A DNA stretch of 40,346 nt, taken from contig CAYWSQ010000003.1 of NCBI GenBank assembly GCA_964460925.1, positions 3,905 through 44,250 of the forward strand. The letters run 5' to 3'. This DNA comes from an uncultured Flavisolibacter sp. GTDB taxonomy: Bacteria; Bacteroidota; Bacteroidia; Chitinophagales; Chitinophagaceae. This document shows positions 1-40,346 of this stretch, piece by piece; the first letter of the stretch is position 1; the number at the start of each line of letters is the position of its first letter. The notes under the pieces were generated by a model that ran no database searches, was not told the DNA's origin, and saw nothing but the letters and a program-made list of their open reading frames with translations. A program made the position numbers and the translations under genes.

Positions 1-165
1 TGAATTTGAGAAGATTGGTGTAGAAACGAAAAGGTCGCCTTCGCTAAAGCTACGGTATCAACGCTGTTATTGAAGGAAGAAGGCGGACTGCGTCCGCCGA
101 AGGTCGCCGGTGAATTTGAGAAGATTGGTGTAGAAACGAAAAGGTCGCCTTCGCTAAAGCTACGG
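1..165. repeat. 55-bp exact direct repeat (1-55 = 111-165, period 110) downstream of tRNA-Ser
   Basis: TGAATTTGAGAAGATTGGTGTAGAAACGAAAAGGTCGCCTTCGCTAAAGCTACGG occurs twice; the spacer holds the hairpin GGCGGAC-TGC-GTCCGCC. The first copy may extend beyond the window edge. Confidence 0.9.
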
Positions 166-170
166 CGACC
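133..170 (-). terminator. REP-like hairpin, probable tRNA-Ser terminator
   Basis: Minus strand reads GGTCGCC-GTAGCTTTAGCGAA-GGCGACC followed by TTTTCGTTTC, 5 nt after the tRNA 3' end. Confidence 0.65.
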
Positions 171-175
171 GGAGG

Positions 176-263
176 CGGAGACTGAGGGATTCGAACCCTC
201 GATACCCTTTAGAGGTATACACACTTTCCAGGCGTGCTCCTTCAACCACTCGGACAAGTCTCC
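176..263 (-). tRNA. tRNA-Ser (anticodon GGA), CCA not encoded
   Basis: Reverse complement GGAGACTTGTCCGAGTGGTTGAAGGAGCACGCCTGGAAAGTGTG...GGGTTCGAATCCCTCAGTCTCCG has acceptor stem GGAGACT/AGTCTCC, anticodon loop CTGGAAA, a long variable arm and a TTCGAAT T-loop. Confidence 0.97.
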
Positions 264-334
264 AAAATTACCGGCTGGTGTCGATCCAATTCTATCATAC
301 CACTGCCGGAGGGCTGCAAATGTACGTTTTGCCG

Positions 335-1093
335 CTATAGTTTGAATAAGTTTCGCGCATTTCTTGATGTTAATTCTGCTACCTCATCAAAACTCCGCCC
401 ACTGAGCTGCGCCAGTTTTTCCGCCACAAGCCTTGTATAAGCAGGTTCATTTCTTTTGCCACGGTATGGCACTGGCGCCAGGTAGGGCGCATCTGTTTCA
501 AGGATCACTGAGTCCAGACCCAATTCTTCCATCACCTTATCCAGGCCTGCATTCTTGAAAGTAACCACGCCCCCAATGCCCAGCATCAGCCCCAGCCCTT
601 TTATCTTTTGCGCCTGGTATACATCGCCTGAAAAGCAATGAAACACGCCCCTGATCCCTTTATACTGCCCGATCACATCAATGCATTCATCCACAGCGTT
701 CCTAGAATGGATCACCACCGGCAGGTCAGATTCCAAAGCCAGCCTGCACTGCGCATGAAAGGCCTCATATTGCTGCTGAACAAAAGTTTTATCCCAGTAA
801 AAATCCAGCCCGATCTCTCCAATAGCAATAAATCTTCTTTGTTCGAGATAGGCCCTGATTATTTCCAGCTCCTGCTGGTAGCCAGGAGTAACCGAACAGG
901 GATGAAGTCCCATCATGGCATGGCAACCTTCAAAAGAAGCTTCCACTTCCAGCATCTTCTTATGCGTGGAGCTGTCAATAGCCGGGAGATAAAAAGCAAC
1001 AATTCCCGCTTCACGGGCACGATTCATCATGGTGTCGCGGTCATCATCGAATTCTGGCAAATAAATATGCGTATGGGTGTCGACCAGGGTCAT
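335..1093 (-). CDS. tatD: TatD family hydrolase/nuclease
   Basis: DTHTH, IGEIGLDFYW, IHSR, HCFSG and LETDAPYLAP motifs. Confidence 0.95.
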   Translation of the reverse strand: MTLVDTHTHIYLPEFDDDRDTMMNRAREAGIVAFYLPAIDSSTHKKMLEVEASFEGCHAMMGLHPCSVTPGYQQELEIIRAYLEQRRFIAIGEIGLDFYWDKTFVQQQYEAFHAQCRLALESDLPVVIHSRNAVDECIDVIGQYKGIRGVFHCFSGDVYQAQKIKGLGLMLGIGGVVTFKNAGLDKVMEELGLDSVILETDAPYLAPVPYRGKRNEPAYTRLVAEKLAQLSGRSFDEVAELTSRNARNLFKL

Positions 1094-1424
1094 TTTCTTG
1101 ATATGGATACGGGCAAAGCTGGTGAATTATTTAACACCCATTCAGGAGCGGCCCGGACCAGAGGGTATCAACCAATGGAGCAAGGACGGAAAGAACCCGG
1201 ATTCACCTATTGTGCTGGCTATCAGTGCCCATAGCTCCTGGATTTTGCGCCTTATTTTAAGGAAGCCAGTGGAAGAATAGCCCGTTTTGAGGGCAGTCCC
1301 GCATGGGTTTTGGAGGGAATACTTTTATCAATGGTGTAACATATAAAGCACGCTGGAGAGGACTAAAAAACAGGTAAAAATTAATTTGAATTTTATATTC
1401 CAAAAAAGTTTTTACCTTTAAACC

Positions 1425-1484
1425 AGTTTTCATAGGGTACGGATTAAAAACGGGCCAGGGTTTCTACCCAGGCCCTAATTATTT
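1425..1484 (+). ncRNA. candidate small RNA (anti-start-codon seed plus hairpin)
   Basis: TAccTTTA (-7-like) at 1413-1420 and TTTG at 1385-1388, then GTTTTCATAGGGTACGGATT and hairpin GGGCC-A-GGG/TTTCTA/CCC-A-GGCCC (1452-1475). Seed is complementary to several leaders in the window. Transcription is inferred, not shown. Confidence 0.45.
1446..1475 (-). terminator. intrinsic terminator of the deacetylase gene (possibly bidirectional)
   Basis: GC-rich stem followed on the minus strand by GTTTTT, about 26 nt past the stop codon. Confidence 0.65.
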
Positions 1485-1501
1485 AAAGCCCTTATTCTTC
1501 T

Positions 1502-2137
1502 TCAGAATATTTCCAGTTTCTCAGACCTCAGCTTATTTTTTTCCAGGTATTCCAGCGTTGCCGGGAGTGCATATTTCAAATTCGGAAAAGCTTTTTCACT
1601 GTCATGAAATACTATGATGGATCCGGGCCGGATATGGTTGGTTACATTGTAAAAACAACCCTGTGGTGAGATGCCGGCATCAAAATCTCCACTCAGTACA
1701 TCCCACATAATGATCCTCGCGTTTTCTTTTCCCATGGCCGCAGGTATCTGCCTGGCCTGGCTCTGCCTGATCCTTCCATAAGGGGGGCGGAATAAGATTG
1801 AATCCACCAGCGGAACTGTTTTCCTTACATCTTCAAGATATTCCGCATCTTTCGTGAGCCAGCCATTCTTATGCTGATAGGTATGATTCCCCACCGCATG
1901 GCCCTGCTGCAGTATACTATCATATACTTCCGGATGCTGGAGCACATTCTTCCCAATGCAAAAAAAACTTGCCTTCATGTCAAACCTTCGCAGCTCCTCC
2001 ATAACCCAGGGTGTGATCTCCGGATGAGGCCCATCGTCAAAACTCAGGTACACCGCATCACTGCCGCTGATATCCCATACATAACCGGGATAAAGTTTTT
2101 TGAGAAGCCATGGAGTTTTCACCAAATATTTACGCAT
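1502..2137 (-). CDS. polysaccharide deacetylase (CE4/NodB family)
   Basis: LSFDDGP, GNHTYQH, FRPPYG and IIVFHD motifs. Start moved to MRKYLVK (2137) because the upstream extension overlaps gltX. Confidence 0.92.
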   Translation of the reverse strand: MRKYLVKTPWLLKKLYPGYVWDISGSDAVYLSFDDGPHPEITPWVMEELRRFDMKASFFCIGKNVLQHPEVYDSILQQGHAVGNHTYQHKNGWLTKDAEYLEDVRKTVPLVDSILFRPPYGRIRQSQARQIPAAMGKENARIIMWDVLSGDFDAGISPQGCFYNVTNHIRPGSIIVFHDSEKAFPNLKYALPATLEYLEKNKLRSEKLEIF

Positions 2138-2181
2138 GCAGGTGTAAGTATTGAAAATTAAAAGTACGAAGGAGATCACCT

Positions 2182-2189
2182 TACTTTTG
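2182..2189 (+). promoter_or_regulatory. Bacteroidota -7 promoter element for gltX
   Basis: TACTTTTG matches TAnnTTTG, 4 nt before the ATG. Confidence 0.7.
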
Positions 2190-2193
2190 CAGC

Positions 2194-3726
2194 ATGCAAG
2201 GAAAAGTAAGAGTAAGGTTCGCACCCAGTCCCACAGGAGGATTGCACCTGGGTGGCGTGCGCACGGTTCTGTACAATTACCTGTTCGCGAAAAAACATGG
2301 CGGTGATTTTATATTGAGGATAGAAGACACAGACCAGAGCCGTTTTGTACCAGGAGCCGAGGAATATATTTTTGATACACTTGAATGGTGCGGGCTGGTA
2401 CCTGATGAAAGTACAAAGCATGGTGGTGCTTATGGTCCTTACCGCCAAAGCGAAAGAAAAGAACAATACCGCCTTTATGCGGAAGAACTGGTAGAAAAAG
2501 GATATGCATATTATGCTTTTGATACTGCTGCTGAATTGGATGCCATGCGCATGCGTTTGAAAACAGAAACCAATCCCAATCCGCAGTATGATGCCGGAGT
2601 AAGAATGCAGATGCGCAATTCACTTTCGCTGGATGAAGCAGAAACAAAAAAATTACTGGAAGCGCAGACACCTCATGTAATCCGCATCAGGATGCCTGAA
2701 TCAGGAACGGTAAGTTTTACCGATATGATCAGGGGAGAGGTGAGTTTTGATACCGGTGTGGTTGATGATAAGGTTTTATTAAAAGCTGACGGCATGCCCA
2801 CTTATCATCTTGCCGTAGTAGTGGATGATCACCTGATGAAGATCACACATGCCTTCAGGGGTGAGGAATGGCTGCCCAGTGCACCGGTACATGTATTGTT
2901 GTGGCGTTATTTGTTTGGAGAAGAACAGATGCCACAGTGGGCGCATCTGCCATTGATACTGGGACCCAGCGGGAAACTCAGCAAACGTGATGGCGCCAAA
3001 TACGGTTTTCCTGTTTTTGCCATGAGTTGGACAGACCCAAAATCCGGTGAACTGACAGAAGGTTTCCGGGAAAGAGGATTTTTACCCGAAGCATTCGTGA
3101 ACCTCCTTGCCATGCTGGGCTGGAACGATGGAACAGAAAAAGAGATCTACAGTCTTGAAGAACTGGTGCAGGCTTTCACCATTGAAAAAGTGCACAAAGG
3201 CGGGGCGAAATTTGATTTTGAAAAAGCCAAATGGTTCAACCATGAATGGATCAAAAGAGCTGATGTGCAGTCTTACCAGCAACAGGTAAAAGAAATTTTC
3301 CACGCCAGGGGATTGAATATTTCGAATGATCACTATTTTGAAAAAGTGCTGCAACTGGTGAAGGACCGCTGCACGGTGCTAACTGATTTTTATGAGCATG
3401 GTTCTTTCTTTTTCAAAAGCCCTTCCGAATATGATACCATTCCCATTAAGGCTAAATGGAATGCCGGGAAGTATGAATTTTTCAGGGAATATGCACGGTC
3501 GTTAGCCAGCATCAGTGGTTGGGATGCAGCTACCCTTGAAATGTTTTTCAAGCAACAGGCAGAAACGGCAGGCATTAAACCCGGGGAATTGCAGTTACCG
3601 CTGCGCATCATGCTGGTAGGAGGTAAATTTGGTCCGCCGGTTTTCGAGATCGCTGAAACACTGGGCAAAGATGAAACCATTAACAGGATCGATAACGCAG
3701 TGGAGAGTTTTGGAGAAAGGATGTGA
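2194..3726 (+). CDS. gltX: glutamate--tRNA ligase
   Basis: RVRFAPSPTGGLHLGG (HIGH-like), RIEDTDQSR, YHLAVVVDD and KLSKR motifs. Confidence 0.97.
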   Translation: MQGKVRVRFAPSPTGGLHLGGVRTVLYNYLFAKKHGGDFILRIEDTDQSRFVPGAEEYIFDTLEWCGLVPDESTKHGGAYGPYRQSERKEQYRLYAEELVEKGYAYYAFDTAAELDAMRMRLKTETNPNPQYDAGVRMQMRNSLSLDEAETKKLLEAQTPHVIRIRMPESGTVSFTDMIRGEVSFDTGVVDDKVLLKADGMPTYHLAVVVDDHLMKITHAFRGEEWLPSAPVHVLLWRYLFGEEQMPQWAHLPLILGPSGKLSKRDGAKYGFPVFAMSWTDPKSGELTEGFRERGFLPEAFVNLLAMLGWNDGTEKEIYSLEELVQAFTIEKVHKGGAKFDFEKAKWFNHEWIKRADVQSYQQQVKEIFHARGLNISNDHYFEKVLQLVKDRCTVLTDFYEHGSFFFKSPSEYDTIPIKAKWNAGKYEFFREYARSLASISGWDAATLEMFFKQQAETAGIKPGELQLPLRIMLVGGKFGPPVFEIAETLGKDETINRIDNAVESFGERM

Positions 3727-3732
3727 TAATAC

Positions 3733-3771
3733 CAGCTACTAGCAACTAGCTGCTAGAAGCTAGTAGCTAGC
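3733..3771. repeat. 7-nt AGCTACT-type tandem repeat forming a hairpin
   Basis: AGCTACT AGCAACT AGCTGCT AGAAGCT AGTAGCT; AGCTACTAGC/GCTAGTAGCT is a 10-bp inverted repeat. Confidence 0.8.
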
Positions 3772-3787
3772 AATTCAACTCATATTT

Positions 3788-4204
3788 ATGCAAAAAACAA
3801 ATCGTCCCATACGTGTTTTAGTTGCCAAGGTAGGCCTCGACGGTCATGACCGAGGAGCCAGGGTGATCGCTACTGCCATGCGTGACGCGGGCATGGAAGT
3901 GATCTATACAGGATTGAGGCAAACACCGGAAATGGTGGTGCAGGCAGCCCTGCAGGAGGATGTGGATGCTATTGGAATCAGTATTCTTTCCGGCGCACAC
4001 ATGACCGTGTTTCCAAAAGTGCTGGCACTGATGAAGGAAAAAGGAATGGATGATGTACTGCTAACAGGCGGAGGCATCATACCTGAAGAAGATATGAAAC
4101 AACTGCAGCAGCAGGGCGCGGGAAAATTATTCGCGCCTGGCACACCTACGGGAGAGATCGCGGCCTACATCCGCGAGTGGGTTCAAAGCCACCGCAACTT
4201 CTGA
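3788..4204 (+). CDS. stand-alone cobalamin-binding domain (methylmalonyl-CoA mutase C-terminal subunit type)
   Basis: [10 protein letters not shown] (DxHxxG), SILSGAH and GGGIIP motifs. Confidence 0.93.
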
Positions 4205-5395
4205 TCACTTTAGAAATGCACCCAGGTTATAAATAAATCCCTGTGCATACTGCGATGGATGACTCCAGTTCTGCCCCATCCTCACGATCACAAGATTTTT
4301 GGCAGGGTTCACATAAATATACTGTCCCAGTATGCCTTCCGCATGATAAGCACCGGATGGATACTGAACAAGGTAATAGGGAGGCCTGTTTTGCGGCTCC
4401 ATGGGACGCACCTGTGACTGCGGATGAAGCGCGGCGAATTCCTTTGCTTTTTCATAATCGGTGAAACTGGTGCGGTTCACATCAGACCACCACTGGTTCT
4501 TATAGTTTCCGTTCATTCTCAATGTATCGGGATGAACACTGTTTCTTATCCATGATGAAGGCACTACCTGCTTTCCCTGCCAGAGTCCATTCTTCAAATA
4601 AAGCATTCCGAATTTGGCGAAATCCCTGGCTGCGGCATTGATACAGCAAAAGGCACGAACCATGTCTTTCTTATCATCATTCCAGCTTGCCATATATTCC
4701 ATACCCAGCGGCGCCCAGAGTTTTTCCATGGCATAATCCTGCAATGAACGTCCCGTTGCTTTTTCAATCACCATGGCAAGCAATTGTGTATTCACACTGC
4801 GGTAGTCGAAGGTGCCAGGTGCATCTTCCAGTTTTGTTTTTAAAGGGGTGCGTGACACATTGCGGGCGAATCCCATCCTGAGTACATCGCTGAAAGGATT
4901 GCTGTAATTCTCATTGCTCTTTACGCCGCTGCGCATGTCGAGCAAGTGCTGAACCGTTACCTTATTATAATCCCCGTCAACCCCGCGTAATGAAGGCAGG
5001 TAGGCTGTTACGGGATCGTTCACATTTTTGATATATCCTTCATCAATAGCAATGCCGGTGAGTGCACTCACAAAAGATTTGGCCACTGAAAAAGAAGGAA
5101 GTTTGGACGAATCAGTTACCGTTCCGAAATATCTTTCGTAAATGATGGAATCATTCTGTACCACGAGGAATGCATAGGTCCGCGAACCCTGCAGGTTGCT
5201 GTCGAGGTAAGCAGCCAGGGAGGCATGATTTGCGGTATTATAAGCAAATACAAATGGTGTGTCCGAAGGTTTGAGCGCTATGGCATCCATTTTTTCGAGG
5301 TCCTTAAGGTTGAACTGGCGGTATTTATAGGCACGTACCACATAACAGGATTGCAAAATGAACACTGCTAGCAGGGCGATGGATAACCGTATCAT
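4205..5395 (-). CDS. serine hydrolase, beta-lactamase/AmpC-like family lipoprotein
   Basis: SVAK (SxxK), FDYRS, GILGQYIYVNP and lipobox LQSC. Confidence 0.88.
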   Translation of the reverse strand: MIRLSIALLAVFILQSCYVVRAYKYRQFNLKDLEKMDAIALKPSDTPFVFAYNTANHASLAAYLDSNLQGSRTYAFLVVQNDSIIYERYFGTVTDSSKLPSFSVAKSFVSALTGIAIDEGYIKNVNDPVTAYLPSLRGVDGDYNKVTVQHLLDMRSGVKSNENYSNPFSDVLRMGFARNVSRTPLKTKLEDAPGTFDYRSVNTQLLAMVIEKATGRSLQDYAMEKLWAPLGMEYMASWNDDKKDMVRAFCCINAAARDFAKFGMLYLKNGLWQGKQVVPSSWIRNSVHPDTLRMNGNYKNQWWSDVNRTSFTDYEKAKEFAALHPQSQVRPMEPQNRPPYYLVQYPSGAYHAEGILGQYIYVNPAKNLVIVRMGQNWSHPSQYAQGFIYNLGAFLK

Positions 5396-5448
5396 AAAGG
5401 GAAAATACTGAAATCAGTTTAATGATACATTTGCAAAAACTATTTCCC

Positions 5449-6219
5449 ATGTATCAGACCCTGCTCACCCAACTGGAGAACGGAATTTTTACCATCACTA
5501 TCAACAGGCCGGATAAACTGAATGCACTCAACCGTGATGTGATAGAGGAACTGGGAAAAGCAGCCAAAGAAGTTGAGGAAATCAAAGAGATCAAAGGTGT
5601 TATTCTTACCGGGGCCGGCCAGAAAGCTTTTGTAGCAGGCGCGGATATTTCGGAATTCACAGGGCTTTCGGTTTCCGAAGGAAGAGCGCTGGCCAAAAAA
5701 GGGCAGGATATATTTTTTCAATTTGAAAATTGCAGCAAACCTGTGATAGCAGCCGTGAATGGTTTTGCACTGGGAGGCGGATGCGAACTGGCTATGGCCT
5801 GTCATTTCAGGATCGCCAGTGAACAGGCGAAGTTTGGCCAGCCTGAAGTGAACCTGGGACTGATCCCCGGTTATGGCGGCACACAAAGGCTGGTGCAACT
5901 AATAGGTAAAGGAAGAGCAATGGAGTTGCTGATGACTGGGAATATGATCGATGCAAAAACTGCACACCAGTACGGACTCGTGAACCATGTAGTGAGTGCT
6001 GAAGAACTTTTACCAAAAGCAAAACAATTGCTGGAGCTGATCACCTCAAAGGCCCCGCTGGCCATCAGTCATTGCATCAGCGCTGCCAATGCAGCCTATA
6101 CTTCTTCAGGTTATGAAAAAGAACTGGATGGTTTTGGCAAATGTTTTGGAACAGAAGATATGAAAGAAGGAACGAGAGCTTTTTTGGAGAAAAGGAAACC
6201 GGTTTTTACTGGCCAATAG
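5449..6219 (+). CDS. enoyl-CoA hydratase/crotonase family protein
   Basis: FVAGADI, ALGGGCE and PEVNLGLIPGYGGTQRL motifs. Start set at 5449 because TACATTTG (5426-5433) lies inside the longer ORF. Confidence 0.93.
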   Translation: MYQTLLTQLENGIFTITINRPDKLNALNRDVIEELGKAAKEVEEIKEIKGVILTGAGQKAFVAGADISEFTGLSVSEGRALAKKGQDIFFQFENCSKPVIAAVNGFALGGGCELAMACHFRIASEQAKFGQPEVNLGLIPGYGGTQRLVQLIGKGRAMELLMTGNMIDAKTAHQYGLVNHVVSAEELLPKAKQLLELITSKAPLAISHCISAANAAYTSSGYEKELDGFGKCFGTEDMKEGTRAFLEKRKPVFTGQ

Positions 6220-6229
6220 CCATTGGCCT

Positions 6230-6874
6230 TTAGCCATTTTGCGGAAAGATCCGGATGGCCTTAATGAACCTTCCCATATAATAGCGGCTCAGCGGCGTGA
6301 TGGTAACACCATAGGCTTTGCCGGATGTGGAATGAATAAAATTGACCACGCCTTTTTCCTGGTTCACTACCAGGCCCATATGTCCCACAAATTTTTCTGT
6401 GCTGTCCGTGCCGGTAAACAATACAATATCGCCGGGCTTCACTGTTTCAAGCGGAATAGGTTTTCCCACCTCAGTGAAATCGATCGATGACCTGGGTACG
6501 ATGATACCGAAATGATTGAAGACATAAGTGATGAAACCGGAACAGTCGAAACCCTGGCGGGGATCTGTTGAAGCATATTTATAGGGAACACCAACCAGGG
6601 TTTTGGCATAATCGATCAGTTGTTGCGGCAGCACATTTTTGGTGTCGATCTGTTTGCCGGTAAAAAATTCCGAGATAGTTGAATCTGCAGTAAGGCTGTC
6701 TGCCGGCACTGCGCTTTTGTTTAATGAATCTGCATACAGCGAATCCATATAGGCCTTTGCCTGCAGGGAATCCTTTGAGCTGATCTCGATGGGGTTCTTA
6801 TCCTCGATCACATAAACGCAGGCTGAAAATGCCATGCTCAATACCAGTAAGAATGCCAACCTGTTTTTAGTCAT
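6230..6874 (-). CDS. NlpC/P60 (C40) peptidase lipoprotein
   Basis: GFDCSGF, GHMG, FIHS and lipobox FSAC. Confidence 0.92.
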
Positions 6875-6924
6875 ACTCTATCGGTACAATTTTCGGGCTA
6901 AATTTGCGGCTCAATCTTACCTAT

Positions 6925-8322
6925 ATGCCAGAATTCCGCATCGAGAAAGATACCATGGGCGAAGTGAAAGTACCTGTGGACGCCTATTATGGCGCTCAGA
7001 CCCAGCGCAGTATCGATAATTTCAGGATTGCCCAGGACATCAACCGCATGCCAAAGGAAATCATCAAGGCCTTTGCCTACCTGAAAAAAGCCGCCGCTAT
7101 CACCAACCTGGAAGCGGGTGTGCTGGCCAAAGAAAAATCTGATCTGATCGGAAGGGTTTGTGATGAGATCATTGATGGAAAGCTCGATGAATTTTTTCCC
7201 CTTGTTGTGTGGCAAACCGGGAGCGGCACCCAGAGCAATATGAATGTAAACGAAGTGATTGCCTACCGGGGTCATGTATTAAACGGGGGCAAGCTGGCCG
7301 ATAAAGAAAAAGCATTGCATCCCAATGATGATGTCAACAAATCTCAATCATCCAACGATACCTTCCCTACCGCCATGCATATTGCCGCCTACAAAATGCT
7401 GGTTGAAGTAACCATACCTGGAATAGAAAAACTGAGAGATACACTGGCGGAGAAAGCAAAAGCTTTTGATAATGTGGTGAAGATCGGCCGCACGCATTTT
7501 ATGGATGCCACCCCGCTTACACTGGGACAGGAATTCAGTGGTTATGTATCACAACTCAATCATGGATTGAAAGCAATCAAAAATACACTTCCGCACCTGG
7601 CTGAACTGGCACTAGGTGGAACAGCAGTGGGTACCGGCATCAATACACCTGAGGGTTATTCTGAAAATGTTGCAAGGCATATTGCCAGTCTTACAGGACT
7701 TCCTTTCATAACCGCGGAAAATAAATTTGAAGCACTGGCCGCCCATGATGCGATCGTAGAATCGCATGGTGCCTTGAAAACAATTGCGGTGAGCCTGATG
7801 AAGATCGCCAACGATATCCGCATGCTCAGCTCCGGACCACGGGCAGGCATAGGCGAAATTTTCATTCCTGATAATGAACCCGGTTCTTCCATCATGCCAG
7901 GCAAGGTGAATCCTACCCAATGCGAGGCTCTTACCATGATCGCGGCGCAGGTGATGGGCAATGATGTTTCCATCAATATCGGAGGATCTATGGGACATTT
8001 TGAACTGAATGTTTTCAAACCCGTCATGATCTATAATTTCCTGCACAGTGCGAGACTGATTGGTGATGGTTGCGTGAGTTTCAATGACCGTTGCGCTACA
8101 GGCATAGAACCCATTGAGGCCAATATCAGGAAGCATGTAAATAATTCACTCATGCTGGTAACAGCGCTCAATACCAAGATCGGCTATTACAAAGCCGCTG
8201 AAATTGCACAAAAAGCACATAAGGAAGGCACAACTCTTAAAGAAATGTCAGTGAAACTGGGATATGTGACCCCTGAAGAATTTGACCAGTGGGTGGATCC
8301 GGCGAAGATGGTGGGAAAGTAA
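6925..8322 (+). CDS. fumC: class II fumarate hydratase
   Basis: [23 protein letters not shown] and [11 protein letters not shown] motifs. Promoter TAAATTTG at 6899-6906 supports the ATG at 6925. Confidence 0.97.
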
Positions 8323-8328
8323 CGAATT

Positions 8329-8412
8329 GAGCTGTGAGCTGTGAGCTACGAGCTACGAGCTGCGAGCTACGAGATGAGAGGTCTCGTAGCCAGTAGCCCA
8401 TAACTCGCAGCT
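8329..8412. repeat. 7-nt GAGCT(A/G)(C/T) tandem array with inverted degenerate arm
   Basis: Six units at 8329-8370, perfect stem GCTACGAGA/TCTCGTAGC, then degenerate inverted units. Confidence 0.85.
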
Positions 8413-8494
8413 TCCCTCTTGCATTTCACCAATACATTCTCTAATTTAACAATGCATAGATAAACGTTTCCGTTACCCTAAACTCCAACCTGGT

Positions 8495-8695
8495 ATGAAA
8501 GATAGATCCCAGTCCGCCATCCAGTACAGCGGATACCCGCTGTCGGTGATCGAAAACAAAACTCCTGTCATCAAATCTGCTGTTGTGCGTATGCCGGTAA
8601 CACAAACGCATACGCAAACCACATTCATTCAAAAAAACCAGATCTCCAATGATCCCCGCAACTGGGATGTGAACTGGTTTGGTTCCTATGAATGA
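8495..8695 (+). CDS. small hypothetical protein (66 aa, C-terminus WDVNWFGSYE)
   Basis: ATG ORF filling the intergenic gap, with a leader resembling the T9SS gene leaders. No family recognised. Confidence 0.55.
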   Translation: MKDRSQSAIQYSGYPLSVIENKTPVIKSAVVRMPVTQTHTQTTFIQKNQISNDPRNWDVNWFGSYE

Positions 8696-10402
8696 TCAGA
8701 GCTTGATGATCTTACTGGTTTGCAGTACCTGGTCGTAAGCGTTACGCACCTGCACATAATACATGCCTGCAGGCAATTCTTTGATATCCATCATCAGGTC
8801 TGACCGTGTTGTTTTCTGGCTCTTCATTTTTACACCCGCCATATTGAACACATCCACGTAAAACGGTTTAGCAGCGCTCACTTTCACTGATACCATTAAC
8901 GGGCCGGTGGTAGGGCTCGGGTAAACAGATATCTTCTTTTCCACTTCACCGGGTTGCAGCAGCGTATTATCATTGATGGGAAGGATCAGGCCTGAATAGG
9001 AAAATTCAAGTATGCGTCCTGCATTCGGGGGAGGGGTGCCACCTCCATTGAAACCACCGGTTGGCCCGGAAGTTTGTCCGCTTGCATCACAGGCCAGATA
9101 AAATTTGACCCCGTTTGGCGCTATTGCCAGGTCGCGGAATCTTCCTTCACCCCTGAAATAGCTGGTTGTATCTGTACCCCCGCTGTTATTCGTGATCCCG
9201 GTGCCGGCCGCATTAAGCTTCAGACGGTAAACACGTCCTGCTTTAAGACAGGTAACCAGCACACTGTTCTGCCAGCCCGGGATTTTTCCTGCTGTATAAA
9301 GATCAATGCTGGAGGGTGCCACGGTAGGCCAGGAAAGAAAGTTGGACCCGAGGGCCTGTATGTCAGTTTTATTGAGGGTGAATAAGGTCTTTACAGGTTC
9401 CCGGTTGGTAGTGGGATTTGCAGCCGCGAATGCAGCTTCATCCACGCCTGAATAGCCACCGAGTGTTAGACCGTTATAGTTATCATCACAATAACCCGAT
9501 ACGCGGTTCCATCCATAATTATTACCAGGAGTGATCAGGTTTACTTCATCATCGGTCTTATCTCCATGTTCGGAACTAAACAACCTGTCGGTGCCATTGA
9601 TGTTTGCCCACACAATACCCTGGGCATTGCGGTGCCCTCGCGAATACACGTAATCTCTTGGTGATATCGGCAGCCCGTTGTAGAATGGATTATCACCCGG
9701 AACCCACCTGTCATCGCCAGTGCCCACAGGCTCTGAGTTAAGTCGAAGAATTTTTCCCTCCATTACATCGAGCGCCTGCGCATTGTTGGTGCGTGAACTG
9801 TTATTAAACTGGCCTGCCCCCATATCCCCGATGGTATAATAGAGTTTCAGGTCGGGTCCTATGATGAGCCTACCGGAGTTATGGTCATTGCTTCCGGGCA
9901 TGTTATCGAGTATGATTTCCGGGTTGGAAAGTGTATTGCCATTGTATTCATAACGCACGATCCGGGTCAGGAAATTACAGGGATTGCCGGAGTTGGCATT
10001 AGTTGAGCAGTTTTGCCCTGTGGGCCTGTTGAATACATAGGCCAGGTAAACCCAGGGTTTGGCAGCTCTTGTTGCCGCATCGGAACTATATAGGTTAGGA
10101 TGAAGTGCCATACCCATCAAACCACCCTGGGGCCAGCGGCCACCATCGCCCATGGAAAAATTCTTTAAAGCGGAAAGATTCAGCAATGTAGTGGCTGTAC
10201 CATTGGCCACATTGATCCTCTTAACAAGGTAAGTAACACTTTCCGTGACCCAGATTGAATCATTGGGCCCGTAAACGATTTCCCAGGGAGAGTTTAAATT
10301 ACTGGCAACCACCCTTTTTGTAAAGGGTTCACCCTGGGCCATCACTATTTGTGAAAGACAAAGCCAGCCTGTAAGGAATAACCATTTCCGATTTTTGGAC
10401 AT
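8696..10402 (-). CDS. PQQ-dependent sugar dehydrogenase (GSDH beta-propeller) with T9SS type A C-terminal sorting domain
   Basis: Signal peptide; PWEIVYGP, QGGLMG, HNSGRL, GDMG, GHRNAQG, EHG, DDEVN and RFRD motifs; CTD VYPSPT...LPAGMYYVQV...KIIK. Confidence 0.88.
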   Translation of the reverse strand: MSKNRKWLFLTGWLCLSQIVMAQGEPFTKRVVASNLNSPWEIVYGPNDSIWVTESVTYLVKRINVANGTATTLLNLSALKNFSMGDGGRWPQGGLMGMALHPNLYSSDAATRAAKPWVYLAYVFNRPTGQNCSTNANSGNPCNFLTRIVRYEYNGNTLSNPEIILDNMPGSNDHNSGRLIIGPDLKLYYTIGDMGAGQFNNSSRTNNAQALDVMEGKILRLNSEPVGTGDDRWVPGDNPFYNGLPISPRDYVYSRGHRNAQGIVWANINGTDRLFSSEHGDKTDDEVNLITPGNNYGWNRVSGYCDDNYNGLTLGGYSGVDEAAFAAANPTTNREPVKTLFTLNKTDIQALGSNFLSWPTVAPSSIDLYTAGKIPGWQNSVLVTCLKAGRVYRLKLNAAGTGITNNSGGTDTTSYFRGEGRFRDLAIAPNGVKFYLACDASGQTSGPTGGFNGGGTPPPNAGRILEFSYSGLILPINDNTLLQPGEVEKKISVYPSPTTGPLMVSVKVSAAKPFYVDVFNMAGVKMKSQKTTRSDLMMDIKELPAGMYYVQVRNAYDQVLQTSKIIKL

Positions 10403-10576
10403 AGGAAGTTGGATTTACCACAAAATAAACAGGCGAATGATGTGAATCAATAGTAATAATCCCTGAGAAATACTCAGTAAAAGAGGGTAAAAAACTACAG
10501 GAATTACCTATTGCGCAGCATATCATGGGGGCCTATCTTCGGTATAAGATCCAACCCTATAAAACCGAACCTAACT

Positions 10577-12820
10577 ATGAAACACAATACTACCATATCC
10601 GCTTTTGTTGGTGTATTGGCATTTTTCCTGCTCGGTCTATTCCCTTTTATATCACAGGCGCAGAACATCGATTTTGGTAAGAGTTACTATAACGTTACCA
10701 AGGCTACCAATGGCGGAACTGTAGAACCAGGCGATGTGCTGGAGATCAGGGCTTCCATAGTAGTGAGGAACGGCACCTATGACAGTTGCGCTTATTTTGA
10801 CGTGATCCCTGCAGGAACCACTTATATTCCCGGTACCATCAGGGTGCTTACTAACGAAGGAAAAATCTATAAACAGTTTACTGATGCCATTGGTGATGAC
10901 CAGGGTTTCCGCAGCGGCGCGAACATCCGTATCAACCTGGGTTACCGGGGCAATGCCAACCCGGCCACTGCCTACAGGAGAGGCCGTATTGTGAATAACC
11001 ACAGGCCATCTTTTTATGGCAGCACCTGTATCATGATCGCATCTTTCAGGGTAACCGTAACCGCAGCATATAATACTACGATCAGTCTTGGTGGAGGATC
11101 TATGTCCTACAGGCCATCCGGACAGGGGCTGCAGTCATTCACTTTTCCGGCCAGGAGGGTTATGGTTTACCAGAATGTAGGTATCTGTCCCAATGCTGTT
11201 GGCGCCAACTCACTTGGAACAGAATTCAATGGAACATTTGGTACAGGTAAAAACCGTAACAGGGGCACCTCTGCGAATGTGCCTACAGGTTATACTTACA
11301 ATGTATTCACCAACAACTCTCCAAACGATTATTATTACGGCATTCCGAATAATACAAGTATCCGCACCGGGTATACCACTACCAACGACTGGCCCAAGCC
11401 CAATGGTACCTACAGGGTGTTCAGTGTATGGGATATCATTGGTGACCATACGGGTGCATCCAATCCCTTACTGGGTAATCCGCCCGCCGATACTGTCAAT
11501 AACGACAATGCCGGTTATATGCTGGTGATCAACGCGGCTTACCGCATTGACTCGGCTTTTCAGCAGACCATTTCAAATCTTTGTCCCAATACCTATTACG
11601 AGATCTCCGTTTGGATGCGCAACATCTGTTCCCGTTGCGGTTGTGATTCTGCTGGCCGCGGTGCCGGAAATGCAGGATACATTCCAACGGCCGCAGGCGA
11701 CTCTTCAGGTGTTTATCCGAACCTTTCGTTCAACGTAGATGGGATTGACTATTATACTACAGGTAATATTTTGTATACAGGTCAGTGGATCAAAAAAGGA
11801 TTTACTTTCAGAACTGGCCCAACGCAGAACAGCTTCACCCTTAAAATTTTCAACAACGCGCCTGGTGGTGGCGGTAACGACTGGGCGCTGGATGATATAT
11901 CTGTCGCCACCTGTAGTCCCAACCTGGCCTTCACACCCAATAACACACCCACAGTGTGTTCAGGAAACGTAGTAGACATAGGCGCTTACATCAGGTCGTA
12001 TTTCAACAATTATACATTCTATAAATGGCAACGCAGTACTGATAATGGTGTGAACTGGACGGATGCAGGAAGCATAGGTACAGGAGTACCAGTATGGAAT
12101 GGCTCTGCTTATGAATACTACACAGCCTTTCCCACATTTGTTGCGAATATGGCCGACAGTGGATTAAAATTCCGCGTGGTGGTTGCCAGTACCATTGCCA
12201 ATATCTCCGATCCCAACTGTTCATTCGCGGATGCGAGTTCCATCCTAACCTTGAATGTGATCGATTGTGGCTACGCTCTCAAGACTGACATCATTTCTTT
12301 TTCCGGAAAAAATGAGGAGGGCACCGTTAAGCTCAACTGGGTTTCCAACCAGGAAGATAACCCGGTGCGATATGAAGTGGAAAGAAGCCTGGATGGTGTG
12401 CAGTTCTCACGTATCGCGGAAGTGAATGGTTTGAATGGCAGTGAAGTCAATTATTATAAATGGTCGGGAGCTTTCCCGCAGGCCAATACAGCGTTTTACC
12501 GTATCAGGCTTATTGATGGCAACCAACAGAAAATTTCAAGAGTTGTGCGCCTGAGTTCGAGCAGGGAAATGCTTAATCTTGCCAGTGTGATCAATCCTTT
12601 TAGCGATAAACTTCAAGCAGAAGTGAATGCTGGTTCCGCGCAGGTAGCACAGCTTCAACTGATTGATAACTCGGGCAGGGTGGTAAAAATGCAGCAGGTG
12701 AATATTGCAGAGGGATATAATACTATTCAAATTGAAACAGCTAACCTGCCGAAGGGTTTGTACACACTTCAGTTGAGAACAAATACTGTTGTGATCAATA
12801 AACGGGTGGTGAAGCAATAG
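10577..12820 (+). CDS. T9SS type A sorting domain-containing secreted protein
   Basis: Signal peptide, N/G/T-rich beta-type body, and CTD NPF...LPKGLYTLQL...RVVKQ. ATG 10577 follows TATCTTCG (10534-10541). Confidence 0.85.
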   Translation: MKHNTTISAFVGVLAFFLLGLFPFISQAQNIDFGKSYYNVTKATNGGTVEPGDVLEIRASIVVRNGTYDSCAYFDVIPAGTTYIPGTIRVLTNEGKIYKQFTDAIGDDQGFRSGANIRINLGYRGNANPATAYRRGRIVNNHRPSFYGSTCIMIASFRVTVTAAYNTTISLGGGSMSYRPSGQGLQSFTFPARRVMVYQNVGICPNAVGANSLGTEFNGTFGTGKNRNRGTSANVPTGYTYNVFTNNSPNDYYYGIPNNTSIRTGYTTTNDWPKPNGTYRVFSVWDIIGDHTGASNPLLGNPPADTVNNDNAGYMLVINAAYRIDSAFQQTISNLCPNTYYEISVWMRNICSRCGCDSAGRGAGNAGYIPTAAGDSSGVYPNLSFNVDGIDYYTTGNILYTGQWIKKGFTFRTGPTQNSFTLKIFNNAPGGGGNDWALDDISVATCSPNLAFTPNNTPTVCSGNVVDIGAYIRSYFNNYTFYKWQRSTDNGVNWTDAGSIGTGVPVWNGSAYEYYTAFPTFVANMADSGLKFRVVVASTIANISDPNCSFADASSILTLNVIDCGYALKTDIISFSGKNEEGTVKLNWVSNQEDNPVRYEVERSLDGVQFSRIAEVNGLNGSEVNYYKWSGAFPQANTAFYRIRLIDGNQQKISRVVRLSSSREMLNLASVINPFSDKLQAEVNAGSAQVAQLQLIDNSGRVVKMQQVNIAEGYNTIQIETANLPKGLYTLQLRTNTVVINKRVVKQ

Positions 12821-12918
12821 GTTCGTGCCATGGTGACGTTTTAAGAGAAAAGCCTGGATAATTTTCATCCATTTTTACTTCATACCGCGTGAATGTTGCG
12901 GTTCAAATTTTTTTTCAC

Positions 12919-12955
12919 CGCAAAGGCGCCAAGGGCGCGAAGGTTACGCAAAGGG
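12919..12955. repeat. imperfect ~9-nt tandem repeat (CGCAAAGG)
   Basis: CGCAAAGG CGCCAAGGG CGCGAAGGTTA CGCAAAGGG between convergent genes. Confidence 0.7.
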
Positions 12956-13038
12956 AATACAAAACTATCTCAATTAGTGAGGGGAAATTATTCAGAAATA
13001 CTTTGCAACAGAACAGGCACCTGCACATAATCACAGCA

Positions 13039-13713
13039 TCACAGCACCTGTGCCTTATCACTCAGTTCAGTACTGGTGGTGACAGTCTGCCGCCGCGAAA
13101 CCTCCGTTTCTTCCTTGCGTACCAGTCTTTTTTGAAAGATCAGCAGCGTGATCACGCCAATGGAAATTGAAGCATCCGCTATATTGAAAATAGGACTGAA
13201 GAACTCAAGCCTGTTTCCACCTAACCAGGGAACCCACGAAGGCCAGGTGGTATCTACCATCGGGAAGTATAACATATCCACCACGTGGCCGTGAAGGAAT
13301 CCCGCATAACCATTACCGGTAAACATGCCTGCTACATTCCCGTTTTCGCTGCTCTCGAAGATCATTCCATAGAACATGCTGTCAATCAGGTTGCCCAGGG
13401 CACCGGCATAAATAAGAGAAGCACAAATAATAAAGCCTTTGGTATAGCGCTGCTTCACAATGCGGCCCAGGTACCAGGTACCAAATAAAACCGCGGCAAG
13501 CCTGAAAAGGGTCAATAACATCTTGCCCCATTCGCCGCCCCATTTCCAACCCCAGGCCATCCCTTCATTTTCGATAAAATAAAGCTGCGCCCATGTTTGA
13601 CCCAGCATATTGGTAACATGGCCGAAAGTAAAACTGGTCTTGATCCAGATCTTCAGGGCCTGGTCGGCAATGATGATCACCAGGATGAGTAAAACAGAGT
13701 AACGAAGCTTCAC
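13039..13713 (-). CDS. lspA: lipoprotein signal peptidase II
   Basis: DQALK, NEGMAWG, GALGNLID, GHVVDM and FNIAD motifs; own promoter TATCTTTG (13732-13739, minus strand). Confidence 0.95.
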   Translation of the reverse strand: MKLRYSVLLILVIIIADQALKIWIKTSFTFGHVTNMLGQTWAQLYFIENEGMAWGWKWGGEWGKMLLTLFRLAAVLFGTWYLGRIVKQRYTKGFIICASLIYAGALGNLIDSMFYGMIFESSENGNVAGMFTGNGYAGFLHGHVVDMLYFPMVDTTWPSWVPWLGGNRLEFFSPIFNIADASISIGVITLLIFQKRLVRKEETEVSRRQTVTTSTELSDKAQVL

Positions 13714-13779
13714 ATTAAAAAATTAAAGGCCCAAAGATAAGGGTTGAGGCCCGGGAGCCCGGGTCAAAAAAGGTTAATT

Positions 13780-16242
13780 CTATTCGTGGTAATAAATCCG
13801 TTTGACGCGCTGGGAAATGGATGTCATCAGTTCGTAAGGTATGGTATCAGCCCACGCCGCAACTTCCTGTACTGGCAAACCATGGCCAAATATGATCACA
13901 TCATCTCCTTCCTTCACACCAGGCACCGATGTTACATCAATCATGGTCATGTCCATACATACTGAACCCACCACCGGCACTCTTTTTCCTCTTACCATCA
14001 TTTGCCCTTTTCCATTTCCGAAATGCCTTGCGTAACCATCTGCGTACCCAATCCGGACCGTGGCAATAAGAGCATTCTCCTTCATCACACCCTTCCTGTT
14101 ATAACTTACCGCATCACCCTTACGTACTTCCCTTAACTGGGCGATGGTTGACCTGAGTGTGGCCACCGCCTGCAGATCGAGTGAATCCGTACCATCCACT
14201 TCAACACCATACAGGCCAATGCCCAGCCGCACCATATCTTTTTGCAAATGTGGATGCCTTACAATAGCTGCCGAATTGGAAATGTGCTGCAAAAAATCAT
14301 ACCCCAGCCGGTTCCTGAACAGGGCAGCCGCTTCTTCAAACAGTGCTGCCTGCTCCATGGTAAATTCATCCAGCAAAGCATCCTCACTGCCAGCCAGGTG
14401 TGAAAACAGGGAAACCAGGTGAAAACTTCCTGATGATCCCAGGTAATCTGCAACAAGGTCGGCTTCAGCTACAGCAAAACCCAGCCGGTGCATGCCTGTG
14501 TCGAGCTCCACATGCACAGGGTATTGATCCAGGCCCTGCTCTTTCAGGTAGGCTTCAAATCTTTTAAGGATATCCCAGGAATAGATCACAGGCTGCAGGT
14601 TATGGTCAACGATGGCCTGGAAGGAGGAACTTTCCGCATTCATCACCATAATGGGCAGGCTGATTCCCGATCTTACCAGGTCCGCGCCTTCATCAGCATA
14701 AGCCACCCCTAGAAAATCCACGTGATGAAACTGCAATACACTCGCGATCTCCGCCCCGCCGCTGCCATAGGAAAAAGCTTTTACCATGCCCATCAGTTTG
14801 GTGCCGGGCCGCAATTGTTTCTGGTATTGTTTGAGATTATGCACCAGTGCATTCAGGTTGATCTCGAGAACGGTCTGGTGCTTTTTTTCTTCGAATAACT
14901 GGGCGATCCTTTCAAAGCCGAATTTGCGGGCACCCTTGATAAGAATGATCTCCCTAAAGAATACCGAAGTTCTGAACCGCGCAATAAAATCTTCAGTGGA
15001 TGGAAATGATTCAATAACAACAGTACCAGGAAGGAAATCACGAAGCATGCCGGCCAGGTGCTCTCCTACCGCTATCACTTTATCGATCCTGGACTGTAGC
15101 AATAAGGCTGCTACCTGCTCGTACAGGTGCTGTTCTTCCATGCCACTATCCATAAACTCAGACAGGATCACCGTTCTTTTGAGATTGGCTGCCTGCTGTT
15201 GCAGAAAATCAAGAGCGATACGAAGCGAGGTGATATCGGCGCTGTAACTGTCGTTGATCACCAGGCAGTCGTTGAAGCTTCTCCTGAGCTGCAGCCTCAT
15301 ATCAATAGCGTGCAATAATGAAATTCTTTCGGCGACCCTGGTTAATTCATAACCAAGGGCCAGCATCAGGCAAGAGCAGGAAATGGCATTCTCTATAGAG
15401 GCCTGGTCAGTAAAAGGGATGTTCAATTCTAAATCCTTTCCTCCTACCACTGCTGACAGTAGGGTATGTTGTGCTTTTTGTTTTGATGCTGAAACCCGGA
15501 AAAAATTATGGTCGCCCACACCCCAGCTAAAATGTTTTGCATCTTTCATTCTTGAAAATGCACCCGCCAGGTCCGGGTCATCGCCTGGATAAACCAGCAT
15601 GCTGCAATGCTCAAACAATAATAATTTCTCCTTTATTTTTTCTGTGCGGTCATGAAAGCCTTCATTATGTGCTTCACCTATATTGGTGAGAATGCCGATT
15701 TCCGGCCGGATGATAGCTTCCAGTTGCTGCATTTCACCTGGCCGCGAAATGCCTGCTTCAAAAATGGCGAGGTCATGGGAATCCTGCATCTGCCAAACAC
15801 TGAGCGGAACGCCGAGTTGGGAATTAAAACTACGAGGACTGCGTACGATCTTCCGGTCATCCTGCAATAACTGGTTGAGCCATTCTTTAACAATGGTCTT
15901 ACCATTACTGCCGGTAATGGCGATGATTGGGTAAGAAAATTTTTCGCGGTGATAAGCTGCCAGCACCTGAAGGGCTTGAAGTGTGTCGGGTACCAGGATG
16001 ATATTGGATCCGGGAAGGGCTTTGACCGGTGACTGTACAAGGAAATTCCTTACACCCTTTTTATATACTTCTTCAAGGAAACGGTGGCCATCATCCTGGG
16101 ATGTTACGAGGGCAATGAATAAAGAAGCATCCGGCTGCGAGATGCGCCTGCTGTCGTACACAAGGTAACGTATGGGATGCTCACCTGAATGGCAGATGAA
16201 CTTCCCACCTGTGATATCGCAGATTTGTGCAGCAGGATACAA
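13780..16242 (-). CDS. bifunctional MurF / alanine racemase
   Basis: N-terminal Mur ligase (ITGSNGKT, INDSY) fused to Alr (MVKAFSYGSG, DTGMHRLG, GYADG, VCMDM, TIPYE). Confidence 0.93.
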   Translation of the reverse strand: MYPAAQICDITGGKFICHSGEHPIRYLVYDSRRISQPDASLFIALVTSQDDGHRFLEEVYKKGVRNFLVQSPVKALPGSNIILVPDTLQALQVLAAYHREKFSYPIIAITGSNGKTIVKEWLNQLLQDDRKIVRSPRSFNSQLGVPLSVWQMQDSHDLAIFEAGISRPGEMQQLEAIIRPEIGILTNIGEAHNEGFHDRTEKIKEKLLLFEHCSMLVYPGDDPDLAGAFSRMKDAKHFSWGVGDHNFFRVSASKQKAQHTLLSAVVGGKDLELNIPFTDQASIENAISCSCLMLALGYELTRVAERISLLHAIDMRLQLRRSFNDCLVINDSYSADITSLRIALDFLQQQAANLKRTVILSEFMDSGMEEQHLYEQVAALLLQSRIDKVIAVGEHLAGMLRDFLPGTVVIESFPSTEDFIARFRTSVFFREIILIKGARKFGFERIAQLFEEKKHQTVLEINLNALVHNLKQYQKQLRPGTKLMGMVKAFSYGSGGAEIASVLQFHHVDFLGVAYADEGADLVRSGISLPIMVMNAESSSFQAIVDHNLQPVIYSWDILKRFEAYLKEQGLDQYPVHVELDTGMHRLGFAVAEADLVADYLGSSGSFHLVSLFSHLAGSEDALLDEFTMEQAALFEEAAALFRNRLGYDFLQHISNSAAIVRHPHLQKDMVRLGIGLYGVEVDGTDSLDLQAVATLRSTIAQLREVRKGDAVSYNRKGVMKENALIATVRIGYADGYARHFGNGKGQMMVRGKRVPVVGSVCMDMTMIDVTSVPGVKEGDDVIIFGHGLPVQEVAAWADTIPYELMTSISQRVKRIYYHE

Positions 16243-16252
16243 AGCAACAATT

Positions 16253-17221
16253 TTAAATCAGGTCATTTTCGTTTTTCTTCCTTTTGGAAGCCTGGATAGA
16301 ATACAGGATGGATCCGCCCAGGCAGATCACAATCACCATCAGTGAAACTGTAACGGGAACATGAAACCCGGTAACTACCAGTGGCACCAGCATTTTCAAA
16401 CCAATAAAAACGAGTACGATGGCAATCCCCTGTTGCAGGTATTGGAATTTATTAACGGCCCCTTTCAGCAGGAAATATAAAGAACGCAAACCCAGAACAG
16501 CAAAAATATTACTGGTGTAAATGATCAGTTCTTTATTAGGTGATTCTGTAACAATTGCAAATACGGCGGGAATACTATCAAGAGCAAAAACAATATCAGT
16601 TGTTCCCAGCATGATAATCACAACAAACATATTTGTGTAAAATCTCTTCCCATTTCGCCGGACCACGATTTTACCGCTTATGTCTTCATGAATGATGGGA
16701 AAAAACCGGTTTAAAAATTTATACACCGGGTTCTTTGCAGGATCAAATTCATTTTCGTGATTCGCCGTATAGATCTTTATGCCTGTATAAACCAGGAATG
16801 CCCCGAACAAGTACAGCAACCAGCTAAACCGTTCCACCAAAACCACTCCCACCGTAATGAATATCACACGGAAAACTATGGCCATCAAAATGCCGATCAT
16901 GAGCGCTCTCGCAACATGATCGGATCTTATCCGGAAAAAAGAAAAAATCAGGATGAAAACAAAAACGTTGTCAATACTGAGACTTTTCTCCATCAAATAA
17001 GCGCTCAGGTATTCCAGGGCAGGGGCTTCACCGTATTCATACCATACAAATCCAAAAAATGCAAGGGCAAGAACTATCCAGAAAAGAGCCTGGACCAGGG
17101 CTTTTTTGATACTCATCTCACCCGAACTTTTGCTGAATACCCCAAGGTCCAATATGATTGCAAAAAGAAGTACGATTCCAAAAACAAGGTAGGTGACCTG
17201 ATCCGTCGACATATGCTCCAC
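16253..17221 (-). CDS. TerC/Alx family metal homeostasis membrane protein
   Basis: EKSLSIDNVFVF, DIVFALDSIPA and SNIFAVLGLRSLYF motifs. Start is GTG 17221 or ATG 17212. Confidence 0.93.
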   Translation of the reverse strand: MEHMSTDQVTYLVFGIVLLFAIILDLGVFSKSSGEMSIKKALVQALFWIVLALAFFGFVWYEYGEAPALEYLSAYLMEKSLSIDNVFVFILIFSFFRIRSDHVARALMIGILMAIVFRVIFITVGVVLVERFSWLLYLFGAFLVYTGIKIYTANHENEFDPAKNPVYKFLNRFFPIIHEDISGKIVVRRNGKRFYTNMFVVIIMLGTTDIVFALDSIPAVFAIVTESPNKELIIYTSNIFAVLGLRSLYFLLKGAVNKFQYLQQGIAIVLVFIGLKMLVPLVVTGFHVPVTVSLMVIVICLGGSILYSIQASKRKKNENDLI

Positions 17222-17250
17222 GCTTTACTTGAAGTGGCAAATATAGTTCA

Positions 17251-18960
17251 TCAGGAAGCGCTTTTTACCTGTCCGAAACGGTAGCGACGGTACTGCTGGT
17301 AAATAAAGCCGAAAACCACCACCAGGAGGATGGGAAGAACAATATTAATAACCTGCCATTTCCGCTTTTCTTCCATGGTTTTTTTAGGATCGAGCAGCCT
17401 TAAAGTAAATTCTTTTGACCGGGTCTGGAGAATATCTGTGGGATTTACAAGATGCTCAAGTGCATTCAGGAAAAAATCCTTGTTGGCATAGGAATAACCG
17501 GTGAAAAAATTCACACCCATAGGGAGCGGCCCATCACTCTGGCTCACCTGGTTCACCGCCAGGTCGCCATCTGCCACAACGATCATTTTATTATCGCTGG
17601 TGTTCGCATTCAGGAAATGATAACCGTAACCTTTCATGGAATCGGCCAGGGCCCTGGGTATCCGTCCCGTATACAATGAATTGAATTTCCCCTCCAGCAG
17701 TACGGCCACGGGTACATTCTTTTTCTGGAAGGTTTTGATATCCGGTGCTATCTGTAAAAATTCAAAATCGATCCTTGCAGGCGCTTCCATCAGCCTGGCA
17801 TTGGCGGAAGATTCGAGCAGGAAAGTTTTGGTGATGCCTTCCGCTTCAACGGTATCAATGGAAGTGGGAAACATGGCACGTACACCATTCAGGTTCTTAC
17901 TCACCGGGTGCTGAGTTCCATTGAGGATGGGAAAGAATGGCCAGTCCACCAGGCGCTGCTGCTCCGAACTCTGGCTGATCTGCGGGAGCTTGTCGCTCTG
18001 CATATCCTGCAAGAGGTTTTGATTGAGACGCACACCGTATTTAAACAGCAGGTCTTCCAGGTTGAGGCCACGGTCAAAGGCAATGAAGCCCTGCGATTTG
18101 TACAGGCTGTCGAATTCAGCGTACATGTTGTCGATCATCCAGAACACCTTTCCCCCATGCATCACGTACTGGTCGATCTTGATCTTCTCCGCATCTGTAA
18201 AAGGAATGGTTGGCTTCATCACCACCAGCGCATCAAAAGAAGGAATGAAAGGCGCCTCAACTATATTAATTGTATCAAAATTGAATTCTTTAATGAGAGT
18301 GCGTACCGCATCATCCACATTATAACCCCAGCCTTCGCCATTCCCCAAAGCGTAACCCACAGTGGGCTTTGCCGGTCGCGTGATCTTTTGCACGGCACTG
18401 GCGAATTTGTATTCCATGGTGGCTTCCATGTTATTATAAAGCGCTGCCAGTTGTTCGGGTTCGGTGCCGAAAGCCCTTTCACCTTTTAGCAGGTTCACAC
18501 CCATACTGGTATCACGGTAATGCACAACCGCACCAGGAAGTACCAGCTTAACGGTTTGCTCATCCCCCACCTTTCCGGGTGCCTGCAGGGTAAAAGCCGG
18601 AATATCATAAAAGTAATTGATGGAATCGATCACATACTGTGCAGCCGAATCATCGAGACCTTTGAGGGGATCGATAAAATTCACTTCGATATTTTCCTTT
18701 CCGTACTCTTTACATTCCTGTAAGAACTCTTCCACGCTGTTGGCCAGTTTCCTGAAACCTGCAGGGAAATCCCCTTCCATAAATACATCTATCCTGACTG
18801 GTTCGTCAAGATTGCGTAAGAGGTTTTTGGTGGGCCGGCTGAGGGAATAGCGGTTTTCTTCCGTAAGGTCAATCCGCTGATGAAACAGGGTAGCCAGAAC
18901 GTTGATGGCAACCAGGCCAGCCACCAATACGATCCACCATATGGTATTCTTTCTGTTCAT
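17251..18960 (-). CDS. gldG: gliding motility ABC transporter substrate-binding protein GldG
   Basis: RIDLTEENRYSLS, IDQYVMHGG, LLFKYGVR and C-terminal TM (WQVINIVLP); directly follows gldF. Confidence 0.9.
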   Translation of the reverse strand: MNRKNTIWWIVLVAGLVAINVLATLFHQRIDLTEENRYSLSRPTKNLLRNLDEPVRIDVFMEGDFPAGFRKLANSVEEFLQECKEYGKENIEVNFIDPLKGLDDSAAQYVIDSINYFYDIPAFTLQAPGKVGDEQTVKLVLPGAVVHYRDTSMGVNLLKGERAFGTEPEQLAALYNNMEATMEYKFASAVQKITRPAKPTVGYALGNGEGWGYNVDDAVRTLIKEFNFDTINIVEAPFIPSFDALVVMKPTIPFTDAEKIKIDQYVMHGGKVFWMIDNMYAEFDSLYKSQGFIAFDRGLNLEDLLFKYGVRLNQNLLQDMQSDKLPQISQSSEQQRLVDWPFFPILNGTQHPVSKNLNGVRAMFPTSIDTVEAEGITKTFLLESSANARLMEAPARIDFEFLQIAPDIKTFQKKNVPVAVLLEGKFNSLYTGRIPRALADSMKGYGYHFLNANTSDNKMIVVADGDLAVNQVSQSDGPLPMGVNFFTGYSYANKDFFLNALEHLVNPTDILQTRSKEFTLRLLDPKKTMEEKRKWQVINIVLPILLVVVFGFIYQQYRRYRFGQVKSAS

Positions 18961-19673
18961 TATCTTTTGCCAAGGTTTTGACGGGTCACCAGTAAAAAGA
19001 AAACAAGAAGGCTCAGGAAATAAACAAGGTCACGCGTATCAAGTACACCGCGGCTCATGCTGCGGTAATGAAAATCGATACCAATCATTTCGATGTAATA
19101 ATCTACTCCTGATCCAAACAACTCGCTGATGGCGGTAAAGCCAAAATAGAACAGCACGCAGGCGATCAGGCTCACTATGAATGCCACCACGGAATTGGTG
19201 GTGAAGGAACTTACACAAATACCAATGGCGGTGAAGATGGCAGATAAAAGGAAAAGGCCCAGGTAGGATCCTGTTGCCGCCCCGGCATCTATGCCTTCAC
19301 CGGCCGCAAGATGGTTGATGGTAAAATAATACACCAGCGTTGGTAACAGCGCGATCAATGCTACCAGCAAACTGCCCAGGAATTTACCGGCCACTACCTG
19401 CCAGCGGCTCAGTGGCCGGGTAAGCAGGATCTCGAATGTTCCGCTTTTGAACTCATCGGAAAAGCTGCGCATGGTAATGGCGGAGATCAGGAACATCAGC
19501 AGCCAGGGCGCGAAGGAAAAAAAACGCTCGAGGCTGGCGTATCCAAAATCAAGGATATTGTCCTTAAATACAAAAAGCACCAGTCCATTGGCCAGAAAAA
19601 AAACAATGATGGCGATGTAACCTGTAAGACTGCTGAAAAACTGGCGAAGCTCTTTTTTACAAATGGACCACAT
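18960..19673 (-). CDS. gldF: gliding motility ABC transporter permease GldF
   Basis: MWSICKKELRQFFSS, ITMRSFSDEFKSGT and RGVLDTRDLVYF motifs; start trimmed to 19673. Confidence 0.9.
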   Translation of the reverse strand: MWSICKKELRQFFSSLTGYIAIIVFFLANGLVLFVFKDNILDFGYASLERFFSFAPWLLMFLISAITMRSFSDEFKSGTFEILLTRPLSRWQVVAGKFLGSLLVALIALLPTLVYYFTINHLAAGEGIDAGAATGSYLGLFLLSAIFTAIGICVSSFTTNSVVAFIVSLIACVLFYFGFTAISELFGSGVDYYIEMIGIDFHYRSMSRGVLDTRDLVYFLSLLVFFLLVTRQNLGKR

Positions 19674-19747
19674 GCTGGTGCAAAATAGGAAATTGAATTG
19701 AGGATTTGAGGAGATCACGTGCACGCACGATTCATCTCCCCACCATA

Positions 19748-20098
19748 TTAAACCGCAAAGCTTTCACCGCAGCCGCAGGTTCTGCTGGCATTGGGATTAT
19801 TAAAATAGAATCCTTTGCCATTGAGGCCGTCAGAAAATTCAAGCGTGGTATTGACGAGGTATAAAAAACTTTTCAGGTCAGTAACCACCTTTACACCATT
19901 ATGTTCAAATACCTGGTCACCCGGTTTTACCTGGTTATCAAAATCAAGTTTATAGCTCAAGCCTGAACAGCCGCCGCCCACTACGCCAACCCTTACAAAA
20001 TATTCCGGATCGTTAGCGTGACCGGCTTCCGCCATCAGTTCCTTCACTCTTTCCTTTGCCTTATCGGTTATAAAAATTCCGTTTTCTGTATTGGTCAT
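19748..20098 (-). CDS. A-type Fe-S cluster carrier (HesB/IscA family)
   Basis: GGGCSG and NPNASRTCGCGESF motifs. Confidence 0.95.
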   Translation of the reverse strand: MTNTENGIFITDKAKERVKELMAEAGHANDPEYFVRVGVVGGGCSGLSYKLDFDNQVKPGDQVFEHNGVKVVTDLKSFLYLVNTTLEFSDGLNGKGFYFNNPNASRTCGCGESFAV

Positions 20099-20116
20099 AT
20101 CAATTTGTTTACTGTA

Positions 20117-21292
20117 TTAAGATGAATAGCCAGCCGCATGCATGGCTCTAAGTGATGCCACGGTCTCCCGCACCCTGGCAATGGTAAAATTAATCTCTTC
20201 TTCTGTAGTCTGCCTACCCAATCCAAAACGAATGGAACTCTGTGCCAGTGCATCATCCAGGCCGAGGGCCTTCAGCACATAGGAGGGTTCCATGGAAGCT
20301 GAGGAACAGGCCGATCCTGATGAAACAGCAATGTCACGGTTGATGCCCCCAATTAATGCTTCATCATTTACATATCGGAAAGAAATATTGGTAATATGCG
20401 GCAGCCTTGATTGACGGCTTCCATTCACAAATGTTTCCTCAATTTCCAATAATCCGTTTTCAAGCAGGTCACGCAATGAGGCTGTATGATACGCATTGCT
20501 TTCCATTTCCGCATTTGCAATTTCACAGGCCCTGCCCAATCCAACGATGCCGGGCACATTGAGGGTACCGCTCCGGAAACCCCTTTCGTGGGCACCGCCA
20601 TCCAATTGCGCTGCCAGTTTCACCCTTGGATCCTTTCGCCTCACATATAAAGCTCCTGCGCCTTTGGGTCCATACATTTTATGAGCTGTGAAGGCAAGCA
20701 GGTCAACCTGGTCATTCATCACATCAACCGGTATTTTTCCAACGGCCTGAGTGGCATCGGTAAAAAACAGGATCCCATGTTTTTTTGCCAGGCTCCCGAT
20801 TTCCTTTACGGGCATGATGCTCCCGATCTCGTTGTTGGCATACATCACCGCGATCAGTATGGTGCGTGGTGTAATGGCGGCTTCAATATCCTTCACTGAA
20901 ACAAGGCCTTCATTATTTACAGGAATATAACTCACATCAATACCCTGTTTCTGCAGGTGGTGACAACTGTCAAGCACCGCCTTATGTTCAATATTGGTGG
21001 TGATGATATGATTGCCCTTGCCCGCATACACTTCAGCAACCCCTTTGATGGCAAGGTTTACGGCTTCCGTTGCGCCGGAGGTGAAGATGATCTCCTTTGG
21101 AATGGCATTGATAAGTGCAGCCACCTGTTCCCGTGCCAGTTCAACCGCTGCGGCAGCCTGCCATCCAAAAGAATGATTACGGCTGGAGGCATTCCCGAAA
21201 TGTTCCGTGAAATAAGGCCACATGGCTTCCGCTACCCTGGGATCACAGGGAGTGGTTGCATTGTGGTCAAGATAAATGGGAAGGTGCAGCAT
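20117..21292 (-). CDS. iscS: cysteine desulfurase (IscS/NifS group I)
   Basis: YLDHNATT, HKMYGPKG, RSGT and SSGSACS motifs. Confidence 0.93.
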   Translation of the reverse strand: MLHLPIYLDHNATTPCDPRVAEAMWPYFTEHFGNASSRNHSFGWQAAAAVELAREQVAALINAIPKEIIFTSGATEAVNLAIKGVAEVYAGKGNHIITTNIEHKAVLDSCHHLQKQGIDVSYIPVNNEGLVSVKDIEAAITPRTILIAVMYANNEIGSIMPVKEIGSLAKKHGILFFTDATQAVGKIPVDVMNDQVDLLAFTAHKMYGPKGAGALYVRRKDPRVKLAAQLDGGAHERGFRSGTLNVPGIVGLGRACEIANAEMESNAYHTASLRDLLENGLLEIEETFVNGSRQSRLPHITNISFRYVNDEALIGGINRDIAVSSGSACSSASMEPSYVLKALGLDDALAQSSIRFGLGRQTTEEEINFTIARVRETVASLRAMHAAGYSS

Positions 21293-21383
21293 AACGGTTC
21301 ACAAATTTACCCCCAATTCGCCAGAAGCACATGCTTTCAGCCATTGCCACGCTTAATTTTACCATTCTGCTAAACATTAAAGC

Positions 21384-21782
21384 ATGCGCAAAATTGAACA
21401 TATCGGTATCGCCATCAGGTCACTGGAAACTTCCATTCCATTATTTGAAAAATTGCTGGATACACCCTGCTACAAGCAGGAGGAAGTGGCTTCAGAAAAT
21501 GTGGTCACGGCATTTTTCCAAAAAGGAGAAACCAAGATCGAATTACTGGAATCCACCACTGACGATGGGGTGATTAGCCGGTTTATTGAGAAACGCGGCG
21601 AGGGGCTGCACCACATAGCATTTGATGTGGAGGATATTTACGCAGAAATGGAGCGGTTGAAAGCGCAGGGTTTCCAGTTACTCACCGAATCACCCAAAGC
21701 CGGGGCAGATAATAAGCTGGTCTGTTTTATTCACCCCAAAACTACGGGAGGTGTGCTGGTGGAGATTTGCCAGGAGCGGTAG
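21384..21782 (+). CDS. mce: methylmalonyl-CoA epimerase
   Basis: IEHIGIA, KIELLE, GEGLHHIAF and HPKTTGGVLVE motifs (VOC fold). Confidence 0.92.
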   Translation: MRKIEHIGIAIRSLETSIPLFEKLLDTPCYKQEEVASENVVTAFFQKGETKIELLESTTDDGVISRFIEKRGEGLHHIAFDVEDIYAEMERLKAQGFQLLTESPKAGADNKLVCFIHPKTTGGVLVEICQER

Positions 21783-21814
21783 CCAACAGCCATTGGCCGT
21801 TAGCCAATGGCCAT

Positions 21815-21846
21815 AAGAAAACCCCAGGTAGACACCCGGGGTTTTT
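21815..21846. terminator. bidirectional intrinsic terminator (TGTCTA loop on minus strand)
   Basis: AAAACCCCAGG-TAGACA-CCCGGGGTTTT between convergent mce and the T9SS gene. Another small hairpin, GCCATTGGC/GCCAATGGC, lies at 21789-21811. Confidence 0.8.
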
Positions 21847-21871
21847 CCTCAACGCCTAAAAAAACAAGTTA

Positions 21872-22843
21872 TCAGAGGATCACCTGCCTGGCCACATTTA
21901 CATCCTGGCCATTGGTGATCGATACAATATAATTTCCTTTCAGGTGAGTCCTGGGTTGCAGAATGACCTGGCCCACTGCTTCATTGATATTTTGCTGTTC
22001 AAGAACCTGTCCGTTCAGAGACACGATCCTTACAACCAGTTTAGATTTGATCTGCTGGGGAAACTGCATCAGCACTTTACCCTGAACGGAGGCGATATTG
22101 ATATTAGATGGTGCAGCCGACTGCTCTGTTTTAATGGTTTTGATATCAGTATAAGTAAATCTTGAATCAATGTCCACCTGCTTCACACGGTAATAAACCA
22201 CGCGGGAACTAATGTTCTTATCAGTATAGGAATAATTGTTCAGGGTATTAGAGTTACCGATAGCGGAAACATAAGCGATCGTCCCCCATTTAGAGCCATC
22301 GAGGCTGCGCTCAATCTCGTAGGAATGAGCATTGATCTCTTCAGTAGTTGACCACTGAACCAATACATCAGTAGCGTTCTTACGTGAGAGTGTAAACCCG
22401 GCAAATTTTACGGGCAGGGGATTATAGCTGGCAAATCCATTGGAACTTCCGGTAGCCAGTTGCGGACCGTTAAGCGTGTTTGCATAGAAGATGGTTTGTC
22501 CGCCGAGAATGATATACTGAAAAAAGTCAATAGTTGATTCGAGTCTGCCACCTGCTGCTACCTGGATCTTGCTGGCAGCATTCAGGGATAAATAGCTCAG
22601 GAAGTTGGTCAGTTTTACAGTTCCGTGTACTTCCAGGTAAACATTATTGAGCGTCTGCTGGCTGCTGATAATTACGGTTCTCCCGGCAGGAATAACAATG
22701 GTATCGCCATTTGCCGGTTTACGGTTCAAATTCCAGGTGGGGTTTGCCTGCCAGTTGCCATTTCCAACGGCTTCGATTACAGGAGCTGAAAAAGATAAGG
22801 TTGAGATGAAAAGTCCCAGGATGAGGAAGTAGAATTGCTTCAT
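21872..22843 (-). CDS. secreted protein with T9SS-type C-terminal sorting domain
   Basis: Signal peptide MKQFYFL...SFSA, GNW motif, LPVKF...W.T..E.N...YEIERS.DG module and CTD KGNYIVSI. Start at 22843 follows TATCTTTA. Confidence 0.82.
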   Translation of the reverse strand: MKQFYFLILGLFISTLSFSAPVIEAVGNGNWQANPTWNLNRKPANGDTIVIPAGRTVIISSQQTLNNVYLEVHGTVKLTNFLSYLSLNAASKIQVAAGGRLESTIDFFQYIILGGQTIFYANTLNGPQLATGSSNGFASYNPLPVKFAGFTLSRKNATDVLVQWSTTEEINAHSYEIERSLDGSKWGTIAYVSAIGNSNTLNNYSYTDKNISSRVVYYRVKQVDIDSRFTYTDIKTIKTEQSAAPSNINIASVQGKVLMQFPQQIKSKLVVRIVSLNGQVLEQQNINEAVGQVILQPRTHLKGNYIVSITNGQDVNVARQVIL

Positions 22844-23217
22844 GGTACGGATCTTTTTAGTTGTTTTCTTAGGGTTGCTAAAGATACCGGTAAGTTTTTC
22901 TAAGTGAATCTGCTTATTGGTAGCCCTTAGCGAGAGCAAAACTATAATGCAGTTTTTTGAGATGCAAGTATTTTTACTGTTTATTGGCGTAAAACCACAT
23001 ATTTTTTTAAAAATTGGGCATAAATTCCTGATAATCAGCAAAACCATTCTAAGTAGTTCCAATTAGTCTTTTTAAAAAACTGGTCTAAAAATTATCAGTT
23101 CTGCCAAATTCCATATGGTAAAAACCCGGTGGCTTTCGCGAAAACGTCCCAGGAAATTACTTATCGCCATTAAAAAACCCGGTAAATAAACCCTTAGAGG
23201 AGTTTGATAAGTTTTTC

Positions 23218-23964
23218 TTAGATGGATAGTGATAATTTTTTCATTACCTCGGCTTTCCTTCTTTTCGAAACTTCCAGTCTTATTCCATTCCTGAGAATGA
23301 TCATCCCATCCTGGTCTATATAGGAAACAAATTTTTTATTGACCAGGATTGATTTATGGCAACGGATCATTCCATGTGGAGACAATAGTTCTTCATAATC
23401 CCCAAGTGTTCTTGAAGCCAGAAATTGTTTTCCCTGGACCGAATAAAATCGTGTATAGTTATTCTGGGCCTCGCAATACATGATGTCTGCAGGTTCCAGG
23501 TAATAAATACCTTCTCTTGAAGGAACCGCCAGCCGGAACTGGCCTTCCGGGGCCTGGAGATTATGCAGCATATTGCGGTACTGGTTTTCAGGGTCAACCA
23601 ATTTAAGATCAGTTTCCATATACCGGTTGATGCATGATATAAGTTCTTCCACATCTACCGGTTTCAACAGGTAGTCAAACGCGCTGAAGCGGATGGCTTT
23701 TATAGCGAATTCATTAAAAGCGGTAGTAAAAACAAGTTTGAATTGATGCCTGGGAATTTTTTGTAAAAGCTCGAATCCGGACAAATGCGGCATTTTGATA
23801 TCGAGGAATACCAGGTCGGGCTTTGTCTGCCGGATCATCTCCGCCGCCAGCCGGGCATCATTGCAAACTGATACCTGGTTTACTGCAGGCGTAAATTTTT
23901 CAATCATCAGCCTTAAGGCATCTGAGGCTCTTACTTCATCGTCTATGATCAATGCTTTTATCAT
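23218..23964 (-). CDS. LytTR family DNA-binding response regulator
   Basis: IIDDE, FLDIKMP, FTTAF, DYLLKP and LytTR IRCHKSILVN. Confidence 0.95.
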   Translation of the reverse strand: MIKALIIDDEVRASDALRLMIEKFTPAVNQVSVCNDARLAAEMIRQTKPDLVFLDIKMPHLSGFELLQKIPRHQFKLVFTTAFNEFAIKAIRFSAFDYLLKPVDVEELISCINRYMETDLKLVDPENQYRNMLHNLQAPEGQFRLAVPSREGIYYLEPADIMYCEAQNNYTRFYSVQGKQFLASRTLGDYEELLSPHGMIRCHKSILVNKKFVSYIDQDGMIILRNGIRLEVSKRRKAEVMKKLSLSI

Positions 23965-23969
23965 TTCTA

Positions 23970-26900
23970 TCAGTCAGGATTCATATTCTTTAAGCTGATC
24001 TCAATCCGGGTACCAGCAGGTTGATGTTGATCATTGAACAGGTCAACCACTTCAATGGTATTAGCCGTTTTATATTTTTCATTCAAAGCCTGCAATCTTT
24101 CAATACCCAGTTTCATCCCCTTGCCGGTATGCATTTCACTGCCATTCTGATAAAGGCTTGCCGATGCCCTGCCCACTCCATTATCTTCAATGATGCATTT
24201 CAAAACCCCAACTTCGGTTTCTGTAAATGAGATCAATAATCTTTTCTCTCCATCGAGATGCATCAATCCGTGCCAGATGGCGTTTTCCACGAAAGGCTGA
24301 AATAATAGGGAAGGAACAAATGTTTCTTCTTCGTCCACACCGTCACCTACCACAAGCTGGTAACTGAAGCTTTCCTTGAATCGGAGTGATTCGAGTTCAA
24401 TATAGAGCCGCAGGATCTCCAGTTCTTCCTTTAGGCTTAATTCTTCCCTGTCACTTGAAGTAAGCACGAGCCTCAGGAGCCGTGAGAATTTGGAAAGAAA
24501 TCTTGTTGCCGTCAATTCCTCACCTGAAAGAATCATTTGCTGGATGGAATTCAGGGCATTGAATAAAAAATGAGGATTCATCTGCAACCTCATGCTCTGT
24601 AAACTTGCCTCCAGTGCTTTCTGCCGGTTCATCAATGCTTCCATCCTGGCTGCCTGTTCCCTTGCTTCCGCCCTGATCCTTCCAATGCGTGCACCACAAT
24701 GGGAAGCGATGGTGGCCAGGATCTGCAAATGCTGGTCTGAATAAAAATCTTTCTGGTGATGCTCACTGTCTATCACACCAATTACACGGCCTTCTTCAAA
24801 AATGGGAACAGTAAGTTCTGAATACCTCATCTCATCATCCACAATATACCGGGGATCTTTCGAGGTATCATTGATCCTTTCCGCCTTGCCAGTTTGGGCC
24901 ACGGTACCGACAATCCCTTCACCCATTGCAATCTCAATGGGGTTGAAGATCTGATTACCTTCTGCAGTCTTGGGGCCCCATGCTGCTTTCTGTATCAAGT
25001 TATTTTTATCATGGTCTACGAGGTAGATCACGCAATCCTCGAACCCGAGACGGGAAATACAGTTTCGTGCAACATCCCATAACACCGCATCAACAGAATT
25101 ATGGCCGCTAAGAGAAACTGTGAAATAATTGATCACCTGTTCTATTTCCAGCTGGTGCTTATAACTGTCTGATCTGAGTTTTTCAATTGCCGTTTTTTCC
25201 TGTTGTTCTCGCTTGAACCTTTTTTCCTTTCTTTTGATAAGCAGATAAGCTGAAAAGATTATCATTAAACTGATCCCCGCAATAAACCACCATCGCTGCC
25301 ACCAGGGAGGTACAATTTCAAAATGCATCCTAACCATATTAGTAGCATCATTGCCACCCAGTGTCGCGCGAAGTTGCAACTGGTATTTGCCGGTTTTTAA
25401 CTGGCGGAAATGAATCACACCTTCTTTGCCTGCGTCTGTCCAATTGGTATCTGAAGGCATGAGCCTGTAATAATAACGTACTGCACCCGGATTGGAAAAA
25501 TACAAAGCAGCGAAACGGATGGACAGGGTATGATGCTCCCAGGGAAAAATATAATTACCCTCCTGATTTATAAAACTGCGTGGATCTTCCGCAGATCCAG
25601 GAAATTCCACAGATGTGATACGCAGCGATGCATGCCTGGAATGCTTCAACAATTCTTCCGGTTGAAATGAAACAGCTCCGGAAGAAGTGCAGGCCCAAAC
25701 GAGCCGGCCATCATAATTCATGGAAAGGCTTTGGAAATTTTTAGCGATGAACCCATCATCCGCATCAAAGTTGGTGACCAAATACTGACCGCCTTCTGTT
25801 TGCCTGATTGCTGTAACACAATTATAATTTCCCGCCCATATATTCTGGTCTTTGTCAAAACACAGGCCCAGGTAAGTGTTCCCCGATAAACCATGCTGTT
25901 GTGACAATTTTGTTTCGAGTTGCAAATTGCCATTGCTGTCAAAACCACAGATAAGAATGCCTGAGCCCCTGGTAGTGATCCATACTTTTCCCTTTAGATC
26001 CTGTTTCATTGAAGTGATCACCAGCCTTTCCCCGGATGAACCAAGGTTATAAGGCTTAAGTTTTTCGCCATCCAGGTAAAACAAACCCAGCTGCCCTCCT
26101 GCCCAAATTTTTCCGGATGGTGATTCACACAAACCGTATAATTTATGATACGTGATCTCTACAGGGTATTCATAATACCTGAACATGAATTTGTCTTGTG
26201 AAGCGTTGTAATCAATCCTGGTAATACCATTATCACCGGCAGTATATAATTCCCCTTTTCCCGTCTTCAAAAATGCATAATGGGAATTATCGGCAAGACC
26301 GTTTTTCCGGTCGAACCTTTTGAGTTCACCATTTCTTAACAGGGCGAGGCCCTGGTAACCTGTGGCGAACCAGATCCATTCATTTTCATCTTCATGCATG
26401 GCAAAAACTTCCGCGAGCGGAACTACCTGCAGGTGATCCATGAAATATGCCAGGGAATCCTTCCATTCAAATATGGTACCCCTGTTGCTGCCAAACAAAA
26501 TCGAACCATTCTTTCTCCGAAGCATGGAATAGATCTCATCTGAAAAAGGAAGATGCTGGCGATTGATATGGAATTGGTTTTTCTTTACCTGGAATAAACC
26601 CTCATTGGATCCAAGCCAGAAGCTGCCTTCTTTATCAATCATCATTCTTGTAGGTGTGCGGATATTCAACTGCACATGAGATAAAACCGTTTGTCTTTTA
26701 CCATTAGACGGATCTATTTCTTCCACACCGCTGGTATGATAAGTATAAAGTTTGTTCTTGTGATTGACCAGGTGGAAGTAATATTCATTACCTGCCCTAA
26801 GTGAAGTAGTTTCACCACCATCCCAATAATGAAGTCCGCCCAATAAATTCAATAAATAAACTGATCCCTTAGGGGTGACATGCACCCCATGCACCAGGTC

Positions 26901-27527
26901 TTTGGGCTGAAGCGGATTTGGTATCTCACGCAAGCTTTGGTTTTGATATAGATACACATGCAGGTCAGTTGAAAAAGCAACGGATGAAGAAGAATGGCTG
27001 ATATGGTATACTGGTCCCATTGTGAGGGAATTCCATCCTTTTAGCAATTCTCCCTTATAACTATTACCTGATTTTTTCAACAGGATGGGCCCTTTGAGGC
27101 TTCCCGCCCACAACTCGTCAGAATTGATAAAATGCACAGCATAAAAAGGCAGGAAAGAGGCCGCCTGGCCTGGTATCTCTTCAACAAAATTTTCATCCCT
27201 CCAGGAATATAATCCTGTTTCAGCAGCAAGCCAAAGTTGTCCCTGGCTGTTCTCCTGTACCTGGTGCACGGCCCCGATCCTTTTTGTTTTCACAGTATCA
27301 TAAATTCTGAAAGATCTTCCGTCAAAACGTGCAACTCCATCTTTGGTACCGATCCAGATAAAATCCCTGCTGTCCTGGTAAAGACTCAGGATCTCAGATG
27401 AAGGCAGGCCGTTTGCAGCGCCAAATGCCTTTACTATATAACCGGGGACCTGTGATGACTGCCCATAGATTTTACAACTGATACAGATCAGCAGCAGTAA
27501 GAGCCTTGTTGGATTAATAAGAAACAA
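23970..27527 (-). CDS. LytS-like sensor histidine kinase with beta-propeller, Y_Y_Y and GAF domains
   Basis: Repeated D..G.(I/L)W propeller blades, Y_Y_Y segment, TM PPWWQRWWF, GAF (GEGIVG...SELTVPI...GVIDSE), LQMNPHFLFN, QPFVENAIWHG and EDNGVG. Confidence 0.92.
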   Translation of the reverse strand: MFLINPTRLLLLLICISCKIYGQSSQVPGYIVKAFGAANGLPSSEILSLYQDSRDFIWIGTKDGVARFDGRSFRIYDTVKTKRIGAVHQVQENSQGQLWLAAETGLYSWRDENFVEEIPGQAASFLPFYAVHFINSDELWAGSLKGPILLKKSGNSYKGELLKGWNSLTMGPVYHISHSSSSVAFSTDLHVYLYQNQSLREIPNPLQPKDLVHGVHVTPKGSVYLLNLLGGLHYWDGGETTSLRAGNEYYFHLVNHKNKLYTYHTSGVEEIDPSNGKRQTVLSHVQLNIRTPTRMMIDKEGSFWLGSNEGLFQVKKNQFHINRQHLPFSDEIYSMLRRKNGSILFGSNRGTIFEWKDSLAYFMDHLQVVPLAEVFAMHEDENEWIWFATGYQGLALLRNGELKRFDRKNGLADNSHYAFLKTGKGELYTAGDNGITRIDYNASQDKFMFRYYEYPVEITYHKLYGLCESPSGKIWAGGQLGLFYLDGEKLKPYNLGSSGERLVITSMKQDLKGKVWITTRGSGILICGFDSNGNLQLETKLSQQHGLSGNTYLGLCFDKDQNIWAGNYNCVTAIRQTEGGQYLVTNFDADDGFIAKNFQSLSMNYDGRLVWACTSSGAVSFQPEELLKHSRHASLRITSVEFPGSAEDPRSFINQEGNYIFPWEHHTLSIRFAALYFSNPGAVRYYYRLMPSDTNWTDAGKEGVIHFRQLKTGKYQLQLRATLGGNDATNMVRMHFEIVPPWWQRWWFIAGISLMIIFSAYLLIKRKEKRFKREQQEKTAIEKLRSDSYKHQLEIEQVINYFTVSLSGHNSVDAVLWDVARNCISRLGFEDCVIYLVDHDKNNLIQKAAWGPKTAEGNQIFNPIEIAMGEGIVGTVAQTGKAERINDTSKDPRYIVDDEMRYSELTVPIFEEGRVIGVIDSEHHQKDFYSDQHLQILATIASHCGARIGRIRAEAREQAARMEALMNRQKALEASLQSMRLQMNPHFLFNALNSIQQMILSGEELTATRFLSKFSRLLRLVLTSSDREELSLKEELEILRLYIELESLRFKESFSYQLVVGDGVDEEETFVPSLLFQPFVENAIWHGLMHLDGEKRLLISFTETEVGVLKCIIEDNGVGRASASLYQNGSEMHTGKGMKLGIERLQALNEKYKTANTIEVVDLFNDQHQPAGTRIEISLKNMNPD

Positions 27528-27573
27528 GTTTCATCCTTTGCAATCAAGTTAAGAAATCAGTATTGATAATCCA

Positions 27574-28620
27574 TCAGGGATCCACCTGAACAAATCCAAG
27601 CAGCTGGAAAGTATTACAAGGAGTCAAAGCAAGGATCCTGTACTTGCAGGGTGCCAACATTACTGAAAGAGGGATATAGAAATATCCATGTGAGTAAAAT
27701 TCGGGCTCGGTTGGTGGAATCAATGCAGGAATTTCAATGGTTTGAGATGCACAATTCTCCGGCACGAACCTGATCTTGTTGAAATACATCTTTGAACCGT
27801 AATAATTCCATTCAGGATTACCGCCTGCTAATTTTGACACTGTAGCCGGACCCGTTGCATTCGTGAACTGTATCCGTGGCAGGAAATAGATATTCAATCT
27901 TGCCGTATCAAATATTTGGGTGCCTGGAATGGCTACTTTGAACAATACACTTCTGTAGCCGGGACTTCCGCATTCAACCTTAGCAAATTTCTCTACTGGT
28001 ATATTTATACCTGCCCCTCTCCCATTACATACCGGCCGCCAGGCATAATCAATGATGGTATCGTTGATACTTAGTTGAAAATTTTTCTGGTTGGGGTGAT
28101 TGGAAGCATATACTCCCGTTGCTCCTACCACATCCAGTATCAGTGAATCCCCGGTACGTCCCAGTCCGGGTGGATCCGGAACCCCAAAATGATTGCAGAT
28201 GGAATGGATTTGCGGCCAGCCTACCATTTTCAGCTGCGCTGTATCTGATTTGCCGTTGAGCGTAAGGATAACGCTAGCGAATGTAGGTCCGCATTTTTTT
28301 CCACTGGGATAGGTTGCAATGGGAGCTTTTATTTTAAGCTGTGTAGATGTTGCATTGTAAATAGCTGTTTGAAAAGTATCGGTACAGGCAGCATCGGTGA
28401 TGAATTTTACCTGGTAATCGTTTTTATTTGAACTGAAGTTGGTTCCTGTGATCGTGAGTTCTTCTCCCCAGTAAATAAATTCCGGTGAAGTGCTGCTGAT
28501 CCTGATAGCATTGCCGGGTCCCGGTCCTGGCCCAGGTCCGGGACCGGGATTATTGTCTGTATTTTTTTTGCAGCCGGCCAGGCCAATCAAAAAAAGGAGA
28601 TATAAATAAATGGGTTTCAT
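27574..28620 (-). CDS. lipoprotein with PG linker and IPT/TIG-like domain
   Basis: Lipobox LAGC-KK, (PG)6 linker, and GEELTITGTNFS...A.STQLKIKAP Ig-like pattern. Confidence 0.8.
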   Translation of the reverse strand: MKPIYLYLLFLIGLAGCKKNTDNNPGPGPGPGPGPGNAIRISSTSPEFIYWGEELTITGTNFSSNKNDYQVKFITDAACTDTFQTAIYNATSTQLKIKAPIATYPSGKKCGPTFASVILTLNGKSDTAQLKMVGWPQIHSICNHFGVPDPPGLGRTGDSLILDVVGATGVYASNHPNQKNFQLSINDTIIDYAWRPVCNGRGAGINIPVEKFAKVECGSPGYRSVLFKVAIPGTQIFDTARLNIYFLPRIQFTNATGPATVSKLAGGNPEWNYYGSKMYFNKIRFVPENCASQTIEIPALIPPTEPEFYSHGYFYIPLSVMLAPCKYRILALTPCNTFQLLGFVQVDP

Positions 28621-28682
28621 GGTTCCTGTTTTTCCTGTTTGACCTTGAAACTATGGATGGTGCCAGTTAAAAACAGGCAGGA

Positions 28683-28712
28683 TTGAGGGAAGGGGTGTAA
28701 TGAATTAGGGAA
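28683..28712 (-). promoter_or_regulatory. candidate LytTR binding site (9-12-9 direct repeat)
   Basis: Minus strand TTCCCTAAT-N12-TTCCCTCAA, 62 nt upstream of the lipoprotein ATG. Confidence 0.45.
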
Positions 28713-28719
28713 TGGAAAA

Positions 28720-29466
28720 TTAATGCATGGCCTCAGAGCCCGGTGAATCAGAATTGATGATACCAAGTTTTTCAACTGCCAGCTGCGCTGCTATCTGTGA
28801 AGCATCTTTTTTATTGAAGGCCTTTCCCTGTGCAATCAATTTACCGTTAATAACAGCAGCCACTGTAAAAAGCCGGCGGCCGTTCTCGATCTGTTCATTG
28901 ATGGTTTCAAACTCCAGGAGCCGGCCATTCTTATTGGCCCAGCCATACAGTTTATTCTTGTGATTGATCTCAAGGATCTCCAGGTCGTCCACGAACATAT
29001 GCGGCATGATGATCCGCTCGGTGACCCATTTATTGGTCTTCTTATATCCAATATCCAAATAAATAGCGCCGACCAATGCTTCCAGGGTATTACCGAAGAT
29101 CTGGCTCGTCTTAAGCGAGCTGTCAGATTTATTATAGAGAGTAACCTTTTTCAAACCCATCTTAACCGCAATATCATTGAGTTGCTGACGGTTCACCATC
29201 TTGCTGCGCATTTCAGTAAGAAAACCTTCCTCTTTATAAGGATAACGTTTGAAGAGATAGTCAGCAACGAGGGCACTCAGAATAGCATCACCGAGATATT
29301 CCAGTCTTTCATTGTTTTCGTCGATGGTGTCCTTTACAGAACGGTGGGTGAGCGCTGTTTTATATAGAGAGGTGTTACCGGGCGAGTAGCCCAGGATGCC
29401 TTTCAATTGTTTTTTGAAAGAAGGGTCGACAGGTTTTTTCTTATAAAATGATTTCCAGAAATCCAC
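28720..29466 (-). CDS. rnc: ribonuclease III
   Basis: ALTHRS, NERLEYLGDA and C-terminal dsRBD. Confidence 0.96.
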   Translation of the reverse strand: MDFWKSFYKKKPVDPSFKKQLKGILGYSPGNTSLYKTALTHRSVKDTIDENNERLEYLGDAILSALVADYLFKRYPYKEEGFLTEMRSKMVNRQQLNDIAVKMGLKKVTLYNKSDSSLKTSQIFGNTLEALVGAIYLDIGYKKTNKWVTERIIMPHMFVDDLEILEINHKNKLYGWANKNGRLLEFETINEQIENGRRLFTVAAVINGKLIAQGKAFNKKDASQIAAQLAVEKLGIINSDSPGSEAMH

Positions 29467-29473
29467 AATGTTG

Positions 29474-29530
29474 ATTACACGAATAAAATTGCTACCCTAC
29501 GAATTTAAAACACTAATCACACGAATAAAA
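29474..29530. repeat. direct repeat AT(T/C)ACACGAATAAAA with a partial middle copy
   Basis: Copies at 29474-29488 and 29516-29530; ACGAAT cores at 29479, 29499 and 29521. Confidence 0.7.
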
Positions 29531-29598
29531 GCAGCCGGTAAAAATAGTTTACCTGTCTTCTCTGCACTTATAAGCGATTACAGTTTGCAAGGCCTGGA

Positions 29599-30852
29599 TC
29601 AGGCCTTATATTTTTTGAAGATCATGCAGGCATTATGTCCGCCAAAACCAAACGTATTGCTCAGCGCAGCATTCACCGTTCTTTTCTGGGCTTCCCAGAA
29701 AGTGAAGTTCAACCGACTGTCCAGTTCAGGATCATCTGTAAAATGATTAATGGTAGGTGGTACTATATCATTCTGCACAGCCATGATACAGGCAATGGCC
29801 TCGATCACACCGGCTGCACCCAGGCAATGCCCGGTCATGGATTTGGTAGAACTGATATTGAGCTGGTAGGCATGTTCTCCAAAAACATCGGTGATGGCTT
29901 TTACCTCGGCAATATCACCCAGCGGTGTGGACGTACCATGCGTATTGATATAGTCAATATCCGAAGGTTGCATACCGGCATCAGCAAGCGCCTGCAGCAT
30001 AACATTCTTGGCACCGAGACCTTCGGGATGCGGAGCTGTAATATGGTGCGCATCAGCAGTAGCGCCACCACCAGCCACTTCGCAATAGATCTTGGCTCCC
30101 CTGGCAATAGCATGTTCATATTCTTCAAAAACCAGTATGCCCGCGGCCTCACCCATTACAAAACCATCGCGGTCCTTATCGTATGGCCTTGATGCGGTTT
30201 TGGGATCATCATTTCTTTCGCTGAGTGCTTTCATGGCATTGAATCCACCTACACCTGCTTCTCCAATCACACTTTCAGAACCACCAGTAAGAATGATGTC
30301 AGCCTTACCCATACGGATAAGATTGAAAGCCTCCATCATGGCATTGGTGGAAGATGCGCAGGCACTCACCACGGCAAAGTTGGCTCCCCTGAATCCATGA
30401 CGCATGGATATATGCCCCGCTGCGATATCAAGGATCATCTTCGGAATAAAGAAAGGATTGAAACGCGGCGTGCCGTCACCTTTTGCAAAATTCATTACCT
30501 CTTCCTGGAAGGTAAGCAGACCACCGATACCACTGCCGGTGATCACACCAACACGGTCGGGGTTTACATTGTTCTGATCAATGCCTGCATCCTGCACAGC
30601 CTGGTCGCTGGCAACGAGGGCTACCTGGGTAAAGCGGTCCACTTTTCGGGCTTCTTTACGGTCGAGAAAATTGGTGGGATCAAAATTTTTGATCTCGCAG
30701 GCAAACCGGGTCTTGAATTTTGAAGCATCAAAGCCGGTAATAAAATCACAGCCACTGACACCGTTTCTCAGGTTGTTCCAGTATTCTGTGATTGTATTGC
30801 CCAAAGGGGTTAGGGCACCCATTCCCGTAATAACGACTCGCTTCAGTTGCAT
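29599..30852 (-). CDS. fabF: 3-oxoacyl-ACP synthase II
   Basis: SACASS, HHITAP, HGTST, KSMTGH and SNTFGFGGHN motifs. Confidence 0.97.
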   Translation of the reverse strand: MQLKRVVITGMGALTPLGNTITEYWNNLRNGVSGCDFITGFDASKFKTRFACEIKNFDPTNFLDRKEARKVDRFTQVALVASDQAVQDAGIDQNNVNPDRVGVITGSGIGGLLTFQEEVMNFAKGDGTPRFNPFFIPKMILDIAAGHISMRHGFRGANFAVVSACASSTNAMMEAFNLIRMGKADIILTGGSESVIGEAGVGGFNAMKALSERNDDPKTASRPYDKDRDGFVMGEAAGILVFEEYEHAIARGAKIYCEVAGGGATADAHHITAPHPEGLGAKNVMLQALADAGMQPSDIDYINTHGTSTPLGDIAEVKAITDVFGEHAYQLNISSTKSMTGHCLGAAGVIEAIACIMAVQNDIVPPTINHFTDDPELDSRLNFTFWEAQKRTVNAALSNTFGFGGHNACMIFKKYKA

Positions 30853-30881
30853 AAGGCCTGCGGCAGAATTTAATGTAAGAT

Positions 30882-30921
30882 AAAACCGCCTTCTCTAGTG
30901 CCTGAGGCAACCGGAAGGCGG
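30882..30921 (-). terminator. intrinsic terminator/attenuator between acpP and fabF
   Basis: CCGCCTTC/GAAGGCGG stem with inner TGCC/GGCA, followed by TTTT on the minus strand. Confidence 0.65.
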
Positions 30922-30961
30922 AATGATAAAAACTCCTCTAAAGGATTTTCTTCAGTATTAT

Positions 30962-31198
30962 TTACTTAGCATGTTCTTCCAGGTAAGAAACAGCCTGACC
31001 TACAGTCGTGATCGTTTCAGCTTGCTCATCCGGAATGGAGATATTGAACTCTTTTTCAAACTCCATAATGAGTTCTACGGTGTCCAGAGAATCGGCACCT
31101 AAATCATTGGTAAAAGAAGCCTCGTTCGTAACTTCTGCATCGTCCACTCCTAATTTGTCTACAATGATCTTTTTTACTCTTGCTGCAATGTCTGACAT
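30962..31198 (-). CDS. acpP: acyl carrier protein
   Basis: [12 protein letters not shown] phosphopantetheine site; promoter TATTTTTG (31225-31232, minus strand). Confidence 0.98.
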
Positions 31199-31375
31199 TT
31201 TGTAAAAGTTTGGTTATAGTGGTGCAAAAATATAAGTTTTTGCATTAAATCACATTTTGATCATTTACCTGAAAAATTAATGCCCGGTTTTTTTTCCGGC
31301 GGTCTTTGCCGGGATAATTATTGTCAATTTGCCACGTAAGCGGATATTTGTAAATTGAACCCATCAACTGTTGCA

Positions 31376-31804
31376 ATGGCATTGAAAATCATAGATCATG
31401 GCTCTCCCGAATACCAGCAGATCATCAGGCTGAGGAATGATATCCTGAGGAAACCGCTCGGGATGAATCTAGATGCTGCTGAACTCGAAAAAGAAAAGAA
31501 CAACCTGCATATCGCTGCGTATGAAGATGACCAGATGCTCGGATGCTGCATGCTGGTGGAAGAAGGTCCACAAACTGTAAGGCTGAGACAGATGGCCGTG
31601 ATCAACGATCTACAGGGCAAAGGCATTGGCCGGGCACTGATGCAATTTGCCGAAAACCTGGCGCGTGACCGTGGCTACCGTCGCATTACCATGCATGCCC
31701 GTAAAAACGCCCTGGGCTTTTATGAAAAAATGGGCTACCGCAAAATTGGTGATGAGTTCGAGGAGATTACTATTCCGCATTATGTGATGGAGAAAGAGCT
31801 TTGA
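31376..31804 (+). CDS. GNAT family N-acetyltransferase
   Basis: RQMAV...QGKGIG motif A, HAR and FYEKMGY. Confidence 0.92.
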   Translation: MALKIIDHGSPEYQQIIRLRNDILRKPLGMNLDAAELEKEKNNLHIAAYEDDQMLGCCMLVEEGPQTVRLRQMAVINDLQGKGIGRALMQFAENLARDRGYRRITMHARKNALGFYEKMGYRKIGDEFEEITIPHYVMEKEL

Positions 31805-31927
31805 GCTATTAGCTACGAGCTTCGAGAATTGACCTTAATCCCGGGCAATTCTATCTTGTCGCACACTCAAAACAATATATTTCTTGAGGGTTGCCTCTCG
31901 CAGCTCGCAGCTAAAAGCTAGAAGCTA
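31803..31927. repeat. inverted pair of 7-nt repeat arrays around a ~70-bp spacer
   Basis: Left arm GAGCTAT TAGCTAC GAGCTTC GAG; right arm CTC GCAGCTC GCAGCTA AAAGCTA GAAGCTA. Confidence 0.78.
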
Positions 31928-32401
31928 CTTTTTCACTTTCTCCAGCATCATATGCCTCAACTGGTACACTTCATCCGTATTGGCAAATGCATTCTTGGGC
32001 ACCAGGAAAAATGATCGGCTGTCGAAATACAGGTGGAAGAAATGAGGTGTCTCCACAAAATTGCTCAGCTCATTCCAGCCCCAGGATCTTGATCCTCTTT
32101 CATTTCCCACGCTAAAACCATTCTCTTCAAAATTCATGTTGAAATGATCACGGAAAGTGGAAGCTCTTTTATAAACAAGTGTGGGCAGGATGAACCAGAA
32201 AGCGATCATCAGTACAAACCAAAGGAAGGAGCCTACCAGGAAAGCAAAGGGCAGGATCTTTTTCATATAAAATAATACGGCGGAAGCCAGGGCAAAAACA
32301 TTTACCAGGATGATCATAAGCCTGATTTCCTTTTTTGCCAGGAAATGATAACGCAAAGCCTGGATCACCTGTTTCTTATCGTAGCTGAAATTAATTGTCA
32401 T
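31925..32401 (-). CDS. YcxB family membrane protein
   Basis: Two TM helices then W..(L)....ET..FF.LY......VPK.AF. Promoter TATCTTTG (32422-32429) supports the 32401 start. Confidence 0.8.
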   Translation of the reverse strand: MTINFSYDKKQVIQALRYHFLAKKEIRLMIILVNVFALASAVLFYMKKILPFAFLVGSFLWFVLMIAFWFILPTLVYKRASTFRDHFNMNFEENGFSVGNERGSRSWGWNELSNFVETPHFFHLYFDSRSFFLVPKNAFANTDEVYQLRHMMLEKVKK

Positions 32402-32447
32402 GCCCCTGTTGAATTCAGGCGCAAAGATAGGCTTCATTGCAGTGCAT

Positions 32448-32478
32448 AAAAAAACCGGTTCTTTCGAACCGGTCTTTT
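32448..32478 (-). terminator. intrinsic terminator of the collagen-like lipoprotein gene
   Basis: Minus strand ACCGGTTC-GAAA-GAACCGGT followed by a T-tract. Confidence 0.85.
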
Positions 32479-32496
32479 ATAAAAATTCTGATTGTA

Positions 32497-33177
32497 TTAC
32501 ATATTGCTGCCGCTGGCAGGGATGTTGAATTTCTGCAACACCTGCTCGTAAGTCATGTGGCGCAACTGGTCAATGGAATAACCGGCGAATGCACCCTGCA
32601 TGAATTTACCACCGCCAACACTGCCTGGGATCACAACATAACGGAACTCACCAACTGGCATAGCGCCGGATGCACTTCCTGAACTGTGATTGGCTACAAA
32701 ATAAGTGATGGTGCCTGGTTCCAGTATCGTGTTATACTGCATCAGGTTTGCGGTTGTACCAAACAGGTAAGGCAACTGTGTTGCTCCCGCTGAAGGACTT
32801 CTGAAATATGAAAGCACTACACCATTATCTATTACGGCTGCGGTAACACTTGTAGCAGCCTTGTTGCCACGGCTGATCACACCCAGGTCAGTATGAATGG
32901 AGTCTCCCCAGGTTAAAGTGCTTGCTGCAAACCAGTCGGAGTAAACAACGTTTGCCGTTCCACCCGGACCCTGCGGACCTTGAGGACCCTGTGGTCCCTG
33001 TGGACCTGTTGGGCCTTGCGGACCAGTAGGACCTTGTGCACCAGTTGCGCCGGCTGATCCTGGAGGACCTTGTGGGCCTGATGCGCCGGCAGGACCAAGA
33101 GGTCCTTCTTTAGCACAACTCACCACAAGAAAAACAAATGCAAATAAAACAAGAGAAAGAAAGCGCATTTTTCTCAT
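32497..33177 (-). CDS. collagen-like (Gly-X-Y) lipoprotein
   Basis: Lipobox VVSC, ~15 uninterrupted GXY triplets, then ANVVYSDW globular domain. Confidence 0.88.
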
Positions 33178-33313
33178 AAATCAGTTTTTGTGTTAGTTGG
33201 TAATGAAGTAAAAGTAATGGTTATGAAATTATTTTCCAACAAATAATAATTGCTGCGGGAAGGTATATTCCTAGTGCACCCGGCCTACATTTGCTCCAGT
33301 ATAAACCAAAACG

Positions 33314-34051
33314 ATGCATCTGAAAAAATTGTGGATTCTTCCCCTGGTAGTGGTTGCGGCAACTGCCTCCGCGCAGTTCTCAAAAGGTGTTAAAATGATA
33401 GGTACGTCCATTGGCACCAGCTTTATTGGAACCGGAGAAACGCGCTACAGTTTTGTAGATCCCAACACTAACTATACCAGCAAACAAAATCAATCCAACA
33501 TCAACCTCAGTCCTTCGCTTGGCGTATTTTTCAATGAGCAGGTGGCAGGCGGGTTACAGTTGCTTCTTGGCTATTCAGGCATCAGCACCTGGAGGGAGTC
33601 TGCTACCAATGGCAATACCTATGTTCGTGATGAAGTGCGAAATACCGATTATGGAGCGGGCATCTTCTTCCGCTATTATTTGAACCGAAACGCAAAATTT
33701 CTTCCTTTCCTGCATGTGCAGGGAAATGCGGGCAGCGGTAAAACCAAAACCGAAGGCTTTTATGAGATCACCAATTACCGGCAGACCTATGAAGGTGTTT
33801 CTTCAAAAAAATTCTATTACAATGCTGGTCTTAACCTGGGTCTTACCAAATTGATCAGTCCAATGATTGGTTTAGATGCCACCATGGGTTATAATTTTTC
33901 ATCCAACCGATTTACCACTACCACTTCCCAGAGAATTGTTGACAATGGCACCCTCCTGACGGGTACCAATTCAGTGGAGCAGCAATTCAATGGAAACGGA
34001 ATGAATATTGGAATCGGCATCCAAATATTCCTGCGAAAGAGGTCTGAATAA
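33314..34051 (+). CDS. outer membrane beta-barrel protein
   Basis: Signal peptide, alternating aromatic beta-strands (GIFFRYY, GLNLG) and near-terminal GIGIQIF. Confidence 0.8.
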   Translation: MHLKKLWILPLVVVAATASAQFSKGVKMIGTSIGTSFIGTGETRYSFVDPNTNYTSKQNQSNINLSPSLGVFFNEQVAGGLQLLLGYSGISTWRESATNGNTYVRDEVRNTDYGAGIFFRYYLNRNAKFLPFLHVQGNAGSGKTKTEGFYEITNYRQTYEGVSSKKFYYNAGLNLGLTKLISPMIGLDATMGYNFSSNRFTTTTSQRIVDNGTLLTGTNSVEQQFNGNGMNIGIGIQIFLRKRSE

Positions 34052-34076
34052 AAAAAGTCCTCTCACGAGGACTTTT
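34050..34076. terminator. bidirectional intrinsic terminator
   Basis: AAAAGTCCTC-TCAC-GAGGACTTTT between convergent genes. Confidence 0.85.
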
Positions 34077-34096
34077 CCTGTAAATCTCAAAAGCAA

Positions 34097-35059
34097 TTAT
34101 TTATTCATCATCTGCTTGGCCTCAATGCTAAGAGTAGCATGGGGAACAGCGCGCAGGCGGGCTTTGTCAATCAACTTACCCGTTACGCGGCAGATACCAT
34201 AGGTCTTATTCTCGATTCTCATGATAGCTTTTTCCAGGTGATCGATGAACTGGATCTGGCGGCTGGCCATCTGGCTCAGTTGCTCACGCTCCATGCTCAT
34301 ACTTCCGTCTTCCATGGTCATGTAACGTCCATCTTCCATATCTCCTTCGTCTTTCCTGGTGATCAATCCCTGTAAATAGGCCAGTTCTTTTTTGGCTGTC
34401 TCCAGTTTCTTCATGATCAGCTCTCTAAACTCTGTCAAATCCGCATCTGAATATCTCATTGTAGGGCCGGTGTTTATCTGGTTATGGGTATCTAAAACTG
34501 ACTTGGTAAAATCAGGATTATATTTCACTGATTTGGTAGTGGATGTTTTTGGAATCACCACCTTGGTTGGCTTAGGCGGATCTTTTTTCACTACAGGTTT
34601 TTCCAGCGGTTTGATGGCTGGTTTCACTTCCTGGTGGGTAGGCGCAGCCACCACCGGCTTTTTAACGGGTTCCTCTTTTTTAGGTTGTGCTTTTTTGGGC
34701 AGCTCCTGCTTTTTAAGAGGTTCCTGTTTTTTTGGAGGTTCCTGCTTTTTGGGTGCTTCCTGTTTTTTAGCCGGGAGAGCCCTGGCAGGTGCTGATTTTT
34801 TAACCGGGGTAGATGTTTTCTTCACAGGTACTTGCTTTTTAACCGGCTTCGGAGCCGGTTTGGTTGTTTTTTTTGGAGGCGGAGCCGCTTTTTTTACAGC
34901 CTTTTTAGGCGCAGCTTTCTTAGGAGCCGGTTTGGCAGCAGCTTTTTTGGCAGCCGGTTTACCGCCTTTCGTTGGCGCTTTTTTTACCGGTTTAGCTGAC
35001 TTTGCAGCTTTGCTACCCGATGACCGGGCAGTTTTGGGTGCTTGCTTTTTTGTAGCCAT
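34097..35059 (-). CDS. dksA: TraR/DksA family regulator with long Lys/Ala/Pro-rich N-terminal extension
   Basis: C-terminal RYSD..L.EF coiled coil, RIENKTYGICRVTG and RLRAVPHATL; immediately downstream of ileS. Confidence 0.88.
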   Translation of the reverse strand: MATKKQAPKTARSSGSKAAKSAKPVKKAPTKGGKPAAKKAAAKPAPKKAAPKKAVKKAAPPPKKTTKPAPKPVKKQVPVKKTSTPVKKSAPARALPAKKQEAPKKQEPPKKQEPLKKQELPKKAQPKKEEPVKKPVVAAPTHQEVKPAIKPLEKPVVKKDPPKPTKVVIPKTSTTKSVKYNPDFTKSVLDTHNQINTGPTMRYSDADLTEFRELIMKKLETAKKELAYLQGLITRKDEGDMEDGRYMTMEDGSMSMEREQLSQMASRQIQFIDHLEKAIMRIENKTYGICRVTGKLIDKARLRAVPHATLSIEAKQMMNK

Positions 35060-35066
35060 ACAATTT

Positions 35067-38000
35067 TTACCCCTTTTTTAAAACGATGACCTTCAATGGA
35101 TTGTCATTGACTTCTATTTCAATGCCACCGTCAATGTCTGTTGTGAGCTCCAGCTTGTCTGCCAGAATTTCGCCGCAAATATAGGCATTATACTTAGCCA
35201 AAGATTGACTGATACCATTATTGGCAGCCACCAGCACCTCAATCCGGTCTGTCAGCTCAAATCCACTATCCTTCCGGATCTTCTGGATCCGGTTCACAAA
35301 TTCGCGGGCATCACCTTCCTGCACCAGTTCAGGGGTAACATTGATATCCAATGCTACGGTCAAACTCCCCTTATTGGCCACTGTCCAACCCGGAATATCT
35401 TCGCTGCTGATCTCTACTTCACTGAGTGTCAACTCAACAAACTCATCGTTAACGGGAATTGAATATCTGCCTTCTTTTTCAAATAAAGAAATATCATGTT
35501 GTGAAAAACCGGCAAGCGCGTTGGTTACCGCTTTCATTTTGGGTCCAAGCTTTTTGCCCAGGGCCTGGAAATTGGGGCGGATCTTCTTTTTGATAAACCC
35601 TTCGGTTTCTGTGAGGTAAGAAACTTCCTTCACATTCACTTCCGCTTTCACCAGGTGTTCCACCAGCCTTAGCTGTTTTTCCATGGCTGGATTCAATACG
35701 GGTATCAATAGTTTCTGGAGCGGCTGCCTTACCCGGATATTCACTTTCTTGCGAAGTGAGAGCACGAGCGAACAGGCATCCTGGGCCAGGCGCATTCTTT
35801 CTTCCAGCAATTCATCAACCAGTTCCTCTTTTGCTTCGGGGAAGCGAGCATGATGAACGGAAGCCACCGTATATCTTTTGGTTACCGCATTCAGATTATT
35901 AAACAGTTCATCGCTGAAGAAGGGAGAAACCGGCGCCATCAGCAGGGTCACAGTTTCAATACATTCATAAAGCGTTTGGTAAGCAGCGATCTTATCCTGT
36001 TCATCACCACCCGGTGCATCCTGGTTGCGGCGGGCAGGTTTCCAGAACCTCCTCCGGCATAAGCGCACATACCAGTTGCTGAGGTGCTCGTCCACAAAAT
36101 CCTCTACCAGCCTTCCTGCCTGCGTGGGCTCATAATCATCAAAAGCTGCGGTAACTTTTTTTACAAGTGTCTGTAGTGAAGAAAGGATCCACCTGTCGAT
36201 TTCGGGTCGGTCCTTCACAGGAATATAGGCTTCCTTGAACTGGAAACCATCCACGTTGGCATACAGGGCAAAAAACTGGTAGGTATTATATAAGGTGCCA
36301 AAAAATTTACGCTGTACCTCGCGGATGCCATCAAGATCGAATTTGAGATTGTCCCAAGGCGAGGCATTGGTGATGAGATACCAGCGTGTGGCATCAGCGC
36401 CAAAATCATCGATGGTCTGGAAAGGATCCACCACGTTGCCCAGGCGTTTGCTCATCTTATTGCCATTCTTATCCAGCACCAGCCCGTTGGACACAACAGT
36501 TTTATAGGCCACATCATCAAAGAGCATTACAGCCAGTGCATGAAGTGTATAGAACCAGCCGCGGGTCTGGTCAACACCTTCGGCAATAAAATTCGCGGGG
36601 AATGATTCTTTGAATTTTTCTTTGTTCTCGAATGGAAAATGCCATTGCGCATAAGGCATGGCGCCGCTGTCGAACCATACATCAATCAGGTCGGGTTCGC
36701 GCTTCATGGGTTTACCCGATGGTGATACCAACACTACTTCATCCACGTAGGGTTTGTGGAGGTCGAGAATGCCATCGTGCAAATAATTTTTATTGACATC
36801 ACCGCCTAAAACCTCGCTGGCTTTTTTGATTTCCTGGTTCAGCTCACTGATGGAACCGATGCAGATCTCTTCGCTTCCGTCTTCGGTGCGCCACACGGGT
36901 AAAGGTGTGCCCCAGTAACGGCTCCGGCTCAGGTTCCAGTCCACCATGTTCTCCAGCCAGTTGCCAAACCTTCCCGTACCGGTTGATTCAGGTTTCCAGC
37001 GGATGGTCTTATTGAGTTCAACCATACGGTCACGCTTAGCCGTAGTTTTAATAAACCAGGCATCCAGCGGGTAATAAACCACGGGTTTATCGGTGCGCCA
37101 GCAGTGCGGGTAACTGTGTTCGTATTTTTCAACCTTGAAGGCCCTGTTTTCTTTTTTCAGTTTTACGGAGATGTCAACATTCACATCAACGTAACCTTCC
37201 TGGCTTTTATAGTCTTTGATGTAGCGCCCTGAGAACTCTCCCAGTCCATCCACGAATTTTCCTTCGCGGTCAACCAGGGTGAGGATGCCGATATTGTATT
37301 TTTTGCCTACGCGGAAGTCGTCCGCACCAAAAGCAGGAGCCGTATGAACGATACCGGTACCATCTTCTGTGGTTACGAAATCTCCGAGCAGGATCTTCCA
37401 GGGCTCGGCGCCGGGTGTAATTTCCCTTACCGCATCAATTGAGTTGGCAGCAGCCTTGATCAATGGCTCATAAGACATCCCTTCAAGGTCCTTCCCTTTG
37501 AATTCGCACAGGATCTTCCAGGGTAATAATTTTTGTTCGGCCGAATAACCTTCGAAATCGCCATTCTCTCCTTCTGGTTTAAAATATTTTCCAAGGAGTG
37601 CTTTCGCCAGTATCACGTGTTGAGGCACATGAGTATAGGGATTGAAGGTCTGTACCAGCACATAATCAATATTTGGTCCCACTGTCAATCCCAGGTTGGA
37701 AGGAAGTGTCCAGGGTGTGGTAGTCCATGCAAGGAAAAAAACTTCACCACCCTCCTGCTGCACTTCAGCGATGGAATTTATTGATGAAAGACCAGGTGCC
37801 ACAGGCGCTGCTTTGAACATCGCCACCACGCTGGTATCTTTTACATTCCTGTAAGTGCCAGGCTGGTTGAGTTCATGAGAACTCAGGCCGGTTCCCGCCG
37901 CTGGTGAGTAAGGCTGGATGGAAACACTTTTATAAAGCAGGCCTTTATTATATAATTCCTTCAGGCACCACCAGAGTGTTTCAATGTATTCATTTTTAAA

Positions 38001-38456
38001 GGTGATGTAAGGATCTTTCAAATCAACCCAGTAACCCATGCGGGTGGTGAGTTCATCCCATTTATCCTTGTAACGCAGAACCGCCTCGCGGCATTTCTGG
38101 TTGTACTCGGCCACACTGATTTTTTTGCCGATATCTTCCTTGGTAATGCCCAGTTCTTTTTCAACACCCAGTTCAATAGGCAGTCCGTGCGTGTCCCAGC
38201 CACCCTTGCGTTCCACTTTGAAACCTTTCATGGTTTTGTAACGGCATACCAGGTCTTTCAGTGAGCGGGAGATCACATGGTGAATGCCTGGCATTCCATT
38301 GGCACTGGGAGGGCCTTCATAAAACACAAATGGCTCTGCTCCTTCCCTGAGTGAAACACTTTTCTCAAAGGCCTGCTCCTTCCTCCATCGCTCGAGAATT
38401 TCCTTTTCGATCGCGGGAAGTTGTAACTGCTTGAATTCTTTATACCGGTTGGCCAT
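35067..38456 (-). CDS. ileS: isoleucine--tRNA ligase (type 2)
   Basis: EGPPSANGMPGIHH, WDTHGLP, WTTTPWTLP, EGVDQTRGWF, KMSKR and IleRS2-type C-terminus; promoter TACCTTTG at 38490-38497. Confidence 0.97.
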   Translation of the reverse strand: MANRYKEFKQLQLPAIEKEILERWRKEQAFEKSVSLREGAEPFVFYEGPPSANGMPGIHHVISRSLKDLVCRYKTMKGFKVERKGGWDTHGLPIELGVEKELGITKEDIGKKISVAEYNQKCREAVLRYKDKWDELTTRMGYWVDLKDPYITFKNEYIETLWWCLKELYNKGLLYKSVSIQPYSPAAGTGLSSHELNQPGTYRNVKDTSVVAMFKAAPVAPGLSSINSIAEVQQEGGEVFFLAWTTTPWTLPSNLGLTVGPNIDYVLVQTFNPYTHVPQHVILAKALLGKYFKPEGENGDFEGYSAEQKLLPWKILCEFKGKDLEGMSYEPLIKAAANSIDAVREITPGAEPWKILLGDFVTTEDGTGIVHTAPAFGADDFRVGKKYNIGILTLVDREGKFVDGLGEFSGRYIKDYKSQEGYVDVNVDISVKLKKENRAFKVEKYEHSYPHCWRTDKPVVYYPLDAWFIKTTAKRDRMVELNKTIRWKPESTGTGRFGNWLENMVDWNLSRSRYWGTPLPVWRTEDGSEEICIGSISELNQEIKKASEVLGGDVNKNYLHDGILDLHKPYVDEVVLVSPSGKPMKREPDLIDVWFDSGAMPYAQWHFPFENKEKFKESFPANFIAEGVDQTRGWFYTLHALAVMLFDDVAYKTVVSNGLVLDKNGNKMSKRLGNVVDPFQTIDDFGADATRWYLITNASPWDNLKFDLDGIREVQRKFFGTLYNTYQFFALYANVDGFQFKEAYIPVKDRPEIDRWILSSLQTLVKKVTAAFDDYEPTQAGRLVEDFVDEHLSNWYVRLCRRRFWKPARRNQDAPGGDEQDKIAAYQTLYECIETVTLLMAPVSPFFSDELFNNLNAVTKRYTVASVHHARFPEAKEELVDELLEERMRLAQDACSLVLSLRKKVNIRVRQPLQKLLIPVLNPAMEKQLRLVEHLVKAEVNVKEVSYLTETEGFIKKKIRPNFQALGKKLGPKMKAVTNALAGFSQHDISLFEKEGRYSIPVNDEFVELTLSEVEISSEDIPGWTVANKGSLTVALDINVTPELVQEGDAREFVNRIQKIRKDSGFELTDRIEVLVAANNGISQSLAKYNAYICGEILADKLELTTDIDGGIEIEVNDNPLKVIVLKKG

Positions 38457-38504
38457 AATGGGCTGCTGTACTGGGTTTTAAAATGTGGGCAAAGGTACGG
38501 AAAA

Positions 38505-38651
38505 CTAGCTGCTAGCTTCTAGCTACTAGCTGCGAGTTAGCGTCTCCACCTCAAACTTTACATTTACCATCCCGGTATTCCTGCTTACGCTGAAACCTCA
38601 ACTGACACAGCGAGTTTGACTTTTCACGGTTCACGATTCACTTCTCACGTT
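38505..38651. repeat. two 7-nt tandem arrays (CTAGCTN x4; TCACGNT x4)
   Basis: 38505-38538 CTAGCTG CTAGCTT CTAGCTA CTAGCTG CGAGTT; 38624-38651 TCACGGT TCACGAT TCACTTC TCACGTT. Confidence 0.75.
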
Positions 38652-38707
38652 TGCCCACTGCCATAGGGTTGTCAGTAGGCCAAAATAGTTTTACGGAAAT
38701 TTGAACC

Positions 38708-39811
38708 ATGGCCGAACCACTGAAGAATATTTATAACCCTCATTTTTTTGAACAACTGACTGCCAGCATCAGGGCCGTGATCCCATCTTTCCGTCAACAA
38801 TATTTCCTGAACCAGGTTTTTGACCGCCACTGGGAAAGCAAGGAACTCAAACAAAGGGTCCGCCATATTGCAGAAAGCCTTAATGAACATTTACCCGGGA
38901 ATTTTAAACAACAGGCCAGCCTGGTTTTGAAGATCATAGAACAATTGAAGAAAGAAGGAAAAAAAGGCGGTTTTGAATACATGATCTTTCCCGACTGGAT
39001 CGAATTGCATGGATTGCAGCACCTGGAAACATCTCTGAAAACCATGGAAAAGGTTACGGAGTTCATCAGTTGTGAATTTGCCATCAGGCCTTTTCTTTTG
39101 AAATACCCTGATGAAGTAATAAACAGGATGATTGCCCTCAGCCAACATCCCCATCCACACGTGCGAAGATTTGCCTCTGAAGGTTGCCGCCCGCGACTAC
39201 CATGGGGACAGGCCATCCCTTCACTGAAAAAAGATCCCTCGCCTGTTCTGCCCATCCTGCAGAAACTGAAAAACGATCCTTCTCTTTTTGTAAGGAAATC
39301 AGTTGCCAACCATCTCAATGATATTTCCAAAGACCACCCGGATATCGTGATCAACCTGGTAAAAAAATGGAAGGGCATAAGTGCTGAAACGGATTGGATC
39401 ATCAGGCACGGCTGCAGGGGATTGCTAAAAAAAGCGCATACGGAGGCTTATGCTTTGTTCGATCTGAAAAACGGAGCGAATTGCCGCGTAGAGCAATTCA
39501 GCCTCAAACAAAAAAGAATCTCCATTGGAGATAAGCTGATGTTTTCATTTCAACTGGTGAATACAGCAAAAAAAGAAACACCGCTGCGGCTGGAATACAT
39601 GGTTCATTACCGCAAAGCAGGCGGACAATCAACAGGGAAAATATTCCAGTTGACCGAAAAGAAATTCCAGCCCGGCCAGGTTTATTCTTTCAAAAAGCAG
39701 CAAAGCTTCCAGGACTTCACCACAAGAAAACATTACCCGGGAAAACATAAGATCAGTTTACTGGTGAATGGAAAAGAAATGGTTCATGAAGAATTCATGC
39801 TAACCAGCTAA
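38708..39811 (+). CDS. DNA alkylation repair protein (AlkC-like HEAT-repeat glycosylase)
   Basis: MAEPLK, EFAIRPF, HVRRFASEGCRPRLPW, VRKSVANHLND and FTTRKHYPG motifs. Confidence 0.88.
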   Translation: MAEPLKNIYNPHFFEQLTASIRAVIPSFRQQYFLNQVFDRHWESKELKQRVRHIAESLNEHLPGNFKQQASLVLKIIEQLKKEGKKGGFEYMIFPDWIELHGLQHLETSLKTMEKVTEFISCEFAIRPFLLKYPDEVINRMIALSQHPHPHVRRFASEGCRPRLPWGQAIPSLKKDPSPVLPILQKLKNDPSLFVRKSVANHLNDISKDHPDIVINLVKKWKGISAETDWIIRHGCRGLLKKAHTEAYALFDLKNGANCRVEQFSLKQKRISIGDKLMFSFQLVNTAKKETPLRLEYMVHYRKAGGQSTGKIFQLTEKKFQPGQVYSFKKQQSFQDFTTRKHYPGKHKISLLVNGKEMVHEEFMLTS

Positions 39812-39853
39812 AATTTTCTGGTGCAATGACAGGTTCGGAATATTTTTACCGGC

Positions 39854-40346
39854 ATGCAGGTAAACGGTAAAGCTTACAGAACCATCTGGGTCCATCCATC
39901 AAACCAAAAGGTAATCCAGGTGATCGACCAGCGGGATCTCCCTCATTTTTTCAGGATCGCTGACATCAGCACGGTTTCAGAAATGGTATCAGCCATCAGT
40001 GATATGACGGTTCGCGGGGCGGGACTCATTGGCGCGGCTGCAGGGTATGGCATGTACCTGGCTGCCCTGGAAGCTTCAGAGCAAAATTCATTTGATGAAC
40101 ATTTGAAAGAATGTGCGAACCGCCTGGTGAAAAGCCGCCCGACTGCCGTAAACCTGAGCTGGGCGGTGACCACGCAACTCATGACCATTGCGAAAGAAAA
40201 AAATATAGAAGAAAAGATCAGTATAGCGCTTCAGACAGCAAATAAAATCGCGGATGGGGATGCAGAGGCCTGCATGCAGATAGGAAGGCATGGCGTGAGC
40301 ATCATTGAAAAAATATCAAAAGAAAAAAATGGCGCGGTTGTCAATA
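39854..40346 (+). CDS. mtnA: S-methyl-5-thioribose-1-phosphate isomerase (5' part, runs off window)
   Basis: Hand translation MQVNGKAYRTIW...IDQRDLP...MTVRGAGLIG...SRPTAVNL. Absent from the ORF track because it has no stop in the window. Confidence 0.92.
   Translation, partial: MQVNGKAYRTIWVHPSNQKVIQVIDQRDLPHFFRIADISTVSEMVSAISDMTVRGAGLIGAAAGYGMYLAALEASEQNSFDEHLKECANRLVKSRPTAVNLSWAVTTQLMTIAKEKNIEEKISIALQTANKIADGDAEACMQIGRHGVSIIEKISKEKNGAVVN

Follow-up and report, generated by a model that had tools for sequence, protein, structure and literature searches.

The 40,346-nucleotide stretch of uncultured Flavisolibacter DNA analysed here (the window) carries, with a tatD-like gene on one side and a convergent polysaccharide deacetylase gene on the other, a conserved element that is very probably a real regulatory RNA gene. 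In the reading that we consider probable, it belongs to a multicopy family of small RNA (sRNA) units that block the translation starts of secreted proteins in a FopS-like manner, with type-A cargo of T9SS, the type IX secretion system, as the most enriched class, and that are titrated by long elements elsewhere in the genome. That the RNA is of the FopS/GibS kind and has targets biased to T9SS is quite probable, and that candidate multivalent sponges accompany it is slightly favoured by the evidence. Bacteroidota export dozens to hundreds of proteins via the T9SS and little is known of their post-transcriptional tuning, on which we found nothing for T9SS-exported proteins of this phylum in the literature searched. 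A conserved candidate regulator with predicted sites is now available for these cargo proteins. The unit and its neighbours in the window are as follows.

335..1093 (-): tatD-like DNase gene (PF01026), upstream divergent neighbour of the sRNA element
1385..1388 (+): TTTG element of the promoter, lying 24 nt upstream of the -7 box, a spacing that is usually 19-21 nt
1413..1420 (+): TACCTTTA, a TAnnTTTG-type -7 box for the primary sigma factor of Bacteroidota
1425..1451 (+): type-A sRNA seed with its linker, single-stranded (unpaired in the centroid)
1452..1484 (+): terminator hairpin (the hairpin itself at 1452-1475) and T-rich tail
1502..2137 (-): polysaccharide deacetylase gene (PF01522), downstream convergent neighbour of the sRNA element

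The predicted RNA extends over about 1425-1484 on the plus strand, some 60 nt, with its +1 at about 1425 placed by FopS spacing. Across 119 homologs, TA..TT was found at a fixed distance from the seed in 114 and TTG in the zone of the upstream promoter element in 110, while the other upstream letters were variable. The box matches TAnnTTTG, the primary promoter consensus given in the accessible part of PMC9723704. It is followed by an invariant single-stranded seed of about 25 nt and by a terminator whose stem covaries: seven of its nine pairs showed two-sided changes, 91.3% of cells were paired, and none of 500 shuffles equalled this. The same hairpin can also end the deacetylase gene on the minus strand. 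An earlier reading of the letters alone (the sequence-only reading) had proposed a box at 1413-1420, a seed at 1426-1445 and a set of target sites, all of whose letters and coordinates proved exact; its hairpin also stood, and only the loop was revised, from TTTCTA to a predicted TTCT closed by pairing of T1461 with A1466. Logan contigs from four runs all extended past the predicted sRNA promoter or terminator, and therefore separate neither RNA from DNA nor one strand from the other. At gathering level, Rfam returned for the window only the tRNA at 176-263 (-), and at loose E the window and the four paralogs described below gave only chance or terminator matches.

Seed and hairpin had been expected to be conserved in relatives, and both were. 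By BLAST, the type-A element was present in 24 of 24 genomes of the same genus and in 0 of 16 genomes of other families. The 20-nt seed was identical in all 20 of the best syntenic loci, whether or not a lipoprotein gene was inserted upstream. This gene of about 306 aa (L002:1628-2548 and orthologs) separates tatD from the sRNA in roughly half of the relatives, has no Pfam family and is absent from the locus in this genome. The exact seed 22-mer occurred in at least 120 genome stretches, and among the matches listed (80 titles) nearly all were Chitinophagaceae, Chitinophagales or Bacteroidota. One contig labelled Candidatus Dadabacteria (L078) holds an exact type-A unit and is probably a misbinned Chitinophagaceae contig; three IMG/VR contigs (L463, L464 and L465) carry exact A or B seeds and may be host DNA or phage-borne. 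Neither the A nor the B seed was found in 110 genomes of other families in the order. A covariance-model search of the phylum gave strong matches in the unit's own family only, the weak ones being mostly plain terminators. A pattern of promoter plus seed matched 14 of 201 genomes across the phylum; one match was a true FopS copy (L259, 80.9 bits against RF04319), which served as a positive control, five matches spread over four genomes belonged to the family, and the remainder were chance-like. A looser seed pattern gave counts at control level outside the family. We therefore claim no phylum-wide superfamily.

A profile search of this genome (G000) found one type-A copy and four copies with a second seed, type B, at unrelated loci.

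C25:6873-6934 (-): type-B paralog
C139:10070-10130 (-): type-B paralog
C140:8036-8095 (-): type-B paralog
C171:6150-6209 (-): type-B paralog

The element had been taken for a single sRNA; it is real, yet it is one member of a multicopy family. Exact seeds of type A, B or a third type C were found in 21 of 30 other genera of Chitinophagaceae, and 22 of 31 family genomes held between 1 and 11 exact-seed copies, often one A and several B. Seed variants of types C and D were seen with the same promoter-seed-terminator layout (L263 and L273 in G046; L434 in G347), and the type-C seed has the word GGTTAA in common with FopS. A different two-copy promoter-to-terminator unit, of about 65 nt, lies at C74:~8815-8895 (-) and C85:~4495-4575 (+) of the same genome (L167, L168). 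Each copy adjoins a gene of about 64 aa, one is next to an integrase-like gene, and neither matched Rfam at E<=3; the unit is possibly an antisense or antitoxin RNA.

Predicted targets were ranked by pairing of each seed with 3086 leaders of this genome. The sites in the window are listed here.

22839..22852 and 22863..22875 (-): sites at and before the start of the G8-domain T9SS cargo gene 21872-22843, fitting type A
10544..10582 (+), including 10549-10565 and 10575-10582: leader and start sites of T9SS cargo gene 10577-12820
10400..10416 (-): site spanning the start of T9SS cargo gene 8696-10402 (GSDH domain), fitting type B
8469..8480 (+): site before the 66-aa ORF 8495-8695, -17.0 kcal/mol with type A

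All three larger genes had been named as T9SS cargo, and each indeed carries a TIGR04183 tail, that of 21872-22843 being weak (24-25 bits). The assignment of all their sites to one seed held in part. Gene 22843, at rank 6 of 3086, fits the type-A seed, but the other two fit paralog B better: gene 10402 ranks 2 for B and 418 for A, and gene 10577 ranks 4 for B and 28 for A. Seven of seven orthologs of 10577 kept predicted pairing of -14.7 kcal/mol or better with both seeds, their leaders being diverged and unalignable. The ORF 8495-8695, which ranks about 57 for A and has no Pfam family, abuts the end of the GSDH cargo gene. The statement that housekeeping leaders hold no comparable match failed, as gene 29599-30852, FabF-like by its N-terminus, ranks 25 for the type-A seed.

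The target bias was measured between leaders of T9SS cargo and of other signal-peptide genes, with gene starts from our own gene caller and in genomes that are related to one another. In this genome, 38-39 cargo leaders were kept of 56 TIGR04183 matches; the dropped rows were T9SS genes for which no signal peptide was called or whose start lay close to a contig edge. A raw duplex ranking (31-nt query, -60..+20) was dominated by GC-rich chance matches, with three T9SS genes in the top 100, and was replaced by shorter seeds with shuffle controls. Both seeds then gave stronger pairing for 39 cargo leaders than for a sample of 150 leaders from other signal-peptide genes (AUC 0.65-0.72), and none of 40 dinucleotide-shuffled seeds equalled the T9SS shift in any of four settings. 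The independent test set of relatives comprised 60 regions from three genomes with 84 cargo leaders. Upstream of the ATG in these leaders, 8 of the 25 most enriched 5-mers were antisense to A or B, where 0.88 were expected (the words overlap), and CCAAT and TCCAA, both antisense to B, were the top two of 1024 5-mers. A word set chosen post hoc peaked at -40..-1, with 0.26-0.40 per 10 nt versus about 0.08, on the sense strand only. In the pooled relatives, the complete A seed outperformed 299 and the complete B seed 289 of 300 dinucleotide shuffles, while the 3' seed halves alone gave no gain over such shuffles (45/300 each). Against per-leader shuffles, words of the 3' halves showed observed-to-expected ratios (O/E) of 2.0, 2.0 and 2.25 in three carriers and no excess in carrier G015 (0.81), where 5 of 25 cargo leaders still reach -17 kcal/mol. 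Two non-carriers from other families gave 1.16 and 0.65, and two non-carriers from the same family, each with 10 leaders and no control genes from the same genome, gave 1.38 (G330) and 0.68. Non-carrier G027 had a slight word excess over other signal-peptide genes (p 0.028).

Predicted duplexes of -17 kcal/mol or stronger were found in this genome for 10/38 cargo genes and 68/1056 other signal-peptide genes, in the three relatives for 26/84 and 15/261 (p 1e-8), and in two non-carriers for 2/74 and 9/163; the same-family non-carriers had one in 20 cargo leaders. Carriers differed from same-family non-carriers in energy (p 0.035) and not significantly in word count (p 0.24). Strong sites were present in 36 of 122 cargo leaders (~30%) of this genome and its relatives, and of the 140 strong-site genes of this genome 10 are T9SS cargo. 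The enrichment over shuffled seeds is confirmed as an excess of predicted sites, and the bias toward a minority of type-A T9SS cargo genes is real; exclusivity is not, so that the target set is T9SS-biased rather than T9SS-specific. Cargo with a type-B CTD, of which five genes were usable, gave no signal. The gene gldJ, whose site ranks 3 for B, was rejected as a conserved target because the site was not kept across 28 family orthologs. Three non-secreted genes have very good start-codon sites for type B (C15:16960-17214, C74:14734-15030 and C113:11018-11731, at ranks 1, 13 and 8) and are possible further targets.

This genome also contains six non-coding elements, 180-520 nt long, in which bulged complements of the sRNA seeds are numerous. 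They are given here with the number of seed-complementary words per 250 nt.

C71:11957-12282 (-): partner element, 34 words
C101:~6700-7222 (-): partner element, 28 words
C171:~5560-6017 (-): partner element, 26 words
C247:4591-4840 (+): partner element, 25 words
C344:~1845-2140 (+): partner element, 17 words
C15:~4190-4370 (+): partner element, 17 words

The first four of these intergenic elements are the four densest places in the genome for such words. Read on the strand that complements the sRNA, five of them open with a TAnnTTTG box (C344 has a box variant) and four close with a U-tailed hairpin; C101 and C247 showed no end of this type. None holds a conserved ORF (0-64 aa), and each has about 3-10 predicted sRNA sites. 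In one subtype a 12-bp stem closes the element, and its pairs, read on that strand, are Watson-Crick or G-U only in 16 of 16 copies examined; the closing stem is predicted to leave the seed-complementary sites in open loops, and its 5' arm is invariant across genera. With the sRNA of the window, the C71 copy is predicted to form about 33 nt of pairing around a 4-nt bulge at -41.1 kcal/mol (next best, -35.2); of the 14,442 prefiltered windows, it is surpassed only by the antisense of the sRNA gene itself. Once internal structure is included, C71 gains -28.2 on co-folding, where shuffles averaged -9.9; the remaining five gain -13.4 to -23.1, where the best shuffles reached -10.7 to -18.5. The pairing extends into the linker and terminator arm of the sRNA, and some sites are specific to a B sub-variant. 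A FopS seed paired poorly with the same elements (0-4 sites, best -19.5).

A pattern of promoter plus stem matched 5/7 carriers and 1/114 non-carriers. Seven new loci found with it inside the family held 14-31 seed-complementary words versus 0-2 on the other strand; the one match outside the family held none. In a family sample it matched 5/22 carriers (4/21 beyond this genome) and 0/9 non-carriers, so the stem-bearing subtype is either narrower in distribution than the sRNA or faster diverging. A second partner pattern was genus-specific, with a single outside match inside coding sequence. By our reading, 9 of 20 paralog loci, some of them near-duplicates, have a partner on their own strand no more than a few hundred bases away; in this genome the C171 partner begins about 180 nt after the 5' end of the B copy. 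One adapter-ended public contig ends inside the partner 5' stem and not at its predicted start, and was left out of the evidence. Three of the six partners are interrupted by REP-like palindromes. The 9-base REP-like core occurs 143 times in the genome, also inside partner RNAs, and REP-like palindromic repeats in a direct duplication occupy positions 1-175 of the window, adjoining the tRNA gene. The long elements are likely sponges of the sRNA family. No description of them was found in the literature searched or in Rfam.

The repeated words admit a reading centred on a protein, in which ATCC/CCAAT-type words of cargo leaders and long RNAs are recognised by an RNA-binding protein that is titrated, in CsrB fashion, by the long RNAs, and the sRNA merely masks the sites. 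Many short repeated words in an unstructured long RNA would suit it, as would the eight RRM_1 genes of this genome and the precedent of RbpB, an RRM protein that binds and counteracts FopS according to the accessible sections of PMC11697453. We regard this as unlikely. Complementarity of more than 30 nt that runs into the linker and terminator arm and tracks the A and B sub-variants goes beyond what a short protein motif would need, a search of this genome (93% complete) for CsrA (PF02599) was negative, and promoter and terminator lie on the strand opposite to the GGA-rich one. The long elements might instead be decayed inverted sRNA arrays, or their other strand might be transcribed as an sRNA precursor, with no sponge at all. 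Their position beside sRNA genes at the 9 paralog loci and their likeness to degenerate seed repeats would then be explained, but the promoter box, the G-U wobbles and the U-tailed terminator all lie on the complementary strand and the 5' stem does not vary between genera; we consider both of these readings very unlikely.

Two further readings concern the sRNA itself. It could be a broad damper of all exported-protein mRNAs that start ATG-AAA, with the T9SS bias a product of leader composition: the 5' half of the seed complements the start most often seen in signal-peptide genes (ATGAAA, in 40% of their leaders versus 12%), T9SS cargo makes up a minority of the strong-site genes, and cargo leaders are rich in C. 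This seems quite unlikely to us, because the excess persists against other signal-peptide genes and upstream of the ATG, survives per-leader composition shuffles in three of four carriers (O/E 2.0-2.25), and is not seen for predicted sites in TonB receptors (37 Plug-domain genes, p 0.22-0.8) or lipoproteins (168 genes). If the element did no more than end the deacetylase gene, as a conserved terminator or 3' end, or if it encoded a small peptide on the minus strand, then the minus-strand T-run of the hairpin and the ATG opposite the seed would be accounted for. However, the frame opposite the seed varies from 3 to 61 codons across 140 loci and is therefore not a peptide gene, copies exist away from the deacetylase gene, and conservation is higher in the seed than in the hairpin; we consider this explanation extremely unlikely.

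In the favoured reading, a start-blocking sRNA family with its own sponges, the sRNA would pair over the start codon and the last ~40 leader bases of some secreted-protein mRNAs, and so would cover the A-rich initiation zone and the AUG, as FopS-10 does. Bacteroidota use these elements in place of a Shine-Dalgarno (SD) sequence, according to the accessible part of PMC7366714. Pairing would lower the translation of a set of secreted enzymes and adhesins, types A and B would split the targets between them, and the long RNAs, by offering many bulged target mimics, would set a threshold. The sequence itself shows the unit, its conservation, its paralogs, the excess of predicted sites in T9SS leaders, and the orientation and complementarity of the partner elements; we infer that sRNA and partners are transcribed, that the outcome is repression and not activation, and that the partners act as sponges, and the RRM proteins of this genome may have a role. 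Of the trans-acting, start-occluding sRNA that the sequence-only reading had put forward, the seed, the hairpin and the T9SS site excess remain, and T9SS exclusivity and the lone copy do not. More tentatively, the system may amount to an all-RNA switch on the type IX secretome, in which FopS-like sRNAs close cargo starts and are titrated by multivalent mimics with 3-10 bulged sites tuned to A and B, a CsrB-like stoichiometry achieved by base pairing and without SD occlusion of the Hfq type. In the literature searched, which included few subscription journals, neither this family, nor its partner, nor sRNA control of T9SS cargo in Chitinophagaceae was described.

The sponge RNAs SroC, AgvB and QrrX (the last against paralogous Qrr sRNAs) are mostly single-copy and have one or two sites. 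Like them, the partners are predicted non-coding RNAs with bulged complementarity to an sRNA seed; unlike them, they have about 3-10 predicted sites each, occur in six copies and often stand in tandem with sRNA genes. CsrB and RsmZ are long, largely unstructured RNAs that titrate a protein through many repeated short sites. The partners share the length, the largely unstructured character, the repeated sites and a proposed titration, whereas their sites are complements of an RNA seed, PF02599 was not found in this 93%-complete genome, and the GGA repeats lie on the opposite strand. Rfp18 of Flavobacterium psychrophilum, compared here by description only, also has predicted pairing with several secreted-protease and adhesin mRNAs; it is strongly structured, pairs through its third stem-loop, and its deletion lowers target mRNA (accessible part of PMC9723704). 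A dCas12f guide RNA was considered and rejected: such RNAs have a scaffold with a 3' guide and usually lie near rpoE-dcas12f (accessible part of PMC13472631), whereas here the conserved single strand is 5', the terminator is 3', and the neighbours are tatD and the deacetylase gene.

The closest likeness is to FopS and the GibS R1 seed, Bacteroides sRNAs of Rfam RF04319. In the accessible sections of PMC11697453, FopS is reported from Bacteroidaceae, represses translation at start codons (shown for FopS-10) and targets SusC porins. The start of the type-A seed resembles FopS/GibS and is antisense to CTATGAAAA, and type B equals the FopS-10 primer (PMC11697453, supplement 4, accessible part) and L259 in its first 11 bases and its box-to-seed distance. 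Alignment to L259 was equalled by 1 of 2000 shuffles for B, 49 for A and 13 for type C (G046). FopS/GibS and this family have in common a primary-sigma box, 4 nt, a single-stranded 5' seed beginning GTTTT(T)CATAG and a Rho-independent terminator; with FopS, the family also shares multiple copies per genome, predicted pairing at start codons of envelope or exported proteins, and RRM proteins in the genome. The second seed half and the hairpin are unlike FopS, and TonB receptors are not enriched for predicted sites here while FopS targets SusC porins. RF04319 (gathering cut-off 56 bits) gave no match in the window, the four type-B copies, or G000 and G015 at E<=1, so we assign the unit the FopS layout and do not file it as FopS; the genome of L259 (G164), outside the order, has three RF04319 copies. 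The view that the RNA belongs to no described family thus holds for the Rfam model and gives way to FopS/GibS as a described precedent with the same 11 bases, spacing and layout. Common descent is possible, and so is convergence, because the shared 11 bases complement a common start context. Either way, the anti-start-codon design of FopS/GibS would extend from gut Bacteroidaceae to a family of soil and water with a different target class. A candidate multi-site decoy RNA accompanies it here and none is described for FopS in the accessible parts of PMC11697453 and PMC7366714. The partner RNAs, if true, would be multivalent natural sponges of a paralogous sRNA family and would suggest an equivalent against FopS.

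Follow-up and report, generated by a model that had tools for sequence, protein, structure and literature searches.

The 3′-UTR-derived sRNAs and sponge RNAs of enterobacteria, CpxQ and SroC for example, depend on Hfq. From the Bacteroidota very few examples of sRNA regulation without Hfq or a Shine–Dalgarno sequence are known, and these come mostly from gut Bacteroides. Closest to the elements treated here are the FopS and GibS sRNAs of Bacteroides thetaiotaomicron, which are short, multicopy and comprise intergenic as well as 3′-UTR-derived members (PMC11697453). A FopS RNA is described there as a single-stranded 5′ seed followed by an intrinsic terminator; repression takes place near start codons, the RRM-1 protein RbpB acts as chaperone, and the members, reported in Bacteroidaceae, have one common seed (R1). 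Another Bacteroidota sRNA, Rfp18 of Flavobacterium psychrophilum, is predicted to pair with mRNAs of secreted proteins (PMC9723704). Pairing between the 5′ and 3′ UTR of one mRNA is described for icaR of S. aureus (PMC3868564) and for hbs of B. subtilis (PMC5737220).

We describe here a second, sequence-distinct multicopy family of sRNA-like elements from an environmental lineage. It is a real and conserved family of sRNA-like genes and apparently uncatalogued. The members are predicted to be Hfq-independent sRNAs with a common UNUCUA-loop terminator and, as can be read from the sequences, each consists of a U-rich single-stranded seed followed by this terminator. For the locus at the center of this study we consider it fairly probable that its 3′ module (module B) is a 3′-derived base-pairing sRNA of the UNUCUA-loop family, that a stand-alone member (element A) represses the host gene at its start, and that shortened versions of the locus act as sponges. 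The family offers exact seeds, one strongly conserved predicted target and a loop signature with which further members can be found or a chaperone fished, and the locus would be a natural series from an mRNA to a 3′-UTR sRNA and to a likely sponge.

The layout of the family, the predicted blocking of start codons and the occurrence of both intergenic and 3′-UTR members resemble FopS as described in that report, and element A has a 9-nt motif, a U-run followed by CAUAG, in common with the FopS-10 5′ end given in its oligonucleotide table. Unlike in FopS, the seeds vary by subfamily and the common mark is the terminator loop, which FopS-10 as given there lacks; module B has no CAU and nothing of the FopS-10 5′ motif. 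The R1/R1′ seed was not found in our family, a comparison made via the FopS-10 5′ end, the exact limits of R1 being given in a figure of the report. A search of 14 loci gave no FopS/GibS covariance match at E<=10, the presence of a FopS model in this copy of Rfam being unconfirmed. Judged by its sequences, the family should work like FopS and is not a member of it. Rfp18, compared by its description and not by its sequence, is also a Bacteroidota sRNA concerned with secreted-protein mRNAs; it is single and highly structured and pairs via a stem–loop, unlike this family. None of our elements matched Rfam 15 at the gathering threshold (the sub-threshold matches were to unrelated families only), and no Rfam family matched A at E<=10. 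We found no published description of the elements in the full-text literature, from which most subscription journals, figures and bioRxiv supplements are absent; a motif catalogue may already list them. RNA-guided dCas12f–sigmaE systems (PMC13472631) were also considered and dropped, as no link to the elements was apparent from what that paper describes.

The window, that is the whole stretch of DNA analyzed (40,346 nt, contig C3), belongs to a Bacteroidota genome of 4.0 Mb, presumably of the family Chitinophagaceae, which is 93% complete. The gene set stems from a purpose-built ORF scorer, and some of its start codons will be wrong. The host gene and its 3′ surroundings are made up as follows.

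21872..22843, (-) strand: host gene P0001, 323 aa, with a signal-peptide-like N-terminus, a G8 domain and a T9SS type A C-terminal domain
21846..21867, (-) strand: single-stranded segment of module B, a U-run and the invariant AGGCGUUGAGGA, the likely seed
21815..21845, (-) strand: terminator of module B, with stem 21822-21841, loop GUGUCUAC at 21828-21835 and U-tract 21815-21821
21384-21782, (+) strand: glyoxalase-family gene convergent to P0001, which the module B terminator can serve too

The G8 domain is recognized with a Pfam E-value of 1.7e-6, and the tail of P0001 scores 24 bits as a T9SS type A sorting domain (TIGR04183, cut-off 23). Upstream of P0001 (window 23218-27527) lie genes for a LytTR response regulator and a large sensor protein. 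We rejected this regulator/kinase pair as part of the P0001 unit because the homologues usually have rnc or other genes upstream. An earlier note on this DNA had placed a 3′-UTR segment at 21850-21867, its complement in the leader at 22861-22877 and a similar element at 1425-1484, and all these strings are found where it put them; the two loops stand at 21828-21835 on the (-) strand and at 1460-1467. Its description of the 3′ module as sRNA-like, with architecture and loop in common with the element at 1425, also held.

The loop GUNUCUAC is the commonest terminator loop of the genome and marks four seed subfamilies, A to D. In a genome scan it recurred far above chance, as the earlier note had expected: of the loops of 1,163 terminator-like hairpins GTTTCTAC is the most frequent, and GTNTCTAC stands in the loop position 10 times in the sense of the U-tail as against a hand-estimated chance of about 0.4, the 4 antisense cases being these hairpins seen from the opposite strand. 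The loop marks roughly a dozen hairpins in intergenic regions of the genome. The tetranucleotide TCAT stands upstream of 8/15 loop hairpins as compared with 210/1,148 others. Complements of the C1 and D seeds are only modestly enriched in leaders (p 0.02-0.15, uncorrected); those of the non-AUG part of the A seed (p 0.45-0.84) and of module B (p 0.67-1.0) show no enrichment among the leaders of the genome. No pairing between the seeds of family members was found apart from self-complementary segments. When the loop pattern was searched across the order, strong hairpins made up only 2 of the 28 matches inspected from outside the family. Four more intergenic terminators of the genome (contigs C152, C139, C207 and C218 of G000) have the variant loop GTTTTTAC.

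Element A is located at the other end of the window.

1424..1484, (+) strand: element A, predicted sRNA of ~60 nt, with an invariant 5′ seed at 1425-1445, then an A-run and a terminator
1452-1475, (+) strand: stem of the element A terminator, which covaries, with loop GUUUCUAC at 1460-1467
1385..1420, (+) strand: promoter of element A, TTTG at 1385-1388 and TACCTTTA at 1413-1420

We predict A to be a stand-alone gene with its own conserved promoter and a covarying terminator. The −7 and −33 boxes of the promoter are each present in 23/29 copies, and it is from these conserved boxes that A would be transcribed. The 29 aligned copies have 20 invariant single-stranded bases, 16 of which are fixed by the search patterns. 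In the stem 3 of the 9 pairs show two-sided changes, and the G-U pairs point to the + strand. A gapped pattern finds A in 61 of 121 family genomes, compared with 7 matches of a reversed control; an 18-mer of A with one mismatch occurs in 7/11 family genomes and in 0/139 genomes of 25 other families. Its usual neighbors, here as well, are tatD on one side and a gene for a polysaccharide deacetylase on the other, the two in opposite orientation to it; a same-strand gene of ~300 aa, which is missing from this genome, often stands directly before it. In about half of the relatives this gene, which has a lipoprotein-like N-terminus, ends 14-60 nt before A; at the corresponding place (window 1094-1400) its absence leaves a 400-nt gap without a clear gene. 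One relative (G015) has a second copy of A at another locus, again with the variant loop GTTTTTAC. Two of the three matches to A in contigs of a viral collection (L454 and L455) are copies with a promoter-like box and a terminator. Among public RNA data, 24 runs matched 4 sampled words of A; in the four runs examined the matches are contigs from other strains which run through the promoter and so show no discrete RNA.

The earlier note held that A and B both target the same site in the leader of P0001. A can indeed pair there (-16.2), but its pairing across the start codon of P0001 is stronger (-19.9).

22838..22853, (-) strand: start-codon region (UCCGUACC-AUGAA), predicted target of A; the motif is present in homologues and kept in shortened loci

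At the start region the A site is among the top 5% in 39/43 homologues and among the top 1% in 25/43 when measured against the distribution of this genome; the 43 homologues are kin and not independent. A CCGTA-type motif within 16 nt of the ATG is found in 35/43 homologues, compared with 30/2,904 starts of the genome and with 2/105 starts of four control genes. The conserved predicted site for A is the start codon of the host gene and not the leader site named earlier. By analogy with FopS, the seeds of A, C and D, each a U-run with CAU, may pair across the AUG and the A-rich first codons and so block initiation, and A would repress the host gene in this way. The two best other predicted targets of A, genes of 66 aa, were dropped since their sites are not conserved (motif in 1/10 and 2/14). 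Together with the unenriched seed this counts against a wide A regulon. A family-wide count of A-target patterns was abandoned as too noisy, many matches being A itself or not gene starts. In another genome (L205:1501-1518 of G390) 17 of 18 nt complementary to the A seed lie across the start codon of a 123-aa gene; this gene stands in a mobile-looking operon of unknown genes.

Module B, the 3′ module of P0001, is composed of a U-run, AGGCGUUGAGGA and the terminator with the GUNUCUAC loop. Its stem shows two-sided changes in 4 of 9 pairs, with G-U pairs that favor the (-) strand. The stems of A and B both covary; the duplex with the leader, as shown below, has no compensatory changes among the carriers. 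Among 42 homologues selected by protein the exact B core is present in 12, and the loop is present in the same 12 and no others. Including a remnant in G015, seed and loop occur together in 13/13 carriers and in 0/30 non-carriers; this comparison of 43 loci left out the paralogues L045, L133 and L134, which have a different leader, and loci cut at a contig end. The carriers are scattered over a quick protein tree (8 changes, at least 3 of them forced by strong branches). The exact B 16-mer is found in 31/72 genus genomes, and all 26 B copies read from genus loci via the seed alone carry the loop, which was absent from the search pattern. Several non-carrier UTRs (L018, L019, L113, L116, L124, L126b and L127) often have a U-run and then a CGGA-like word before the terminator; this may be a seed of another kind or what is left of a B.

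The part of module B complementary to the leader is 21850-21867, and the leader contains the following elements.

22861..22877, (-) strand: leader site complementary to B; it doubles as the downstream unit of a direct repeat
22879..22886, (-) strand: putative −7 promoter box of degenerate sequence (TATCTTTA), without conservation in the canonical form
22894..22906, (-) strand: upstream unit of this repeat, at a distance of 32 bp from the one in the leader site

The complementarity of this UTR to its own leader, reported in the earlier note, is real. The duplex has a predicted energy of -19.5 to -22 kcal/mol, the leader of P0001 ranks first among 2,904 leader windows for the B UTR, and the helix has p>=0.97 in a fold of the whole predicted transcript. 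In a genome-wide test of self against swapped pairing P0001 is 4th of 1,369 genes (z 4.7 and 7.3). As a general feature of the genome 5′/3′ self-pairing was rejected: over the 1,369 genes there is no excess (mean z 0.02, flat p-values), and 11 genes were observed at P0001-like scores with 6 expected, several of them driven by repeats. Short 7-nt tandem and inverted repeats, seen at 21783-21812 and in many other intergenic regions, flank many genes and are the source of most top self-pairing scores in the genome.

Such a helix would suit a module B that acts mainly in cis and controls the decay of its mRNA by folding the 3′ UTR onto the initial ~17 nt, as in hbs and icaR. We regard this explanation as unlikely. 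A stable helix of 14-17 bp between the ends of one mRNA, as described for icaR and hbs, is feasible here by prediction if the leader site is transcribed, and over all 43 homologues own UTR/leader pairs are better than swapped pairs (p 0.001). Leader-to-core pairing is stronger in carriers than in non-carriers (-16.5 versus -13.0, p 0.006, uncorrected for kinship), 11/13 carriers as compared with 12/30 non-carriers have leaders in the top 5% for complementarity to the core, and the site is kept in 15 of the 17 full-length B carriers. Among the 13 carriers themselves, however, there is neither an advantage of own pairs nor compensation (permutation p 0.32 and 0.49), tree neighbors with and without B give mixed results, and the site doubles as a DNA repeat which non-carriers retain. 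Within the duplex an invariant C is bulged and the invariant GAGGA lies mostly outside. The icaR pairing is described as covering the Shine–Dalgarno sequence; the helix of P0001 ends 17 nt before the AUG, so that the start codon would stay uncovered. Unlike in icaR and hbs as described, the 3′ part here persists without its 5′ partner and without compensation, the pairing being merely retained in most full-length carriers; in the shortened loci treated below, the leader site and strong cis pairing are kept in 0/19 rows with B intact. Pairing of the mRNA ends, one of two proposals of the earlier note, was not supported as the core function by these data. Its alternative, a 3′-UTR-derived sRNA giving feedback, fits best as far as the sRNA is concerned; feedback of B on its own leader is possible in full-length lineages. 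We conclude that cis pairing is feasible and probably secondary, and that end-to-end pairing is probably not the main point of B.

At the DNA level, the two repeat copies are spaced by 31-32 bp in 24/29 repeat pairs, and homologues without B keep the repeat too. The upstream copy is likely to be a transcription-factor site. With the TATCTTTA box in use, transcription would start roughly at the leader site's first bases; the canonical TAnnTTTG box is found in 0/14 full-length loci. In 22861-22906 and in homologues we noticed phased TWAG repeats ~10.5 bp apart upstream of the T9SS gene, without a canonical −7 box, and the two strongest TWAG copies are 31-32 bp apart; this looks like an activator site. 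The leader repeat was not found before any other clear gene of the genome.

From genus genomes and metagenomes we collected 74 distinct B loci. Here B is exact behind full, truncated and near-empty host genes alike; its invariance in this set is a product of selection by the search, and the informative part is the upstream content. The host gene is full-length in 24 loci, truncated in several and down to ~120-160 nt (ATG to B) in 18 loci mostly of one lineage; frameshifts in metagenome loci may be errors. In the 18 shortened loci, which probably form mostly one clade with few independent events, the leader site is gone. All 18 have a canonical promoter, the direct repeat is kept in only 1/18 as compared with 13/14 full-length loci, and their ORFs (22-42 codons, in differing frames) are not conserved. 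Since B is kept while the host gene and the leader site are lost, B is probably not kept for cis pairing. An own promoter and terminator and conservation apart from the neighbors, as expected of a trans-acting sRNA, are found for A and for B in the shortened loci. A further class of host gene of ~76 aa (L395, L402, L403, L426, L427, L449 and L452), with B intact, lacks the middle part; its signal peptide and the final residues of its T9SS tail are still present.

One could object that the modules are ordinary bidirectional terminators with a stable loop favored in this lineage, and that the complementarity comes from a composition rich in A and U and from a DNA-binding site present as an inverted copy. 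The hairpins of A and B do look terminator-like on the other strand too, U-runs trivially match A-rich starts, and the missing genome-wide excess of self-pairing is also in line with this view. It is nevertheless very improbable in our opinion: A comes with a conserved promoter of its own, its unpaired seed is invariant in ~60 genera and it occurs a second time in G015, non-carriers have unrelated terminators at the place of B, and B outlives the loss of the upstream repeat in the shortened loci.

The shortened loci contain more than B. Pairing with A is kept in 16 of 19 shortened-locus rows (this set includes L427, whose start was mis-called and which is excluded from the counts of 18 loci). 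In addition, a complement of 13-14 nt to the D seed is found in 14/18 shortened loci, as compared with 0/17 full genes and 0/2,904 starts of the genome. The pairing with D has a mean of -20.1 versus -10.9 for shuffled D, and the changes in these complements are G-U compatible as judged by eye. An RNA with an A site, a D site and its own seed may be a sponge. In the sRNA reading, B would arise together with the host mRNA or be cleaved out of it; in full-length lineages it might act on its own leader, by folding back or as feedback, but a different partner would be what it is kept for. The coding part would in one lineage have decayed to give an RNA of ~220 nt with B, the A site and a new D site, which may act as a sponge linking the subfamilies. 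A conserved seed and terminator in an mRNA tail and complements of other sRNAs are also features of CpxQ/SroC-type RNAs; unlike these, there is here a series from a protein gene to a sponge-like RNA.

A conserved trans target of B was not found. Two candidates, the leaders of a response regulator and an acyltransferase, were dropped because their sites are not conserved across homologues (4/51 and 1/7). This would be in agreement with modules that are protein-binding RNA elements, seed and loop being read by one protein, and that set stability or termination or titrate the protein without pairing to a target; the joint gain and loss of seed and loop and the eight RRM-1 (RbpB-like) genes of the genome fit such modules as well. 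We hold this to be quite unlikely. The seeds vary between subfamilies while the loop is common, most homologues have a mirror of the A seed at the start codon of the host gene, and the D seed is mirrored over 13-14 nt in the shortened loci with wobble-compatible changes. Within the preferred reading of base-pairing sRNAs, the conserved loop is likely to mark the RNAs for an RNA-binding protein, for which the eight RRM-1 proteins are candidates. A search for LSM-family proteins in the genome found no match; Hfq was missed in the bacterial controls also, and this search is therefore no test for Hfq. More tentatively, we can imagine an Hfq-free sRNA network in which a single RNA-binding protein recognizes the common UNUCUA loop as a tag for loading, seeds that can be exchanged for one another direct the RNAs to start codons of genes for secreted and outer-membrane proteins, and the present locus is a protein gene turning into a sponge that ties three subfamilies together; we would call this possible but doubtful.

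The seed types C and D recur across genera. Multiple copies of D are present in 12/16 family genomes and in 0/284 genomes from the rest of the phylum. UUUC(U/C)A is retained in the D loop, the closing pair being either G-C or A-U, though some D copies have other loops. Among the best predicted targets of C are a SusC-like gene and very large proteins of secreted type, as labelled from their termini. A member of subfamily C is located in a 3′ UTR at C63:10460-10525 of G000 and in L264 of G015, stand-alone copies being present elsewhere in the same genomes; the gene carrying it is presumably hsp20-like. Finally, 13-nt complements of the D seed occur outside the D copies in two loci of G015 (L469 and L465), one of them directly before a terminator with another loop, and these could be further sponges or targets.
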